Below are positions 1 to 64,000 of a stretch of 64,000 nucleotides of DNA, piece after piece. Source of the DNA: Spirochaetia bacterium (GTDB lineage Bacteria > Spirochaetota > Spirochaetia > SZUA-6 > Bin103); contig OZ241863.1 of the NCBI GenBank assembly GCA_965203055.1, forward strand, positions 192,001 through 256,000, read 5' to 3'. The notes under the pieces were generated by a model. It was not told the DNA's origin. It did no database searches and was given only the letters and a program-made list of their open reading frames with translations. The position numbers and the translations under genes are program-made. Within the stretch, counting starts at the first letter, position 1, and each line of letters opens with the position of its first letter.

Positions 1-3000
1 CGGCCCCGCGCGGATAGGCGTAGGCCACCGGCTCCAGCCCCAGGTCCTCCATCACCTCGAAGCAGAGCCGGAACGAATCGTAGGCCTGAGCGTAGGTGAG
101 GGCGTCGTGATCGACGTGCCAGTGCCCGTGTCCGAAGAAGCCGAACCCGTGGGCGGTGAGCGACAGGCTGTGCTCGATCGCGGCGTCGGTCATCGGTCGG
201 TACAGGTCGCCGGGAACGACGTCCGGGACCAGCTCGGTCAAGTCGTGCTCGACCCAATCGGGCACCTGGTCGAGGTAACGCTGGGTGACTATCTCGTAGT
301 CCAGCACCAGCCCCTCATCCAGTACCAGCTTGTCGATCCGGTTGGGCGCCCTGGACACGCCGTCATAGGTGATGGAGATCGCCGCGGCATGGTCGTCGAA
401 CCACTTCGCGATGGTGAGTTCGGGAGGCGCGGGAGGCGGCCGGCTGGCGGTGAACTCCGCGGCCCACAGCGGCTCGCCGCCGGCGGCGGCCTGCTGGCCG
501 GTGCGGATGCCGGCGATTTCATAGGCGGGAAGCGGAACCACGGCCCGGCACCTTCCGTCGGCCGCCACGCCGTAGTCGCGGAAGTCGAACTCCAGATGGT
601 CGAAGCCCTCGGCCGCGGCCGGGCGGAGGCGCAGGAAGAACTGCGCCCGGACATCTTCGGCGGCGCACGGCTCCTTGAGGTAGACCAGCGTGTTTCCGCG
701 CCAGTGGACGGCGAAGTCGCGGCGCGCCCGCGGTTCGGTCAGCGTTACGTTCCAGAGTTGCCCGTCGCGCGGCGTAAACTGGCCGGTCGCAAGGTAGGCG
801 ATGCGGTAGTCGGGAAGATCGCGGATCGCCACGCAGCGACCGCGGTAGTGGAACCCGTGGCGGTCGAAGTCGAAGTCCAGGTTGTGAAACGCCCACGAGT
901 GTAAGGGGAGATCGTTGTGGTTGACCGGGTGGACGTGGAGGAAGAACCGCGCCGCGGCGTCAGCGTCCCCACACCCGCTCTTGAAGTAGATCAGCCGGTT
1001 GGCGGCGGCGTCCAGGTAGACCGTGAACCCGGATTGAACGCCGATGCCGGCATCCTGCAGCAGGGGGCGCATGAAGCCGTCCGCTTCCGGCGTCCCGTCC
1101 GGCGCCCCGCTTCGCAGGATGACGCCGTCGTCCACGGCGGCCGCGACCTCCATTCCCGGCGTTCGTATCAATGTCTCCAGGTCGTAGCCGTGCCGTCCCG
1201 AGTCCTGGTAGAACCAGACGACGTAGTGCTCCCGGCCGGCGGCTCCTTCTGCGGCAAGCCGAGCCCGCGTCGGGGAGAGCTCCCGCGGAAGCTGATGCGG
1301 ACCGGTATCCGCCGCCGTCGTCAGCAGGTAGAGCGCGGCGCCGTCGGTGCCGAGGAGCGGGGCCGCGGGCGTGCCGCCGGCGGCGTTCAGGTAGCGCATT
1401 ACGGCGGACTCCGACCAGCGCCGCGAGGCGTAGCCGCCGCCGTTCGCGAGCCACTGGTTCACGTGTTCGGTAGTCGCTCCCACCTGCGGCGCGAACCATG
1501 TCGAGAACAGCAGCGCGGCGGCGAGCCGCCGCCTCACCAGCCCGCGCCGCTCCGGCCGAAGGGCGGCGATCAACCGGTCCAGGACGACCGCTGCCGTAAC
1601 CAGCAACGGCGGGAACAGCGGCGCCAGGTGCCTGAGCTCCAGCGCGGCGTCGGCGGCGGGAAGGGCTAGCAGCAGATACAGCGCGTACGCCGCCGCGAAC
1701 ACGAGGGCCATGGCCGCGGCGTGAGGTGCCGGCAGGAGTTGGGAACGGGCCCGCGCGAGCAGGTACCCGGCGCCGGCCGCCGGTACCAGCAGAACCGCAA
1801 TCCGCAACCCGAGCACGGCCGCGCGGGGATATCCCGCGGCGCCGGCGCCCGCGATTCCCCGGGCCAGCCGGTCCAGCAGGCCGAGCCCGGCGCCTCCGAT
1901 GAGCCAGCGGACGAGTTCGCTGGTGGCGGTGTGGAGACTCGGCAGCGGCAGGAATCCGCCGGAACCGGCCGTTGCCAGTGACGCGCCGCTCACCACGACG
2001 CTGCTCACCAGCCATGCCCCGACCGGCGCCGCCGCTACGCCGCTCCAGACCGCGGCGTGCGCCAGCCGGCTCCGCACCGCGGCGGTTCTCGGCAGCAGCA
2101 GGAGCAGCGCCCCGCTGCCGATCAGCGCCACCCCGGCGTAGTGCGTCAGGCAAGCGGCGGCCGCCGCCGCCGCCGCCAGGAGGAGCGACGACCGCCGTCC
2201 GGTGCGCAGAAAGCGGTCCAGCGTGGCCAGCGCCGCGACGGCGAACAGGATGAACGGGATCTCGGGCCATGCGTACACCGCGACGTCGACCAGCGAGGTC
2301 GACAGGACGCAGGCGCAGGCCGCCCAGACGGCCAGCAGCCGGGATCGGACGCGGCTGCGCACCCATGTGGCCACGGCGTATACCGTCAGACCGAAGGCGG
2401 CGGCATTGACGTATCCCGCCGCCGTGACCGCGTCCGCTCCGAACAGGCCGGCGCCCGCCAGGGTCAGCGGGAAGAGCGGCGCCGCGACTCGATACGAGGC
2501 GCCCAGAAAGGTGACCAGCCCGTTGCCGTCCAGCAGGTTGCGCGCGACCGACACGTACAACGCCGAGTCGGCCGTCAGCCCCGGCCCGTAGGCGGCCTCC
2601 CGCAGCAGCACCAGCAGCGCGCCGACCCCGCCGAGCGCCGCCAGCAACATCGGCAACCCGTCCAGCCGGGCTGCCCGGCGAACGGCGCCGCTGCGCGCCA
2701 GAGCGCGCCGGGCGGCGTTCGCGGCGTTCGCGGCGCGGCTGCGCGCCAGAGCGCGCCGGGCGGCGTTCGCGGCGTTCGCGGCGCGCCGGGCCAAGCCGGT
2801 CTCCAGGACGGCCGCGAGCGCGGCGCACAGCGGCAGCGCGTACGGCACGAACAGGTATCGCCCGCGGCGGTAGATCAGGTCGTCGGGCACCAGCAGCTGC
2901 ACGGAGGCAAGCGCCATGAGCGCCGCGATCCACCCCATGGCGCGCAGCGGCGCCGGGCGGCCGCTGCGCGCCTGCAGGGCCGCGGCCCAGGCGGCCGCGG

Positions 3001-4171
3001 CGCACGCCAGGGCCGCGGCCCCGGTCAGGATACTGCCGGCCGGCGCGCTTCCCAACCCGACCTGCCAGTACGGCTCGAGAACGCCTGCGGTATCAAGGAG
3101 TCGATCACGAGTCTGCCGGCCGACGGTCAGGTCCAGGACGAAGAGCCACCTGCTGGTCAAGATCCGCCACGTCAGTCCATCCTGCGGTGCCCCTTCGCAC
3201 GCTGCCCGCCACGCGAACCAGTCGGGAACGAGACACGCCTCGAGCGCCATCTTGGCCGCCTGACCCAAGGCGTACGCGGCTGCGAATCCGGCGACGCAGA
3301 GCCCGATGCACCCGCCGGCGAGCCGCGCCCTGCGGGCCGGTTCGCCTTGGTGGCCGTACCCGAAGTAGACCAGCATGCCGATGAGCGTGAACAGCGGGAT
3401 GGTGATCGCGTCGCCCAGCGACAGGTAGGCCGCCACCATGCCGGCGGCGAAGCAGACCAGCCGCGTCAGCCGCAGGCGCGTCTCCGGCGGGATCCCCGCC
3501 GGCAGCCGCGCGCGCATGACGACGACCAGCGCGACGGCCGCCCAGACCGTCCAAGCGTACGGCATGCCGTTGGGTGCGCCGGAGAACCAGCGGATGCCGG
3601 AGAACAGGCCGCCGAAGAGGATCAGCGGCGCCAGGATGACCAGCGTGCGGGGCGCGAGCAGCAGCAGCGCGGCCGCCAGCGCGATCCAACCGGCGTACGC
3701 GGCATACCGTATCAGCATGCGGATGTCTCGCACGGAAAAGGTGCGCAGCAAGATGGCATAGAGCGCCTTGCTTCCCCACCAGTATTGCGGCGATGAGAAT
3801 TCCTCGTCGACGCGCATCCCGTTTACGGCGTCCGCCAGCTCGTCGCAGTAATCGTAGTAGTAGCCGGTTCCCGGCACCAGCACCTTCGGCAGCACCGCGT
3901 CAAGCAGAGCGTTGCCGCCGGTCTCCTGCGGCAGGAACGCCCCGGCCAGGACCATCGCCGACAGCTTGCAGTGCTCGAACGGAGTCTTGAATCCCGCGGC
4001 GATGCCCGCGTCGGGCCGTTCCGCCTCGAAATCCGCCGCGAACCGCTGCGCCGCGGTGCGGTAGTGAATCTGATTGCCGAGGTGGTGCAGGAATATGAAC
4101 AGCGCGGTGCCGGCCAGCGCGGCCGCGGCGTAGACCGCGACCGCCCGCAGGCGCCGCCGCCGGGGGGGCAT
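1..4171 (-). CDS. Giant multidomain membrane protein (3' end outside window): two multi-TM GT-C/ArnT-like regions, two tandem Cys-containing ~95-aa domains and a polysaccharide deacetylase (CE4-like) domain
   Basis: Manual translation: frame open from ATG 4171 (alternative GTG 4201) to position 1, so absent from the ORF track. Contains DSALYVSVARNL and WPEIPF membrane motifs, two LxYxKxxC...FFL...F.FD...GRC...LPxY.I..TGQ domains, and ITYDG / HGHWH / YAYPRG motifs. Confidence 0.8.
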   Translation of the reverse strand, partial: MPPRRRRLRAVAVYAAAALAGTALFIFLHHLGNQIHYRTAAQRFAADFEAERPDAGIAAGFKTPFEHCKLSAMVLAGAFLPQETGGNALLDAVLPKVLVPGTGYYYDYCDELADAVNGMRVDEEFSSPQYWWGSKALYAILLRTFSVRDIRMLIRYAAYAGWIALAAALLLLAPRTLVILAPLILFGGLFSGIRWFSGAPNGMPYAWTVWAAVALVVVMRARLPAGIPPETRLRLTRLVCFAAGMVAAYLSLGDAITIPLFTLIGMLVYFGYGHQGEPARRARLAGGCIGLCVAGFAAAYALGQAAKMALEACLVPDWFAWRAACEGAPQDGLTWRILTSRWLFVLDLTVGRQTRDRLLDTAGVLEPYWQVGLGSAPAGSILTGAAALACAAAAWAAALQARSGRPAPLRAMGWIAALMALASVQLLVPDDLIYRRGRYLFVPYALPLCAALAAVLETGLARRAANAANAARRALARSRAANAANAARRALARSGAVRRAARLDGLPMLLAALGGVGALLVLLREAAYGPGLTADSALYVSVARNLLDGNGLVTFLGASYRVAAPLFPLTLAGAGLFGADAVTAAGYVNAAAFGLTVYAVATWVRSRVRSRLLAVWAACACVLSTSLVDVAVYAWPEIPFILFAVAALATLDRFLRTGRRSSLLLAAAAAAAACLTHYAGVALIGSGALLLLLPRTAAVRSRLAHAAVWSGVAAAPVGAWLVSSVVVSGASLATAGSGGFLPLPSLHTATSELVRWLIGGAGLGLLDRLARGIAGAGAAGYPRAAVLGLRIAVLLVPAAGAGYLLARARSQLLPAPHAAAMALVFAAAYALYLLLALPAADAALELRHLAPLFPPLLVTAAVVLDRLIAALRPERRGLVRRRLAAALLFSTWFAPQVGATTEHVNQWLANGGGYASRRWSESAVMRYLNAAGGTPAAPLLGTDGAALYLLTTAADTGPHQLPRELSPTRARLAAEGAAGREHYVVWFYQDSGRHGYDLETLIRTPGMEVAAAVDDGVILRSGAPDGTPEADGFMRPLLQDAGIGVQSGFTVYLDAAANRLIYFKSGCGDADAAARFFLHVHPVNHNDLPLHSWAFHNLDFDFDRHGFHYRGRCVAIRDLPDYRIAYLATGQFTPRDGQLWNVTLTEPRARRDFAVHWRGNTLVYLKEPCAAEDVRAQFFLRLRPAAAEGFDHLEFDFRDYGVAADGRCRAVVPLPAYEIAGIRTGQQAAAGGEPLWAAEFTASRPPPAPPELTIAKWFDDHAAAISITYDGVSRAPNRIDKLVLDEGLVLDYEIVTQRYLDQVPDWVEHDLTELVPDVVPGDLYRPMTDAAIEHSLSLTAHGFGFFGHGHWHVDHDALTYAQAYDSFRLCFEVMEDLGLEPVAYAYPRGA
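2691..2784. repeat. 48-bp in-frame tandem duplication encoding an Ala/Arg linker (RAANAANAARRALARS x2)
   Basis: ctgcgcgccagagcgcgccgggcggcgttcgcggcgttcgcggcgc starts at both 2691 and 2739. Confidence 0.85.
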
Positions 4172-4306
4172 CCCAGCCTCGGCCGCCGCCGCCCCGGTCA
4201 CGCCGCCGGCCACGCGGCGGCCGCGCCGCGCCGGCCGGCGCGGCCGGTTGCATCGAGCGCGGCTCGTTTGTACTCTGCCGGTCCTGTCCCCCGCAGCGAA
4301 CCCGGC

Positions 4307-5479
4307 ATGTCCGATACGTCACACCCAGCGCGCGCGCAGTACAACCTGACGATCCTGATTCTATGCCGCAACGAGGAGGGAGCTATCGCCCACTGCGTCG
4401 GCGAAGCGCGCGGATTCCTGGAACGAAACGCCATCGACGGCGAGGTCGTGGTGGTGGACAACGGCAGCCGCGACCGCTCGGCGGAGCTGGCCGGAGAGGC
4501 CGGCGCACGCGTGGTGGCAGAACCTAGCGCCGGTTACGGCAACGCCATCAACGCCGGCATCGAAGCCGCTCGCGGGCAGTTCATCATCTTGGGAGACGGC
4601 GACGGCGAACATGATCTGGGAGCGCTGGAAGCATACTACGAAAAGCTGCGCGGCGGCTACGACTTCGTGTTCGGGAACCGGTTCGCGCAAGGCGTCCACG
4701 CCTCGGGCCGGCTGCGCAACGCCGGCACCGCGGTGTTGTCCGGCGTCGGCAAGCTGCTGTTCCGATCACCGGTCAGCGACTTCAACTGCGGCCTGCGGGG
4801 GTTCAAGGCGTCCAGCGCCCGTTCCCTCGGGCTGCGCTGCTCCGGGATGGAGGCCGCCAGCGAGATGATCGTCAAGGCGGTGCAGGCGGACATGCGCATC
4901 GCCGAAGTGCCGGTGGTGCAGCGCAGCGCGCTCGATCCGGAGCGCGCCTCGCACCTGCGGGTGTGGAGCGACGGCTGGCGTCATCTGCGGCTCCTGTTGA
5001 TGCTGTCGCCGCGCTGGCTGTACCTCTATCCGGGGTGTCTGCTGCTGGCGGCCGGAGCGCTGGCGATACTCGTCCCCATTCTGGACCCCGTCGAAGCGGG
5101 CGGCGACTACGGATCGCACACCATGCTGTTCGGTTCCGCCTTCGTGGTGTGCGGCGTCCAGCTCGTCATCTTCTCGCTGCTGGCACACCTCTTCTGCGAG
5201 AACATCGGCCTGGCGGCCGGGCGCTGGTCGGCGCGCCTGAGAAGTGGCCGCGTCCTCGACGGCAGCCTGGCGGCCGGCCTGCTGATGGTGCTGCTCGGAG
5301 CGGCGGGAAGCATCTGGAGCCTGTACGTATGGGCGAGGACCAGTGGGCCGGACCTCGAGACGCGGATGCGAGTCGCGATTTCCTCCGTTACCGTGCTGAT
5401 CTGCGGCGTGCAACTGATCTTCTCGGCGTTCTTCTTCGCGCTGCTGGCAACCCAGGGGACCATGCGCGACCGGAGCTAG
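4307..5479 (+). CDS. GT2 glycosyltransferase, polyprenol-phosphate glycosyltransferase-like, with C-terminal TM helices
   Basis: CRNEE, VVDNGSRD, GYGNA, DGDGEHD and DFNCGLRGF motifs; hydrophobic C-terminus; ATG 4307 chosen as start. Confidence 0.9.
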   Translation: MSDTSHPARAQYNLTILILCRNEEGAIAHCVGEARGFLERNAIDGEVVVVDNGSRDRSAELAGEAGARVVAEPSAGYGNAINAGIEAARGQFIILGDGDGEHDLGALEAYYEKLRGGYDFVFGNRFAQGVHASGRLRNAGTAVLSGVGKLLFRSPVSDFNCGLRGFKASSARSLGLRCSGMEAASEMIVKAVQADMRIAEVPVVQRSALDPERASHLRVWSDGWRHLRLLLMLSPRWLYLYPGCLLLAAGALAILVPILDPVEAGGDYGSHTMLFGSAFVVCGVQLVIFSLLAHLFCENIGLAAGRWSARLRSGRVLDGSLAAGLLMVLLGAAGSIWSLYVWARTSGPDLETRMRVAISSVTVLICGVQLIFSAFFFALLATQGTMRDRS

Positions 5480-5504
5480 CGACCGCCGGGTCACCCCGCG
5501 CTTG

Positions 5505-6494
5505 TCACTTTTCCGGCTGCGCCTGCGCGCGCGGCGTCGCCATGATCTCGCGCGGCTCACCCGGTCCGGCGGCGTTGCGGGCTCGCACCTGGATCCGGTA
5601 GAGCACGCCGTTGGACAGGCCGGGCAGCGTCTGGCTGGTGGTCAGGTAGGTGCTGTCGGCGACGGTTCTCCAGCTCCGCCAGTCGGCGTCGCCGGGGCCG
5701 CGCAGCCGGAACTCGTAGGCGGTGATGCCGGCGTCGCCCGGATCCTCCCAGGCGAGGTCGATGCGGTGGTCGCCGGCCAGCGCCGTCAGACCGGCCGGCG
5801 CCGCGGGGGGCGCGCCGGTAGGCGCCGGCGGGCGCGGCGTCGCCGAGGTACCGCTCGGCGGGCTGGCGCCGGCGGCGTTGCGGGCGCGTACCTGGATCTG
5901 ATAGAGCGCGCCGTTGGACAGGCCGCGCCGCAGCGTGTGCCTGGTCGTCGCGTGCGTACTGCCGGGGACGGCTTGCCAGCGTGGCCAGTCGGATTCGCCC
6001 GCGCGGCGAAACCGGAACTCGTAGGAGGCGATGCCGGCGTCACCGGGATCGTTCCAGCCGATGCTGATGCTGCCGTCGCCCGCCCGCGCCGTCAAACCGG
6101 CCGGCGCGGCCGGCGCCAGCGGGCGCGGCGTCGCCGAGGTCGGGCTCGGCTCACCCGGTCCGGCGGCGTTGAGGGCGCGCACCTGGATCTGATAGAGCAC
6201 GCCGGCAGTCAAGTTTGGCAGCGTATGGCTGGTCGTGCCGTGCGAGCTGTTGGCGAGCGGTCTCCAGGGCCGCCATTCGGCGTCGCCGGGGGCGCGCAAC
6301 CGCACCTCGTAGGAGGCGATGTCGGCGTCGCGCGGGTCGTCCCAGCGGAGGTTGATGCTGCGGTCTCCGGGCAGCGCCATCAAACCGGCCGGCGCGGCGG
6401 GCGGCATGCTCGGTTGCGGCAGTTCCGTAGCGCAGCTTGCCAGCGCAATCACTACTCCGAACGCACTCAGGCGCTTGCTCATTCCGCTTGTCAC
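5505..6494 (-). CDS. Lipoprotein with 3 fibronectin type III repeats
   Basis: Lipobox LASC; three PAAPAGL..GD..I.L.W.DP.DA.I..YE...L.NG.LY.IQVRA.NAAG units. Confidence 0.88.
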   Translation of the reverse strand: MTSGMSKRLSAFGVVIALASCATELPQPSMPPAAPAGLMALPGDRSINLRWDDPRDADIASYEVRLRAPGDAEWRPWRPLANSSHGTTSHTLPNLTAGVLYQIQVRALNAAGPGEPSPTSATPRPLAPAAPAGLTARAGDGSISIGWNDPGDAGIASYEFRFRRAGESDWPRWQAVPGSTHATTRHTLRRGLSNGALYQIQVRARNAAGASPPSGTSATPRPPAPTGAPPAAPAGLTALAGDHRIDLAWEDPGDAGITAYEFRLRGPGDADWRSWRTVADSTYLTTSQTLPGLSNGVLYRIQVRARNAAGPGEPREIMATPRAQAQPEK

Positions 6495-7438
6495 AGGATT
6501 CCCTCCGTGTTCCTCTGGCGCAGATAATGTACGGTGCGGGCGACTCCTTCGGCGAGCGCGACCGCGGGCCGCCAGCCGAGCAGGTCGGCGGCCCGCGATA
6601 CGTCGAGCCAGCTCTCGCGCACTTCACCGGGCCGCGCCGGTCCGGCGGCCGCTGTGAGGTCGGAGCCGCACGCGGAGCGAATCAATCGAAACAGGTCGCC
6701 CGTGTGGACCGGGTTCCCCCCCGAGATGTTGAACGGCCCGGCGGCGCTGCTCTCCAGGGCGCGCAAGTTGGCCTGCGCTACGTCATCCACGTGCACGTAG
6801 TCGCGGGTCATCCCCGCGGGCTGATCGGGGAAGGCATAGATGGTCGGCCGTTCACCGCGCAGCAGCTTCTCGCTGAAGATGGCGACTACGCCGGCCTCGC
6901 CGTGTGGATCCTGGCGCGCGCCGTACACGTTGCCGTAGCGCAGCGCGACCGAATCGAGACCATGCTCCCGCCGGTAGAACTCCAGGTAGCGCTCGCCGGT
7001 CATCTTGTGGATGCCATAGAGAGACCGCGGCCGCAACGGCGCGTCCTCGGGAGTCGGCCGCGCCGCGGCGTCGCCGTAGACGGCGCCGCCGCTGGAGGAG
7101 AACAGGAAGCGGCCGACCTCGTGCTCCACGCAGCTTTGCAGGGTGGCGAGCAATCCCAGGCAATTTACGCGGGCGTCGAGCTGCGGATCGCGCGCCGAGA
7201 CGGCGATGCTCGTCTGGGCAGCGTGATGGCTGACCAGGTGCGGACGCTCCTTGGCGAGGATCGCGGAAAACTCCGGGCCGCCGGCGTCCGCTACGTGGAG
7301 CCGGGCGCCGCGCGGCACCTGTTCCGCTCGTCCGCTGCGCAAGTTGTCCACGACCGCCACTTCGTGGCCGGCGGCGAGGAAGAGCTCCGCCACGTGCGAG
7401 CCGATGAAGCCGGCCCCGCCGGTAATCAGAGTCTTCAT
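6491..7438 (-). CDS. NAD-dependent epimerase/dehydratase (UDP-glucose 4-epimerase-like)
   Basis: TGGAGFIG, YGIHK (YxxxK), RYGNVYG, RDYVHV. Confidence 0.92.
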   Translation of the reverse strand: MKTLITGGAGFIGSHVAELFLAAGHEVAVVDNLRSGRAEQVPRGARLHVADAGGPEFSAILAKERPHLVSHHAAQTSIAVSARDPQLDARVNCLGLLATLQSCVEHEVGRFLFSSSGGAVYGDAAARPTPEDAPLRPRSLYGIHKMTGERYLEFYRREHGLDSVALRYGNVYGARQDPHGEAGVVAIFSEKLLRGERPTIYAFPDQPAGMTRDYVHVDDVAQANLRALESSAAGPFNISGGNPVHTGDLFRLIRSACGSDLTAAAGPARPGEVRESWLDVSRAADLLGWRPAVALAEGVARTVHYLRQRNTEGIL

Positions 7439-7453
7439 TCGCTGCCGCCCGCC

Positions 7454-9391
7454 TCACTTGGTGTGCGAGGTGGACCGATTCGGCGTTGCCGAAGTCTGGC
7501 TCGGCTCACTCGGTCCGGCGGCGTTGCGGGCGCGCACCTGGATCTGGTAGAGCACGCCGTTGGTCAGGCCGGGCAGGAGGTGGCCGGTCGTGGTGTGCGT
7601 GCTGCCGTCGATGGCCCGCCAGCGCCGCCAGTCGGCGTCGCGCGGGGCGCGCAGCCGGAACTCGTAGGAGGCGATGCCGGCGTCGCCCGGGTCGTCCCAG
7701 CCGAGGCTGATGCTCAGGTCACCGGGCCGCGCCGTCAGACCGGTGGGCGCCTCAGGCGGCGCGCCGCGGGGGGCCGGCGGACGCGGCGTCGCCGAAATCT
7801 CGCCGGGCGCGCCGGCCCCGGCGGCGTTGCGGGCGCGCACCTGGATCTGGTAGAGCACGCCGTTGGCCAAGCCGCGCAGCAGGGTATAGCCGGTGGTGTC
7901 GTGAGAACTGCCGGCGATCGGCCTCCAGTCGGGCCAGTAGGCGTCCTGGGCGGGGCGGATGCGATACTCGTAGGAGGCGATGCCGGGGTCGCCCGGATCG
8001 TTCCAACTGAGGCTGATGCTGCGGTCTCCGGTCAGCGCCGCCAGCGCGCCCGGCGCTGCCGGCAGCAGCGGGCGCGGCGTGGCGGAGGTCTCGCCGGGCG
8101 CGCCGGGGCCGGCGGCGTTGCGGGCGCGTATCTGGATCTGGTAGAGCACGCCGTTGGCCAGGCCGCGCAGCAGGGTATAGCCGATGGTGTCGTAGGAACT
8201 GCCGGCGATCGGCCTCCAGTCGGGCCAGTCGGCGTGCTGCGCGGGGCGGATGCGGTACTCGTAGGAGGCGATGCCGGGGTCGCCGGGATCGTTCCAGTCG
8301 AGGCTGATGCTGCGGTCGCCCGGCAGCGAGGTGAGGCCGCTCGGCGCCGCCGGAGGCGGTGGGAGCGGCGTTGCGGAGGTCTCGCCGGGGGCGCCGGGGC
8401 CGGCGGCGCTGCGGGCGCGTATCTGGATCTGGTAGAGCAGGCCGTTGGCGAGGCCGCGCAGGAGCGTAAAGCCGGTGGTCGCGTGGGAGCTGCCGGCGAT
8501 CGCGTTCCAGTCGGGCCAGTCGGCGTGCTGCGCGGGGCGGATGCGGTACTCGTAGGAGGCGATGGCGGGATCGCCGGGGTCGTTCCAGTCGAGGCTGATG
8601 CTGCGGTCGCCCGGCAGCGCGGTAAGGCCGCTCGGCGCGTCCGGCGGCGGCGAGAGCGGCGTTGCGGAGATCTCGCTGGCCGCCCCGGTGCCGGCGGCGT
8701 TCAGGGCGCGTACCTGGATCCGGTAGGCAACGCCGGCAGTCAGGCCGGGCAGGGTGTGGCTGGTAGTCGCGTGGGTACTGCCGGCGGCGATCTTCCAGTC
8801 CCGCCAATCGGCGTCGCGGGGAGCGCGCAGGCGCACTTCGTAGGAGACGATGCCGGCGTCGTGCGGGTCGTCCCAGTCGAGGTCGATGCTGCGGTCGCCC
8901 GGTTGCGCCGTCAGACCGCCCGGCGCCGCCGGTGCCAGCGGCAGCGGCGTTGCGGAGGTTTCGCTCGGCGGGCTGACGCCGGCCGCGCTGCGCGCGCGCA
9001 CCTGGATCCGGTAGGGCACGCCGGGGGTCAGACCGGGCAGCGCGTGGCTGGTAGTCGCGCCGGTACTGCCGGCGACGACCTTCCAGCTCCGCCAGTCGGC
9101 GTCGCGGGGAGCGCGCAGGCGCACTTCGTAGGAGACGATGCCGGCGTCGTGCGGGTCGTCCCAGTCGAGGTCGATGCTGCGGTCGCCCGGTCGCGCCGTC
9201 AGGCCGCCCGGCGCCGCCGGCGGCGAGGCTTCCGGCGCCGCTTCCGGCAGCTCGGACGGCGCTTCCGGCGCCGCCGGCCCCGGCGCGCCTGCCGCCGGCG
9301 AAACGCAGCTCGCCGCGCCAAGTACCACCGCCGCCACTGCCAAGGTTCCTGCCAATGGCATTACCAGTCGTTTGATCATTCCGCTTGTCAT
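7454..9391 (-). CDS. Probable lipoprotein with 6 fibronectin type III repeats
   Basis: ATG 9391 overlaps the upstream stop (ATGA); signal peptide ending AASC; six ~95-aa FN3 units. Confidence 0.88.
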   Translation of the reverse strand: MTSGMIKRLVMPLAGTLAVAAVVLGAASCVSPAAGAPGPAAPEAPSELPEAAPEASPPAAPGGLTARPGDRSIDLDWDDPHDAGIVSYEVRLRAPRDADWRSWKVVAGSTGATTSHALPGLTPGVPYRIQVRARSAAGVSPPSETSATPLPLAPAAPGGLTAQPGDRSIDLDWDDPHDAGIVSYEVRLRAPRDADWRDWKIAAGSTHATTSHTLPGLTAGVAYRIQVRALNAAGTGAASEISATPLSPPPDAPSGLTALPGDRSISLDWNDPGDPAIASYEYRIRPAQHADWPDWNAIAGSSHATTGFTLLRGLANGLLYQIQIRARSAAGPGAPGETSATPLPPPPAAPSGLTSLPGDRSISLDWNDPGDPGIASYEYRIRPAQHADWPDWRPIAGSSYDTIGYTLLRGLANGVLYQIQIRARNAAGPGAPGETSATPRPLLPAAPGALAALTGDRSISLSWNDPGDPGIASYEYRIRPAQDAYWPDWRPIAGSSHDTTGYTLLRGLANGVLYQIQVRARNAAGAGAPGEISATPRPPAPRGAPPEAPTGLTARPGDLSISLGWDDPGDAGIASYEFRLRAPRDADWRRWRAIDGSTHTTTGHLLPGLTNGVLYQIQVRARNAAGPSEPSQTSATPNRSTSHTK

Positions 9392-10458
9392 TCGAGAGCC
9401 CTCCGACCGTCGTTCCACGCCGCGGCCCGCCGCATGAACACCGCCGCGTCCGCGCGCCACTCCGGATACCCGATCCTGCGCTGGTCGGTGAGCCAGTCGA
9501 TCCGTTCGTTCAGACAGGAGACCAGCTCGGCGTCGTCCGCGGAGAGCGCCATGCCGCCCCATTCCACGCGCTCGTCCAGCGCCGCCACCGCCAGCTCTCC
9601 GCCGGAGGCGTGGGCCGCGTCGCTGTTGCCGATTTCCCCGCGCGCGATCGCGTCCACTTCGCCGCCGCGCAGAGCAGCGATCAGTTCCGCTTCGCCGAGG
9701 TGGTCGCCGAGATAGACGATGCGCGGCGCCGCGGCGGAATGCGGATGCAGGCGCAGTCTCTTGGCGAGCCGCGGCGACTCACCGGCCGCGGAGATGAAGA
9801 AGGCGCCGCTGCCGTCCGCCGTTACGGTGCCGCCCGGCGTCTCGACCCGCACGCCCGCGGCCAGCACGCCCTCTTCATCGGCCAACCCGGTCAACTGCAG
9901 CAGGCGGGCCTCGCCGGTGGTGTTGGCGAGGACGCCGACGGCGTGTTCACCGGTCAGCGCGGAGTAGTCGGAGAAGCGGGCGGCGTCGGCGGCGCGCACC
10001 AGCAGGCTTTGCCGGAAGGCGACGTAACCGGTCGAGAAGGTGATGACCCCGGAGCCGTCGGCGGCGCGGGTGCGTGACTCGAGGATGGTGATGCCGCCGC
10101 TGACCAAGTCGTAGTCCGGGCCGGCGGGCCGCAGCCAGATGTCGTCCCAGGGCGCGATGCCGCGCCGGGAGAACGACAATCCCGTGTCCCGCATCGCTGC
10201 GATGGCGGTAAGGAGATCGGACTCGTAGCCGAGATGGGTGTCGAAGCCCGACGATTCGGGAGCTTCGCCGGCGCTGTAGCTGATCGGCGCGAAGTAGGCG
10301 TAGAAGCCGACCCGCAGCTCGCGCCCGCCGTCCGCGCAGACCTGCGGCGAACTGCGCGCAACGCCGTCCGCGGCGCGCGGCGCGAATGACGAACAGGAGG
10401 CCAGGCACAGCGCCAGTCCGACCCCGGCTGCCCGCCGCCAACTCCTCTTGATGGCCAC
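9388..10458 (-). CDS. Amino-acid-type ABC substrate-binding lipoprotein (SBP family 3)
   Basis: Lipobox LASC; LRVGFYAYFAPISY, GYESDLL, GITILESR; start GTG 10458 is inferred. Confidence 0.75.
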   Translation of the reverse strand: MAIKRSWRRAAGVGLALCLASCSSFAPRAADGVARSSPQVCADGGRELRVGFYAYFAPISYSAGEAPESSGFDTHLGYESDLLTAIAAMRDTGLSFSRRGIAPWDDIWLRPAGPDYDLVSGGITILESRTRAADGSGVITFSTGYVAFRQSLLVRAADAARFSDYSALTGEHAVGVLANTTGEARLLQLTGLADEEGVLAAGVRVETPGGTVTADGSGAFFISAAGESPRLAKRLRLHPHSAAAPRIVYLGDHLGEAELIAALRGGEVDAIARGEIGNSDAAHASGGELAVAALDERVEWGGMALSADDAELVSCLNERIDWLTDQRRIGYPEWRADAAVFMRRAAAWNDGRRALE

Positions 10459-10623
10459 GGCCCCGAACCTACCGGAGAAGTGGCACGCAGTGCAACCAAC
10501 CGGCGCCCGGCCGGACCCACCGGACCGGCCCGCGAAGCCGCCACTCGGAGCGCCGCCGCGCGCCGGCGCGTTCTCATCTTGATTGTCGCTGCCGGACACC
10601 TGCGATAGGGTGAGCGTCGTCCG

Positions 10624-11769
10624 ATGACCGGCTCCGCAGTCAGGATCCTGTGCCTCCTGCCGTCGCTTGCGGATGCCCACAACGCGGTGCGAGTCAGCAT
10701 GCTGCAGCGCAGCGGCTTCGCGGTCGAGGCGCTCGGCTTCGAACGCTACGGCCCCGCCGCCCGTATGCTCGACTGCCGCGCCGAGTCGTTGGGGCGGGTC
10801 GAACATAGACGCTACCTCCGGCGCGGCCTCAGACTCCTGCGCTGCCTGTCGCGGGTGCGCGACGCCATGCAACGAAACCACCTCGTCTACGCGTTTGGCG
10901 CCGACCTGCCGCTGCTGGCGCTGGCGGCCGGCGTGGGCCTGAAGGTCCCGGTGGTCGCCGAACTCGCCGACATCAGGGACCTGCAGGTGGCCGCCAGCCT
11001 GCGGGGCAGACTGTTTCGCGCCCTGGACAAGCAGGCGACGGACGCCTGCGCGCTCCTGATCGTCACCTCGGCGCACTATCTGGCGTACTACCGCGGCTGG
11101 TTGCGGACGGCAACGCCGGCCATCGTCGTGGAAAACAAGGTGGAGCCGGCGTTCGCCGCCACCGTCACCGCGGCCTCCTGCGCGGCGCCGGCGCGCCCGT
11201 TGCGGCTCGGTTACTTCGGCATCTTGAAAGATGAATGGTCGCTCGCGCTGATCGAGGCCCTGGCGCGGTCGGCGCCCGAGGAGTTCGCGTTCCTGCTGGC
11301 CGGTATCCCGGGCCGTTTCGTCGACTCCTTTCACCAACGGGTGCGGCGCATCGCCAACCTCGATTACCGGGGCGAATACCGGCATCCTGACGATCTGCCA
11401 ACGTTGTTTGGAGACGCTGACCTGATATTGGCCTGCTATCCGCCTGCAGTCCCGCATGGCTGGTCGCGGTCGAACCGATATTACGACGCCTGCCTGTTCC
11501 GCAAACCGCTGATCGTCCGGGCCGGCACCGGTGACGCCGAGGCCGTGCGGCGGCGCGACGTCGGGTTCGTCATCGCCGCGACCGGCGTGGAGGAGGCGGC
11601 CGCCGAGCTGCGCGGCATTACCGCCGCGGACTGGGAACGATGGCGCGCCAATATGTCGAAGTTGCCGGCCGCGGAGTACGTCCATGCCAAACGCGGGCCG
11701 GACGAGCTGCGGCAGTCACTGGCGGCGCTCGCCGGACGCACGGAACCGGATGCGGCCCCGCCGGCGTGA
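10624..11769 (+). CDS. GT-B glycosyltransferase, ExoL-like
   Basis: AELADI, VVENK, LGYFGIL, YRGEYRHPDDL and SNRYYD pattern. Confidence 0.75.
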   Translation: MTGSAVRILCLLPSLADAHNAVRVSMLQRSGFAVEALGFERYGPAARMLDCRAESLGRVEHRRYLRRGLRLLRCLSRVRDAMQRNHLVYAFGADLPLLALAAGVGLKVPVVAELADIRDLQVAASLRGRLFRALDKQATDACALLIVTSAHYLAYYRGWLRTATPAIVVENKVEPAFAATVTAASCAAPARPLRLGYFGILKDEWSLALIEALARSAPEEFAFLLAGIPGRFVDSFHQRVRRIANLDYRGEYRHPDDLPTLFGDADLILACYPPAVPHGWSRSNRYYDACLFRKPLIVRAGTGDAEAVRRRDVGFVIAATGVEEAAAELRGITAADWERWRANMSKLPAAEYVHAKRGPDELRQSLAALAGRTEPDAAPPA

Positions 11770-12525
11770 CGGCAGGAGGCGGGTCTTCAAGTGGGACAAG
11801 GCGTATCCGCCGAAGAACCACAACGACTTGCCGACCGGGAAGCGCTCCACGCTGCGCAGGAGCTTCCAGGTGTAGGCGGCGGCAACGACCTTGTTGGCGG
11901 AGAGGGAATCGCGGTGCAGGCGGTACGTGACCAGAATCTCGTTGACCCCGATGGCGGTCCTCGACCCGTCGCGCAACAGTTCCAGCCAGTAGCCGTGATC
12001 ATGGCGGCGTTTGAGCAGCGGCATCCGCACCGTGCCGCAGGTCGCGCGCCGTACCAGTGAGGTCGAGCAGCCGATGATGCAACGATGGATCATCGTATGG
12101 TAATCTATCCTGTCGGGTACGGAGACGATCGCGCTTCGCAGTCCGCATTCGCGCACGCGCTCGTAGGCCGTGTATACGATGTCCGCCTGACAGCGTTCCA
12201 ATGCAGCTATCTGCTTCGCAGTCTTCTCGGGATACCAGATGTCGTCGCTGTCGATGAACGCGATCAATTTACCGCGCGCGTCGTCCAGCCCCCGGTTGCG
12301 CGCGCTGGCGGCGCCTCGATTGGTCGCCTGCGCAATGAGGCGGATGCGAGGGTCGCGCCGCTGGTAGTCCGCGGCGATAGTCACAGTGGCGTCCGTCGAG
12401 GCATCATCGACGATGATCATCTCCCAGTCTTTCACGGTCTGCGAGATGACGGAGTCGATCGATTCGGCAATGAAGCGCTCAGCGTTGAAGCTGGGCATGA
12501 TCACGGAAACGAGGGGACCGGACAT
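11716..12525 (-). CDS. GT2 glycosyltransferase (TuaG-like)
   Basis: VSVIMPSFN, IVDDASTD, ARNRG, FIDSDDIW, SLSANK. Confidence 0.9.
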   Translation of the reverse strand: MSGPLVSVIMPSFNAERFIAESIDSVISQTVKDWEMIIVDDASTDATVTIAADYQRRDPRIRLIAQATNRGAASARNRGLDDARGKLIAFIDSDDIWYPEKTAKQIAALERCQADIVYTAYERVRECGLRSAIVSVPDRIDYHTMIHRCIIGCSTSLVRRATCGTVRMPLLKRRHDHGYWLELLRDGSRTAIGVNEILVTYRLHRDSLSANKVVAAAYTWKLLRSVERFPVGKSLWFFGGYALSHLKTRLLPSRRRGRIRFRASGERRQ

Positions 12526-12587
12526 GGATCGAAGCGAGTATAGCATGCCTCATCGCAAGATGAGCGCGGCGCGCCGCGGGTAACGAC

Positions 12588-13589
12588 GTGGCTCGGATAG
12601 CGCTGGTCGGCGGGTCGGGGTTCATCGGCCGGAGCCTGGCGAGTGCGCTGCGGCAGGCGGGCCACGAAGTCACCAGCGTCGATCTGGCGCAGGCCCCCGA
12701 CGGCACGGCGTTTCGCCGGGCCGACGTGCAAGACGGGGCCGGCCTGACCGCGGCGTTGGAGGGGGCTGAGGTCGTCTACAACCTGGCGGCGGTGCACCGC
12801 GACGACGTCAAGCCGGTGACCCGCTATGACGAGGTCAACGCCGGCGGCGCCGCCAACGTGTGCGGCGCCTGCCGGCGCCTGGGGATCGACCGGCTCATCT
12901 TTACCAGTACGGCCGCGGTCTACGGCGTCGCCGCGCCGCCGGAGGTGACGGAGCAGCATGCGCCGGCGCCCTTCAATGCGTACGGCTGGTCGAAGCTGCG
13001 CGCCGAGCAACTGCACCGCGACTGGCAAGCCGAGGCACCCAAGGCGCGGTCGCTGGCGATCGTCCGCCCGACCGCCGTGTTCGGCGAAGGGAACCGCGGC
13101 AACGTGTACCAGCTCGTGCACCAGCTCGACGCCGGACGCTTCCTGATGGTCGGCAACGGCCGCAATCGCAAGTCGATCGCCTACGTCGGCAACGTGAGCG
13201 CGTTCCTGGCCGCGGCCTTGGACTGCGGGCCCGGCTCCCACCTGTTCAACTACGTGGACAAGCCCGACCTCTCGACGCGGGAACTGGTGGAGACGATACT
13301 GCAGGCGCTGGGCCGGGAACCGCGCGTCGGGCTCCGCGTCCCGTTCGCGGTTGGCTACTTCGGCGGGCTCATCTGCGATCTGGCGGCCGCGCTGACCGGC
13401 GCCGCGCTGCCGGTCAGCGCGGTTCGGATCCGGAAGTTCTGCAGCACTACCACGTTCTCGGGGGCGCGAGTACAGGCGACCGGATTCCGGCCGCCCTACT
13501 CACTGCAGGAGGGTCTGCTGAAGACGATCCGGCATGAAGTGAAGTCCCCCCACGACCCCGGCCCGGGGGGGGGGGGGGGGGGGGGGTAG
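12588..13589 (+). CDS. NAD-dependent epimerase/dehydratase
   Basis: GGSGFIG, LAAVHRDD, YGWSK, FGEGNRGNV; ends in a poly-G tract. Confidence 0.88.
   Translation: MARIALVGGSGFIGRSLASALRQAGHEVTSVDLAQAPDGTAFRRADVQDGAGLTAALEGAEVVYNLAAVHRDDVKPVTRYDEVNAGGAANVCGACRRLGIDRLIFTSTAAVYGVAAPPEVTEQHAPAPFNAYGWSKLRAEQLHRDWQAEAPKARSLAIVRPTAVFGEGNRGNVYQLVHQLDAGRFLMVGNGRNRKSIAYVGNVSAFLAAALDCGPGSHLFNYVDKPDLSTRELVETILQALGREPRVGLRVPFAVGYFGGLICDLAAALTGAALPVSAVRIRKFCSTTTFSGARVQATGFRPPYSLQEGLLKTIRHEVKSPHDPGPGGGGGGG
13565..13586. repeat. G22 homopolymer
   Basis: 22 consecutive G immediately before the TAG stop. Confidence 0.9.
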
Positions 13590-13591
13590 AA

Positions 13592-14341
13592 CTAGAAGAG
13601 GTAGCGGAGGCCCAGCTCCCCGTTGTGGATCAACGCCAACTTCAGCTTCGTCTTCGAGGTAGGTAGCTCGGTCTCGGTGGTGCCGGTCAAACGGTAGCCG
13701 AGCGTGACGACCAGGTCGTCGGTCACGGCGTACCCGATGCCGGCGTCCCCCTGAAACCCGAACGCCCAGGCAGACTCTGATTTCGTAACTTTCGGCTCAA
13801 GTGGCGTCAGGCGGGTCACTGCCGCGTCCGCCAAGGTGAGCGTGATATTCGACGCGCCCCCGGCGATGCCCAGGTAGGGCAGCAACGGCGTACCGGTGTC
13901 GATGTCGTAGTGAATGCCGAGACCCAGGTCCAGCGAGCTGACGGCGCTGCCGGCCCAGTCTAAATCATCCAGACCCTTATTGGTTACACTGTCGGCTTTC
14001 TCGTCGTTTTTGCCGATCTTCGTGATCGTCACCTCGGTGATCGGGGTCCGGCGGTAGGCGCCGTAGACCTCCGGGCGGAACCCGCTGATGGCGTAGCCGA
14101 CGCCGATCTGGGCGCCCAGGAAGCCGAAGCCGGTATCGATATTGGCGATGAATTTCTCCGTCTCCGAGCCTTGGGGGATCGGGCCGGCCAGCTCCCGCTG
14201 GGCGGAGAACGCTACGTCCCAGTTCAAGCTGGCGTAGAACGATCCGGCGCTGAACATGCCGTGGTTGTCGGCAGCCAGGGTGGCCAGCGGAGCTGACACC
14301 AGAAGGGCGCAAAGCGCGAAGCGCAAGCGGCGGTGAGTCAT
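13592..14341 (-). CDS. Outer-membrane beta-barrel protein (opacity/OmpA-like 8-strand family)
   Basis: Signal peptide; PYLGIAGG, FGFQGDAGIGY, LGYR; C-terminal GLRYLF. Confidence 0.8.
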   Translation of the reverse strand: MTHRRLRFALCALLVSAPLATLAADNHGMFSAGSFYASLNWDVAFSAQRELAGPIPQGSETEKFIANIDTGFGFLGAQIGVGYAISGFRPEVYGAYRRTPITEVTITKIGKNDEKADSVTNKGLDDLDWAGSAVSSLDLGLGIHYDIDTGTPLLPYLGIAGGASNITLTLADAAVTRLTPLEPKVTKSESAWAFGFQGDAGIGYAVTDDLVVTLGYRLTGTTETELPTSKTKLKLALIHNGELGLRYLF

Positions 14342-14407
14342 AGTGTCTGAAATATCGACATGCCGCGGCGCGGTGTCAAGATCTCCGCCGGCGCGGCGCT
14401 TCGCGGA

Positions 14408-15553
14408 TCACTCGGTTTGCGCCGCGCCGCGGGAGCGCGCCGGCGCCCGTTCCATGGCCTCGACGAAGCGGTCGAACAGGTGGCGGGCGTCGTGCGGCCC
14501 CGGCGCGGCTTCCGGGTGGTACTGGATCGCGAACAGCGGCCGCGCGCGATGCTCCAGCCCCTCGATGGTGCCGTCGTTGAGGTTGACGTGGGTAACGCGC
14601 AACTCCGGCGGCAGGGACTCGGCGGCGACCGCGTAGCCGTGGTTCTGACTGGTGATGGAGACCACGCCGGTGCGCTCCTCGCGCACCGGATGGTTGGCGC
14701 CGTGGTGGCCGAACTTGAGCTTGAAGATATCCGCCCCCAGAGCCAGCGCCATGATCTGCAGGCCGAGACAGATCCCGAACACCGGCCGGTCGCGGTGGCC
14801 GGCGAGCAGCTCGCGCACGGTATCCGCCAGGTAGGGCGCCTGCTCCGGGTCGCCGGGGCCATTGGAGAGGAACAGGCCGTCCGGTTCCAGCGCGGCGATC
14901 TGCGGCGCGCTCGCGGTGGCCGGAACCACCGTGACGCGGCAGCCGCGCGCCGCCAAATTGCGCATGATGTTGCGCTTGGCGCCGGCGTCGATGGCCACCA
15001 CGTGATGGCCGCCCGCGCCCGGCGCCGGTCCGGCCGGCAGGGGCAGCGGGGCGATGGCCGCCGGCGCCACTTCCCGCACCAGGTCGAGATCGCCCAGCTT
15101 CGGCGCCCGCCGCGCCTTGGCGGTGAGCGAGGCGGCGGCGAGATCGGTGGTGGAGATCACCCCGGTCTTGGCGCCGTGCAACCGCAGGTGGCGGGTAAGG
15201 GCGCGGGTGTCCACCTCGTCGATGGCGACGATGCCGTGCGCCCGCAGGTAACTGCCCAGATCGCCGGTGGCGCGCCAGTTGGAGTGGCGGGCGGCCAGCT
15301 CGCGCACGATCAGCCCGCGGGTCCAGGGTTGGCGCGACTCCGGGTCCTCGTCGTTGACCCCGTAGTTGCCGATCAGCGGATAGGTCAGACACACGAGCTG
15401 CCCGGCGTAGGAGGGATCGGTGAGGATTTCCTGGTAGCCGGTCATGGCGGTGTTGAACACCACCTCGCCGGTTGCCTCGCCGGACGCGCCCACCGCGCGG
15501 CCGCGGAACACGACGCCATCTTCCAGCGCCAGCAGCGCGGGCCGGCCGCTCAC
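14408..15553 (-). CDS. carA: Carbamoyl-phosphate synthase small subunit
   Basis: [35 protein letters not shown] 15553 overlaps the pyrC stop. Confidence 0.96.
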
Positions 15554-16893
15554 GCCGGCTCCTCCCGGCCGGGCGCGGGCGGCGCGGGATGCGGCGGCTG
15601 GATGCGGCAATCGCGCAGGCGGATGCGCCCGCCCACCAGGCAGTCGGTGGCGCGCCCGATCATGCGCCGCCCCCAGAACGGCGAGTTGCGCGCCTTCGAC
15701 TGCGCCGCGGCCGCGTCGTAGACCCAGGTACGGTCCGGATCGACTATCGTGACGTCGGCTACCGCCCCCACGCGCAGGCTGCCGCGCTCGACGCCGATCA
15801 ACCGCGCCGGATTGACCGCCAGTACCCGCACCAACTGTTCCAGGCTGATGACCCGGTCGCGCACCAGCGCCAGCATCAGGGGCAGCATCGTCTCCACCCC
15901 GGTGATTCCGTTCGGAGCGTGATCGAACTCCACCGCCTTCTCGTAATCGGCATGCGGCGCATGATCGCTGCCCACCAGGTCGATGGTGCCGTCGGCCAGC
16001 CCGGCGCGCACCGCGGCCACGTCGGCCGCGGTGCGCAGCGGGGGATACATCTTGGCGCGGGTGTCGTAGCGCAACACCGCCTCCTCGGTGAGGAACAGGT
16101 AGTGGGGGCAGGTCTCGGCGGTAACCTCGATCCCGCCGGCCCGCGCCTGGCGGATCAGCTCGACCGACCGGCCGCAGGAGATGTGCTGGAAGTGGACCCG
16201 GCCGCCGGCCAGCGCAACGATCTCGAGATCGCGGGCCACCAGCGCCGACTCGGCCTGGCAGGGGCTGCCAAGCAACCCCAGGCGGGCAGCCACCACCCCT
16301 TCGTTCACTACCCCCGCCTGCGAAAGCTCGGGATCCTCCTCATGCAGCAGCAGCGGCAGGCGAAACTTCTTGGCGTACTCCAGGGCGCGGCGCAGGATCG
16401 CCGACGACACGATCGGCTTGCCGTCGTCGGACAGCGCCACCGCGCCGCCGGTGCGCAGTTCGCCGAACTCGGTGAGTCTGGCGCCCTCCTGGCGGACGGT
16501 AGCCGCGCCCACCGGCCACAGGTTGATCAGTTCGAGGCGCCGCGCCTCGCGGCGCAGAAACTCCATGTCGGCGCGCGTGTCGGACACCGGGTTGGTGTTG
16601 GGCATCGGGCAGACGCCGGTGAAGCCGCCGGCCAGCGCGGCCCGCAATCCGCTCTCGATCGTCTCCTTGTACTCGAAGCCGGGCTCGCGCAGGTGGACGT
16701 GGACGTCGATCAGCCCGGGCAGCACCAGCTTGCCGCGCGCGTCGATCACCTCCGCCGCTGCGCCGCCGGCGGCGCCCGCATCGCCCCCGAGCCGGTGCAC
16801 GCGCCCGTTCCGCACCAGGAGATCGACCTGCGCGTCCACCCCTTGGAGCGGGTCCAGCAGCCGGCCGCCGCGCACCAGCACCGAATCAGCCAT
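15550..16893 (-). CDS. pyrC: Dihydroorotase
   Basis: [20 protein letters not shown]; position in the pyr operon. Confidence 0.95.
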
Positions 16894-17896
16894 CCTCGCC
16901 CGCTCCCTCAGCGACCGACTCCTCGGCGCCCGAATCCTCAGAGCGCGTCAGCGTGGTGTGATACAGCACCGCCATGCGCACCGCCACGCCGTTGGTCACC
17001 TGCTCCAGGATCAGGGAATGCGGGCCGTCGGCCACTTCCGCGGCCACCTCCACGCCGCGGTTCATCGGTCCCGGATGCAATACCAGCAGCCCTTCCCTGG
17101 CGCGCCGCAGACGATCGTGCGTCAGCCCGTACTCCACCGCGTACTCCCGCACCGACGGGAAGAACGCCCCGCGCTGGCGCTCGAACTGAATCCGCAGCAG
17201 GTTGAGGACGTCGGCCTCCTCGATCACCTCGTCCAGATCGTAGGACACCGCCGCGCCGAGCGCTTCGATGCCGGGCGGAATGAGACTCGGCGGCCCGCAC
17301 ACCGTCACCCGCGCGCCGAGCTTGCGCAGGCACCACAAGTTGGAGCGCGCCACCCGCGAGTGCAGGATGTCGCCCACCAGGCAGACGTGCAGGTCCTGCA
17401 ACTGCCGTTGCTCGCGGATGGTGAAGATGTCCAGCAGCCCCTGGGTAGGATGCTCGTGGATGCCGTCGCCGGCGTTGATCACGCTGGCGTCCAACTCGCG
17501 CGCCAGCAGCTCGGCCGCGCCGGACGAGGCGTGGCGCACCACCACCGTGTCCACCTGCATCGCCTCGATGTTCCGGGCCGTATCGACCAGGCTCTCGCCC
17601 TTCTGCACGCTGGAGGAGGAGCCCTGGAAGTTGACCGTATCCGCGGACAGCCGCTTGGCGGCCAGCTCGAAGCTGGTGCGGGTCCGGGTAGAGGACTCGA
17701 AGAACAGGTTGGCGATGGTCTTGCCGCGCAGCGCCGGCACTTTCTTGACGGGGCGCGCCGACACGCGCTTGAACTCCTCGGCGGCATCGAGCAGCAATTC
17801 GATCTCGCCGCGGCTGAGCAGTTCCAGCGCCAGCAGGTCCTTGCGCGTCCAGGCGGGCGCCGCGGCCGGCGGCTCAGCGCCGGTGGCCGACGGCAA
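16886..17896 (-). CDS. pyrB: Aspartate carbamoyltransferase catalytic subunit
   Basis: [23 protein letters not shown] start with GAGGAGG SD. Confidence 0.96.
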
Positions 17897-18428
17897 TGAC
17901 CACCTCCTCATCGGGGTCGGTGTCGCGCAGCCGCACGTGAACGATCTCCTCACGGCTGGTGGGGACGTTCTTGCCCACGTAGTCAGCGCGGATCGGGTAC
18001 TCCCGATGGCCGCGGTCGATCACCACGGCGAGCTGGATGCGGCGCGGGCGCCCGAACTCCACCAGAGCGTCCAGCGCCGCGCGGGTCGTGCGGCCGGTGT
18101 ACAGCACGTCGTCCACCAGCACCACCACCCGGTCGTCGAGGGGAAAGTCGATTTCCGTCCGGCCCACCACCGGGGCGCTGGCGACGTGGCTCAGGTCATC
18201 GCGGTACAGACTGATGTCGAGGATGCCCAGCGGCGCCTCGACGCCGGTGATCTCTTGCACCAGCCGCTGCAGCCGGCGCGCCAGCGGCACCCCGCGGGTG
18301 CGGATGCCCACGAACGCCATCCGGTCGACGGTGCGATTGCGCTCCACCACCTCGTGCGCCAGCCGCGTCAGGCAGCGCGCCAAGTCAGCGGCATCGAGAA
18401 TGCGGCGTTCGGAATAGCAGAAATTCAC
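17874..18428 (-). CDS. pyrR: Bifunctional pyr regulator / uracil phosphoribosyltransferase
   Basis: [44 protein letters not shown] 18428. Confidence 0.96.
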
Positions 18429-18435
18429 GGTCCGC

Positions 18436-18468
18436 TCCTTTCCGGCCTCGCGGGACCGGCTTAAAGGA
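18436..18468 (-). promoter_or_regulatory. PyrR-binding RNA hairpin overlapping the pyrR Shine-Dalgarno
   Basis: Minus strand reads UCCUUUAAGCCGGUCCCGCGAGGCCGGAAAGGA, matching the CUUUAA...GUCCnGnGAGGC binding-loop pattern; its 3' arm is the AAGGAG SD. Confidence 0.85.
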
Positions 18469-18612
18469 CGGCCGGCAGGGTAGCCGGGCCGCGCCCCCGC
18501 GTCAACGGCGCGCGTCCGCCTCGAGCGCGGCGCGCTTGCCGAGGGGCGCCGTTCGTGCCATGCTGGCGGCAACCAACGAAGACCCGGCGGCCGGGTCACA
18601 AGGAGACGATAC

Positions 18613-19272
<660 letters not shown>

Positions 19273-19322
19273 CGGGGACCACCCAAATAGATACCCCAGG
19301 TACACCAAGGAGGAGAGAACCA

Positions 19323-21338
19323 ATGACCAGACCGAAGTTGACGTTGGCCGTCGCGACGTTGCTGAGCTGTTCGCTGCTGTCGTTCGCCGGCGGCAGCACC
19401 GACTCAGGGGCCGCCGATTCCGGCGCCGCCGCAGCGGCCCGCACCGGCACCTACGGCGAAGCGCCGATGCTGGCCGCGCTGGTGGCGGCCGGGGAACTGC
19501 CGCCGGTGGACGAACGGCTGCCGGCGAACCCGCCGGTGCGCACCCCGATCGAGGAGGTGGGACAGTACGGCGGCACGGTACGGGTATTCGCCCTCGACAA
19601 CTGGCCATGGCAGGACATGACCGAGAGCGTCGAGCGCGGCCCCTACCTGCTCAAGGGGGTCGACGGGCAGATTCTTCCCGACGTGGCCGAATCGGTGCGG
19701 ATGGCCGCGGACAATGCCTCGGTGACGATCCGCCTGCGCGAGGGACACAAGTGGTCCGACGGCCACCCCGTCACTGCCGACGACATGGTGTTCCAGTTCG
19801 TCGCCATGCACCTCCACCCCGAGGTCGTGACCTACAAGACCAGCCCGTTCGTCCAGGACGCGGTGCGGGTCGACGACCTGACCGTGCGCCTGGAGTTCGA
19901 CGCCCCGCACCCGGAGATGATGGTCAAGCTGGCCACCTGGCACGGCGGCGACTGGGAGATGCTGAAGCCGAAGCACTACCTCTCCAAGTGGCACATCGAC
20001 TACAACGACCAGGCCAACGAGGTCGCCAGGGAGGAGGGGCACGAAACCTGGCAGCAGGCGTTCACCGATCACTTCTTCTGGAAGCCGTCGACCGACGTCG
20101 ATCTGCCGGTCATTCAGGCGTGGCGCTTCACCGAGATTACCCCCACCGTGCGCGTATTCGAGCGCAACCCCTACTACCTGCGCGTGGACACCGCCGGCAA
20201 CCAGCTTCCCTACGTCGACCGCATCGTCTCCACCGTGGTGGAGAAGGAGGTGTACAACCTCAAGATCATCGGCGGCGAGGCGGACCTGGCATACGGCAAC
20301 ACGAGCCTGGAGAACTTCGCCCTCTACAAGGAGAACGAGCAGCAGGGCGACTATCGGGTAACCCTGATTCCGGGGCTCTCGGCGTCCGACGTCGCGGTGG
20401 TGTTGAATCAGAACCACAAGGAGCCGTGGCGCGCGGAGCTGTACCAGGACCTGCGCTTCCGGCGCGCCCTGTCGCTGGCCATCAACCGCGGCGAAGTGAA
20501 CGAGCAGGTGTTCTTCGGCCTGGCCACCCCGCGCCAGGCCGCCCCGCCGACCGCGCACAGCTACTATCTGAACGAGTGGGGCAACGCCTGGGCGGGCTAC
20601 GATCCTGACCGGGCCAACGCACTGCTCGACGAAGTCGGCATGACCGAACGCACCCGCGACGGGTTCCGGCGCGCGCCCGGCGGCGAGGAACTGCAGATCC
20701 TCGTCGAGTACGCCGAAGGCACTCCGGTCCCGGCGATGGAGTTGATCAAGGAGTATTGGGAGGCGGTCGGCGTCAAGGTACTGCTCAAGGTGGAGACCGG
20801 TCAGTCTCGCAACGTCACCCGCACGCTGAACGAGCATGACGCGCGCGCCAGCGCCATCGGCGAGGCTTCGGAAACGGGGCAGTACATCACCGGCGGCGGC
20901 GAGCAGTTCACCTGCAACCGGTCGCGCGGCGTGACCAAGGACTCGCGCTGGATGCCGTGCGGCACCGATAACGGCTGGGGCTGGCAGTGGGGCAAGTGGC
21001 TCGCGGCCAACGCCGCCATCGAGGCCGGCACCCACACGCTGGCCGACTTCGGCGGCAGCATGCCCGGCTGGGAACCGCCGCAGGAAGTGAAGGACCTCGA
21101 TGAATGGTCGTGGGCGCTGCGCGTCACCGAGTTCGGCTCCCCCGAATACGTGGAGTTGGCGAGCAACGTCGCGCAACTGCAGGCCGACCGGCTGTGGGCG
21201 ATCGGCGTGGTGGGCCTGAGCCCGACGATCTACATCTCCCGCAGCAACATCGGCAACGTTCCGACCGAATACAGCATCGGCGTGGAATGGTCGATCGGTC
21301 TGAACTACTGGGGAGACCAGCTCTTCTTCCGCCAGTAG
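19323..21338 (+). CDS. ABC substrate-binding protein, family 5
   Basis: EAPML..LV..GELPPVDERLP, KWSDGHP.TADD, RNPYY..VDTAGNQLPY; SD AAGGAGG. Confidence 0.92.
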   Translation: MTRPKLTLAVATLLSCSLLSFAGGSTDSGAADSGAAAAARTGTYGEAPMLAALVAAGELPPVDERLPANPPVRTPIEEVGQYGGTVRVFALDNWPWQDMTESVERGPYLLKGVDGQILPDVAESVRMAADNASVTIRLREGHKWSDGHPVTADDMVFQFVAMHLHPEVVTYKTSPFVQDAVRVDDLTVRLEFDAPHPEMMVKLATWHGGDWEMLKPKHYLSKWHIDYNDQANEVAREEGHETWQQAFTDHFFWKPSTDVDLPVIQAWRFTEITPTVRVFERNPYYLRVDTAGNQLPYVDRIVSTVVEKEVYNLKIIGGEADLAYGNTSLENFALYKENEQQGDYRVTLIPGLSASDVAVVLNQNHKEPWRAELYQDLRFRRALSLAINRGEVNEQVFFGLATPRQAAPPTAHSYYLNEWGNAWAGYDPDRANALLDEVGMTERTRDGFRRAPGGEELQILVEYAEGTPVPAMELIKEYWEAVGVKVLLKVETGQSRNVTRTLNEHDARASAIGEASETGQYITGGGEQFTCNRSRGVTKDSRWMPCGTDNGWGWQWGKWLAANAAIEAGTHTLADFGGSMPGWEPPQEVKDLDEWSWALRVTEFGSPEYVELASNVAQLQADRLWAIGVVGLSPTIYISRSNIGNVPTEYSIGVEWSIGLNYWGDQLFFRQ

Positions 21339-21354
21339 CCGCCGCTGCGGTTTC

Positions 21355-21409
21355 CGGGCCGCCGGGCGCGGGAGGCTTGCCTCTCCCGCGTCCGGCGGAC
21401 CCGCTTTTT
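21355..21409 (+). terminator. Probable intrinsic terminator
   Basis: cgccgggcgcgggag...ctcccgcgtccggcg stem followed by a T-run, between convergent genes. Confidence 0.6.
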
Positions 21410-22734
21410 CAGGACGCCAGGGAGGTGGGGCCGGCCGGGAACAGCGTGTCCGATGAGGATTCGGCCGGATCGTCCAACCCGAAGAAGCCCATCAGGATGT
21501 GGCTCAGATTGGAGGCCAGCACGCGGTAGGAGTAGTGCTTGCGCGCCACCGTGTAGTTGAGCTCGACCGCCCACTGCCGGTAGTCGGGGTCGCCCAGGAA
21601 CCGCTTGGCTTCCCCGATCACGTCGTCGGATACGTAATCGTCCATCAGAATGGTGCGGAACCCCTTGGGGCGGATGTCGCTGGCGTAGATCGAGTAGTTG
21701 TTCACGAAGATCGGCTTGCGGTGGTAGACCGCCTCCAGGAAGGCGTTGCCGAAGCCCTCGAACAGCGACGGGTAGGTGACCAGATCGGCGTGCGGGTAGA
21801 CGTCGTCCAGGGAATAGATCTTGCCGCCCTGCGGCGTGGTCGCGCGCCGGTGGTTGATCATCCCGTCGACGAACAGCGTGCGTATTCCGAGCATTTCGGC
21901 ATAGTCGCGGACCCGCTGCTGGTACTCGAAGCCTTCGTCGCCGGCGGCGTGGGAGATGACCAGGATCATGTTCCCGTCCCGATCCAGATGCTTCACCAGC
22001 TCGATGGCGTGTTCGATGCCCTTGCGCTGCACGACGCGCGTGGGCTGCAGCACGAAGATGTCATCCTCCCGCAGCCCCAACGCGCTGCGCACGTCGGCGT
22101 TGTAGTCGTCGATCCCGCGCGGCGGGTCGTCGAAGTCCATCACGTTGGGGATCAGGTAGGCATTGGCGCCGGAGCGCAGCGCCAACTGGTTGCGCGCCGT
22201 GCTGTTGATCACCACGTGCGTCACCGAGTGGAGCCGCGGCGGGTAGGAGTTGCGCAGGTAGTCGGACACGCAACTGACCATGAAGCGCTTGCGTTCCCAG
22301 GTGAAGTCGTGGTGATGGGCGATGGTGGCGATGCGGGTCTCGGCGATCACTTCGGTGATGGCCAGACCGAGGGGAATGTTGAGCGGGATCGACAGGGTGT
22401 TCTCGGCCACCAGCACGTCGAGCGAAAAGCGTTCGATGAACTCGTGGAGGCCCTCTTTCAGTTCCCGCCGCAGCTTGTGGATCTTCTCCGTAACCCACGG
22501 CTTGCGGGTGTCGGTGTCGAACAGATTGTTGGTGATCTCCTGTATCTCCGGGTGCTTGAACTGCGCCTTGGGGAGCAGAATCGAGCATTCGGGCGGAGTC
22601 TCCAACTCGCCGCCGCAGTAGTAGCAGCGGTGGCCCATGCGCTCCAGTACGGTGGCCCACTTGGTGGTTTCCAGCGACACGCCGTCGGTTCCCGCGAAGC
22701 GGAACGACACGAATCCGATGTTGCGCCGGCGCAT
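21409..22734 (-). CDS. GT4 glycosyltransferase, mannosylglucosylglycerate synthase (MggS)-like
   Basis: RFAGTDGVSLET.KW, HHHDF.WER, PTRVVQRKGIE, YPSLFEGFGNAFLEA. Confidence 0.8.
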   Translation of the reverse strand: MRRRNIGFVSFRFAGTDGVSLETTKWATVLERMGHRCYYCGGELETPPECSILLPKAQFKHPEIQEITNNLFDTDTRKPWVTEKIHKLRRELKEGLHEFIERFSLDVLVAENTLSIPLNIPLGLAITEVIAETRIATIAHHHDFTWERKRFMVSCVSDYLRNSYPPRLHSVTHVVINSTARNQLALRSGANAYLIPNVMDFDDPPRGIDDYNADVRSALGLREDDIFVLQPTRVVQRKGIEHAIELVKHLDRDGNMILVISHAAGDEGFEYQQRVRDYAEMLGIRTLFVDGMINHRRATTPQGGKIYSLDDVYPHADLVTYPSLFEGFGNAFLEAVYHRKPIFVNNYSIYASDIRPKGFRTILMDDYVSDDVIGEAKRFLGDPDYRQWAVELNYTVARKHYSYRVLASNLSHILMGFFGLDDPAESSSDTLFPAGPTSLAS

Positions 22735-22740
22735 GGCAGG

Positions 22741-23274
22741 TCAGCGCACGTGGCCGGCGGCGGCCAGCTTGGACAGCTTGGGCGCGATGACGGCGCGGCA
22801 GTAGGGAGCGCGGGGATTGCGCGCGAGGTAATCCTGGTGGTACTCCTCGGCGGGGTAGAAGCGCTCCAGCGGTACGATCTCGGTGACGATGGGACGCCGG
22901 AACCGCGCCTGCGCCGCGTCGCGCGATGCCTCGGCGCTGCGCTGCTGGGCGTGGTCGTGGGTCAGGATGATGGACCGGTACTGCGGGCCGACGTCGTGGC
23001 CCTGGCGGTTGCGCGTAGTGGGATCGTGAGCGCGCCAGAACAGGTCGAGGAGCTGGGCGTAGCTCACCGCTCCGGCGTCGAAGGTGACCTGGACCACCTC
23101 CGCATGGCCGGTGCGCCCGCGGCAGATTGCCTCGTAGGTCGGGTCCGGGGCGCTGCCGCCGGCATAGCCGGACACGACCTTGCTCACCCCGCCGACCCGC
23201 AGATAGACCGCCTCCACGCACCAGAAGCAGCCGCCGCCCAGGGTGGCCGCGGCACTCTCCGACGCGCTCGTCAT
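22741..23274 (-). CDS. msrA: Peptide methionine sulfoxide reductase A
   Basis: GGGCFWC, GHAEVVQ, AEEYHQDY. Confidence 0.96.
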   Translation of the reverse strand: MTSASESAAATLGGGCFWCVEAVYLRVGGVSKVVSGYAGGSAPDPTYEAICRGRTGHAEVVQVTFDAGAVSYAQLLDLFWRAHDPTTRNRQGHDVGPQYRSIILTHDHAQQRSAEASRDAAQARFRRPIVTEIVPLERFYPAEEYHQDYLARNPRAPYCRAVIAPKLSKLAAAGHVR

Positions 23275-23607
23275 GGCCGGCCTCCGAAAACCGCCACCCT
23301 GCGGCGCCGCTTTTCGCCCATCTCGTCCTCCCGGCAGGAGCCGTTCGCAGATGACCGACTCCGCAGCGATTCACTACATTAGTATATGCATCGGTATCTT
23401 TCGCTACGGTAATGACTGAAGGCAACAGTTATTTTTCGGGCAAGCCGGAACCGCAGCGGCCGGGCGCGCAGTCCCGGGCGCTGGCGCTGGCGCGGGAGCT
23501 GGCGGAACTGCGTCTGCGCCTGCTGAGCCAGCGGCCGCGCTGCGGCGCACGATAGCCGCGCTCAGCGCGCGGCTGAAGCGGTCGTCAGGCGCTGGCCGGG
23601 GCCCCGG

Positions 23608-24435
23608 TCAGTCGAGGTAGCCCTCCAGCATCCGCAGGTTCAGCGAGACCTGGAGCTGCTGCAGCGCCCGCTTCTCGATCTGGCGCACCCGCTCCTTGGT
23701 CAGGCGGTAGCGCCGCCCGAGCTCGGTCAAGGTCAGCCGTTGGCGGCCGTTGAGACCGAACCGACTCTGCAGGATGTCCGACTCGCGTTGCGACAGGCTG
23801 CCCAGAACGTGGTTGATGTCGGCCTTGAGGACGCCGGCCATCGCTTCCTCTTCGGGCGAGCTGGCGCGGTCGCGCACCGAGTCGCCGATCTGGGCCGCGG
23901 TCCCATCGTCGAAGGCGGGCGCCTCGATCGACAGCAATTCCCGTGACACCGAGAGCAACTCGGCGACCCGCTGCGGCGCCAGGTCGAGAAACTCGGCGAC
24001 CTCGTCCACGCTGGGCTCGCGGCTCAGGCGGCCGCGCAACTCGGTCCGCGCCCAGCCGATGCGCTCCACGATGCCGGCCGCGTGGGCCGGCAGCCGAATG
24101 GTGCGCGAGCTCGCCTCCAGGGCCTTCAGAATCGCCTGCCGAATCCACCATACCGCGTAGGTGGTAAAGTGGTACCCTCGTTCCGGGTCGAATTTCTCGG
24201 CCGCCTTGAGCAATCCGACGTTCCCTTCGCTGATCAGATCGGCGAGCGGAATGCCGCGATGCTGATACTGGCGGGCGATGTTGACTACGAACCGGAGATT
24301 GCTGTTGATCAGCTTTTCCTTCGCCACCTCGTCGCCGGCCCGTGCGGCGCGCGCGTAACGCCGCTCTTCCTCGCGGGTCAGGAGTGGATGGCGTTTGAGA
24401 TCTGCGAGATAGCTCGCCAACGCTCCATCTTCCAT
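23608..24435 (-). CDS. Sigma-70 family factor lacking region 1.1 (RpoS/group-2-like)
   Basis: NLRFVV.IA..Y, DLISEGN.GL, FTTYAVWWIRQ, TKERVRQIE. Confidence 0.92.
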   Translation of the reverse strand: MEDGALASYLADLKRHPLLTREEERRYARAARAGDEVAKEKLINSNLRFVVNIARQYQHRGIPLADLISEGNVGLLKAAEKFDPERGYHFTTYAVWWIRQAILKALEASSRTIRLPAHAAGIVERIGWARTELRGRLSREPSVDEVAEFLDLAPQRVAELLSVSRELLSIEAPAFDDGTAAQIGDSVRDRASSPEEEAMAGVLKADINHVLGSLSQRESDILQSRFGLNGRQRLTLTELGRRYRLTKERVRQIEKRALQQLQVSLNLRMLEGYLD

Positions 24436-24548
24436 GTTCGCAGAATCTCACCGGCGGTTGAAGGTGGTTTGAACGCACCGTTAAGGATCCGTAACGTTGC
24501 GCGGCCCGCATGCGCGCCTCGGGGACCGGGCGTGCGCCGCTCCCGCAG

Positions 24549-24845
24549 CTAGCCGAACAGCTTGTCGAAGTCGGTGCGCGCCCGCTTGGCGCGCCGCTGC
24601 TCCGCGTCCGCGGCCCCGTTCCCGCGCGGCCCGGCCCGCAGGCGGAAGTAATCGCAGAAGTTGGCGCGGTCCTTGTCCCGCACCGGTTCCGCAATCGTCT
24701 CCCGGCAGTCCCACTGCGCGCCCCGCTCATAGAACGCGCAGTTCAGGCACACCTTCAGCGGTCGGCTGCAGTTCGGGCACTCCGTCTCGCGAAAGATCGG
24801 CACGTCACGCGGCAGTTCGACGCCGCAGGAATGACACTGACCCAT
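24549..24845 (-). CDS. Small Cys-rich zinc-ribbon protein
   Basis: CHSC, CPNC, CLNC, C.E, NFCDYF. Confidence 0.75.
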   Translation of the reverse strand: MGQCHSCGVELPRDVPIFRETECPNCSRPLKVCLNCAFYERGAQWDCRETIAEPVRDKDRANFCDYFRLRAGPRGNGAADAEQRRAKRARTDFDKLFG

Positions 24846-24968
24846 GGCGCCATGGTAGCACGCCCGGCTGCCGCCGATGCCGGCGCATTTCCAAATGTAG
24901 GTACGCGTCTTGCCGCTTGGCGGCCAAGTCCATTTCCAGCGTAGGAGGACGTTCTCGGCGATCTTGAA

Positions 24969-26327
24969 TCACCGGTCTACCGGCGCCTGCCGATCCTCGC
25001 CGGGGCGGTCGAATCCGGCGCCGGCGTGGCGGTAGCGGTGATGGGCGGCGCACAGCAGGCGGAGATTGTTCGGCTCGGCGGCGCCGCCGCAGGCATACGG
25101 CACGACGTGATCGATCTGCAGCAGGTGTTGGGAGCCGCAGCGGCGCCCGCTGGTGCGGTCCACGTAGCGGCAGCGGCCGCGGTCGCGCCGCCAGACCTCG
25201 CGCTTGACCGCCGCCGGGATGGCGCGGCCGGCCACGCCGCCCGTCTTCGCTGCCGAAGTCCGGGTCCGCGGCGGCGCAGCCGGCTGCGCGCACGCCGCAG
25301 CCGGCCGGTCGAGGCGCCGCGTCTTCGGCGCCGAAGTGGTGTCGGTCGCCGGCTTCGCTGCCGAAGTGTCCGGGCGGTCAGCGGCTTCGTCTCCCGGCTG
25401 CGCCGGCGCCTGAGTCGATACCTTCGCCGCCGAAGGAGCGGCGCGGTCCGCGCCGGCCTCCTGCTTCGCTGCCGGGGCAGCGCCGCGAGCCGAGGCTGCC
25501 TGCGTCTTCGGCGCCGAAGTTTGCTCGGCTCCTTTGGCCGGCGCCGCGCGCCGCCCGCGCGGCGGCCGGGCCGGGTCGTGGCGGTCGAGCCCTTCCCGCA
25601 CCAGCCGCCCCATGAGCTGCCCCATCGTCAGATGCGGATCGACGTGGGACAGGAGGCCCTTGAGCCGCTCCAAGCCGCGCCGGCACTCATCGTCGATCAC
25701 CGCCTTGAGCTCCCAGCGCCCGCCGCCCAGGGGCCGCACCCGATCCGCCGGCGCCGCCAGCTCCGGGTCCACCTCGGCCAGCAAACTGCATCACCTCCCG
25801 GCTGCTCTTGCCGGACGCCTGCTCCACCAGCTCCCGCCGCGCCTCCGGGTCCAGCACCGGCGCCAGCGCCGGTTCCGCTCCGCCGGCCGCGGCGGCGCCG
25901 CGCCGTCCAGCGACTGAGCGGCAGCCCCGCACCCGGCCCCGCCCGGCGCGCTACGCGCCGCGCGCTCCTTCTTGCGCTCCTGCCGGTCGAAGGCGTTCTG
26001 CAACTGCGCGGCCGCGTTCAGCGTCATCGTGCCATTCTGCAGGCGCTCGCGCACGCCCTCGACGTCCGCGCAGAGCCGCATCGCCTTGATGCGCCGCCAC
26101 GCTGCGGCGTCGCTGTAGCCCAGCTCGCGCACTGCGTAATCGAACAGGCTGGAGAACCCGCGGCGCAGATACAGGCGGCGCTTCTGAATCTCGCGCAGGT
26201 GGTCGATCACGACCACTTCGAGATGGTGTTCGACGCGGGAAAGTTCCTTGGTCCGCTCCAGCAGGCGGTCGTCTGATAGGGCGGATACGGTAGTGGTGAC
26301 GGCCTCGTCGGAAGCACGTTTGTTCAT
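24969..26327 (-). pseudogene. HNH endonuclease, disrupted copy
   Basis: Near-identical to 42658-44004. A -1 indel (~25873) and a +1 indel (~25784) leave a TGA at 25791 in the shifted segment. Confidence 0.85.
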
Positions 26328-26333
26328 GACATA

Positions 26334-26362
26334 AGTATAATCATAGAAACTACTTGAGTCAA
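26334..26362 (-). promoter_or_regulatory. Sigma-70 promoter for a leaderless HNH transcript
   Basis: TTGACT-17 nt-TATACT-6 nt-ATG; palindrome ACTTGA-C-TCAAGT overlaps the -35. Confidence 0.75.
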
Positions 26363-26514
26363 GTTATTCGGGCCGGAAGATGCCATATGCGGGCGTGACT
26401 CGGCGGCGCATTTCCAAGCGGCTGGACGTTCCGTCAGATGCTACTGCCGAGAATGTCGCCGGCGTCGACAGGGCGCGATCTGCCGGGTACCGAGGGGCCG
26501 GCTTCGGCGCCGGC

Positions 26515-26626
26515 GGCATTGAGGGCGAGCAGGCGGGCGAGCACTTCGTCGCGGACTCCGGCGCGGTCCATGGCGGCGTGCAGCGGTACTCGTAGTACGC
26601 CTTTCCGAGGCTTCGAGGGCGGGATC
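26515..26626 (-). pseudogene. Fragments of a type IIG (Eco57I/MmeI-like) R-M gene C-terminus
   Basis: Segments translate as DPALEA.GKAYYEYR, LHAAMDRA and VRDEVLARLLALNA. Confidence 0.65.
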
Positions 26627-26698
26627 GGTACCAACAATTTGGAAGTGCGCCCCGGCGCTACGAGCAAAGGCCACCCGTGCTGCACGACGCGCAGGGGA

Positions 26699-28468
26699 TC
26701 ACTCGGTCACGGAGTCGCAGAAGACCATCTCCCAGCCGTGGAACACCACGATCAGGCCGATGAAGCGCACGCCCGGATACTGCCGCGCCAGCCGCTCGTC
26801 GGCCAGATAGCGCCCGAGCTGCTCCTGCGCCTCGCCGGCTGCCGCCGCCACCGCAGCCTGATCCAACGCCTCGGACCGCCGGCGGTACTTGAGCTCGATC
26901 AGGTAGCCGTAGCGCAAGTACGGAAAGGCTGCCACCAGCGGTTCCAGCGCGATGTCGGCGTGACCCTTGCCCAGCTCCGCCTCCGAGCGGAACAGGTAGT
27001 AGTCGGTCACGCTCAGGTAGGCTGCCAGAAATCCCTGGATTACCTTCTCCCCGGCGATGTAGTCCCGAATCCCGGTCTGCCGCGCGATCGCCTCGCTCAG
27101 GAACTCGAACACCGGCCGCCACTCCCCTTCGTCCGCCATCCGCGTCAGCAACTGCTCGAAGCGGAACAGGTTCACTGAAAAGACCTTCACGTCGCGGTAG
27201 CCGTCGCGCAGGAAGCCGTACATGAGCCGCCTCACGGTCTGGTTGGGGATCGCCAGCCGGGGCGTGCCGGACGGCACGCCGGGCGGCGCGCCGCGGATGC
27301 TCAGCAAGCCGAAGAAGTGCAGCAGCGAGAGGAAGTTCTCCGGTTCGGCGAGGCGCTCCAGCGGGAAGCCGGGCTGGATGCGGGCGGCTGCCTGCTCCTC
27401 GCCAATGACGTCCCGCAGCAGATCGAAGTTGCCGTTCAACTGCCGGCCGACCACCAGCAGGTGGCGCAGCTTGCCGTAGTCGATGCGCACGTTGGTGTCG
27501 ATCAGGTACTTGGGTACCCGCCGGTTGGGGATGGAGTGGTCCAGGTAGTAGAGCACCATGTCGGAGTTGTAGAGGTCGGTCGATGCCTCCTCGGAGAAGC
27601 GGTAGCCGTTGTACCACTCGCCCATGATGCCCAGCGCGGTGTCGGCGTCCTGGTTGAACACGCCCAGGTCGCGATACATCTCGACCAGATGCCGCACCTC
27701 GGCCGCGGTGAAGCCGACCATCTCGTTGAAGTCCGGGTGCAGGCTGATGTTCTTGCCGATGTTAAAGCCGCTGGTGACGTCGTCCATGGTGACCGGCGAG
27801 ACGCCGGTGATGAACAGCCGCTCCAGGCCGCCGCCGGCGCGGCCCGCGCCGCCCTTGAGGGCGGCGAAGAAGTTGCGGTAGAAGCCGCCGCCATGGGTGA
27901 ATGAGTGGTACGCCTCGGCGCCGCGGTAGGCCAGCACGGTGTTGGCGAAGTTGTCGTACTCGTCGATCAGCACGTACAGCGGGATGCCGTGGTCGCCCGC
28001 GTACCGGAACAGCTCGGAGAGCCTCGTGGCGATGGACGGCCGGGCGAGGATGTCGCGCACCGCCTCTGCGGGAAACAGGTCGGGATGCCGCCTCAACGTC
28101 CCCCGGAGTTCGATGTGGCAGTAGGTCTCGAATTCCCGCTCCAGGGTTTCGAGCTTGTCGTCGACCATCGAGAAGTCGAAGCGCAGGGTGACGTAGCGGC
28201 TGCGTTCCTCGGTCGGGCTGCGCCCGATGTCGGTGCCGCCGAAGGTGGCGTCGAACTCGCGGCCCCAGAAGCGGTCGTAGTAGAGCTCCAGCAGGGACAC
28301 CCACAGCGACTTGCCGAAGCGCCGCGGGCGGATCAGCAAGGCGTAGCGCTCCTGCTCCAGGCGGCGCAGGAAGCGGGTCTTGTCGACGTACAGCCACCCG
28401 TGCCGGCGGATGCGCATGATGTCGGCCTCGCCGTAGGGGATGCGCGGGTAGGCGGGGAGGGTAGTCAT
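26699..28468 (-). CDS. AAA-ATPase-like protein with C-terminal PD-(D/E)XK nuclease domain
   Basis: YVDKT, RPRRFGKS, LIDEYDN, FITGVSP, GHADI...IELKY. Confidence 0.92.
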   Translation of the reverse strand: MTTLPAYPRIPYGEADIMRIRRHGWLYVDKTRFLRRLEQERYALLIRPRRFGKSLWVSLLELYYDRFWGREFDATFGGTDIGRSPTEERSRYVTLRFDFSMVDDKLETLEREFETYCHIELRGTLRRHPDLFPAEAVRDILARPSIATRLSELFRYAGDHGIPLYVLIDEYDNFANTVLAYRGAEAYHSFTHGGGFYRNFFAALKGGAGRAGGGLERLFITGVSPVTMDDVTSGFNIGKNISLHPDFNEMVGFTAAEVRHLVEMYRDLGVFNQDADTALGIMGEWYNGYRFSEEASTDLYNSDMVLYYLDHSIPNRRVPKYLIDTNVRIDYGKLRHLLVVGRQLNGNFDLLRDVIGEEQAAARIQPGFPLERLAEPENFLSLLHFFGLLSIRGAPPGVPSGTPRLAIPNQTVRRLMYGFLRDGYRDVKVFSVNLFRFEQLLTRMADEGEWRPVFEFLSEAIARQTGIRDYIAGEKVIQGFLAAYLSVTDYYLFRSEAELGKGHADIALEPLVAAFPYLRYGYLIELKYRRRSEALDQAAVAAAAGEAQEQLGRYLADERLARQYPGVRFIGLIVVFHGWEMVFCDSVTE

Positions 28469-28544
28469 TTGCCGCAGCCTGGATAGCGCCGATCCTATCG
28501 GTTCGAGCGCCGTCCGGCAACTTCAGCGGCGCTGCCCCTTGACT

Positions 28545-28597
28545 CTTGACGGGTTTGGGAACACCGGATCGACGATCTTGCGGAGTTTGGCTTGTAG
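28545..28597 (+). pseudogene. 3' stub of an XamI-like restriction endonuclease gene
   Basis: Reads LD(W)VWEHRIDDLAEFGL*, with the stop abutting the MTase ATG; family match is from memory. Confidence 0.6.
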
Positions 28598-30232
28598 ATG
28601 AGAGAAGGGATCGTGGACCGGGAAGCGCGCCGGTTGGCGCTGCAGCGGGAGTTGGACGCCGGGAAGGACCAGGCGGAGCGGAACCGGATGGGGCAGTTCG
28701 CCACGCCACCGGCGCTGGCAGCGGACCTGCTCCGCTATGCGCACGAGCGTATCGGCAAATCGGGAGCCGTGCGATTCATCGATCCGGCTGTCGGCACCGG
28801 TTCGTTCTATTCGGCGTTGCGCGCCGTGTTCCCGCGCGGCCGTATCGAAGCTGCGGTCGGCTATGAAATCGACCGGCACTACGGAGCGCCGGCGGCGCGA
28901 CTCTGGAACGCGAGCGGTCTGGAAGTCCGCCTGGACGACTTTACGAGGGTCGATCCTCCGCAGGATGCGGAGCGGTTCGATCTGTTGATATGCAACCCGC
29001 CGTACGTCCGGCATCACCATATCCCGAACGCGGAGAAGCAGCGGCTCAAGGCGCAGGCGCGGCAAACAGGGAGCCTGGAGATCAACGGCCTTGCCGGGTT
29101 GTACTGCTACTTCATGGTGCTGAGTCACCCATGGATGGCGCAGGACGCGCTCGCCGGCTGGTTGGTCCCAAGCGAATTCATGGACGTGAACTACGGCTCG
29201 GTCATAAAGCGCTACCTGCTCGACACCGTGACGCTCCGGCACATTCATCGGTTCGATCCGAACGAGGTGCAGTTCGGCGATGCGCTGGTGTCGTCCGCGG
29301 TGGTCTGGTTCAGCAACCGGGCGCCGCACCCGGAACACGCCGTACGGTTCACCTTCGGAGGCTCCCTGGACCGGCCGCGCGTAGATCGTCTGGTGCCGGT
29401 CGCGGCCTTGCGCCGCGCTGCGAAGTGGACTCGGTTTCCGATGGAGGAGCACGAGACGCCGGTCGCTGGCCCGGTGCTCGGCGACTTCTTCGAGATACGG
29501 CGCGGGATAGCAACCGGCGGCAACCGGTTCTTCATCCTGCCGGCGGCGGAGATCGAACGGCGCGGCCTGCCGCCGGAGCTGTTTCGGCCGATCCTGCCGA
29601 GTCCGCGCTACCTTGCCGAAGACGAAGTGCCGGCGGACGACCAGGGGAACCCCCTGCTGGACCGGCGGCTCTTTCTGCTCGACTGCCGGTGGGGCGCGCA
29701 GGAAATCAGGGACCGGTATCCGCGGCTGTGGTCCTATCTCGAGGCGGGGAGAGCGCAAGGTATTACCGAAGGTCACATCTGCCGGCATCGAACGCCATGG
29801 TACGCGCAGGAGAAGCGGGCACCGGCGCCGCTCGTCTGTACCTATATCGGCCGCAGTGACAACCCGCGCCGGAAACCGTTTCGCTTCATCCTCAACCACT
29901 CGCGAGCGACCGCGGCAAACGTCTATCTCATGCTGTATCCGAAAGGACCGATCGCCGGCGTTCTGGAGGACGATCCTGCCGTGAAGCGGGCGGTCTGGGA
30001 GGCGTTGAACGCCATCCGGCCGCAGGCGCTGCTCGGCGAGGGCAGGGTGTACGGCGGCGGCCTCCACAAGCTGGAGCCGAAGGAGCTGGCCAACGTCCCC
30101 GTGCCGGCGCTGGCGACACTGCTGCCGGCCGCGATGCGGTCGCGGGAACCGCAACAAGGCGAGCTGTTCGGACTCCGGCCAGCGCGCGCGAGTTGGAAGA
30201 CAACGGGCGCGCGTGTACACGGGGGGCGCTAA
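28598..30232 (+). CDS. Type II N6-adenine DNA methyltransferase (gamma class)
   Basis: GQFATP, DPAVGTG, NPPY, GRVYGGGLHKLEPKEL. Confidence 0.92.
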   Translation: MREGIVDREARRLALQRELDAGKDQAERNRMGQFATPPALAADLLRYAHERIGKSGAVRFIDPAVGTGSFYSALRAVFPRGRIEAAVGYEIDRHYGAPAARLWNASGLEVRLDDFTRVDPPQDAERFDLLICNPPYVRHHHIPNAEKQRLKAQARQTGSLEINGLAGLYCYFMVLSHPWMAQDALAGWLVPSEFMDVNYGSVIKRYLLDTVTLRHIHRFDPNEVQFGDALVSSAVVWFSNRAPHPEHAVRFTFGGSLDRPRVDRLVPVAALRRAAKWTRFPMEEHETPVAGPVLGDFFEIRRGIATGGNRFFILPAAEIERRGLPPELFRPILPSPRYLAEDEVPADDQGNPLLDRRLFLLDCRWGAQEIRDRYPRLWSYLEAGRAQGITEGHICRHRTPWYAQEKRAPAPLVCTYIGRSDNPRRKPFRFILNHSRATAANVYLMLYPKGPIAGVLEDDPAVKRAVWEALNAIRPQALLGEGRVYGGGLHKLEPKELANVPVPALATLLPAAMRSREPQQGELFGLRPARASWKTTGARVHGGR

Positions 30233-30253
30233 CCGGTTACCCTGGGCGGCGAG

Positions 30254-31411
30254 ATGAGCGATACGACTCTGAGGGCCGGGGTGATCGGCGCCACCGGGCG
30301 CGGCAACTACGGCCACGGATTGGGAGATGCCTTTACCGCCCTCGCCCGCACCCCGGTAGTGGCGGTGGCGGACGCGGACCAGGCCGGGGGCGCCGCCGCG
30401 GCGCGCAGCTTCGGCACCGACACCCACTACCTCGACTTCCGGGAGATGCTGGCGCGGGAGCGCCTCGACGTGGTGGCGATCTGCCCGCGGTGGACCGATC
30501 AACGCCGGGACATGGTGGTGGCCGCGGCCGAAGCGGGCGTCAAGGGCATCTTCTGCGAGAAGCCGTTCGCCCCCACTCTGGCCGACGCCGACGCCATGCT
30601 GGACGCCTGCGACCGCCATGGCGCGCGCATGGTGGTGGCGCACCGGCGCGCCGCGGCGCATGAACAGCGCCTCAAGCAGATGGTCGATTCCGGGGAGATC
30701 GGCGAAATCCAGGTGCTGCGCGGACATGGCAAGGGCGATCACCGCGCCGGCTCCCTGGATCTGATCATCCTCGGCACCCACATCCTGGACGGCATGCGCT
30801 ACGTCGCGGGCAGTGACGTGGCATGGGCGCACGGCCACGTCACGCAGGATGGGCGCGCCATCACCAGGGAGGACATCAAAGAAGGCGACGAGGGCGTCGG
30901 GCTGTTGGCCGGCAACCGCGTCGCGGCCTACTACGTGTTCGAGAACGGCCTCACCGCCCACTACGAGTCGTTCCAGGGCTACCCCGCGGACCCGCACGAT
31001 CACAACCGCCACCTCGGCTTCGAGGTGTACGGCACCAAGGGCATCGTCTCGGTGCGCAACTCGCCCGGCGGCGAGCTGTACCTGCATCGCTACGACCTGT
31101 GGATCCCGGACAGCGGCGCCCGGCCATGGGAGCGGATTCACATTCCCGAATGGGAGCGGCAGGAGGACATCGCTCTGGCGAGCAACCTGATCATCGTCCG
31201 CGAGCTGCTGGCCGCCATCGACGAGGACCGCGACGTCCGGGAAGTCTCCTCGGGCGCCGATTCACGCGCCGCCATGGAAATGATCATGGCGGTGCACGAA
31301 TCCAACCGCCTTGGCACCCGGGTGCCCTTTCCCCTGGTAAATCGCGCCAACCCCTACGCCGTCTGGCTGGCCGAGGAGTCGGCCAAGCCGGCGCAACACT
31401 CGACGGCATGA
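30254..31411 (+). CDS. Gfo/Idh/MocA oxidoreductase
   Basis: GVIGATGRG.YGH, CEKP, GTHILD. Confidence 0.9.
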   Translation: MSDTTLRAGVIGATGRGNYGHGLGDAFTALARTPVVAVADADQAGGAAAARSFGTDTHYLDFREMLARERLDVVAICPRWTDQRRDMVVAAAEAGVKGIFCEKPFAPTLADADAMLDACDRHGARMVVAHRRAAAHEQRLKQMVDSGEIGEIQVLRGHGKGDHRAGSLDLIILGTHILDGMRYVAGSDVAWAHGHVTQDGRAITREDIKEGDEGVGLLAGNRVAAYYVFENGLTAHYESFQGYPADPHDHNRHLGFEVYGTKGIVSVRNSPGGELYLHRYDLWIPDSGARPWERIHIPEWERQEDIALASNLIIVRELLAAIDEDRDVREVSSGADSRAAMEMIMAVHESNRLGTRVPFPLVNRANPYAVWLAEESAKPAQHSTA

Positions 31412-31428
31412 GCCGCGGAGGACACCCC

Positions 31429-32952
31429 ATGGACACCGCCACCCAGTGGATTCGCCGAACGTGCGCGGCCGCGGCGCTCGCGGCCCTGCTCCTGGTCGCC
31501 GGCACCGGCGTTGCGGAGCCGGTGGAATTGACCATCGTCCACTTCAACGACCTGGACCGAATGGACGAGAGCGGCGGCCAGGGAGGGGTAGCCCGCCTGG
31601 CCGCGGTAATCGCCGCCGAACGGGCCGCCCGGAGCAACGTCCTGGTTACCTTTGCCGGCGACGCCATCTCGCCCTCCCTGCTGTCCGGCTTCGATCAGGG
31701 CGCGCACATGATCGAACTGCTCAATCGCCTCGACCTGACCGCAATGGCAATCGGCAATCACGAGTACGACTTCGGCCCCGAGGTCGCCAAGCAGCGTTTC
31801 GCCGAAGCGCAGTTCCCGATTCTGGGCGCCAACAACATCGACGCCGACGGCGAGATCATCGACGGCGCGCGCGCCTCGATGCTGGCGGCGGCCGGCCCCT
31901 ACCAGGTCGGCATCTTCGGTCTCACCACGCTCAGTACCGCGGTCAAGTCCAGTCCCGGCGCGGTCACCTTCCGGCCGGTCACGGAGGTGGCGGCCGAACA
32001 GAGCGCGGCGCTGCGCGAATCCGGCGCCGACCTGGTCATCGCGCTGGCGCACACCGACGCCGCCGAGGATCGGGCCTTGCTGGAGCAGGGCGCGGTGGAC
32101 CTGCTGCTCAGCGGCGACGATCACCGGTTGCGGGTGGACTTCAGCGGCGGCGTGCTGTTCGCGGAATCGGGCGAGCAGGCCGACTGGGTCACCGTCATCG
32201 ACCTGCTTCTCGACGAGACCGAGCAGCGTGGCGGCATGCGCTTCACCTGGAGCCCTGCCTTCCGCGTCATCAATACCGCCCGCGTCACGCCGGACCCGGC
32301 GCTGGCCGCGGCTGCCCAGGTCTATCTCGACCGGCTGGCGGCAGACCTCGACGTGGCGGTCGGAACCACCGCCACCGAGCTCGACAGTCGCCGCGCCACG
32401 ATCCGCGGGCGGGAGGCGGCGATCGGCAATCTGATCACGGACGCGGTGCGCGCGGCGACCGGCGCTGACGTGGCCATGACCAACGGCGGCGGGATCCGCG
32501 GCAACAAGGTATATCCGCCCGGCACGGTGCTGACCGGACGCGACGTACTGAGCGAACTGCCGTTCGGCAACAAGACGGTGGTGTTGGAGCTTACCGGGCG
32601 CGACCTCGCCGCCGCGCTGGAAAACGGCCTCAGCCGGATCGAGGAGGGAGACGGCCGCTTCCCGCATCTGTCCGGAATCGAGGTGCGGTACGACCCGCGC
32701 CGGCCCGCCGGCGAACGGGTGCTCGGCGTCAGCCGCGCGGGATCGGCGCTCGATCCTGACGCCACCTACACCCTCGCCACCAACGACTACATGGCAAACG
32801 GCGGCGACGGCTACGGCATGTTCGCCGACCGCAGGCGGCTGGTGGATGCCTATGCCGGAACGCTGATGACCACCCAGGTGATCGACTACCTCGCCGCGCG
32901 CGGTTCCGTCGCCCCGGTGGTGGACGGCCGGCTCCGGTCGGTTGCCGACTAG
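31429..32952 (+). CDS. Secreted 5'-nucleotidase / metallophosphoesterase
   Basis: Signal peptide; HFND, AGD, GNHEYD, NGGGIRG, LPFGN, GGDGY. Confidence 0.92.
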   Translation: MDTATQWIRRTCAAAALAALLLVAGTGVAEPVELTIVHFNDLDRMDESGGQGGVARLAAVIAAERAARSNVLVTFAGDAISPSLLSGFDQGAHMIELLNRLDLTAMAIGNHEYDFGPEVAKQRFAEAQFPILGANNIDADGEIIDGARASMLAAAGPYQVGIFGLTTLSTAVKSSPGAVTFRPVTEVAAEQSAALRESGADLVIALAHTDAAEDRALLEQGAVDLLLSGDDHRLRVDFSGGVLFAESGEQADWVTVIDLLLDETEQRGGMRFTWSPAFRVINTARVTPDPALAAAAQVYLDRLAADLDVAVGTTATELDSRRATIRGREAAIGNLITDAVRAATGADVAMTNGGGIRGNKVYPPGTVLTGRDVLSELPFGNKTVVLELTGRDLAAALENGLSRIEEGDGRFPHLSGIEVRYDPRRPAGERVLGVSRAGSALDPDATYTLATNDYMANGGDGYGMFADRRRLVDAYAGTLMTTQVIDYLAARGSVAPVVDGRLRSVAD

Positions 32953-32982
32953 CGCCCGGGGACTGAACGCCAGGCTGCGCCG

Positions 32983-34707
32983 ATGACCGAGCACAACCTG
33001 CTGGTCTTTCTGGTCCAGGTGCTGGTGCTGCTGGTGCTGGCCCGTAGCGCCGGCGAGCTGCTGCGCCACTTCGGGCAGGCGCCGATCGTCGGCGAGATTC
33101 TGGTCGGCGTGCTGCTCGGCCCGACGCTGCTGGGCCGGGCGCTGCCGGAGCTGCACGCCGCGCTGTTCCCGCCCGACACGGTGCAGCGCAGCATGCTGGA
33201 CGTCGTTTCCTGGTTCGGCGTCCTGTTCCTGCTCCTCGAAACCGGCTTGCACGTCGACGTCAGCGCCGCGTGGCGGGCGCGCGGTCCGGCGCTGCGCATC
33301 GGCATCATCGGGGTGCTGGTGCCGCTGCTGCTCGGCTCGGCGCTCTCCTTCCTGCTGCCCGACCGGGTCCTGGCAGACCCGGATCAGCGGCTCATCTTCG
33401 CGCTGTTCCTTGGCACCACCATGGCGATCAGCGCGATGGTGATCATCGCCCGCGTGCTGCACGACCTCGACCTGGTGAAGAGCGATCTGGGCTTGGTGAC
33501 GTTATGCGGCTACGCGGTGAACGACGTTCTGGCCTGGATGGTGTTCAGCGTGGTGCTGGGGATTGCCACCAGCGCGGCGGTCAATTTCGCGTCGATCGGC
33601 TTCCTGCTGTTGTTCACGCTGGTCTTTACGGTGTTCTCCCTGACCCTCGGCCTGCGCCTGGTCGACGCCGCGGTGTCACGCCTCGGTTCGCGCACGCACC
33701 AGCATCCGGGGGCGGTGCTCACCTTCGTGTGCTGCCTCGGGTTGGCGTGCGGGGCGCTGACTCAGTGGGTGGGATTGACGGCGCTGTTCGGGTTCTTCCT
33801 GGCCGGCATCATGGCCGGAGAAGCGCGCCACCTCACCGAACGCACCCGCGAAATCATCGGTCAGATGGTGCATTCCATCTTCGTCCCGCTCTACTTCGCC
33901 GGGCTCGCGCTGCACCTGGACTTCATCGCCAACTTCGACCTCGTGCTGGTGCTGTTCGTCACCGGCGTATCGATCGTGGCCAAGTTTCTGGGCGCCTGGC
34001 TGGGAGCCCTGGGCCGCGACATCTCGCCGCAGGACCGGGTGTCGATCGGCATCGCGTTTACGCCCAGCGGAGTCACCGGCATCGTGGTCGCCGGGGTGGC
34101 GCTGGAGTACCGCATCATTTCCACCCCGATCTTCGTCGCCATCGTCTGCTCGGCGGTCGCTTCGGCGCTGCTGGTGGCGCCCTGGCTGGGGTGGTCGATT
34201 CGGCGCCGGAAATCAATCGATCTGGCCCGGATTCTGGCGCGCGCCGCGATCCTGCCGGCGCTGCGCGCCGGCGACCGCTTCGCCGCCATCCGCGAGCTGT
34301 GCCGCGCCGCCGCCCCCGCCACGCGGCTGTCCGTTGCCGAGGTAACCGCCGCGGTCGATGCGCGCGAGCGGCTGATGGGCACCGCCATCGGCAAGGGCGT
34401 GGCCGTGCCGCACGCGCGCATCGAGGCGTTGCGCCGGCCGCTGGTGGCCTTCGGGCGGGCGCCGGCGGGGTTGGCGTGGGACGCGCCGGACGGCGAGCCG
34501 GTGAAATTCGTGTTCCTGGTACTGACGCCGGCGCGGCAGGAGGGCCTGCAACTGCAAATCCTCGCGGCGATCGGCCGTACCATGAGCGGCGACGGCGAGC
34601 AGGGGTTGGCCGGCGCGCCCGACGCCGCGGCCCTGTACCAGCGGCTGGCGGTCTCCCTGCGCCGTGACAGTCAGCCCGGTGGGGCGCCGGCAGCCGCGCG
34701 GGGTTGA
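32983..34707 (+). CDS. Cation:proton antiporter (CPA2) fused to a PTS EIIA-like domain
   Basis: GEILVGVLLGP and multiple TMs; RERLMGTAIGKGVAVPHAR. Confidence 0.88.
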   Translation: MTEHNLLVFLVQVLVLLVLARSAGELLRHFGQAPIVGEILVGVLLGPTLLGRALPELHAALFPPDTVQRSMLDVVSWFGVLFLLLETGLHVDVSAAWRARGPALRIGIIGVLVPLLLGSALSFLLPDRVLADPDQRLIFALFLGTTMAISAMVIIARVLHDLDLVKSDLGLVTLCGYAVNDVLAWMVFSVVLGIATSAAVNFASIGFLLLFTLVFTVFSLTLGLRLVDAAVSRLGSRTHQHPGAVLTFVCCLGLACGALTQWVGLTALFGFFLAGIMAGEARHLTERTREIIGQMVHSIFVPLYFAGLALHLDFIANFDLVLVLFVTGVSIVAKFLGAWLGALGRDISPQDRVSIGIAFTPSGVTGIVVAGVALEYRIISTPIFVAIVCSAVASALLVAPWLGWSIRRRKSIDLARILARAAILPALRAGDRFAAIRELCRAAAPATRLSVAEVTAAVDARERLMGTAIGKGVAVPHARIEALRRPLVAFGRAPAGLAWDAPDGEPVKFVFLVLTPARQEGLQLQILAAIGRTMSGDGEQGLAGAPDAAALYQRLAVSLRRDSQPGGAPAAARG

Positions 34708-34731
34708 CGCGCCTGCCGCGGGTGGCGTTAA

Positions 34732-34758
34732 GCTGCAGCCTGCACTGCAGGCTGCAGC
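34732..34758. promoter_or_regulatory. Perfect 27-bp palindrome, putative operator or hairpin
   Basis: GCTGCAGCCTGCA-C-TGCAGGCTGCAGC upstream of the SD of the zinc-ribbon gene. Confidence 0.5.
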
Positions 34759-34773
34759 GCACAGGAGGAGGAG

Positions 34774-35031
34774 ATGCCCGCTTACGACTATCATTGCGAG
34801 GCCAATGGCCGCACCGTCGAGGTGAGCCACGCCATGACGACCATGCTGCGCACCTGGGGCGAGTTGTGCGACGCCGCCGATCTGGAAATGGGTGACACGC
34901 CGTCCGAAACCCCGCTGCAGCGCGTGTTTTCGGCGCCGCTGCTCGGCGGCAGCGCCAGTGCCGATGCCGCCGACGGCCCGGCGCCGGCGCCCAACGTCCC
35001 CTGCCATCCCACCGGCTGCGCCTGCTGCTGA
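34774..35031 (+). CDS. FmdB-like zinc-ribbon small protein
   Basis: MPAYDYHC start, Cys-rich tail, AGGAGG SD. Confidence 0.75.
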   Translation: MPAYDYHCEANGRTVEVSHAMTTMLRTWGELCDAADLEMGDTPSETPLQRVFSAPLLGGSASADAADGPAPAPNVPCHPTGCACC

Positions 35032-35062
35032 ACCGTTCCGTTCCCTCCGCCCGGAACATGAC

Positions 35063-36049
<987 letters not shown>

Positions 36050-36128
36050 GAACTTCGGAGCGCCGCCGCGGACCGCCGCGGGAGCTTGCGTTGCACCGCG
36101 CGCGCCGCGGCGGTATGGTGGGGACGCC

Positions 36129-37178
36129 ATGAAGTTGCAGCCGTTTCGCGTGTCCAATGACGCGTTGGGCGACCCGGTGGAGTTGCGCCGCCGCTTCGCC
36201 GATGAAGGGTACCTGTTCCTGCGCAGGTTTCAGGATGCGGACAAGCTCCGGCATCTCCGCCGCGACATCCTGGAGGCGATCCGCGCGGCGAGCGACTGGA
36301 TCGTTCCAGGGAGCGACCCGGAAGAGGGGCGGGTTGACCCCGACAAGGCGTGCACCGAGGGCAACCGCGAGTACTCCGGGGTGTACACGCAGGTCCAGAA
36401 GCTGCGCTCGATGCACGCCTCCGGCCACTGGCCCGAGGTCACGGACCTCGTGGGCGAGATCGTCGCCGGCCCGGTGCTGCCCCACCCGATGAAGATCACC
36501 CGCCTGTGGTTCCCGCAGTACACCGCGCACACCACGCCGTTCCATCAGGACTTCGTGCACTTCCAGAGCAACCTGGAGGTGATCACCGTGTGGACCCCGG
36601 TCGGCGACTGCCCGCTGGAACTGGGGCCGCTGGCGGTGGTCGAGGGCTCCCACAAGGTGGGCAAAGTGGTGGATCATCACTTCTCGCTCGGCGCCGGCGG
36701 CCAGAAGGTGATCCGGCCCGAGGAGCGCGGCATCCCGCGCTGCAGCGACTTCGAGATCGGCGACACCCTGGTGTTCGGCTGCCTCATGGTGCACGGCGCC
36801 CTGCCCAACTTCACCGAGGACCGGCTGCGCGTCTCCCTCGACAACCGCTACCAGCTCGACGGCCTGTCGGTCTCGCAGAACCAGCTCAAGCCGCACCTCG
36901 TCGAAGACCTCACCTGGGAGATGGTGTATGAGGACTGGCCCGCCGCCGACCCCTTGAAGTACTACTGGGAGAAGTCGCAGTTCGAGGTGCTCGACCAGGA
37001 CACGCGGTTCGGCGAGCGCGCCTTCGCCGAGGCGCTGGAGCTCGCCGAGCAGGGCGACGAGCATGCGATCGTCGCCCTGCAGCGCACGGTCGCCAACAAC
37101 GCCGCCGGCGAGGGGGTGGACAAGGCGCAGCGGGTCCTGGAGAAGATCGGCCTGTTGGAGACCGCGCCCGGCGCGTGA
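36129..37178 (+). CDS. Phytanoyl-CoA dioxygenase (PhyH) family 2OG-Fe(II) oxygenase
   Basis: HQD, W.P.GD, GSH, H...N...R.S.D.RY. Confidence 0.88.
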   Translation: MKLQPFRVSNDALGDPVELRRRFADEGYLFLRRFQDADKLRHLRRDILEAIRAASDWIVPGSDPEEGRVDPDKACTEGNREYSGVYTQVQKLRSMHASGHWPEVTDLVGEIVAGPVLPHPMKITRLWFPQYTAHTTPFHQDFVHFQSNLEVITVWTPVGDCPLELGPLAVVEGSHKVGKVVDHHFSLGAGGQKVIRPEERGIPRCSDFEIGDTLVFGCLMVHGALPNFTEDRLRVSLDNRYQLDGLSVSQNQLKPHLVEDLTWEMVYEDWPAADPLKYYWEKSQFEVLDQDTRFGERAFAEALELAEQGDEHAIVALQRTVANNAAGEGVDKAQRVLEKIGLLETAPGA

Positions 37179-38725
37179 GCAGCTCGCCGCCGCGGCCCAA
37201 CATCCTCTGGATCTGCACCGACCAGCAGCGTTACGACACGCTTGGCGCGCAGGGCAACGGGTACGTCTCCACGCCGCGGCTCGACGCGCTGTGGCGTTCG
37301 GGTACCGCGTTTACCCACGCCTACTGCCAGAGTCCGATCTGCACGCCGAGCCGGGCCAGCTTCCTGACCGGCACTTACCCCAGTACCTGCCACAACACGC
37401 GCAACGGCAACGACCGCTTCGTGGACCGCTTCCCGCTCGTCACCAGGCTGCTGGCCGACGCCGGCTACGACTGCGGGTTGATCGGCAAGCTGCATCTGGC
37501 CAGCGCCTACGGGCGCATCGAACCGCGCACCGACGACGGCTACCGCTACTGGCGCTACAGCCACGCGCCGCGCGATGACTGGCCGGTGGGCCACGACTAC
37601 GCCGACTGGGTGCGCGAGCGCGGCGCGCTGCTCGCCGAGTTGACGCGCGATCCCGCCGGCGTGCCGGCGGAGCTGCACCAGACTACCTGGTGCGCGGAGC
37701 GCGCGATCCAGTTCATGCGCGAGCAGCGCGCGCCGGATACCCCCTGGCTGGCGTGCGTGAACATCTACGATCCCCATCCGCCGTTCAATCCGCCGCAGCG
37801 CTACCGCGACCGTTACGACCCGGCGGCCATGCCGGGACCGCTGTTCCGCGCCGGCGACCTGGCGCAGCAACGGCGGCTGGAAGCGGTGGACTTCCAGTCC
37901 CAGGGACGGGCGCCGCACGAGCTGGACATCGCCAGTCCGGTGCTGCCGCATCCCCCGGGGCGGGAGTCGCGCGCGCGAGCCGCCGGCAGGTTCGCCGCGC
38001 CGGGGCCGTCCGGCGCTCCGGCGGCGGCTGACCCGGCGCCGGACCAGGCGCCCGCGCCGGCCCACGCCGAGGCGCGTGACGCGCGCACCCTGCAGGCGGC
38101 CTACTACGCCATGATCGAGCTGATCGACGACCAGGTGGGACGCATGCTGGACGCCCTGCGCGACTGCGGTCAGGAACGGGACACGCTGGTGCTGTTCACC
38201 AGCGACCACGGCGAGATGCTCGGCGATCACGGACTGATCCAGAAGGGTTGCCGCTTCTACGAGGGACTGGTGCGGGTGCCCCTGATCCTGGCGTGGCCGG
38301 AGACCATCCGCAGCGGCCTGGTCAGCGACGCGCTGGTGGAGCTCACCGACCTCGCGCCAACCCTGCTGGACGCCGCCGGAGCGGCGCTGCCGGACTGGAT
38401 GCAAGGCCGCTCCCTGCTGCCGCTGGCCAGCGGCGCCGCCGACCCGCATCACCATCGCGACGCGGTGCGGTGCGAGTACTTCGATGCCATTGACGCGCCT
38501 GACGCCACCCGCGCGACCATGTACCGCGGGCGGCGCTACAAGCTGGTGGCGTACCACGGTCACGGGCTGGGAGAGCTGTACGATCTGGAGCAGGATCCCG
38601 GCGAGTTCGACAACCTGTGGGACGACCCCGCGCATGCCGCGCTCAAGGCGGACCTGCTGCTGGAGAGCTACGCCGCGTCGATGCGCGCCGTGGACGTGGG
38701 CACCCGCCGCATCGGACCGATGTAA
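37175..38725 (+). CDS. Sulfatase
   Basis: PNILWICTDQQR, CTPSRAS, GKLH, SDHGEMLGDHG. Confidence 0.93.
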   Translation: MSSSPPRPNILWICTDQQRYDTLGAQGNGYVSTPRLDALWRSGTAFTHAYCQSPICTPSRASFLTGTYPSTCHNTRNGNDRFVDRFPLVTRLLADAGYDCGLIGKLHLASAYGRIEPRTDDGYRYWRYSHAPRDDWPVGHDYADWVRERGALLAELTRDPAGVPAELHQTTWCAERAIQFMREQRAPDTPWLACVNIYDPHPPFNPPQRYRDRYDPAAMPGPLFRAGDLAQQRRLEAVDFQSQGRAPHELDIASPVLPHPPGRESRARAAGRFAAPGPSGAPAAADPAPDQAPAPAHAEARDARTLQAAYYAMIELIDDQVGRMLDALRDCGQERDTLVLFTSDHGEMLGDHGLIQKGCRFYEGLVRVPLILAWPETIRSGLVSDALVELTDLAPTLLDAAGAALPDWMQGRSLLPLASGAADPHHHRDAVRCEYFDAIDAPDATRATMYRGRRYKLVAYHGHGLGELYDLEQDPGEFDNLWDDPAHAALKADLLLESYAASMRAVDVGTRRIGPM

Positions 38726-38734
38726 CGGTTCTCC

Positions 38735-39964
38735 GTGATCCACGCTCCCGCCGCGGCGCGGTGGCGGATGCTGGCGCTGGGCTGGGCGGCGTACTTCGTG
38801 TTTGGCATTGCCGCCACCTCGTTGGCGCCGCTGGTGCCGCCGGTGATGCGCGACCTGGACCTGTCCGGCTCGCAGATGGGGCTGGTGCTCGGCGGCTGGC
38901 AACTGGTCTACGTATTCACCGCCGTGCCGCTGGGCAGCGCGGTCGATCGCCTGGGCGTGCGGCGCTCGGTGACGCTGGCGCTGGTGGTGATCATCGCGTC
39001 GCTGGCGTTGCGCGCCGCGGCCACCTCGTTCGGGATGCTGTTCGCGGCCGTGGCGCTGTTCGGCGTTGGCGGCCCGGTGGTATCGATCGGCGTGCCGAAG
39101 ATCGTGGCGGAGTGGTTTCCGCCGCGCGAGCGCGGGCGCGCCGCGGGTTTCTACACCACCGGCCCGACCATCGGCGGCGTCATGGTGCTGGCCACCGCCG
39201 CCGGCCTGCTGCTGCCCCTGGCCGGCTCGTGGCGCTTGGTGGTGTTGATCTTCGCCGCGGCCGGGGCGGCCGGTTTGCTGGCGTGGACCCTGGGCTACCG
39301 TGACGCGGCGGCGCCGGGCCGGGCGGCGGGTCCGCGCCGCTCTTCCCCGACACGGGCACCGGCGCGCCGGCGCTGGCTGGCGCTGCTGCGCGACCGCAAC
39401 ATGCGCCTGCTGCTGGTGCTGGCCGGCGGCTCGTTCCTGGTGAATCACGGGCTGAACGCCTGGCAGCCCACGTTGCTGCAAGAGGCCGGCTTCGACTTGG
39501 CCGCGGCCGGCAGGTGGACCGCCGCCGGCACCCTGTGCGGTCTGGTCACCGCCTTCATCGTGCCGGGGCTGACCCGCGCCGGCGCCCGCCGCGGCGCCCT
39601 GATCATGCTGCTCCTGGCCGCGGCGGCCGGCGTGCTCGGCATGGCGCTGCTGCGCGCCGGCCCGCTGGCCGCGGCGGCGGTGGCCGCCGCCATGGCGCGC
39701 GCGCCGATGCTGCCCCTGACCATGCTGCTGCTGATGGAGCAGCCCGGCGTCGGCGCCCGCCACCTTGGCATCGGAGCCGGCCTGCTGTTCGCCGCCGCGG
39801 AGATCGGCGGCTTCGGCGGCCCGGCCCTCCTCGGCGTGATGCGCGACCTGACCGGCGGACTGGCTCCCGGCATGCTGGGCCTGGCGGCAGTGTCCCTGCT
39901 GCTGACCGCCGCCGTCCGCCAAGTACGCGACCCCGCCCCCACTCCACCGGCCGCTGATCCTTGA
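38735..39964 (+). CDS. MFS transporter
   Basis: About 12 hydrophobic segments; G..VDRLG.RR; WFPPRERG. Confidence 0.88.
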   Translation: MIHAPAAARWRMLALGWAAYFVFGIAATSLAPLVPPVMRDLDLSGSQMGLVLGGWQLVYVFTAVPLGSAVDRLGVRRSVTLALVVIIASLALRAAATSFGMLFAAVALFGVGGPVVSIGVPKIVAEWFPPRERGRAAGFYTTGPTIGGVMVLATAAGLLLPLAGSWRLVVLIFAAAGAAGLLAWTLGYRDAAAPGRAAGPRRSSPTRAPARRRWLALLRDRNMRLLLVLAGGSFLVNHGLNAWQPTLLQEAGFDLAAAGRWTAAGTLCGLVTAFIVPGLTRAGARRGALIMLLLAAAAGVLGMALLRAGPLAAAAVAAAMARAPMLPLTMLLLMEQPGVGARHLGIGAGLLFAAAEIGGFGGPALLGVMRDLTGGLAPGMLGLAAVSLLLTAAVRQVRDPAPTPPAADP

Positions 39965-40082
39965 CGATGCGCCGATGGCGGAGTCAGCGCGGCGCAGCCT
40001 GCTCCAAGCCGCAGGCGGCTAGCGTCAGGCCGGTCTTGCTTCCCATCGGCCCAAGCCGTCTACAGCCGCCACACACATGCGC

Positions 40083-40112
40083 TTGACGTTTTATTGGAGA
40101 TTATGCTATCTT
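40083..40112 (+). promoter_or_regulatory. Putative sigma-70 promoter of the AAA-RloB operon
   Basis: TTGACG ... TGcTATCTT (extended -10) in an AT-rich intergenic stretch. Confidence 0.5.
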
Positions 40113-40167
40113 TCTACATTATCCGTTATTTCTTGACTGACCATATGCCGAGATAACAGGAATTCTC

Positions 40168-41415
40168 GTGTTATTGCGTTTCAGCGTCTCCAATCACCTT
40201 TCACTTCGAGATTCGCAGGAACTGCTGCTCACGACGTCATCACTGAAGGACAGGACCGAGGGCTTGATCGACTGCGCAGCCGCGCCGAGCGGATCGCTCT
40301 TGCCCGCCGTGGTAGTCTTCGGCGCCAACGCGTCGGGCAAGAGCAATCTCGTCCATGCGCTCAGGGCTATGCGGCGAATGGTCCTGTTCTCTCATACTCA
40401 CGGAGATGCGAGTGGCGGGGTGCCGCGCCATGCCTTCAGACTGGACGCCTCCTACTCCGACAAGCCAAGCCGCTTCGAGATTGATTTCGTCCATCAAGGC
40501 GTGCGCTATCACTATGGGTTCGAAGTGGACGACGCAGCATTCTTGTCGGAGTGGCTATACGCCATTCCCAAGTCACACCGCCGCCTCATGTTCGAACGTG
40601 AAGGTAACGATTTTCGCTTCGGGCGCGAGCTAAAGGGACGAAACAATACCATCGCAGAATTGACTAGATCGAATAGCTTGTATCTATCGGCCGCCACACA
40701 AAACAGCCATGAACAAATCTCAAGTCTGTACGACTACCTCAGAGATATGAGCTGTTATATGAACATTGGCACAAGTAATGAATATTGGGTGAGACACAAG
40801 GAAATAGATACCCGAGTGATTGAGTTTCTTGGAAGACTTGACACTGGAATATGTGATTACCGGCGTCGTGAAATTGATCTTACTGATGAATCAAGAGCGA
40901 CGCTTAGAGAAGTAATGGAGAGATTGACAAATGCTGCGGTAGACTTGACCTCGGGCAAGCAGGTCACCGTCGAACTTGCTCACCAGAGCAGAGACGGAGA
41001 GCCCGTCTACCTTGATTTTGGTATGGAAAGCTCGGGCACTCGGCGACTGCTGGTGATGTTGAGTCTAGCGTACCGTGCGCTCGACGCCGGAACGCCTCTA
41101 GTGATCGACGAACTCGACGTGAGTTTGCACACTCTGGCCGGGGCAGCGGTCCTGCAGTTGTTCAGCTCACCGGAGACGAATCCCAAAGGTGCGCAGCTTG
41201 TTGCAACGGTCCATGACACTAACCTGATGGGCTGGTCTGGACTGCGGCGCGATCAGATCTGGTTCACCGAAAAGGACGAGGACGGAGCGACGCTGCTCTA
41301 TCCGCTGACCGACATTCGGACGCGCCGGAGCGATGACCTGGAGAAGGGGTACCTGCAGGGCCGCTACGGCGCAGTACCCTTCGACGACCCGATTTCCGCA
41401 CTTGGCTCGAACTAG
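40168..41415 (+). CDS. AAA_21/ABC-type ATPase (RloA/AbiLi-like)
   Basis: GANASGKSN, ESSGT, IDELDVSLH, RRDQIWF.EK, YLQGRYGAVP. Confidence 0.9.
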   Translation: MLLRFSVSNHLSLRDSQELLLTTSSLKDRTEGLIDCAAAPSGSLLPAVVVFGANASGKSNLVHALRAMRRMVLFSHTHGDASGGVPRHAFRLDASYSDKPSRFEIDFVHQGVRYHYGFEVDDAAFLSEWLYAIPKSHRRLMFEREGNDFRFGRELKGRNNTIAELTRSNSLYLSAATQNSHEQISSLYDYLRDMSCYMNIGTSNEYWVRHKEIDTRVIEFLGRLDTGICDYRRREIDLTDESRATLREVMERLTNAAVDLTSGKQVTVELAHQSRDGEPVYLDFGMESSGTRRLLVMLSLAYRALDAGTPLVIDELDVSLHTLAGAAVLQLFSSPETNPKGAQLVATVHDTNLMGWSGLRRDQIWFTEKDEDGATLLYPLTDIRTRRSDDLEKGYLQGRYGAVPFDDPISALGSN

Positions 41416-42058
41416 ACGCAAACGGGGCGTTCCTTCCCTCGGTCGGCGCAAAGCTCAGCAAGGATCGAAATGGCGATTCGTGTTGTACTGTGAAGGCAGT
41501 AATACGGAATCATCCTATTTCAACGCCTTCAAGGAAACCTGTAAGAACACGCTTATCGGAGTGGAGGTTATTCCCGCAGCGGGGGTTCCCTACACGATTG
41601 CGAACAAAGCTGTGGAACGAGTCCGATCTCAGCGGCTCGGTGGCCGCAGAAACTCGTTCGAAAAGAACCAGGTTTGGGCGGTATTCGACCGCGATGAGCA
41701 TCCTCAATTTGAGGATGCTGTCGCGCTGTGCAGAAGTAACGGTGTCTGTGTCGGTCGTTCCAATCCATGTTTCGAGCTGTGGCTGATCCTGCATGAAAGG
41801 GATCACAATAGGTATGAGACACGTCACCGAATGCAGTCGATACTCAGTAATCTACGCCCCGAGTATGACAAGAGGCGGGGGAAGACTCCTGATTGCGAAG
41901 AAATGATCAGCCGAGTTGAGGATGCCGAACAGCGCGCCGAGCAACTATTGCTCCGCCGCCAGGAGGAGGGCAAGCCATACGGTAATCCCTCCACTACGGT
42001 CGGCCGGCTTACGCGCGCGATACGAACTGCTGACAATCGCGTGCGGGCACGGACCTGA
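41402..42058 (+). CDS. RloB family (Toprim-like) protein
   Basis: CEG..TE..YF, VFDRDEH, SNPCFELWLILH, NPST; TTG start is inferred. Confidence 0.88.
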   Translation: MARTRRKRGVPSLGRRKAQQGSKWRFVLYCEGSNTESSYFNAFKETCKNTLIGVEVIPAAGVPYTIANKAVERVRSQRLGGRRNSFEKNQVWAVFDRDEHPQFEDAVALCRSNGVCVGRSNPCFELWLILHERDHNRYETRHRMQSILSNLRPEYDKRRGKTPDCEEMISRVEDAEQRAEQLLLRRQEEGKPYGNPSTTVGRLTRAIRTADNRVRART

Positions 42059-42113
42059 CGCTACGGACTCCGCCGGTTAGCGTTCTCCGGGGCGTGTAGA
42101 GTGCTTAGCTAGC

Positions 42114-42494
42114 TTAGCCGACGGGCTCCAGCCATTCGGTGGCCTCGCCCAGGTTGATCGCCAGATGGGTCATGGGGCCGTCCACGGTCGCGCCGTGCCA
42201 ATGTTTCTCGCCGCCCTCGAAGCGGACGATGTCGCCGGCCGCGGCCACCACCGGCGGCTCGCCCCACACCTGCGCCGTGCAGCGCCCGGTCACGATGAAC
42301 AGCAGTTGCACGTCGCTATGGGTGTGCCAGTGGGTGGCGGCGCCGGCCGCGAACGACACGCGGTATACCCGGCCGCGGGCGGCAGGATCGGCAGCCAGGA
42401 AGCGCTGCAGGGTGGCGCCGCCCGTAAAGTGCTCCGTTTCCGCCAGCTCGACGGTGCGCCCGGCGGCGACAAGCAGTTCCATGCCGCGCAGCAT
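42114..42494 (-). CDS. Cupin domain protein
   Basis: THWHTH...Q, GD, EKHWHGA. Confidence 0.88.
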   Translation of the reverse strand: MLRGMELLVAAGRTVELAETEHFTGGATLQRFLAADPAARGRVYRVSFAAGAATHWHTHSDVQLLFIVTGRCTAQVWGEPPVVAAAGDIVRFEGGEKHWHGATVDGPMTHLAINLGEATEWLEPVG

Positions 42495-42526
42495 AGCAGA
42501 TCTGCCGCGCCGTCCGCAAGATCAAC

Positions 42527-42562
42527 GTAGGTAAGTAGGTAGGTAGGTAGATAGGTAGGTAG
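42527..42562. repeat. (GTAG)9 imperfect tetranucleotide tandem repeat
   Basis: gtag gtaa gtag gtag gtag gtag atag gtag gtag, abutting the element's left end. Confidence 0.9.
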
Positions 42563-42657
42563 GGGGCGCATTTCCAAATGTAGGTACGCGTCAGGCCGCT
42601 TGGCGGCCAAGCTCCGTCCTAGTCCCAGTGTAAGATGACGTTTCTCGGCGATCTTGA

Positions 42658-44004
42658 TCACCGGTCTACCGGCACCTCACGATCCTCGCCGGGGCGCCCA
42701 AATCCGGCGCCGACGTGGCGGTAGCGGTGATGGGCGGCGCACAGCAGGCGGAGATTGTTCGGCTCGGCGGCGCCGCCGCGGGCATACGGCACCACGTGAT
42801 CGATCTGCAGCAGGTGTTGCGAGCCGCAGCGGCGCCCGCTGGTGCGGTCCACGTAGCGGCAGCGGCCCCGGTCGCGCCGCCACACCTCGCGCTTGACCGC
42901 CGCCGGGATGGCGCGGCCGGTCGCGCCGCCGGCCTTCGCTGGCGAAGTTTCGGTCCGCGCCGCCGTCGCAGCCGGCCGGCCGAGGCGCCGCGTCTTCGGC
43001 GCCGAAGTGGTGTCGGTCGCCGGCTTCGCTGCCGAACTGTCCGGGCGGTCAGCGGCTTGGTCTCCCGGCTGCGCCGGCGCCTGAGCCGATACCTTCGCCG
43101 CCGAAGGAGCGGCGCTGTCCGCGCCGGCCTCCTGCTTCGCTGCCGAAGCGGCGCCGCAAGCCGAGGCCGCCTGCGTCTTCGGCGCCGAAGTCTGCTCGGC
43201 GCCTTTGGCCGGCGCGGTGCGCCGCCCGCGCGGCGGCCGGGCCGGATCGTGACGGTCGAGCCCTTCCCGCACCAGCCGCCCCATGAGCTGCCCCATCGTC
43301 ATGCGTGGTTCGACGTGGGACAGGAGGCCCTTGATCTGCTCCAAGCCGCGCCGGCACTCATCGTCGATCACCGCCTTGAGTTCCCAGCGCCCGCCGCCCA
43401 GGGGCCGCACCCGATCAGCCGGCGCCGCCAGCTCCGGGTCCACCTCGGCCAGCAACTGCATCACCTCCCGGCTGCTCTTGCCGGACGCCCGCTCCACCAG
43501 CTCCCGCCGCGCCTCCGAGTCCAGCACCGGCTCCGGCGCCGACACCGGCTTCCGCTCCGCCGGCCGCGGCGGCGCCGAGCCCTCCTGCGACTGAGCGGCA
43601 GCCCCGAACCCGGTCCCGCCCGGCGCGCTACGCGCCGCCCGCTCCTTCTTGCGCTCCTGCCGGTCGAAGGCGTTCTGCAACTGCGCGGCCGCGTTCAGCG
43701 TCATCGTGCCACTCTGCAGGCGTTCGCGCACGCCCTCGACGTCAGCGCAGAGCCGCATCGCCTTGATGCGCCGCCACGCCGCGGCGTCGCTGTAACCCAG
43801 TTCGCGCACCGCGTAATCGAACAGGCTCGAGAACCCGCGGCGCAGATACAGGCGGCGCTTCTGAATCTCGCGCAGGTGGTCGATCACGACTACTTCAAGA
43901 TGGTGTTCGATGCCGGAAAGTTCCTTGGTCCGCTCCAGCAAGCGGTCGTCTGAGAGGGCGGATACGGTAGTGGTGACGGCCCCGTCTGGAGCATGTTTGT
44001 TCAT
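42658..44004 (-). CDS. HNH endonuclease with N-terminal helical domain and low-complexity linker
   Basis: VWRRDRGRC...C.S...LQIDHVVP...GG...NL.LLC..HH; N-terminal GFSSLFDYAVRELGYSD.AAWRR. Confidence 0.92.
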   Translation of the reverse strand: MNKHAPDGAVTTTVSALSDDRLLERTKELSGIEHHLEVVVIDHLREIQKRRLYLRRGFSSLFDYAVRELGYSDAAAWRRIKAMRLCADVEGVRERLQSGTMTLNAAAQLQNAFDRQERKKERAARSAPGGTGFGAAAQSQEGSAPPRPAERKPVSAPEPVLDSEARRELVERASGKSSREVMQLLAEVDPELAAPADRVRPLGGGRWELKAVIDDECRRGLEQIKGLLSHVEPRMTMGQLMGRLVREGLDRHDPARPPRGRRTAPAKGAEQTSAPKTQAASACGAASAAKQEAGADSAAPSAAKVSAQAPAQPGDQAADRPDSSAAKPATDTTSAPKTRRLGRPAATAARTETSPAKAGGATGRAIPAAVKREVWRRDRGRCRYVDRTSGRRCGSQHLLQIDHVVPYARGGAAEPNNLRLLCAAHHRYRHVGAGFGRPGEDREVPVDR

Positions 44005-44010
44005 GACATA

Positions 44011-44039
44011 AGTACAATCATGGAAACTACTTGAGTCAA
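44011..44039 (-). promoter_or_regulatory. Promoter of HNH copy 2, -10 variant TGTACT
   Basis: TTGACT-17 nt-TGTACT-6 nt-ATG, with the same -35 palindrome as copy 1. Confidence 0.6.
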
Positions 44040-44126
44040 GTTATTCGGCCCGGAAGATGCCACCTGAGGGCGTGACTCGGCGGGCATTCCAAGCGGCTGC
44101 CGAGACGAGAATGTCGCCGGCGTCGA

Positions 44127-44248
44127 GCGGCAGGGTTTCTTCTTACGGCCCCAGGCGGCCTCGTCGATGGAATGTCGCTCCAGCCGCAGGCGTCGAGCGT
44201 GGCGCGGTACTTGTAGTACGCCTGTCCGGCGGCTTCGAGGGCGGGATC
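44127..44248 (-). pseudogene. Fragments of a type IIG R-M gene C-terminus
   Basis: Segments translate as DPALEAAGQAYYKYRA, LDACGWSDIP and IDEAAWGRKKKPCR. Confidence 0.65.
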
Positions 44249-44306
44249 GGGTACAACAAATTGGAAGTGCGCCCGTAGGTACCTGGGAAGTAGCACTCTC
44301 TCTTGG

Positions 44307-44561
44307 TCATGGATCGTCAGTATAGCCGTCCGGCGCCTCTACCGGGCGGGCGAAGTCTGGCCGCTCCTGTTCTTCGTCGAAGGCGTACCAGCCGTCGCGG
44401 GCGAGGACGGCCAAGCTGCCGTCCGGCAGCCGCACCATCAAGTCCCACTGCTCCGGCGGCAGGGGGACCCTCTTGATATGCTCCTTCATCTCCTTGATGG
44501 TGAGGGGGCGGCGGCGGCAGGGGCGTCCGTGGTAGTCGCTGTCTACGTTCTCGTCAGCCAT
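44307..44561 (-). CDS. Small hypothetical protein
   Basis: 84-aa ORF from ATG 44561 with normal amino-acid composition. Confidence 0.45.
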   Translation of the reverse strand: MADENVDSDYHGRPCRRRPLTIKEMKEHIKRVPLPPEQWDLMVRLPDGSLAVLARDGWYAFDEEQERPDFARPVEAPDGYTDDP

Positions 44562-44599
44562 CCGACCCGCTCGAACAGCATATATCGAACTGCAGCGCC

Positions 44600-44681
44600 A
44601 GGTACAGCAGAGAGGTCGCGGCAGCTCGACCGCCGGCTCCTCCAGGAGGTGGAGCTCGTCCCAACCGGCGTCCGGGCTCAT
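44600..44681 (-). pseudogene. Possible 5' stub of hsdR
   Basis: ATG overlaps the hsdS stop; WDELHLLEEPAVEL.RPL..TW resembles HsdR N-termini. Confidence 0.4.
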
Positions 44682-45937
44682 GCGGCTTCCGTATTCGGAG
44701 TGACGCGAAGTTCACCATCGAGAAGTAGGGGCATAAGGCCGCGCTTGGCCTCGGTCAATTTCGCCACGCGCTCCTGATTGACTTCAATGACGTGGTCTAC
44801 GCTGGATAGTACATGGACAATCTGCTCCTGCTCAGCAAGTGGAGGAACCAGCACGCCACAGGTGAGAAACTTGCTCTTGCTGACGATTGGCACCGCGGTC
44901 ATTCCCGCAAGGCCAACAAGTGTGCCGGATGCGAAAGACAAAGCATAGTAGAGATATTCTGACAAAACAGCGTCACCGGTTATGACGCTGTTGATCTGCT
45001 GATTCGTGCAGCATCTTTCTACGGCTATACCGACCTTACCAATGGTCCCGATGCACGTTACCATGACTGACCCCGGTGGTATTTCTCGCACCTGAGCAAG
45101 ACCATCTTCGGAAACATGGCGGCCGGTAGTGCTGACTCTCTTGGCTTTTCCAAGATCGGTTGGCGTAACGAAGGGAATCTCGCCGTTCCAGAAGGTATGA
45201 TTGCTAGTGCTCGGCGTACTTCCGGTTACTACCTCTCCAATCTCCGCAATGGTTTTACGATCCCAGCCGTCGGGAATATCACCTGCTTCTATCTGCTTGA
45301 ACCGCGTATGTCGTCCCGGCAGGCCGCGTGTCAGCATTACCTGCATCAGGCCGCGCTTGACGATCTGCGCTTGGTCGATGACCGCCTGGGTCTTCTCGAT
45401 GGCGTCGTCTATTGACGAAAGGATCGCGGCAATCTTGCGCTGTTCCGGGATTGAGGGAAGGGGTATCCTTACACGATTGATGTCAGCCGCACGTAAGCCG
45501 AATCGCGTAATGCCGTTTGCATACATCTGAAACTGCCGCTTGGCACTTTTCTCGCTGAGGGCATAGTGAAGAAACCGTCCGTCCAGATTGGCTTTCAGTG
45601 GACGAAGAATCGCAAGATGATATCCGCATACCAAGTTCGGTACTTCATCACCTACTACCGCGGGCACTCCGATATCGTCAGGGGTCTCTGAATCCTTCGT
45701 GATGATTACATCACCGACTCTCAATCGACAATTCTGAATCTCCCGTTCAGTAGCTGTCGCCTCCATATAGTCCATGTCAGCACGAATGACGTTGTGATTG
45801 TATACGTCGGAGTAGTTGCAGAGCCTTACAGAGCGCTCTCCGTCTACGGTCTTCTTGTCAACGCCGCTGAGACGCAGATCGACGACGTCAGCCAACGCAG
45901 TCCAAGGCCAACTCTCATTATCCTGGTTACCTCTCAC
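44678..45937 (-). CDS. hsdS: Type I R-M specificity subunit (orphan)
   Basis: Two TRDs with PSIPEQRKIAAILSSID and PPLAEQEQI..LSSVD conserved helices; KRGLM..LL.G; lower GC. Confidence 0.93.
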   Translation of the reverse strand: MRGNQDNESWPWTALADVVDLRLSGVDKKTVDGERSVRLCNYSDVYNHNVIRADMDYMEATATEREIQNCRLRVGDVIITKDSETPDDIGVPAVVGDEVPNLVCGYHLAILRPLKANLDGRFLHYALSEKSAKRQFQMYANGITRFGLRAADINRVRIPLPSIPEQRKIAAILSSIDDAIEKTQAVIDQAQIVKRGLMQVMLTRGLPGRHTRFKQIEAGDIPDGWDRKTIAEIGEVVTGSTPSTSNHTFWNGEIPFVTPTDLGKAKRVSTTGRHVSEDGLAQVREIPPGSVMVTCIGTIGKVGIAVERCCTNQQINSVITGDAVLSEYLYYALSFASGTLVGLAGMTAVPIVSKSKFLTCGVLVPPLAEQEQIVHVLSSVDHVIEVNQERVAKLTEAKRGLMPLLLDGELRVTPNTEAA

Positions 45938-46002
45938 GCTGACATAATACTATCGGCGCCATCAGTGGCAACTGCGGCTCCTGTCCATGCTTCGGGCGCG
46001 GT

Positions 46003-47256
46003 TCAGAATCGGTCGGCGCGGAACAGCTCCATGTCCAGGGAGGGTTTGCGGCCCAGGGCGAGGTCCGCCACCGCCTGGCCGCTGGCCGGTCCCAGCGACA
46101 TGCCGATCATGCCGTGGCCGGTGGCCAGCAGCAGGTTGTCGAGGCCGCGCGGGCGGCCCAGGATCGGCAGCGAGTCCGCTGACAGGGGGCGCATGCCGCG
46201 CCAGATTTCCAGCGTCTCCAACTCCTCCATGCCGGCGAGGTAGCGCGGCGGAGCGCGGCGGATGGCGGCCAGCCGGCGCGGGTTCACGCGGCGGTCGTTG
46301 CCGGCCAGTTCCAGGGTGCCGCCGATGCGCATGCGATCCGGGCCGAACGGGGTGAGCACCACCCGTTCCGCGTGAAAGTGGAGCGGGATTGGCGGACAGG
46401 CCGCCGGCCGGCGCACGGTGATGCTGTAGCCCTTGGCCGGCTGCACCGGCACCCGCAGCCCCACGCCGCGGCTCAGCTCCGGGCTCAGAAAGCCGGCAGC
46501 CAGCACGATCACGCGCGGGCGCAGGGTGCCGCGGCTGGTGCGCACCGCCGTCACCCGCCCCCCGCGGCGCTCCAGGGAGAACACGGCGGCCTGCTCGTGC
46601 ACGACGGCGCCGCGGCGGGCGGCGGCCGCGGCCAGCGCGCGCACGAAGGCGCCGGGGATGAGGCGCCCGTCCCGGCGGTAGTGCACCGCTCCCAGCACGT
46701 CCCGCTTCAGCCCGGGCAGCAGCGCGCCGAGCCGCTCCCGGTCCACCACTGCCAGGTCGATGCCCGCCTCCTGCTCGCGCCGCGCCGCGGCGACGGCCGC
46801 TTCCCACTCCGGTTCCTCGCGGTACAGGAACAGGCCGCCCTTGCGCTCGTAGTCCACCTCCGGCGGGAGCTCGGCGGCCAGCTCGGCGTACAGCTCCTGG
46901 CTGGCGCACTGCCAGCGGTACAGCACCGGCTCCGCCGCGGCGCAGCGCCGCGCCGCGCACGCCGCCCGGAAGCGCAGCAGCCAGCGCAGCAGGTCGAGGT
47001 CCCAGCGCGGCTTGACGTACAGCGGGCTCTCGCCATCGAGCAGCCAGCGCAGGCTGCCCCCGATCACCCCCGGTTCCGCCACCGGCCGCGAGTGGCTCGG
47101 TACCAGCAGGCCGATGTTGCCGTACGAGCTGGCCATGGGACCGCCTACCTGATGCTCCTCCAACACGGTGACCGCGGCCCCGGCCCGCGCCAGGTAGTAC
47201 GCGGTGCACGTGCCGATCACGCCGCCGCCGATCACCAGCACTTCCGCTTCGGACAT
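46003..47256 (-). CDS. D-amino acid dehydrogenase-like FAD oxidoreductase
   Basis: IGGGVIG, SYGN.G, PAKGYS, W.GMRP, ATGHGMIG. Confidence 0.9.
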   Translation of the reverse strand: MSEAEVLVIGGGVIGTCTAYYLARAGAAVTVLEEHQVGGPMASSYGNIGLLVPSHSRPVAEPGVIGGSLRWLLDGESPLYVKPRWDLDLLRWLLRFRAACAARRCAAAEPVLYRWQCASQELYAELAAELPPEVDYERKGGLFLYREEPEWEAAVAAARREQEAGIDLAVVDRERLGALLPGLKRDVLGAVHYRRDGRLIPGAFVRALAAAAARRGAVVHEQAAVFSLERRGGRVTAVRTSRGTLRPRVIVLAAGFLSPELSRGVGLRVPVQPAKGYSITVRRPAACPPIPLHFHAERVVLTPFGPDRMRIGGTLELAGNDRRVNPRRLAAIRRAPPRYLAGMEELETLEIWRGMRPLSADSLPILGRPRGLDNLLLATGHGMIGMSLGPASGQAVADLALGRKPSLDMELFRADRF

Positions 47257-47305
47257 CGTTCACCTCCTCCGCGCCGATGGTACTCGGTCAGCGCCCGCGC
47301 CGGCC

Positions 47306-48136
47306 ATGGAACTCCGCTACCGGCCGGGGCATACTGCGCCGGTGGAAACGTTGGCCGGGACCACCGACATCTACGGTGGCGTCATCATCGACCCGCAGCG
47401 CTTGCCCGGCGATGCGGCGCGCTTCCGGGAACGGCTCGCCGCTTCGGTCGCCGCCTGGCGGCGCGAGCGGCGGCGGCTGGTCTGGCTGGAGATACCGCAC
47501 GCCGCCGCCGCGCTGGTGCCGGTCGCCGCGGCGGCGGGGTTCTCGTTTCACCACGCGGAAGCGGGCAAGCTGATGATGACCCTGCCGTTGAGCGGCGACG
47601 CCTACATCCCCCACTACGCCACCCACAACATCGGCGCCGGCGGCGTGGTGATCGACGCCGGCCAGCGCCTGCTGGTGGTGAACGAACGCTATCGCAGAGA
47701 CCGCAGCAAGCCCTACTACAAGCTGCCGGGCGGCTTGCTCGACCCGCAGGAGGACCTGGCGGCGGCGGTGGAGCGCGAGGTGGCCGAGGAGACCGGCGTG
47801 CAGGCCGAGTTCCGGGGCGTGGTATGCCTCCGCCACCGCCACCAGTTCCGCTTCGGCCGCTCCGACTTCTACGTCGTGTGCCGCCTGCGCCCGCTCAGCA
47901 GCGCGCTGCGGCGCGATCCGCGGGAGATCGAGGAGTGCCGCTGGATGCCGGTCGCCGAGTACCTCGCCTCACCCTACGTGGGGCAGTTCAACCGCACGGT
48001 GGTGCGCCAGGCCCTGCAGGGACCGGCGCTCGCGCCGCTCGCCCTGGAGCAGCCGCAGGACTACGAGTTCTTCGCTCCCCAGGGACCACCGGGACCGCAG
48101 GAATCGCAGGGCGCGCCGGGCGCGGATTCGCATTGA
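47306..48136 (+). CDS. Nudix hydrolase with NUDT6-like N-terminal domain
   Basis: Nudix box GLLDPQEDLAAAVEREVAEETGV; IP.YATH.IGAGG; FGRSDFY. Confidence 0.88.
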   Translation: MELRYRPGHTAPVETLAGTTDIYGGVIIDPQRLPGDAARFRERLAASVAAWRRERRRLVWLEIPHAAAALVPVAAAAGFSFHHAEAGKLMMTLPLSGDAYIPHYATHNIGAGGVVIDAGQRLLVVNERYRRDRSKPYYKLPGGLLDPQEDLAAAVEREVAEETGVQAEFRGVVCLRHRHQFRFGRSDFYVVCRLRPLSSALRRDPREIEECRWMPVAEYLASPYVGQFNRTVVRQALQGPALAPLALEQPQDYEFFAPQGPPGPQESQGAPGADSH

Positions 48137-48177
48137 GCCCGCCCGCCGGACTTCCGGGGGCGCCAAAGGTCTCACGG

Positions 48178-49155
48178 TCAGCGCGCTCCGGCGCGCGGGG
48201 CGCGGTAGTCGGCCTGGGGCGTGGGCACCGTGTTCAGCGCATCCTCCACCACCGACGTGTCCGAAACTCCGCGCACCCAGTACTCCGGCTGCAACAGCAG
48301 GCGGTGCGCCAGCGCGATGGCCGCCACGCTCTTCACGTCTTCCGGCGTCACGAAGTCGCGCTCGTCCAGCACCGCCGCGGCCCGCGCCAGCTTGAACAGC
48401 GCGAACACCCCGCGCGGCGAGGCCCCGACCTGGATGCGGCCGTCGGCGCGGGTGGCGCGCGCCAGGTCGACGCTATACTTGGCAATCGCTTCGCTGACGT
48501 GCACCTCTTCCAGGGCGCGCTGCATCTCCAGCAGCTCCTGGTGGGATACGACCGGTTCCAGGGTCACGTCGTCCTGCTTGCGCTCCTGGCGCCGCAGGAG
48601 GATCTCCAGTTCCTGCTCCGGGTCGGGGTAGCCCACGCTGGTACGCATGATGAAGCGGTCCAGTTGCGCTTCGGGCAGCGGGTAGGTGCCCTCGAACTCC
48701 ACCGGATTCTGGGTGGCGATGACGATGAACGGAGGAGCGAGCGGAAAGCGGGCGCCCTCCACGGTGACCTGCCGCTCCTGCATCGCCTCCAGCAGGGCGG
48801 ATTGGGTCTTCGGCGTGGCGCGGTTGATCTCGTCGCCGAGCAGCAGGTGGGCGAACAACGGCCCGCGCCGGAACTCGAACTGCGCCTCCCGCTGGTTGTA
48901 GACGTAGCCGCCGGTGATCTCTCCCGGAAGCAGGTCGGGCGTGAACTGGATGCGGCTGAACTCGATGTCGAGCACCGCGGCGAAGGAGTGCGCGATCAGC
49001 GTCTTGGCCAGTCCGGGATTGTCCTGGATCAGGATGTGGCCGTCCGCCAGGATGCCCATGAGGATCTGCCTGAGCACCGCGTCCTTGCCGACGATCACCT
49101 GGCGCACGGAATCGATGACCTGTCGCGCCCGGTCGCTCACCTGCGGTAGTTGCAT
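48178..49155 (-). CDS. MoxR family AAA+ ATPase
   Basis: PGLAKT, RIQFTPDLLP, DEINRA.PKTQSALLEAM, YPLPEAQLDRF. Confidence 0.95.
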   Translation of the reverse strand: MQLPQVSDRARQVIDSVRQVIVGKDAVLRQILMGILADGHILIQDNPGLAKTLIAHSFAAVLDIEFSRIQFTPDLLPGEITGGYVYNQREAQFEFRRGPLFAHLLLGDEINRATPKTQSALLEAMQERQVTVEGARFPLAPPFIVIATQNPVEFEGTYPLPEAQLDRFIMRTSVGYPDPEQELEILLRRQERKQDDVTLEPVVSHQELLEMQRALEEVHVSEAIAKYSVDLARATRADGRIQVGASPRGVFALFKLARAAAVLDERDFVTPEDVKSVAAIALAHRLLLQPEYWVRGVSDTSVVEDALNTVPTPQADYRAPRAGAR

Positions 49156-49325
49156 AGTCGGTAGTTGCTCTCCTGCGGCAGCGCCGGGATGCGCGGCGGC
49201 TGCCGGCTCAAAGCTACCACGAAACGCCGCCGCGGCGTGGCTTTGACACCCGCCGGGGCGCGTGCTGTAATGCCGCCGGCAAGGGGGGCTGAGGTACTGC
49301 GATCCGGTATCCGGGAAGAGCGGGC

Positions 49326-50318
49326 ATGACCCGCGTCGATCGTTGGCTGCAGCATGCCCGGCGGCTGCCGTTCCTGGGACCGCGCGCCGGCAGCCGCGAC
49401 ATCCTGCCCCTCGCCGCGGCCGCGTTGCTGGTGTGCGCTGCGCTGGTAATCGCCGTGGCCGCGCTGCCGCGGGTCGATCCGGTCACCGCCGGCGGCGGGG
49501 CGAGCATTCCGCTGGTACCCCGGCTGGGAGCCGCGGCCACCAATCTGCTGCTGCTGCTCGTGGCGCTCGGCACCCTCGGACTCGGCGCGCTGGCCGTGGC
49601 CTATCTGATCGTCGCCCTGCGCGACGACCGGGTCCGCTATCTGGCCGGCAACGCGCCGCCGTGGCGCATCATCCTGCTCCTGGTCGCCGGCATGCTGCTG
49701 TTCTACCTCGCGGTAGCGGTGGTGCTGTCGCTGCTGGTGCTCCCCGATGATCAACCGCAGCCCCCGCCGCCCGCGGAAGGCGAGGGCGAACCTGAGGAAG
49801 AGGCAGCCGCCGCGGAGCAGCCGGCGGAGGAGCCGGTGGATTCCTTGACCGCCGCCACCCGAGCGCGGCGTACGCGCCTGCTCCTCATCACCCTGCTGGG
49901 GGTGGGGTTCGCCGCGGCCGCCTACTTCGCCGTTCGCCTGCTGCGCGCCGCCCCGGAGCGCGAACCGGAGCAGGTGCGGCTGTCGGACGAGCTGCGCCGC
50001 GACTTGGCCGAGGCCGCGGAGCTGGCGATCGCCGAGCTGGAGGCGGATTCCGACTTTCGGCGCGCGGTGATCGGCTGCTGGGCCTACCTGGAACTGGCCC
50101 TGGCGCGGCACGAGCATCCGCGCCCGCGCCATCACACGCCGTTGGAATACGTGCGCGCCCTGGTGGTGGAAGTGCCGGCGCTGCCGGCGCCGGCCCTGCT
50201 GGAGTTGACCGGGCGCTATGAAGTGGCGCGTTTCAGCGAGCACCCCATCACCCGCGGCGACCGCGACACGGCGCTGCGCTGCCTGCACGACATCCGCCGC
50301 CGCCTGAGCCTGGCATGA
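49326..50318 (+). CDS. DUF4129 membrane protein
   Basis: TM helices; TP.EY...LT..YE.ARFS.H. Confidence 0.8.
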   Translation: MTRVDRWLQHARRLPFLGPRAGSRDILPLAAAALLVCAALVIAVAALPRVDPVTAGGGASIPLVPRLGAAATNLLLLLVALGTLGLGALAVAYLIVALRDDRVRYLAGNAPPWRIILLLVAGMLLFYLAVAVVLSLLVLPDDQPQPPPPAEGEGEPEEEAAAAEQPAEEPVDSLTAATRARRTRLLLITLLGVGFAAAAYFAVRLLRAAPEREPEQVRLSDELRRDLAEAAELAIAELEADSDFRRAVIGCWAYLELALARHEHPRPRHHTPLEYVRALVVEVPALPAPALLELTGRYEVARFSEHPITRGDRDTALRCLHDIRRRLSLA

Positions 50319-50854
50319 GCGGCGCGGCCGACCGCGGGAGGCTGCAACCGCGCCCCTACGGCAGGCGCAGCGCAATCGTGCTCCTGATAGGCGCCGCCGG
50401 CCTGCTGGTGTGGGCGCTCACCGCGGGCGACGACCCGGCGCTGCGCACCGCCGCGGTCGGCGGCGTGGTGGCGCTGACGATCGCCGGCACCGCCATCCGC
50501 TACGCCCACCGCGCCATCCGCGAGCAACGCGGCGCGGCCCCGGAGGAGCCCGCGCCCGCCGCCGGCGCGCCCGAGCTGCCCGATTCCTATTCGCAACTCC
50601 TGCATCAACTCGACGCCGCGGTGCGCAGTCCCTCCTACCTGAGCGCGGTGCTGGTGCCGCGCCTGGAGGAGCTGCTGGAGGAGAAGCAGCCCGGCAGCGC
50701 CCGCGACCGGGTGCGCGGCCGGTTGCGGCGCCTGGCAGCCGCCGCGGCGCCGCGCTGGAGCCGCGGCTGGCTTGCCGCGCAACTGCTGCGCAACCGCCGC
50801 GCCACCGCCGCCGCGGTCGCGGCCGCGGCGCGCGACTTGGCGCGCCTGCCATGA
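50315..50854 (+). CDS. Hypothetical membrane protein
   Basis: Two N-terminal TMs; ATGA overlaps on both sides. Confidence 0.65.
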   Translation: MSGAADRGRLQPRPYGRRSAIVLLIGAAGLLVWALTAGDDPALRTAAVGGVVALTIAGTAIRYAHRAIREQRGAAPEEPAPAAGAPELPDSYSQLLHQLDAAVRSPSYLSAVLVPRLEELLEEKQPGSARDRVRGRLRRLAAAAAPRWSRGWLAAQLLRNRRATAAAVAAAARDLARLP

Positions 50855-52173
50855 GCGAAGCGGTCAAGCGCTACAGCCGCCGCCTCACCCTCTACTTCGT
50901 CCTCGTCGTGGTGGCCGCGCTGGCCGCGGTCATCGCCAACCGGTTGGAGCCGCTGGTAACCGCGGCGCCGTTCGCGGCCGCCATCCTGACGGCGCTGTTC
51001 ACGGAAGGCGCGCCCCGGGTCCGCACCCGCCACCAGGTGTCGCGCAGCGCGGTGCACGAGGACGAGGCGGTCGACGTCCACCTGGAGGTCCACGCCGAGG
51101 CCGACGTGGGCGTCCTGGAATTGCTCGACCCGCTGCCTGAGTGGGCCGAGGTGACCGCCGGCAGCAACCGCATCGTCCGCCCGCTGTACGCCGGCCAGCC
51201 GGAGCGCTTCCACTACCAGGTGCAGTTCCGGCGCCGCGCGCGGGTGGCCCTCGGCGGCCTGCGGCAGCGCTGGCACGATCCCTCCGCGCTGGTGCGCTGG
51301 GAACAGGCGCTGCCCGCTTCCAGCGAGCTCACGGTGCGCCCGCGGGCGGCGCCGATCACCCACCCGGTGCGGCCGGCGCGCACCCAGGTGTACATGGGAA
51401 ACTACCCCGCCCCCACGATCGGCGACGGACTGGAGATCGCCGAGCTGCGGCCGCACGTGCCCGGCGACCGCCTGCGCAGCATCAACTGGCGGGCGTCCCT
51501 GCGCATGGGCGCGCTGCACGTCAACGACTATGCCCCCGAACGCAACGCCGACGTGGTGCTGCTGCTCGACACCTTCGCCGACGCCGGACCGCCCGGCGCG
51601 CGGCTGCTGGATACCGGCGCGCGCCTGGCGGCCAGCCTCGCCGACCACTTCCTGGCCGCCCGCAACCGCGTCGGCCTGATCGAACTGAGCGGCATCCTCA
51701 AGTGGCTGATCCCGGCCAGCGGCCCGCGCCAGCGCTACCGGCTGCTGGAAAGCCTTACCGACGCCGCGGTACGGCAGAGCTACGTGGGCCAGAATCTGCG
51801 CACCATTCCGGCCCGGGTCCTGCCGGCGCGCGCCTTCGTCATTGCCATCTCGGGGTTGATCGACGCGCGCTTCGCCTTCGCCGCCGGCGACCTGCACGCG
51901 CGCGGCTTCAACGTGGCGCTGGTGGCGCTCGACGCCGCCGCGGCCGCCGAGCACGCGGTCCGCATGCAACGCGCCGACGCGCCCGGCCGGCTGCTGGGTC
52001 CCGCGGCCGCCGATCTGTGGCGGCTGGAACTGGCCGAGCGGCGGCACAGTTTGCAGCACGCCGGCGTGCCGCTGGTGCCGTGCGCCGCCGACACGCCGCC
52101 GGAGCTGGTGGGGCGCGCCCTCGATCGGCTGCGCCGCGCCGGCGCCGGCCAGCGCGTCAGGATCGGCAGCTAG
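50851..52173 (+). CDS. DUF58 protein (MoxR-associated)
   Basis: ELRP..PGDRLRSINWRAS, VVLLLD, NRVGL. Confidence 0.88.
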   Translation: MSEAVKRYSRRLTLYFVLVVVAALAAVIANRLEPLVTAAPFAAAILTALFTEGAPRVRTRHQVSRSAVHEDEAVDVHLEVHAEADVGVLELLDPLPEWAEVTAGSNRIVRPLYAGQPERFHYQVQFRRRARVALGGLRQRWHDPSALVRWEQALPASSELTVRPRAAPITHPVRPARTQVYMGNYPAPTIGDGLEIAELRPHVPGDRLRSINWRASLRMGALHVNDYAPERNADVVLLLDTFADAGPPGARLLDTGARLAASLADHFLAARNRVGLIELSGILKWLIPASGPRQRYRLLESLTDAAVRQSYVGQNLRTIPARVLPARAFVIAISGLIDARFAFAAGDLHARGFNVALVALDAAAAAEHAVRMQRADAPGRLLGPAAADLWRLELAERRHSLQHAGVPLVPCAADTPPELVGRALDRLRRAGAGQRVRIGS

Positions 52174-52187
52174 CCGATGGCCGACCG

Positions 52188-52730
52188 GTGATTCGCGGTC
52201 TGGTACTGAGCCTGCCGGTGCTGGTGGCGGCGTACGTCATGAGCATCGATTCCTCCGGCGGGTTGGCGGTGCTGGTCACCGGGGCGGTCGCGGCGGCGAT
52301 CGCCGGCGCCGCGCTGCGGCGCTACCGGTTGCTGGCGCTGGGCGCGGCGCTGCTGTTGCCGGCATACTGGGCCGCCCTGCTGGCCGCCGGGCGCGATCCC
52401 GACTTCTGGGGCGCGCTGGGGGTCGGCCTGGCCGTGTTCCTGCTCCTGGAGCTGGGTTACGACTGGACGGCGCTGTTCGGCCGCGCCGTCAGCCTGGCGG
52501 AATACGCGGCGCGCTGGCGCCACCTGGTGCGGAGCTGCGCGCTCGCCGCCGCGGCGGCCTACCTGATCACCCTGCTGGCGGTGAACCTCGCGCCGCGCCT
52601 GCAACACGCTGACGACACCGTGCTGTTTCTGCTGGCGGCGGCCGCCGCCGCGGCGGTGGCGGTGCTGCTCGCGAGCCTGGTGCGGTTGTGGCTGCGCCGG
52701 CTCGCCGCGGGCGGCCCGGCAGACCACTGA
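52188..52730 (+). CDS. Hypothetical membrane protein
   Basis: Hydrophobic ORF from GTG 52188 following the DUF58 gene. Confidence 0.6.
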   Translation: MIRGLVLSLPVLVAAYVMSIDSSGGLAVLVTGAVAAAIAGAALRRYRLLALGAALLLPAYWAALLAAGRDPDFWGALGVGLAVFLLLELGYDWTALFGRAVSLAEYAARWRHLVRSCALAAAAAYLITLLAVNLAPRLQHADDTVLFLLAAAAAAAVAVLLASLVRLWLRRLAAGGPADH

Positions 52731-52846
52731 CCGAGCCGCACCCGCTCCGCCCGTGCGCGCGGCGCAACGCGCCGGGGCGCGGAACGGATGCCCGCGTTGC
52801 CGGCCGGCGGCCGTGAGCGGCCCGACGCCGGCGCGCGTTCCCCGGA

Positions 52847-53848
52847 TCAGCCGCGCGGCGGCGCCTCCGGCTTGCCGCTGTGGTGCGAGGCGTACACCGC
52901 GTCCATCAGTTCGCTGTACGCCACCCCGTTGCGCGGGCTGGTCGCCGGCTCGGCCTGGCCGAGCACCGCGTCGATGAAGTTGCCGATCGGTGAGTCGGCG
53001 CCGCCCGGCAACTCCGGTTCGATCTCCTCGGCGCCGTCGAATACGCGGATCCACGATCCCATCCAGCCGTCGACGTCGATGCGCCCGCCGGTGAAGATGA
53101 AGGTCAGCGCGGCGCCCGCCCCCGCGCAGTTGCCGCTGACCGTGATGCTCGCCATGACCCCATTGGCAAAGCGCACTGCCAGCACGCTGTTGATGTCCAC
53201 CGGCGTATCCTGGTAGTCCATGAAGCTGAACACCTGCCGCGGCGACGACTCCACCGTCCACACCACGCTGTTGAGCAGGTGGGAGCCGCTGTCGTAGGCT
53301 TGGCCGCCGCCGGACAGCGCCGGATCCTGCCGCCAGGAGCCGGCGGTGGTACGGTTCCAGTCCTGCGACAGGAAGCCGCTCACCAGTTCCAGGCGCCCGA
53401 AGCGGCCGCTGCGCACCGCCTCGCGCAGGTAGCGGAACGGCGGCGTGCTCGGCGTGTTGTAGCCTACCACCAGGATGCGGCCCGACTCCGCCACCAGGCG
53501 TTCCAACTCCCGCGCCTGCGCGGTAGCGGTGACCATCGGCTTCTCCATGAACACGTGGCAGCCGGCGGCCAACGCCTGCTTGCCGTGCGCGAAGTGCGCG
53601 GTATGCGGGGTGCAAATCACCACCGCGTCCAGCGCCGCGGCGCGGTACATGGCCGCGGCGTCGTCGTACGCCGGCGGGGACGCCGCGCCGGCCAGTTCCT
53701 CGGTCAGATGCTCCGCAACCCAGCGCTCGATGATGCCGGTGTCTACGTCGCACAGCGCCGCCAGCTCGGCGGCCGGGTGCGCCAGAATCCGCTTGGCGTG
53801 GTGGCGCGACATGCGCCCGCAGCCGAGGATCCCTACTCGAAGTGCCAC
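52847..53848 (-). CDS. Gfo/Idh/MocA oxidoreductase
   Basis: GILGCG, MEKP, SGGGQAYDSGSH; SD AAGGAGG. Confidence 0.9.
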   Translation of the reverse strand: MALRVGILGCGRMSRHHAKRILAHPAAELAALCDVDTGIIERWVAEHLTEELAGAASPPAYDDAAAMYRAAALDAVVICTPHTAHFAHGKQALAAGCHVFMEKPMVTATAQARELERLVAESGRILVVGYNTPSTPPFRYLREAVRSGRFGRLELVSGFLSQDWNRTTAGSWRQDPALSGGGQAYDSGSHLLNSVVWTVESSPRQVFSFMDYQDTPVDINSVLAVRFANGVMASITVSGNCAGAGAALTFIFTGGRIDVDGWMGSWIRVFDGAEEIEPELPGGADSPIGNFIDAVLGQAEPATSPRNGVAYSELMDAVYASHHSGKPEAPPRG

Positions 53849-54062
53849 CTGTGCCTCCTTGTCGCGGCAGCACCATAGCCAATTACCGCCGGCGACGGAA
53901 GCCGTTTGCCGCGGCCGGGATGCGGCCGGCGGGCTGGGTCCGGGCGGCGCTCCGGTCCGGCGCAGTCCGGTACGTCCGCTTTTGGCTTGCTTGCTGGCTG
54001 GGTCTGCGGTTGGTTGCGCCGCCGCGCGGCGTGCTATGCTGTACGGGAGGAGTAGCGCGCGA

Positions 54063-55265
54063 ATGCGACGATGGACGGTGACCGACCATGCCGCAGGGGT
54101 GTGGGTGGAGACGCTGGACCTGGGAGCCGCGGAGCTGGGGCTGGCCGACTGCCGGGTTACCAAGCGGCGCCTGCGCGGCGGCCTGAGCGACGGCGTCGAC
54201 CTGCTGCAGGTGACCTGCGGCGAGCTTTCGTTCGCGGTGCTGCCGACCCGCGGGATGAGCCTGTGGCGCGGCCGCTACCGCGGCCTGGAGCTGGGCTGGC
54301 AGTCGCCGATCCGGGGACCGGTGCATCCCTGCTACGTGCCGCCCGGCGAACGCGGCGGCCTGGGCTGGCTGCGCGGCTTCGACGAGTGGGTGGTGCGCTG
54401 CGGTCTGGACTCCAACGGCGCGCCCGGCGCCGACACCGTGCGCGACAACAACGGCAACCCGGTCAGCGTGCAACTCGACCTGCACGGCAAGATCGCCAAC
54501 CTGCCGGCGCACTACCTGGCGGTCAGCGCCGACCCGGCGCAGGAGGTGCTGCAGATTACCGGCCACGTGGCCGAAAGCGCCCTGTTCCATCCGCTGCTGG
54601 AGTTGCGCACCACGATCACGGTGACCCCCGGCTCGTCCCGCATCACGGTGACCGACAGCGTGCATAACCTGCAGGCCACGCCGGCGGAGCTGGAGCTGCT
54701 CTACCACTGCAACTTCGGGCCGCCGTTCCTGCAGGCCGGCAGCCGCGTGGCGCTGCCGTTCACCGCCATGGCGCCGCGCGACGCCCGCGCCCGGGAGGGG
54801 ATCGGCGACGACCCCGCCACTGCCGCGGCGCGCGCCCTGGCCTGCTCCGGCCCGAGCGCCGGCTACGTCGAGCAGGTGTACTTCTTCCAGCCGGCGGCGC
54901 GGCCCGGCGACGGCGCCTCCCTGGCCGCCCTCGTCGCGGCCGACGCCAGCCGCGCCGCGGTGGTGCGCTTCGATTGCCGCCAACTGCCGTGCCTGACGCT
55001 GTGGAAGAACACCGCCGCGGTGGAGCAGGGCTACGTAGTCGGCCTGGAGCCGGCCACCAACTATCCCAACACCCGCGCCGTGGAGCGGGCCGGCGGGCGC
55101 GTGGTCAACCTGCCGCCGGGAGCGCGCTACGACGCCCAGGTGATGCTGGAGGTGGCGCTGGGCGAGGAAGCGGTGGCCGAGGTGGAGGCGGAGATCGGCC
55201 AGCTCCGGGCCGGCGCCGCCGGCACCGTCCACCTGCGGCCCCATGCCGACTTCGGCGCGGGTTGA
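54063..55265 (+). CDS. Aldose 1-epimerase-like protein (DUF4432)
   Basis: LPTRGM, GLGWL.GF, LHG, LYHCNFG, GLEP.TN.P. Confidence 0.88.
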   Translation: MRRWTVTDHAAGVWVETLDLGAAELGLADCRVTKRRLRGGLSDGVDLLQVTCGELSFAVLPTRGMSLWRGRYRGLELGWQSPIRGPVHPCYVPPGERGGLGWLRGFDEWVVRCGLDSNGAPGADTVRDNNGNPVSVQLDLHGKIANLPAHYLAVSADPAQEVLQITGHVAESALFHPLLELRTTITVTPGSSRITVTDSVHNLQATPAELELLYHCNFGPPFLQAGSRVALPFTAMAPRDARAREGIGDDPATAAARALACSGPSAGYVEQVYFFQPAARPGDGASLAALVAADASRAAVVRFDCRQLPCLTLWKNTAAVEQGYVVGLEPATNYPNTRAVERAGGRVVNLPPGARYDAQVMLEVALGEEAVAEVEAEIGQLRAGAAGTVHLRPHADFGAG

Positions 55266-55299
55266 CGGCCGCGGCGCTGCCCGCCACTCTGTCAGCGGC

Positions 55300-56556
55300 A
55301 TGTCCGCAGCGGACGACACCCGGGTCGTGGTAACCGGGCTCGGAGCGGTGAGCTCCCTCGGCAACGATGCCGCGCGGACGTGGCAGGGCGCGCGTTCCGG
55401 CAGCATCGGCATCGGCCCCATCACCAAGTTCGATCCCGCGCCGCTGGCGGCCAAGGTGGCCAGCGAAGTGCACGACCTGCCGGTCGGCGACTACCTGGAA
55501 CGCAAGGAGGCGCGGCGCATGGATCAGTTCACGGTCTACGCGACGGTGGCTGCCATTCAGGCGCTGCGCGACGCCGGTCTGGACGCGCCCGGGGCGCTGC
55601 CGCCGGAGCGCACCGGCATCATGCTGGGGGTGGGCTTCGGCGGCGTCCATTCCTTCCGGCGCGCCAGCGAAGCGCTGGTCGAACGCGGCCCGGGCGGCGT
55701 GGAGCCGCTGTTCGTGCCCAAGATGATGGCCAACAGCCCGGTCGGCCAGCTCGCCATCAAGTTCGGCATTACCGGCCCGGGGCTGGTGATCGCGTCGGCC
55801 TGCACCTCGGCTACCGACGCCATCGGCCGCGCCCTGCGCTGCATCCGGGCGGGGCTGTGCGACGTGATGATCACCGGCGGCGCCGAAGCCCTCCTGTCGC
55901 CGATCACCTTCGCCGGCTTCGGCAACCTGCAGGCGCTCACCACCAGCTTCAACGACGCGCCGCAACGGGCCAGCCGCCCGTTCGACAAGTCACGCAGCGG
56001 CTTCGTCCTCGCCGAGGGCGCCGGCGTGCTGCTGATCGAAGCGGCGCACCACGCCGCGGCGCGCGGCGCGCCGGTCTACGCCGAGCTGGCCGGCTACGGC
56101 GCCACCTGCGACGCGCACCACCTTACCGCGCCCCATCCGCAAGGTCTGGGCGCCCAGTCGGCCATGCGCCAGGCGATGCGCAGCGCCGGGCTGCAGCCGC
56201 AGGAGGTGGATTACGTCAACGCCCACGGCACCTCCACGCCGCTCAACGACCCGATCGAGACCGCCGCCATCAAAGGGGTGTTCGGCGCCCATGCGTATCG
56301 GCTCAAGGTGTCGTCCACCAAGTCGATGGTGGGCCATCTGCTCGGCGGCTCCGGCGGCGTGGAGGCGGTGGTCACGGTCAAGGCGCTGCACGAGCAGTTC
56401 TACCCGCCGACCGCCAACCTGGAAGACCCGGATCCGGCGTGCGACCTGGACTACGTGCCGCAGCGCGGGGTGGCGGCGCCGATGCGATCGGCGCTCTCCA
56501 ACAGCTTCGGCTTCGGCGGCCACAACGGGGTGGTGGCCTTCAAGCGCGCCGGTTGA
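55300..56556 (+). CDS. fabF: 3-oxoacyl-ACP synthase II
   Basis: VVVTGLG, SAC, NAHGTST, KSMVGH, SNSFGFGGHN. Confidence 0.93.
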   Translation: MSAADDTRVVVTGLGAVSSLGNDAARTWQGARSGSIGIGPITKFDPAPLAAKVASEVHDLPVGDYLERKEARRMDQFTVYATVAAIQALRDAGLDAPGALPPERTGIMLGVGFGGVHSFRRASEALVERGPGGVEPLFVPKMMANSPVGQLAIKFGITGPGLVIASACTSATDAIGRALRCIRAGLCDVMITGGAEALLSPITFAGFGNLQALTTSFNDAPQRASRPFDKSRSGFVLAEGAGVLLIEAAHHAAARGAPVYAELAGYGATCDAHHLTAPHPQGLGAQSAMRQAMRSAGLQPQEVDYVNAHGTSTPLNDPIETAAIKGVFGAHAYRLKVSSTKSMVGHLLGGSGGVEAVVTVKALHEQFYPPTANLEDPDPACDLDYVPQRGVAAPMRSALSNSFGFGGHNGVVAFKRAG

Positions 56557-57353
56557 CGGACAGCGCGAACCTTCCGCTCCCGGCGGTGCGCCTGCGCCCG
56601 CCGGCCGATACCTGCTTCGAGCTGCAGGTGGCGGACGTGACCATCCCGGTTACCGTGCGCCACCAGGCGCGCGTCAACGCGCGCGCTACCATCGGCGCGC
56701 GCGGGCTCCTCATCCGGTTGCCCTCCGCGGCCGGCGCGGCCGCCTGCGACGAGCACGTGGCGTTCCTGCTGCGCTGGGCGGTGCGCACCATCGGCCGCGA
56801 CCCGCAGCGCTACCGGCCGCGCGCTCCGCGCCGCTACCGGGACGGCGACCTGCTGGCGGCCGGCGGCGACCGGTTCCGGCTGCGCATCGCGCCGGCGGCG
56901 CGCGTTACCAATGGCGTGCGCCTGGCCGGGCTCGAACCGGACGGCGCCCGCGTGATCCGCATCCTCCTCGCCGCCCGCCAAACCGCGGCCGCGCGGCAGC
57001 ACGCCCTGCCGCGGCTGGTGAGCCGCGGCCTGGCCCTGGCCAAGGAGCCGGAGCTGCGGCAACGGGCCGCGGCGCTCAACGAGCAGTTCTTTCAGCGCCG
57101 GCTCGGCACGGTGCGCTTCCGCTTTACCCGCAACCGTTGGGGGAGCTGCAGCGCGGACGGCAACATCAGCATCTCCACCCGCGCGCTGCTGGCGCCGGTC
57201 GCGGTGTTCGACTACGTGTTGATCCACGAGCTGGCCCATCTGGTGGAGTTCAACCACTCGCCGCGATTCTGGCAGGCGGTGGCCGCGGCGGCGCCCGACT
57301 ACCGCCGCCACCAGGCGTGGTTGCGGCGCCATCACCGCGACTGCCAGTTCTGA
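56553..57353 (+). CDS. YgjP/DUF45-type zinc metallopeptidase
   Basis: RWGSCS, YVLIHELAHL, NHSPRFW; TTG start is inferred. Confidence 0.85.
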   Translation: MTDSANLPLPAVRLRPPADTCFELQVADVTIPVTVRHQARVNARATIGARGLLIRLPSAAGAAACDEHVAFLLRWAVRTIGRDPQRYRPRAPRRYRDGDLLAAGGDRFRLRIAPAARVTNGVRLAGLEPDGARVIRILLAARQTAAARQHALPRLVSRGLALAKEPELRQRAAALNEQFFQRRLGTVRFRFTRNRWGSCSADGNISISTRALLAPVAVFDYVLIHELAHLVEFNHSPRFWQAVAAAAPDYRRHQAWLRRHHRDCQF

Positions 57354-57458
57354 AAAGCGCCGGTTCCCGAAGGAGCGCGCGCCCACCGCGGCCGCGCCGC
57401 CTCGCCGCCGGTCGGCTTGCGCAGCGGGCCGCGGATACCACATAATCGCCCGTACCCT

Positions 57459-58748
57459 ATGGCTACCCAGGCAGCACCGCGCGGGCGCGCCGCAACCCTC
57501 GGCCTTGCTCCGAGCTTCGGCTTCGGCGACCGCATCGGGCTGGCCACCCCCGGTCACGCCGAGGCGATGCGCCGCGCCGGCGCCGGCATCGAACCGATCT
57601 TCGCCCAGCAGTCGATCCGCGAGATGGAGCGCACCGACCGCTCGCCGTCCCAGGTGCTGGCCGCGGCGCTGGACGGCATGGCCGCCGGCGGCTGGCCGGG
57701 GCCTACCGGGGCGGACGCCGACCATCTCAAGACCGCGGCCGACGTCGACGCCACCCACGCCGCCGGCTACACCTTCTACACCATCGATCCCTCCGACTAC
57801 GTGGACGAGCAGGCCGACGGCTACGATGACGCGACCCTGCAAGCCAGGTACGCGGCGGTGCGCGGCGAAGCGGAGTGGGTGGAGCGCTATCAGGGCCGCG
57901 CCATCTCCTGCGGCGCGGTCACGGTGCGGTTCGACGCCGCGGCGTGCATGCGCTGCGCGGTGAAGTATGGCCGCGCCATCCGCCGCGCGCTGGCGCTGGG
58001 CGACCACATCCGCGCCGTGAACGAGGCCGCCGGCAGCGACTACGAGATCGAGCTCAGCGTCGACGAAACCGAGCAGCCCACCACGCTGGCGGAGCACTAC
58101 ATCATCGCCGACCTGTGCCTGCGCCGCGGGATGAAGCTGGTGTCGCTGGCGCCGCGCTACCCCGGCGACTTCGAGAAGGGGATCGATTACCGGGGGGACG
58201 TGGCCGCGCTCGAACGTACGTTGCGGCAGCACGCCGCCATTGCCGAGGCGCTCGGCCCCTACAAGCTGTCGCTGCACTCCGGCTCCGACAAGCTGGCGAT
58301 GTACCCGGCGTTCGCCCGCGCCAGCGGCGGGCGGTTCCACGTCAAGACCGCCGGCACCAGCTACCTGGAGGCGCTGCGGGTGGCGGCGCGCCATGACGAG
58401 CCGTTGTTCCGGCGCATCATCGACTTCGCCCGCGCCCGCTATCCCGCCGACAAGGCCACCTACCACGTCTCGGCGACGGTGGCCGGCGTGGCGCCGGGCG
58501 CGGCGATCAGCGACCCCAGGGAGCTGGAAGACACCTACCTGGGGCTCTGGGAACGGGTGCCGCCGGGCCGCGGCTTCACCCAGCCGGGGCGCCAGATCCT
58601 GCACTGCACGTTCGGTTCGACGCTGCGCGACGCCGAGCTCGGCCCGGCGCTGGTGGCGCTGCTGGAGGCTCACCCCGACACCTACCGCGAGGTGCTGGCC
58701 GACCACTTCGCGCGCCACTTGGCGGCGCTGCGCGCCGGGCTCCGCTGA
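57459..58748 (+). CDS. uxaE: Tagaturonate/fructuronate epimerase family
   Basis: GFGDRIGLATPGH, AQQSIRE, GADADH, HSGSDK, HVKTAGTSYLEAL. Confidence 0.88.
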   Translation: MATQAAPRGRAATLGLAPSFGFGDRIGLATPGHAEAMRRAGAGIEPIFAQQSIREMERTDRSPSQVLAAALDGMAAGGWPGPTGADADHLKTAADVDATHAAGYTFYTIDPSDYVDEQADGYDDATLQARYAAVRGEAEWVERYQGRAISCGAVTVRFDAAACMRCAVKYGRAIRRALALGDHIRAVNEAAGSDYEIELSVDETEQPTTLAEHYIIADLCLRRGMKLVSLAPRYPGDFEKGIDYRGDVAALERTLRQHAAIAEALGPYKLSLHSGSDKLAMYPAFARASGGRFHVKTAGTSYLEALRVAARHDEPLFRRIIDFARARYPADKATYHVSATVAGVAPGAAISDPRELEDTYLGLWERVPPGRGFTQPGRQILHCTFGSTLRDAELGPALVALLEAHPDTYREVLADHFARHLAALRAGLR

Positions 58749-58776
58749 GTTCCCGAACGACGCCGCAGGGCGGCGC

Positions 58777-59205
58777 ATGATCAGTCCCGCGTTGGTCATT
58801 ACGATCGCCATCCAGGTCGCCTGCCAGGCATTCAAGGTGATCTATTATTCGATTCGCCACCGGCGGCTGGAGGCGGAGCGCTTCATCTCCACCGGCGGCA
58901 TGCCGAGCGCCCATTCCGCCTTCGTCGCCGCGCTGACGGTGTCGGTGGGCCTGGTCGAGGGCTGGGGTTCCGGCGCGTTCACCGTAGCGGTGGTGCTGGC
59001 CGCGGTGGTGGTGTTCGACGCGCTGCGCCTGCGCCGCATCGTCGACCGTCACAGCCGGCTGCTGCAAGAGCTGGTGACCCTGTTGCCGGAGGGGCGGCGC
59101 GGCTTCAGTCCGATGGTGGTGGGCCACAGCGTCGGCGAGGTGGCGGCCGGGGTGGCGGCCGGCGCGGGCATGGCGCTGGCCGCCTATCTGCTGTTTCTCG
59201 CCTGA
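58777..59205 (+). CDS. Divergent PAP2 family protein (DUF212)
   Basis: GGMPSAHSA, VV.DA..LRR, GHS..EV. Confidence 0.88.
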   Translation: MISPALVITIAIQVACQAFKVIYYSIRHRRLEAERFISTGGMPSAHSAFVAALTVSVGLVEGWGSGAFTVAVVLAAVVVFDALRLRRIVDRHSRLLQELVTLLPEGRRGFSPMVVGHSVGEVAAGVAAGAGMALAAYLLFLA

Positions 59206-59230
59206 GCCGCGCCCGCGGCCGGCGGCTGCG

Positions 59231-60079
59231 TTACAGGTCGCCGACCAGCCCCGTATCGGTCACCCGGTAGAGCTCGCCGCCGGCGAAGGTCACGTACAGA
59301 ACCGCGCGGCCCGCCTCGGCGAAGGTGCAGTTGGTGGGCCGGTCGGCCGGCGTCGGATGGGTGGACAGCACGCGGCCCGAAGCTTCGAACAGGTAGATCA
59401 TCGGCCCCGGGCCGCGCTCGCGGTGGCCGGCGGTGGCGACGATCAACCCCTCGGTGGTCCGGGTCATGCCGTCTACGCCGCGTCCATCCCCGAAGTCGTG
59501 CAGCACGCGGCCCGCGCCGAGGCTGCCGTCGGGCGCGATCGGGTAGGCGCGAAGCTGGCGCCGCTGGTCGCGGCGGTGCGGACTCTCGGCGACGTAGAGT
59601 TCGCTCTCGGCGGCGTTCAACAGCACGCCGTTGGGGCGGTTGGTATCGAAGGTGACGCGCACCGCGGCGGCGCCCGGATCGACCCGGTAGACCGACTCAT
59701 GGTCCAGACGCATGGGCCGCCCGCCGTAGTTGGGGTCGCTGAACCAGATGGCGCCGTTCGCCGCCTGCGCCAGATCGTTGGGTTCGTTGAACGGCTGGCC
59801 GGCGTAGTGATCGGCGATCACCTCGGTGGCGGCGCCGGCGGCGTAGCGCACCACGCGGCGGCCGCCCCCTTCGCAGGCCAGCAGACCGCCGCCGGGAGCG
59901 CGCAGCAGGCCGTTGGCGCGGCCGGTGTTCTCGCGCCACACCACGCGCTCGCCGCGCTCCGGGTCGTAGCGCCAGGTGCGGCTGGCGCCGATCTCGGAGT
60001 AGAACAGATAGCGCCCGTCCCACACCGGTCCTTCGGTGAGGTGGTCGTGGTGAATCACCAGTTCCCAATTCCAACTCAT
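59231..60079 (-). CDS. SMP-30/gluconolactonase family
   Basis: TEGPVW, NGL, PND, PNG, DGM, PTNCTF. Confidence 0.92.
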   Translation of the reverse strand: MSWNWELVIHHDHLTEGPVWDGRYLFYSEIGASRTWRYDPERGERVVWRENTGRANGLLRAPGGGLLACEGGGRRVVRYAAGAATEVIADHYAGQPFNEPNDLAQAANGAIWFSDPNYGGRPMRLDHESVYRVDPGAAAVRVTFDTNRPNGVLLNAAESELYVAESPHRRDQRRQLRAYPIAPDGSLGAGRVLHDFGDGRGVDGMTRTTEGLIVATAGHRERGPGPMIYLFEASGRVLSTHPTPADRPTNCTFAEAGRAVLYVTFAGGELYRVTDTGLVGDL

Positions 60080-60096
60080 GGGTTCTCCTCCCGCCG

Positions 60097-61104
60097 TCAC
60101 GGCTCGCCCACCGCGGCCGCGCGGCGCTGCGCCATCTCCTGCTCCATCGCCTGCGGGTAGCGCGCCGGCGGTTCGCTCACCGCGGTGAGCGCCTGCGCCA
60201 GCTCGCCGTCGAGGCGCCAGCCGGCCGCGCCGAGATTTTCCGCCAACTGCGCGGCGTCGCGGGCGCCGACGATGGCCGAGGTGATGCCCGGCCGCTCCAC
60301 GGTCCAGCGCAACGCTACCTGCGCCGGCGTGTGGCCGCTCTCCGGCGCCCGCTGCAGCAGCAGGCGCAGCGTGTCGGCGGCCGTCGGCGCGAAGAAGCGG
60401 CGCGGATAGGCCCATCCCTCAGCCGAGCGCGAGCCGGGCCGCACCTGCTCGCCGGGACGATAGCTGCCGCTCAGGAAGCCGCCCGCCAGCGGCGCCCACA
60501 CCGCCACCCCGAGGCGCTTGTAGGCGCACAACGGCAGCAGCTCCAGTTCGACGTCGCGTACCACCAGGCTGTACTGCGGCTGGTAGCACTCGAACCGCGC
60601 CCAGCCGGCGCGGTCGCTGAGCCACAGCGCCTCGCTCAGCCGCCACGCCTCGTAGTTGCTGCAGGCCGCGTAGCGCACCTTGCCCTGGCGCACCAGCGTA
60701 TCGACCGCCTGCAGCATCTCCTCCAGCTCGGTCTCCACGTCGACGTGATGGACGTAGTAGAGGTCCACCCAGTCGGTCCGCAGGCGGCGCAGGCTGTCTT
60801 CGACGGCGCGCATGACGTGCGCCCGCGAGGTGCCGGAGTCGTTGATCCCGGAGCCCATCGGGTTGAAGAACTTGGTGGCCACCACGGCCTGCTCGCGGCG
60901 CCCCGCCAGGGCCTTGCCCAGCAGGCGCTCCGACTCGCCGCCGGCGTACGAGTTGGCGGTGTCGAAGAAGTTGACCCCGGCGTCCAGAGCGGCGTCCACC
61001 ATCCGCGCCGCCGCCGCGGCATCGGCGCTGACGCCGAACGTCATGGTGCCGAGACACAGCTCCGAGACCTTCAGCCCGGTGCGGCCCATCCGTCGATATT
61101 CCAT
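60097..61104 (-). CDS. Aldo/keto reductase
   Basis: LCLGTMTFG, DTANSY, ATK, SLRRL.TD.VDLY..H. Confidence 0.93.
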   Translation of the reverse strand: MEYRRMGRTGLKVSELCLGTMTFGVSADAAAAARMVDAALDAGVNFFDTANSYAGGESERLLGKALAGRREQAVVATKFFNPMGSGINDSGTSRAHVMRAVEDSLRRLRTDWVDLYYVHHVDVETELEEMLQAVDTLVRQGKVRYAACSNYEAWRLSEALWLSDRAGWARFECYQPQYSLVVRDVELELLPLCAYKRLGVAVWAPLAGGFLSGSYRPGEQVRPGSRSAEGWAYPRRFFAPTAADTLRLLLQRAPESGHTPAQVALRWTVERPGITSAIVGARDAAQLAENLGAAGWRLDGELAQALTAVSEPPARYPQAMEQEMAQRRAAAVGEP

Positions 61105-61196
61105 AGCTGGCGGCAGGGTACCACGGCCGCCGGCGCCGCGGTACCTGCCGGGGCCGCCCGTTGCATAACCGGCCGGAACCGCAATAATCGAACGGC

Positions 61197-62165
61197 ATGA
61201 AGCAACTGGGAATCGGGTTCTTCGGCGCGGGCATGGTCGCCAACCTGCACGCCGAGGCGGTGGCGCGCTGCCCGGGGGCGCGGCTGGTGGGGTTGTGGAA
61301 CCGGACCCCGGCGCGGGCGCAGGAGAAGGCGCGCGCCTACGGCTGCGCCTGCTATGGGAGCGCGGCCGAACTGTTGGCCGATCCCGCCATCGACGCGGTG
61401 CACGTGCTCACCAACCTGGAGACTCATCACCGGTTGACGCTGCAGGCCCTGGCCGCCGGCAAGCACGTGCTGGTGGAGAAGCCGGTCGGCGCCACCGTGG
61501 CCGAGATCGAGGAACTGGCGGCGGCCGCGGCCCGCGCGGGACTGGTGTGCATGCCGGGTCACAACTACCTCTACGAAGATGGCGTGCAACGCGCCGGCGA
61601 GCTGATTGCCTCCGGCGCGCTGGGGCGGCTGGCGGCGGTATACGTGCTGTACAACATCCACCACTCGGAGGAGATTGCGGGCCTGTTTCCGGGGGTGATC
61701 CGCCAGATCCTGACCCATCACGCCTACCTTCTGCTCTATCTCGCCGGCCGTCCGACCGAGCTCACCGCGATGAAGGCGACGCTGCACTACGAGCGCCTCA
61801 CGCAGGAGGATATCGCGCTGGTCAACCTGCGCATGCAATCGGGCGCCTTGGCGCACCTGGAAGCCAGCTTCGCCGCCGATGACCACACCGCCGATCCCTG
61901 GACGGTGCTGGTGAAGGCGATCGGCACTGACGGCGCCGCCCGTTACAGCTACCGCGACTGGGTACAGAACAAACCGGCGGACGCCCACTCCCAGACCTAC
62001 AGCGCCTACCCGTACACGATCTACCGCGAGGTGCGGCACTTCGTGGCCCACGTCCGGGAGGGCGGGCCGGCGCCGCTGTCCGGCCTGGAGGATGCCGCCA
62101 TGGCGCAACGCATCGTGGAGGCCGCGGAGCGCTCCGCCGCCGAAGGCCGGTCGATCAAGCTGTAG
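61197..62165 (+). CDS. Gfo/Idh/MocA oxidoreductase
   Basis: GFFGAG.VA, GKHVLVEKP. Confidence 0.9.
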   Translation: MKQLGIGFFGAGMVANLHAEAVARCPGARLVGLWNRTPARAQEKARAYGCACYGSAAELLADPAIDAVHVLTNLETHHRLTLQALAAGKHVLVEKPVGATVAEIEELAAAAARAGLVCMPGHNYLYEDGVQRAGELIASGALGRLAAVYVLYNIHHSEEIAGLFPGVIRQILTHHAYLLLYLAGRPTELTAMKATLHYERLTQEDIALVNLRMQSGALAHLEASFAADDHTADPWTVLVKAIGTDGAARYSYRDWVQNKPADAHSQTYSAYPYTIYREVRHFVAHVREGGPAPLSGLEDAAMAQRIVEAAERSAAEGRSIKL

Positions 62166-62171
62166 GCGCCG

Positions 62172-64000
62172 TCATGAGCGGCGTTGCTTGCGCCAGGCGT
62201 GGAACGCCACCGCGGCGGCCACCAGAAAGCGGTACTGATCCAGCGCCGCGGTAGCGGGACGCCGCAGCGCCTGCAGCAGGGTGGCGGCCACCGGCGTACC
62301 GCCGGCCACCACCGGCACCTGCTCCATGGCGCGCTCGGCGGCCGCGTAGAACGCCGGCGGGGCGTCGAACTGCGCCACCGGCGCCGTCACCAGGCTCAGC
62401 GTCTGCGGCGGCAGGCGCCGCTGCTCCTGCCGCTCGGCCACGAAGTCGGCAATCAACGCCAGGCCGCGCCGCGGCGCGCCGAGGAAGCCCTGATACAGCG
62501 GATAGAAGACGTCCGCCATCTCCAGGATGCCGGCCGCGGAGAGGATGACCTCGTCGCGCACGTACCTGGTGGGAGCGCGTTCCAGCGCCGCCAGCAGAAT
62601 GTCCAGACAACCCGGGTCGGCGAACAGCTCCAGCGCCACCGCGCCGTGGATCAGCAGCCGCGGGTTGCCGGTGGCGGTGAAGATCTCTTCGATGGCGGGG
62701 CGGCTGGCGTTGTCGCCGAGCTGCGCCAGCGCCATCATGCACTTGCCCTGCAGGAAGATGTCGGGGGAGGTCAGGCCCCGGCGCAACACCTCGGCGCCCT
62801 CCTGAATCCGCTTGCGGCCGATCAGTTCGGCCGCCTTGTGAGCGGTGGTGAAGGGCTGATGCTCCACCTCGGCCATGAGGGCGCGCGCGATCTCGTCGTT
62901 TGCCGGGATCTCGGACAGCGCGTCGAGCGCCTCGGTGCGCACCGCGAAGCGCGGCGACTCCAGGCTGCGCAGCAGCTCCGGCCCCGCCAGCCGCGACTGC
63001 GCGCCGCCGAGACGGCGCACCAGGGACTGCTCCCGGGCGGGGGTGCGGCTCGCCTTCAGGCGGTGCATCAGGGCCAGCGCGCGCAACTGCCGGGGCGAAC
63101 CGAAGATGCTCAGCAGGTCGTGGACCCGGTAGGCGCCGAGCCGCTCCAGCCGGGCGGTGAGCATCAGCAGACCGACGTAGGCGGCCATGAGCGCCCCGTA
63201 GTAGAGGCGGTACACGTCGCTGGTTTCGAGGTTGAGAGAAGCCAGGCGGTCCAGCGCAACGCCGCCGGCGATGGCGCCCAGGGTGGCCGAAATGCCGGTC
63301 ACCAGAAAGTTGAGGATGCCGAGGTTGAGCCGCTCCGCGCGCGGCGTCAGGTTGAAGTAGTAGACGGCGTGGGCGTTGGCGATGCCGTTGGCGCCAAAGG
63401 TGGCGAAGAAGAACACCACGCCCAGGTAGATCCACAACGCCGTCTGACTGCCCAGCGGCGGCGCTACCGCCACCAGCACCACGGTGACCGTCAGGATGGA
63501 GGTGAAGATCGTCATCAGCGGCTTGGCGCCGACGCGGTCGATCACGAAGCCGCTCACCAGCGCCATGACGATCGCGCCCACCGAGCCGACCGCCCCCAGC
63601 AGCATGGCGGCGTTGTCTCCCAGGCCGTGGACCCGTTTCACGTAGACCACCAGGAACGGCAGCACCATCGACGCGACGAAGCTGTTCACTCCCAACAGGA
63701 GCACGAAGCGGGCCACGCCGGAGCGGCGCATGACCCGGACTACCGACCTGACGAAGCCGCCGCCGCGGGCCGGCGCCGGCGGTTCCGGGAAGCGGAAGAC
63801 GACGCGGGTGGAAAGGAAGCCGACCAGGATGCCGGCGCCCAGCAGCAGCGAGAAGAGAAACAGGGGGGACTGCTCCTGCAGCAGCAGGCCAACGCCGACC
63901 CCGGTGCCGATGGCGCCGAAATGGCCCACCAACTGGTTGCGCGCCAGGAACGAGCCGCGTTCCTCCTCCGTGGTGATGGTGCCGATGACGGCGTTGTGGC
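62172..64000 (-). CDS. MFS transporter with C-terminal HEAT-like repeats (5' end outside window)
   Basis: Frame open to the window end; IDRVGAKP MFS motif; helical repeats such as VRTEALDAL and ALAQLGD. Confidence 0.85.
   Translation of the reverse strand, partial: HNAVIGTITTEEERGSFLARNQLVGHFGAIGTGVGVGLLLQEQSPLFLFSLLLGAGILVGFLSTRVVFRFPEPPAPARGGGFVRSVVRVMRRSGVARFVLLLGVNSFVASMVLPFLVVYVKRVHGLGDNAAMLLGAVGSVGAIVMALVSGFVIDRVGAKPLMTIFTSILTVTVVLVAVAPPLGSQTALWIYLGVVFFFATFGANGIANAHAVYYFNLTPRAERLNLGILNFLVTGISATLGAIAGGVALDRLASLNLETSDVYRLYYGALMAAYVGLLMLTARLERLGAYRVHDLLSIFGSPRQLRALALMHRLKASRTPAREQSLVRRLGGAQSRLAGPELLRSLESPRFAVRTEALDALSEIPANDEIARALMAEVEHQPFTTAHKAAELIGRKRIQEGAEVLRRGLTSPDIFLQGKCMMALAQLGDNASRPAIEEIFTATGNPRLLIHGAVALELFADPGCLDILLAALERAPTRYVRDEVILSAAGILEMADVFYPLYQGFLGAPRRGLALIADFVAERQEQRRLPPQTLSLVTAPVAQFDAPPAFYAAAERAMEQVPVVAGGTPVAATLLQALRRPATAALDQYRFLVAAAVAFHAWRKQRRS

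Follow-up and report, generated by a model that had tools for sequence, protein, structure and literature searches.

Within the window, as the whole 64,000-nt stretch of DNA analysed is called here, two homologous units of about 1.7 kb lie in unrelated contexts (Table 1). When both units were aligned together with their flanks, homology started at GGCGCATTTCCAAATGTAGGTAC and stopped at ...TTGGAAGTGCGCCC, with unrelated flanking sequence on the outside, so that the sharp boundaries at inverted repeats described in the initial annotation are borne out. The 14-nt core of the repeat, GGGCGCAYTTCCAA, occurs five times in the window with up to two mismatches, compared to a mean of 1.02 occurrences in the shuffled window (0 of 100 shuffles reached five). 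Read by eye and without gaps, 18 of the 24 positions agree between the two arms of copy 2, and 13 of the outermost 14. The source lineage is uncultured and labelled as Spirochaetia, and it was found in sponge and marine metagenome runs.

Table 1. Features of the two HNH units in the window and predicted domains of the HNH protein P0001. IRL and IRR, left and right terminal inverted repeat (TIR); IS, insertion sequence.
Feature	Position	Strand	Remarks
Copy 1, whole unit	24881-26652		frameshifted pseudogene
Copy 1, IRL	24881..24904	+	first base C, not G
Copy 1, HNH pseudogene	24969..26327	-	frame broken between 25784 and 25791
Copy 1, internal terminal-repeat relic	26404..26417	+	CGGCGCATTTCCAA; core intact
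Copy 1, DrmMI-like methyltransferase 3' remnant	26418..26628	-	nucleotide matches to long form
Copy 1, IRR	26629..26652	-	
(GTAGG)n-like microsatellite	42527..42563		abuts left end of copy 2
Copy 2, putative left target-site duplication	42555-42563		GTAGGTAGG, last 9 nt of the microsatellite
Copy 2, whole unit	42564-44274		intact HNH ORF
Copy 2, IRL	42564..42587	+	type of the transposase-distal (right) end of the ISKra4-family IS
Copy 2, probable relic of IS transposase gene 3' end	42588..42611	-	..QAA-stop as in the IS, read from the sequence
Copy 2, HNH gene	42658..44004	-	448 aa, intact; only long ORF in the unit that is gene-like
Copy 2, putative HNH promoter region	44010..44045	-	-10-like box and -35 TTGACT
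Copy 2, degenerate third terminal-repeat relic, internal	about 44078..44096	+	orientation as IRL
Copy 2, DrmMI-like (DISARM class 1 / type IIG-like) methyltransferase 3' remnant	44097..44250	-	deleted
Copy 2, IRR	44251..44274	-	type of the transposase-proximal (left) end of the IS
Copy 2, putative right target-site duplication	44275..44283		GTAGGTACC
Core GGGCGCAYTTCCAA	24881, 26404, 26639-26652, 42564, 44261-44274	+, +, -, +, -	
P0001, predicted ParB/KorB-like helical DNA-binding domain	residues ~19-126 and 163-188		
P0001, predicted ribbon-helix-helix-like module	residues ~197-252		
P0001, disordered Ala/Pro/Ser repeat linker	residues ~263-365		

A protein of about 450 aa with an HNH domain was originally given as the only gene of the unit. 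This holds for copy 2 and not for copy 1, a pseudogene whose ORF consists of two pieces (24969..25784 and 25791..26327) with a 1-nt insertion and further indels. Family searches retrieved only HNH and a weak IscB match confined to the HNH domain, in agreement with the earlier observation that no DDE, HUH or recombinase motif is visible in the unit. The sole Pfam family matched by P0001 is PF01844 (HNH; 30.8 bits with a cut-off of 21.4; residues 392-429). The HNH motif is intact, its C-terminal domain lies at 366-433, and D402, H403, N417, H425, C382, C393 and C422 are invariant or almost so among 22 relatives. The best structural match of this domain is the HNH domain of IscB (Z 7.4, 59 residues, rmsd 2.2), and NF040563 (IscB) scores 24.4 bits versus a cut-off of 175, at residues 368-430 only. 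A split RuvC around the HNH domain, as in IscB, is absent from P0001, an Rfam scan of the unit gave no family at E up to 1, omega-RNA/HEARO included, and PADLOC reported only an 18-bit match to a type II REase for the HNH protein.

The N-terminal part of P0001 has no match in the PDB by sequence or by Foldseek. VIA-align gave middling matches for it, ParB/KorB-like (Z 5-6.6) and ribbon-helix-helix-like (Z 5-5.3), which are treated as leads. DUF222 (PF02720) is not matched by P0001 at E up to 1; it is detected in 7 of 22 aligned diverse relatives (best E 2e-4) and in 21% of the members of one Atlas cluster. The DUF222-like HNH family as a whole amounts to 17,788 clusters at 50% identity (E up to 1e-3). 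The putative promoter region is conserved in the units of relatives, with the -35 box placed inside the palindrome CTTGACTCAAG (44030-44040). Since the start codon is located about 7 nt past the -10 box, the mRNA is likely leaderless. Most likely, the HNH protein is a sequence-specific DNA-binding nuclease or nickase.

The right arm of both copies holds a remnant of a methylase that matches DrmMI with 1306.5 bits. In copy 2 the remnant shows nucleotide matches to the long form, and 13 of 17 aa are shared with residues 1180-1196 of the 1305-aa protein; in copy 1, VRDEVLARLLALN is identical to residues 1276-1288 (13/13). Beside the HNH gene of TIR-type units, three long forms are present in the genome, with stumps elsewhere, and the methylase was found beside HNH in none of the loci searched in other relatives. 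The DrmMI-like methylase is also present as eight gene-sized paralogs. A two-gene system of methyltransferase and HNH nuclease was considered and rejected, since the methylase adjoins HNH in TIR-type units only.

The element was first described as present twice, which is an understatement: 62 loci similar to the unit were identified in the 4.56-Mb genome, and in 38 of them the alignment extends over at least 1 kb. The left end is reached by 34 of these 62 loci, the right end by 20 and both ends by 15. Calculated from the locus list, HNH units occupy about 1.3% of the 4.6-Mb genome, and their insertion contexts are unrelated to each other. The 1.7-kb HNH unit is a real mobile element with many copies.

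The ends of the unit had not been recognised as those of any IS family. However, the same repeats are found end for end on a 1,523-bp ISKra4-family IS outside the window (e.g. G000 273723-275245), of which eight full copies, 98.2-100% identical, and one internally deleted copy are present. Its 467-aa transposase, with an open ORF in all eight, scores 214.6 bits against NCBIfam NF033572 (ISKra4 family; cut-off 205), so the proposed search for transposase genes with the same TIRs yielded eight intact copies in the same genome. The IS starts with GGGCGCACTTCCAATTTGTAGGTAGG and ends in the complement of GGGCGCACTTCCAAAACGTAGGTAGCGTCAGGC, its arms of 25 nt being 88% complementary. When aligned by eye, the IRR consensus of the HNH units, GGGCGCACTTCCAATTTGTTGGTACC, shares 23 of its first 24 positions with the first IS end. 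The IRL consensus, GGGCGCATTTCCAAAATGTAGGTAAGCGTCAGGC, agrees with the second IS end in about 35 out of 40, a stretch which takes in the stop codon region of the transposase; the corresponding relic in copy 2 overlaps a hairpin, GGCCGC-TTGG-CGGCC. At a few positions, the TIRs of the units differ from those of the IS. A tblastn search with the IS transposase gave no match in the HNH units. The unit is thus not an autonomous ISKra4 element, the ISKra4-type DDE transposase being located in the separate 1,523-bp IS. Part of what the initial annotation had listed as speaking against its own proposal is indeed observed, as the terminal repeat is an IS end which also occurs without HNH genes.

Target duplications were scored at curated ends (score out of 8, threshold of at least 7). 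All nine IS copies carry an 8-9-bp duplication of at least 7/8, eight of which are perfect, compared to 0 of 72 mismatched IS flank pairs. For the HNH units, 9 of 19 end pairs reach the threshold, with four perfect cases (e.g. CAACGAATG, CCCGGCGGC and TGCGTAGGC), against 3 of 342 in the control. The suggested check for target-site duplications therefore turned out positive, with a length of 8-9 bp for HNH units and IS alike and far above controls. The other ten end pairs are without a clear duplication, including copy 1 of the window, where it is unrecognisable (5/8). The GTAGG reported on both sides of copy 2 stands in so far as the flanks GTAGGTAGG and GTAGGTACC are identical at 7 of 9 positions (score 7/8), but since the left one is made up of the last nucleotides of a (GTAGG)n-like microsatellite, the duplication of copy 2 carries less weight as evidence. 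A staggered target duplication of 8-9 bp is the signature of DDE transposition and is not known to result from HNH cleavage.

Based on these results, the unit is probably derived from an ISKra4-family (Mutator-superfamily DDE) IS, as a non-autonomous element of the mobile-insertion-cassette type that carries cargo and is mobilised in trans. The earlier option of a non-autonomous transposon carrying a nuclease gains support from the IS-type ends, the 8-9-bp duplications and the eight transposase genes. The IS transposase, supplied in trans, would bind the ends of the unit and insert it, making the 8-9-bp target duplication. The transposase gene would have been replaced, in the same orientation, by a promoter-bearing DUF222-like HNH gene together with the 3' stump of the DrmMI-like methylase and the decayed third IS end. 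The identical ends and target-duplication length, the stop-region relic, the intact transposase genes and the many dispersed copies with sharp ends are observed; the mobilisation in trans and the order of events by which the cargo was built are inferred. The HNH protein is most likely cargo and not a transposase.

Coding identity between HNH units is 92-96%, with a maximum of 96.1%; the amplification is old and most copies are now decaying. Of 43 HNH ORF pieces, 25 are short of full length and 18 are full length. Neutral decay is estimated to leave roughly this share (18/43) at full length when divergence is about 3%, so that selection keeping the copies intact in place is unsupported. In the 18 full-length copies, omega is 0.17-0.36 in the folded domains versus 0.98 in the linker. 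For changes private to a single copy, corrected with a mutation spectrum taken from four-fold sites, the values are 0.22-0.33 versus 0.72, and the pattern is similar in intact and broken copies. The folded domains of the HNH protein thus show a signature of purifying selection, and the cargo looks unlike a freely decaying passenger. A composition artefact behind the omega signal was rejected, as the signal persists after the four-fold-site correction.

In the relatives G011, G010 and G003, genes of this HNH family occur in multiple copies that lack the IS-type ends. The boundaries of these TIR-less units are ragged or at the level of the promoter, the shared unit being approximately promoter plus ORF. 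Around them, a search for inverted repeats gave GC-rich noise only, and no target duplications were seen. G011, the closest relative genome, also contains TIR-type units, and no match to the present IS transposase was found in it. This opens the tentative and rather doubtful possibility that the ~1.45-kb promoter and DUF222-like HNH ORF form a selfish gene which spreads through this spirochaete family in an HNH-dependent manner without terminal repeats, one lineage of which colonised an ISKra4 element, replaced its transposase and now travels with the parental IS as the parasite of another parasite. Such a scenario would be consistent with the purifying selection seen in dozens of nuclease copies and with the multicopy units of G010, G003 and G011 that have no TIRs.

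Sequences flanking copy 1 and the entire region of copy 2 were sought in 5 and 20 relatives, where left and right flanks never occur together; for this reason, and with synteny being poor, no orthologous site could be scored as empty or occupied. The gene bordering copy 1 on the right is multicopy as well. Occupation of the right junction of copy 2 was seen in three of four public runs, which come from three studies, and at the left junction the coverage of the public runs stops at 42520. No contig joining 42563 to 44275 was found in the four runs, whose short-read contigs all break in the repeat and are therefore neutral with regard to empty alleles. Neither an HNH-free allele, as would be expected beside a homing endonuclease gene, nor a polymorphic insertion or a transposition event was seen in these relatives and runs.

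Since the units (92-96%) predate the IS burst (at least 98.2%), they may never have been moved by the IS copies of today. It is improbable, nevertheless, that the units are immobile fossils, amplified by an extinct ancestral IS with which the present IS shares only the ancestry of its ends. The maximum of 96.1% between unit CDS pairs versus at least 98.2% between IS copies, the 25 of 43 incomplete ORF pieces, the junction fixed in three studies and the departure of the unit TIRs from the IS TIRs would all fit this explanation. However, the end differences are few and 15 loci retain both ends, and it is a variant of the trans-mobilised IS derivative proposed above, not a true alternative.

The initial annotation also raised the option that the unit is mobilised by its own HNH protein. 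If this protein acted as an HNH-based transposase or homing nuclease, with the likeness to the IS ends being secondary, the purifying selection seen between copies in the HNH domains, the dispersed TIR-less copies of the gene family in relatives and the TIR-type units of G011, a genome with no matching transposase, would be accounted for, as would the fold prediction, which tentatively puts two DNA-binding modules ahead of the nuclease. For the TIR-bounded unit this option is not supported and is very improbable, since both ends match the corresponding IS ends, stop-region relic included, unit and IS share a staggered target duplication of 8-9 bp, and the TIR-less units of relatives are ragged or promoter-level with no target duplications seen. 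Segmental duplication or gene conversion of the gene family instead of transposition, as might be suggested by the promoter-plus-ORF extent of the shared unit in relatives and the eight gene-sized methylase paralogs, can practically be dismissed, given that TIR-type units lie in unrelated contexts with their homology halting precisely at the inverted repeats, and that short direct target duplications flank them far above controls.

As a trans-mobilised derivative of an IS, the unit can be compared to several known systems. MIC231 of Bacillus cereus is an example of a mobile insertion cassette (MIC). Transposase-less, TIR-bounded cassettes with passenger genes are treated as an established category, the MICs, in PMC4337579. 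Like MICs, the HNH unit has TIRs of the resident-IS type and a target duplication of the parental length, carries one or more passenger genes and encodes no transposase itself. It stands apart in that its parent is an ISKra4-family IS and its passenger is a DUF222-like HNH gene, with a methylase stump beside it, that bears a signature of purifying selection; with 38 loci aligned over 1 kb or more, it is also unusually abundant for a cassette of 1.7 kb. No description of an HNH-carrying ISKra4 cassette was found in the titles and abstracts of the DUF222-HNH literature and part of the ISKra4 literature. Most likely, the unit is a hitchhiker on ordinary IS ends that was moved by the IS transposase, not a new mode of transposition. 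It is a clean case of a resident IS amplifying a cargo gene to dozens of copies, and it cautions against proposing a new mechanism for ‘transposase-less TIR elements’ that have yet to be compared with the rest of their genome.

According to Guerillot et al. (2014, PMC3942029), the ISKra4 group consists of prokaryotic Mutator-like (p-MULT 4) transposons. The same paper describes elements of this group from several bacterial phyla, four of which carry extra genes of unknown function, and an insertion preference upstream of sigma-A promoters. Like these elements, the partner IS has TIRs and 8-9-bp direct repeats, and it scores above the cut-off of the NCBIfam model for ISKra4, whereas the HNH unit itself is without a transposase.

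For the multicopy behaviour of DUF222-like HNH genes, known since the mycobacterial REP13E12, we know of no accepted mechanism. The REP13E12 or ‘13E12 repeat’ DUF222-HNH genes of Mycobacterium tuberculosis are attributed to Gordon et al. (1999) in PMC10589994. As in this ~1.4-kb repeat, the sole gene of the HNH unit encodes a helical N-domain and a C-terminal HNH domain and is multicopy with an unexplained mode of spread. Unlike REP13E12, P0001 has no DUF222 match, the host is a Spirochaetia-labelled MAG lineage and not an actinobacterium, and one lineage of the gene is packaged between IS ends. With TIR-packaged and TIR-less lineages of one gene occurring side by side here and in the relatives, the part of the nuclease in its own spread becomes testable. 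The HNH unit also resembles IscB/HEARO (IS200/IS605) in that a nuclease of about 450 aa with an HNH domain is the non-transposase gene of a small mobile element, but it differs in being without RuvC and without an omega-RNA match, and in ending in TIRs with a target duplication instead of IS200/605-type hairpins.

Alignment of window 42500-44330 with 24820-26710 confirmed the two homologous HNH units bounded by inverted repeats that were described in the initial annotation. Homology starts abruptly at GGCGCATTTCCAAATGTAGGTAC and stops at ...TTGGAAGTGCGCCC, giving sharp edges, and the flanks of the two copies are unrelated. The 14-nt core GGGCGCAYTTCCAA has five matches in the window (up to 2 mismatches), four of which are exactly the four unit ends; the fifth lies inside copy 1. 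Shuffled sequence yields a mean of 1.02, and 0 of 100 shuffles reach five. Copy 2 carries an open frame of 448 aa with HNH as its only Pfam family (30.8 bits, cut-off 21.4), and the copy 1 gene is a pseudogene, broken by indels into two frames.

The unit had been reported as present twice. BLASTN of the host genome (G000, a single contig, C1, of 4,557,819 bp with 68.75% G+C) returns 114 pieces at 62 loci, with at least 1 kb aligned at 38 of them; the left end is reached at 34, the right end at 20 and both at 15. Genome-wide, the units have sharp ends and lie in unrelated contexts. Of the 43 HNH-like ORF pieces with 250 aa or more, 18 span the full protein length. Coding identity among copies is 92-96% (median 94.0%, maximum 96.1%), with one divergent copy, about 75% identical to the others, outside this range; the identities are read as pointing to a single old amplification.

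The ends, previously assigned to no known IS family, correspond to those of a 1,523-bp ISKra4-family insertion sequence (IS) in the same genome. A 13-nt core (at most 1 error) occurs at 126 places, including pairs exactly 1,523 bp apart. The example copy in the table has 25-nt arms, 88% complementary, and one 467-aa ORF, which passes NCBIfam NF033572 (ISKra4-family transposase) with 214.6 bits at a cut-off of 205. Eight full copies (98.2-100% identical, the transposase frame being open in 8/8) and one internally deleted copy were found, none of them inside the window. The IS left end (GGGCGCACTTCCAATTTGTAGGTAGG...) is the counterpart of the right terminal inverted repeat of the unit (IRR, GGGCGCACTTCCAATTTGTTGGTACC...), and the IS right end (GGGCGCACTTCCAAAACGTAGGTAGCGTCAGGC...) that of the left one (IRL, GGGCGCATTTCCAAAATGTAGGTAAGCGTCAGGC...). 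The transposase stop codon is covered by GCGTCAGGC, common to both, where by our reading the coding strand would give ..Q-A-A-stop in IS and unit alike, and the HNH gene is oriented as the transposase gene would run. The HNH unit is probably derived from an ISKra4-family IS in the manner of a mobile insertion cassette, and its movement was most likely in trans and mostly in the distant past. Of the two readings offered initially, a non-autonomous transposon carrying a nuclease or an element mobilised by its own HNH protein, the first is supported.

Target duplications were scored at curated ends, each allowed to shift by one base, using mismatched flank pairs as control. At least 7 of the 8 flanking bases are repeated in 9/9 IS copies (perfect in 8; control 0/72) and in 9/19 HNH units with both ends (perfect in 4; control 3/342). 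No recognisable duplication is present at the other 10 of these 19 units, copy 1 included, which fits with their age, yet leaves the evidence incomplete at this point. GTAGGTAGG and GTAGGTACC border copy 2 on the left and right, the left sequence being the end of a (GTAGG)n-like microsatellite. One IS copy sits inside an HNH unit with an 8-bp duplication, TTCCGGGC; the IS was therefore active after the spread of the units. A further repeat family opens with the 14-nt terminal core seen in the units (GGGCGCACTTCCAAAAAAGTGTGTTGGTGAC...) and adjoins a ~0.9-kb repeat that occurs at some 15 places (70-78% identity); this family, too, may be a non-autonomous relative of the IS.

Coordinates of the features discussed
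Feature	Sequence	Position	Strand	Remark
HNH ORF of copy 2	Window	42658..44004	-	448 aa
Internal core match	Window	26404-26417		In copy 1
RloB-like gene	Window	41333-42058	+	Beside copy 2
Type I HsdS gene	Window	44678-45937	-	Beside copy 2
AAA-ATPase_like/PDDEXK_9 gene	Window	26699-28468	-	589 aa, beside copy 1
Tandem repeats at IRL	Window	42527-42563		Left flank of copy 2
Tandem repeats at IRL	G000:C1	about 328555-328573; 4152292-4152310
IS, example copy	G000:C1	273723-275245
IS, nested copy	G000:C1	623721-625243		In HNH unit 626146-623667
GGGCGCACTTCCAAAAAAGTGTGTTGGTGAC-type repeats	G000:C1	1281227; 1727358; 4102300		Outside window
Long forms of the element	G000:C1	2835451-2838909; 1396538-1405391; 1764255-1769429
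DrmMI-like paralogs 1-4	G000:C1	980275-984290; 1398124-1405286; 1765641-1769429; 2067108-2071034		Outside window
DrmMI-like paralogs 5-8	G000:C1	2489854-2493213; 2594730-2598662; 2837037-2838805; 4383968-4387885		Outside window

The HNH protein has 1,830 relatives at E ≤1e-3 among 8,000 candidates scored, and its family comprises 17,788 50%-identity clusters at E ≤1e-3 and 875 at E ≤1e-30. Across 22 diverse aligned members, conservation covers an N-terminal helical region, a middle region and the HNH motif, but not the linker; DUF222 hits occur in 7 members of this set and not in the window protein. In the AlphaFold2 model (mean pLDDT 76.4) the linker (about 269-361) is disordered, and Foldseek gave weak matches to HNH domains alone. 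The VIA-align matches all stay below the tool's confidence level: residues 350-437 match IscB, McrA and phage HNH (Z 6-7.4), residues 31-191 match ParB/KorB/Spo0J DNA-binding domains, with Z 5.3-6.6 and rmsd 3.0-3.4 over about 98 aligned residues, and residues 206-255 match ribbon-helix-helix proteins (Z 5-5.3). The protein is taken to be a predicted DNA-binding nuclease or nickase, and the conserved palindrome CTTGACTCAAG, overlapping the -35 box of its gene, is a candidate operator.

If a passenger had been decaying since one burst, its omega would be expected to come close to 1 everywhere. Among 18 full-length copies, pairwise omega is 0.17 for the N-domain, 0.36 for the middle region, 0.35 for the HNH domain and 0.98 for the linker; private-change omega, corrected by the mutation spectrum from four-fold sites, is respectively 0.22, 0.31, 0.33 and 0.72. 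The pattern is similar in intact and broken copies. The low values in the domains are the principal finding left unexplained by the hitchhiker reading.

Three long forms of the element carry a large methylase gene between IRR and the HNH promoter, found intact elsewhere as a 1305-aa ORF with Eco57I/MmeI methylase and TRD domains and a full-length match to PADLOC DrmMI (DISARM class 1 methylase, 1306.5 bits). This gene has eight paralogs in the genome (about 84-95% DNA identity), only 3 of them linked to HNH units. Their homology is confined to the gene, ending at the stop codon on one side and, on the other, no more than about 10-35 nt from the start codon. In the 1.7-kb units the methylase is reduced to 3'-end stumps, matching 13/13 at residues 1276-1288 in copy 1 and 13/17 at residues 1180-1196 in copy 2. 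The internal core copy lies directly after the methylase stop and is read as a decayed third IS end. Plausibly, a methylase-carrying ISKra4-type element would first have ended up upstream of the HNH promoter; with an IS end located downstream of HNH, the outer ends would then have been able to move the whole, and deletions would have removed most of the methylase.

Within the family, unit DNA is matched in 12/12 other genomes; among genomes from other families of the order the figure is 1/8. Relative G011 has four places with TIR-type units, each with an internal relic and one outer end, and nine further places with sister-lineage HNH units without the core near the gene. In these nine, the shared part begins exactly at the -35 TTGACT and runs to the end of the HNH domain or slightly past it, with weaker upstream similarity over at most 30-50 nt within subgroups. 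In G010 and G003 the units lack the ends too, and their upstream borders are ragged. A search for the IS transposase in G011 found none, and G010 has a 65% identical counterpart; no methylase or transposase adjoining HNH was found in the relatives' loci. The HNH gene is therefore multicopy with or without IS ends, one lineage alone being packaged. Interest remains in the cargo, whose DUF222-like HNH gene family keeps its nuclease under selection and has many dispersed copies, also where surrounding IS ends are lacking.

Metagenome runs from sponge and marine sources contain the region. Runs of three studies include the right junction of copy 2, and no contig bridges copy 2 in the four runs examined, all short-read contigs. 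In summed depth the HNH gene exceeds the flanks by a factor of tens to hundreds, in line with its being a repeat.

On one side of copy 2 lie a cupin gene and an RloB-like gene, and on the other a type I HsdS gene; with the RloB-like and HsdS genes beside it, the copy sits in a defence-gene neighbourhood. The AAA-ATPase_like/PDDEXK_9 gene beside copy 1 belongs to a large multicopy family: each of 5 relatives has dozens of matches, at 72-88% DNA identity. Short tandem repeats, (GTAGG)n, (ACAGG)n and (CAGT)n, adjoin the IRL of some units (3 of 34 left ends listed), and slippage-like expansions also occur inside some IRLs, e.g. GTAGTAGTAGGTAGGTAAG.

Follow-up and report, generated by a model that had tools for sequence, protein, structure and literature searches.

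The conserved tail of a multi-copy HNH nuclease gene in a Spirochaetia genome as the probable terminus of a transposon with ISKra4-family ends

The HNH gene, its tail and the repeated element

The window analysed here is a 64,000-nucleotide stretch from a Spirochaetia bacterium whose genome is a single contig of 4.56 Mb with 68.8% G+C. It contains two copies of a 1.7-kb repeat, copy A and copy B, each with an open reading frame (ORF) for an HNH nuclease-domain protein (Table 1). Behind the stop codon of the gene in copy B, the plus strand reads CATTTCCAAATG at 42569-42580 (read directly from the sequence), GGCCGC-TTG-GCGGCC at 42594-42608 and TTCTCGGCGATCTTGA at 42642-42657, directly before TCA (42658-42660), the reverse complement of the TGA with which the minus-strand ORF of 448 aa ends. 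The tail of copy A (24882-24968) contains the identical words. A repeat search aligned 24882-24928 with 42565-42611 at 96% identity, and the similarity between the copies continues across the whole ORF (repeat families D3-D5, D7, D12 and D13); in a pairwise alignment, its onset at GGCGCATTTCC and its end at GGAAGTGCGCCC are both abrupt. This recurrence of the tail is far above chance.

A search of the genome with the element DNA returned 72 matches, which chained into 38 loci with a match of at least 1 kb, and the HNH protein had 44 matches. The boundaries of the element are reproducible: the tail is found at 28 sites with mutually unrelated flanks, and all 28 stop-side ends, as well as 25 ends on the upstream side of the gene, stop at the same letter. 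The ends are imperfect terminal inverted repeats. The gene-stop-side end reads GGGCGCA(T)TTCCAAA(A)TGTAGGTA(A/C)GCG and the opposite end, read inward, GGGCGCACTTCCAA(T/A)TTGT(T)GGTACC, with GGGCGCA(T/C)TTCCAA..TGT.GGTA common to both; the outer 27 nt of the tail form the inverted repeat with the other end. The sequence-only reading of this DNA had marked the tail as a conserved structured feature, and the start of that feature coincides with the first base of the terminal repeat, with a 1-nt ambiguity due to the G run at 42562-42566. The tail is the outermost ~95 bp of a 1.7-kb transposon-like repeat that carries the HNH gene. Searches against Pfam and NCBIfam detected no transposase domain in either long ORF of the element and no family match for the second of these, an antisense ORF of 412 aa (42715-43953). 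A small upstream ORF likewise had no match in Pfam, and we take both this ORF and the antisense ORF as non-coding.

Table 1. Coordinates of the HNH element and associated features (window positions unless a genome contig is named)
Feature	Position	Strand	Description
Copy A of the element	24881-26652		HNH ORF interrupted by one in-frame TGA
Copy B of the element	42563-44274		1.7-kb repeat
Flank outside the element	42519-42562		(TAGG)n-like microsatellite; last 8 nt are the probable left target-site duplication
Left target-site duplication, copy B, probable	42555-42562		GTAGGTAG; 7 of 8 letters as in 44275-44282
Terminal inverted repeat, gene-stop side (IRR type)	42563-42590		(G)GGGCGCATTTCCAAATGTAGGTACGCG; includes the CATTT-CC-AAATG dyad; sharp boundary in 28 copies
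Subterminal GC-rich double palindrome	42591-42612		GGCCGC-TTG-GCGGCC (42594-42608) overlapping GCTTGGC-G-GCCAAGC (42598-42612)
Degenerate (AGTCCC)n microsatellite	42612-42629		1-6 units in other copies
Short dyad AAGAT...ATCTT around TTTCTCGGCG	42632-42657		deleted in some copies
HNH gene	42658-44004	-	448 aa; helical N-terminal half, disordered Ala/Pro/Ser/Lys linker, C-terminal HNH nuclease domain
Likely HNH promoter	44011-44039	-	-35 TTGACT (44034-44039), 17-nt spacer, -10 TGTACT (TATACT in most copies)
Internal degenerate third repeat-core copy	44082-44094		direct orientation to the left end; consensus GGCGCATTTCCAAGC
Right arm	44100-44248		pieces of an MmeI-like restriction-modification gene, derived from its 3' end, as aligned with the long copies and solo genes
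Terminal inverted repeat, gene-upstream side (IRL type)	44249-44274		GGGTACAACAAATTGGAAGTGCGCCC; aligned with other ends
Right target-site duplication, copy B	44275-44282		GTAGGTAC
1,525-bp insertion sequence, example copy	G000:C1:273722-275246 (L031 223-1747)		1 of 8 full copies

The tail is composed of several parts. That both window copies keep their dyads around a variable middle, as first noted from the sequence, was borne out, with at least 24 copies genome-wide retaining the named dyads; in an alignment of 24 tails (22 from this genome and two from a related genome, G011) the hairpin word is almost invariant. The middle does vary between copies as described, although its nature had to be corrected, as it is a hexamer microsatellite, (AGTCCC)n on the plus strand, with n = 1-6. 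A third dyad, AAGAT...ATCTT at 42632-42655, had not been listed. The 3'-proximal half of the tail, which contains this dyad, is deleted in four of the 28 copies in this genome and is also missing from both G011 tails that retain the terminus; given these deletions, the TTCTCGGCGATCTTGA part of the tail, together with its AAGAT...ATCTT dyad, is dispensable.

Outside the stop-side terminus, several copies have tandem repeats immediately adjacent to the element, (TAGG)n in copy B and (GGACA)n, (CAGT)n or (CACT)n elsewhere (for example, the genome flanks at 328575, 4152289 and 2729392). These repeats may have expanded from the target duplication.

Ends shared with an ISKra4-family insertion sequence

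A motif scan of the genome for the end words led to another element bounded by these termini, whose length is constant at 1,525 bp. There are eight full copies at 98.2-100% identity, one copy with an internal deletion and one fragment, none of which lies in the window. The single ORF encodes 467 aa and scores 214.6 bits on the NCBIfam model transpos_ISKra4 (NF033572; cut-off 205) and 40.3 bits on Pfam UPF0236. With copies at least 98.2% alike and perfect 8-bp duplications, this ISKra4-family insertion sequence (IS) is apparently active. One IS copy, at genome position 623720, has inserted inside an HNH element, 16 nt upstream of the -35 of its HNH gene.

We aligned the four termini of the two elements. 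The stop-side end of the HNH element matches the transposase-stop-side end of the IS over ~38 nt (GGGCGCA.TTCCAAA..GTAGGTA.GCGTCAGGC.GC), a stretch in which the TCA is the transposase stop codon of the IS and the next bases are coding. In copy B the homology extends to ~42602, and the matching IS DNA is the C-terminus of the transposase and its stop codon. The upstream-side ends of the HNH element and the IS match each other in the same way, with an AATTTGT variant. This pairing of stop-side with stop-side and upstream-side with upstream-side ends holds in this genome and in the relative G010, whose IS (65% identity at the protein level) carries the same termini together with duplications of 8 bp. 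The two elements are not identical at their termini: position 8 of the repeat is T in most HNH stop-side ends versus C in the IS, and GGCCGC...GCGGCC is a perfect palindrome in the HNH element but not in the IS. The CATTT/AAATG dyad of the tail is a piece of the terminal-repeat core, and there is no such dyad in the IS ends.

Target duplications were scored allowing 1 nt of slack in terminal G/C runs. For the IS, eight of nine duplications were perfect 8-mers and the ninth matched at 7 of 8 positions. Among the ten HNH elements with correctly paired ends, three had perfect duplications and four matched at 7 of 8, a level that mismatched left/right pairs reached in 1.6% of trials. A further HNH copy outside these ten, at genome position 3383160, has a duplication that is perfect by eye. 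For copy A, the match is only 5 of 8. Contigs of a related organism (sequencing runs X3-X5) cross the right junction of copy B, so the insertion is shared. No empty site was found among contigs of four sequencing runs covering 41800-45000, where contigs break in the repeat and none joins across the element.

In both window copies, the tail points at the start of the next minus-strand gene. We scored -35-like hexamers (TTGACA-like, with TTG fixed and at least 5 of 6 positions matching; this is a hexamer test and not a full promoter model) near the element ends. Such a hexamer lies 12-18 nt beyond the stop-side end in 4/9 IS copies and 6/27 HNH copies, and at none of the upstream-side ends (0/9 IS, 0/11 HNH); control windows further out gave 0-2 cases. 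According to Guerillot et al. 2014 (PMC3942029), more than 20% of insertions of elements in the ISKra4 group have a sigma-A promoter 13-17 bp from the repeat-genome junction, and the single orientation in which this occurs is set by the asymmetry of the two inverted repeats. The position of the hexamers fits this published insertion habit.

An end-recognition signal had been one of two functions suggested for the tail at the outset, and it is supported by the sharp boundary, the inverted repeat shared with the other end, the match to the ISKra4-family IS end and the 8-bp duplications. We consider it highly probable that the tail is no RNA gene and that it forms the gene-distal end of a transposon that is derived from an IS and is non-autonomous, with transposase supplied in trans. 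The outer 27 bp are a terminal inverted repeat, followed by ~10-15 bp that are still homologous to the IS end. The ISKra4-family transposase (Mutator-like DDE), provided in trans, would bind the tail end and its partner at 44249-44274, cut at both ends and integrate the unit so that a staggered 8-bp duplication arises, such that the stop-side end would tend to face a host promoter after insertion. The remaining parts are accessory: the GC-rich palindrome may fold into a stem-loop where the HNH mRNA ends, or serve as a barrier to read-through, and beyond it come a slippage-prone hexamer repeat and the dispensable short dyad. We infer the mobilisation in trans, as we do any role of the palindrome.

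The age of the copies bears on the identity of the mobilising partner. Among 26 HNH element copies, the median pairwise identity is 90.9% and no two copies are more than 94.7% alike. They represent an old burst without recent movement, unlike the IS. With IS copies at least 98.2% identical and HNH copies at most 94.7%, recent mobilisation of HNH elements by the present IS is therefore not visible, and the partner may have been an ancestor of that IS. By majority letter, the palindrome is conserved at 0.955, the short dyad at 0.957 and the microsatellite zone at 0.88. The terminal repeat, at 0.924, is no better conserved than third codon positions (0.923), and present constraint on the terminus is therefore not demonstrable.

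Tests of the tail as RNA and possible roles of the palindrome

The other function suggested at the outset was that of a non-coding RNA scaffold running into the flanking DNA. In this alternative, a structured RNA similar to omega-RNA or HEARO would be transcribed where the HNH gene ends, run on into adjacent DNA and guide or regulate the nuclease. The position of the tail, at the 3' end of a nuclease gene and the edge of an element, is as expected for such an RNA, and three dyads are conserved. We aligned the 24 tails in the mRNA sense and searched for compensatory changes. RNAalifold gave no pair changed on both sides (0/19; covariation term +0.4), nor was there any two-sided change in the three named dyads (0/16 pairs), where 95.2% of cells were paired versus 95.2% in shuffles. 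Covariation, whose absence together with that of a transcript had been named as refuting the original suggestion, was thus not detected in 24 copies, at a power limited by copies that are only ~9% divergent. Folding energies were similar to those of shuffled sequences (MFE z-scores of +0.20 and -1.10 in copies B and A, respectively), and an Rfam search of 24000-45500 with E-values up to 1 had no match in either tail and two chance matches elsewhere. Four one-sided changes in the GGCCGC hairpin do leave G-U wobbles when the mRNA strand is read, which hints faintly at a role of the GC stem as RNA.

Other properties of the tail also argue against an RNA scaffold. Half of the tail is deleted in the four local copies and in both G011 tails that retain the terminus, and the outer 38 nt are accounted for by homology to the IS end, where they are partly coding. 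As had been stated from the sequence, the protein is not IscB or TnpB: the NCBIfam model guided_IscB matches only the HNH segment and is far below threshold (24.4 bits, cut-off 175), and HNH is the only Pfam match. With no compensatory change, no Rfam family and a tail that tolerates deletion, the non-coding RNA scaffold did not hold up, and we regard an RNA gene at this position as very improbable.

A more limited version of an RNA role is that only the outer 27 nt are the transposon end, and that the palindrome and dyad are mainly the 3' UTR of the HNH mRNA, folding into a stem-loop by which the transcript would be terminated or stabilised and read-through into the adjacent host promoter prevented. 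The palindrome would form a GC stem of 6 bp closed by a 3-nt loop, located 50-65 nt behind the stop codon, and it is kept even in the shortened tails of G011, where it follows the stop codon by 9 nt (n = 2). It was rated the best conserved non-coding part (0.955), its perfect form is specific to the HNH element and absent from the IS, and the elements often lie just upstream of host promoters. However, a scan of 42300-44500 for intrinsic terminators found no site; the stem exists, but the nearest T/U run is ~17 nt behind it. The named dyads also show no covariation. We consider a mainly untranslated-region function possible but clearly less probable than a transposon terminus that includes these parts as accessories.

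The palindrome could also be a target of the HNH protein itself. The protein would bind the subterminal palindrome through its N-terminal domain and nick or cut there, making the tail the cis site of a homing or copy-maintenance mechanism. The N-terminal domain is the most constrained part of the protein (dN/dS 0.17), and residues 32-195 weakly resemble the palindrome-binding domains of ParB, KorB, SopB and VirB. Moreover, the palindrome is confined to element tails, and HNH genes are intact in G011, where the transposase has no match. On the other hand, Z-scores below 8 may reflect nothing beyond a shared arrangement of helices, Foldseek returned nothing for the N-terminal domain, and 8-bp duplications with inverted repeats are signatures of DDE transposition and not of HNH homing. 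Recognition of the tail by its own nuclease is therefore doubtful in our view. An equally speculative variant would be a mobile system in two parts, with DDE-type ends for dispersal and the element-encoded nuclease for copy maintenance, through homing-like conversion or exclusion. If the HNH protein does act on its own tail, this would explain the tens of intact copies across a bacterial family, even without a transposase match, and would offer a first mechanistic entry to the DUF222-like HNH repeat genes, REP13E12 among them.

We also considered the palindrome as a genome-wide operator. The 18-mer has 42 matches in the genome at up to two mismatches, 34 of which are beside a terminal-repeat core in element tails, with two more in truncated tails, and this possibility was rejected.

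The HNH protein, the history of the element and related systems

In addition to the HNH domain (Pfam, E-value 3.4e-7), we searched for similarities of the 448-aa protein by structure. In the predicted model (pLDDT 77.9), the N-terminal half is helical, residues 277-353 form a disordered linker and the HNH fold follows. A PDB sequence profile search and Foldseek matched HNH domains only. VIA-align placed residues 32-195 near the DNA-binding domains of ParB, KorB, SopB and VirB (six among the top 34, Z 4.9-6.7, values at which a helical domain may share only a common helix arrangement), so that we treat a ParB/KorB-like N-terminal domain as a modelling lead only.

For 15 intact ORFs (105 pairs), dN/dS was 0.43 over the whole protein; by region, it was lowest at residues 1-125 (0.17), followed by the HNH part (0.39) and the linker (0.92). 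The protein, with its two folded parts, is maintained by purifying selection in many copies. The linker differs in length between copies and evolves neutrally; its DNA (window 42900-43300) is made up of recurring palindromic words (for example, CTTCGGCGCCGAAG) that translate into SAPK/SAAK-type repeats. In copy A, the ORF (24969-26327; protein match at genome positions 216972-218327) is split into 271 aa and 178 aa by the in-frame TGA. Since the ORF is split and the target duplication is unrecognisable, copy A is a decaying copy.

The HNH gene likely has its own sigma-70-type promoter, judging by the hexamers immediately upstream of it (Table 1). The ATG lies ~6 nt behind the -10, which suggests a nearly leaderless mRNA. 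A consensus promoter scan of 42300-44500 made no calls, including at this putative promoter of copy B.

The right arm of the element points to a complex history. Two long elements of 3.5 kb (L065, G000:C1:2835300-2839100, and L067) contain a whole, frameshifted MmeI-like gene upstream of the HNH gene and within the same inverted repeats. At least five solo paralogues of the MmeI-like gene are found elsewhere in the genome, and a solo paralogue matches MmeI_TRD (PF20466, E-value 1.3e-10). The third copy of the repeat core lies just behind the stop of the MmeI-like gene. Comparison of these forms suggests that the short 1.7-kb element is a deletion derivative that was later amplified. The third core and the MmeI-derived arm show that the history is more tangled than the simple swapping of a transposase for a passenger gene.

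We next compared the element across relatives. The HNH protein family has 17,788 representatives at E-values up to 0.001. Among 41 genomes searched (this one and 40 relatives), 24 had a match to the HNH protein, including 21 of the 23 other genomes of the same family; outside the family there were only two matches, both weak. A search of five relatives with tail DNA gave matches in G011 only, and two of the 16 matches there span the tail, the others covering the coding end or short pieces. G011 has ~35 HNH protein matches, and most of its tails have decayed. The 467-aa transposase has no match in G011, and therefore the gene persists there without that transposase. Around 13 distant HNH loci (50-57% protein identity), a search for inverted repeats produced one weak candidate (L046, 13 of 16), with the rest at chance level.

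ISKra4-family IS (p-MULT 4, Mutator-like DDE; PMC3942029) share with the HNH element inverted repeats that begin with GGG, asymmetric ends, an 8-bp duplication and insertions at a fixed short distance upstream of sigma-70-type promoters. In addition, the outer ~38 nt of the tail share homology with the end of a genuine ISKra4-family IS of this genome. In contrast to that family, the HNH element has no transposase gene, and its copies are old (at most 94.7% identity) whereas the IS copies in this genome are near-identical. Guerillot et al. 2014 (PMC3942029) describe four ISKra4-group elements that carry extra genes of unknown function; the terms 'HNH', 'endonuclease' and 'Spirochaet' do not occur in four of its supplementary files. 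Among the entries listed for ISKra4, DUF222-HNH and REP13E12, none describes an HNH passenger in an ISKra4-type element.

The HNH element can also be compared to other classes. Mobile insertion cassettes (MICs) and transporter IS are non-autonomous IS derivatives with passenger genes, and the HNH element resembles them in that a gene other than a transposase lies between the inverted repeats of a resident IS, with target duplications and many copies. It differs from them in its passenger, a nuclease gene under purifying selection in many copies, in loci (38 of at least 1 kb) that outnumber the autonomous IS (8), and in the MmeI-like right arm and internal third repeat core. The RNAs of IscB/TnpB systems (omega-RNA and HEARO, IS200/IS605) are similar in position only, since in both cases conserved non-coding DNA lies at the edge of a mobile element on the side of its nuclease gene; the HNH protein has neither RuvC nor the IscB architecture, and the tail has neither covariation nor an Rfam match. 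IS200/IS605 elements are not known to have inverted repeats or 8-bp duplications, both of which the HNH element has. A further system with a similar layout is REP13E12/DUF222-HNH of Mycobacterium tuberculosis, a dispersed multi-copy repeat of unknown function (Gordon et al. 1999, as cited in PMC10589994). Both are dispersed repeats of 1.4-1.7 kb encoding a helical N-terminal region and a C-terminal HNH domain, but the HNH protein here (P0001) has no match to DUF222 (PF02720) at E-values up to 0.01. DUF222 does appear at the N-terminus of 4/14 distant homologues, below threshold (16.2-21.2 bits, cut-off 24.4).

As an IS-derived terminus, the tail calls for a correction in how such regions are read: a dyad-rich stretch beside a nuclease gene resembles a guide-RNA scaffold, yet is a transposon end, and the same trap is present at each of the ~40 copies in this genome and in relatives. 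An HNH nuclease family would have spread to tens of copies by borrowing ISKra4-family ends and, with them, a promoter-seeking insertion habit. Multi-copy HNH genes, whose mobility has lacked an explanation, would thereby gain a concrete route of dispersal.

Elsewhere in the window, positions 5515-9244 contain two interleaved tandem-repeat families with units of ~290-306 nt, 6-8 copies and 60-82% similarity. These repeats are probably a gene for a repeat-domain protein.
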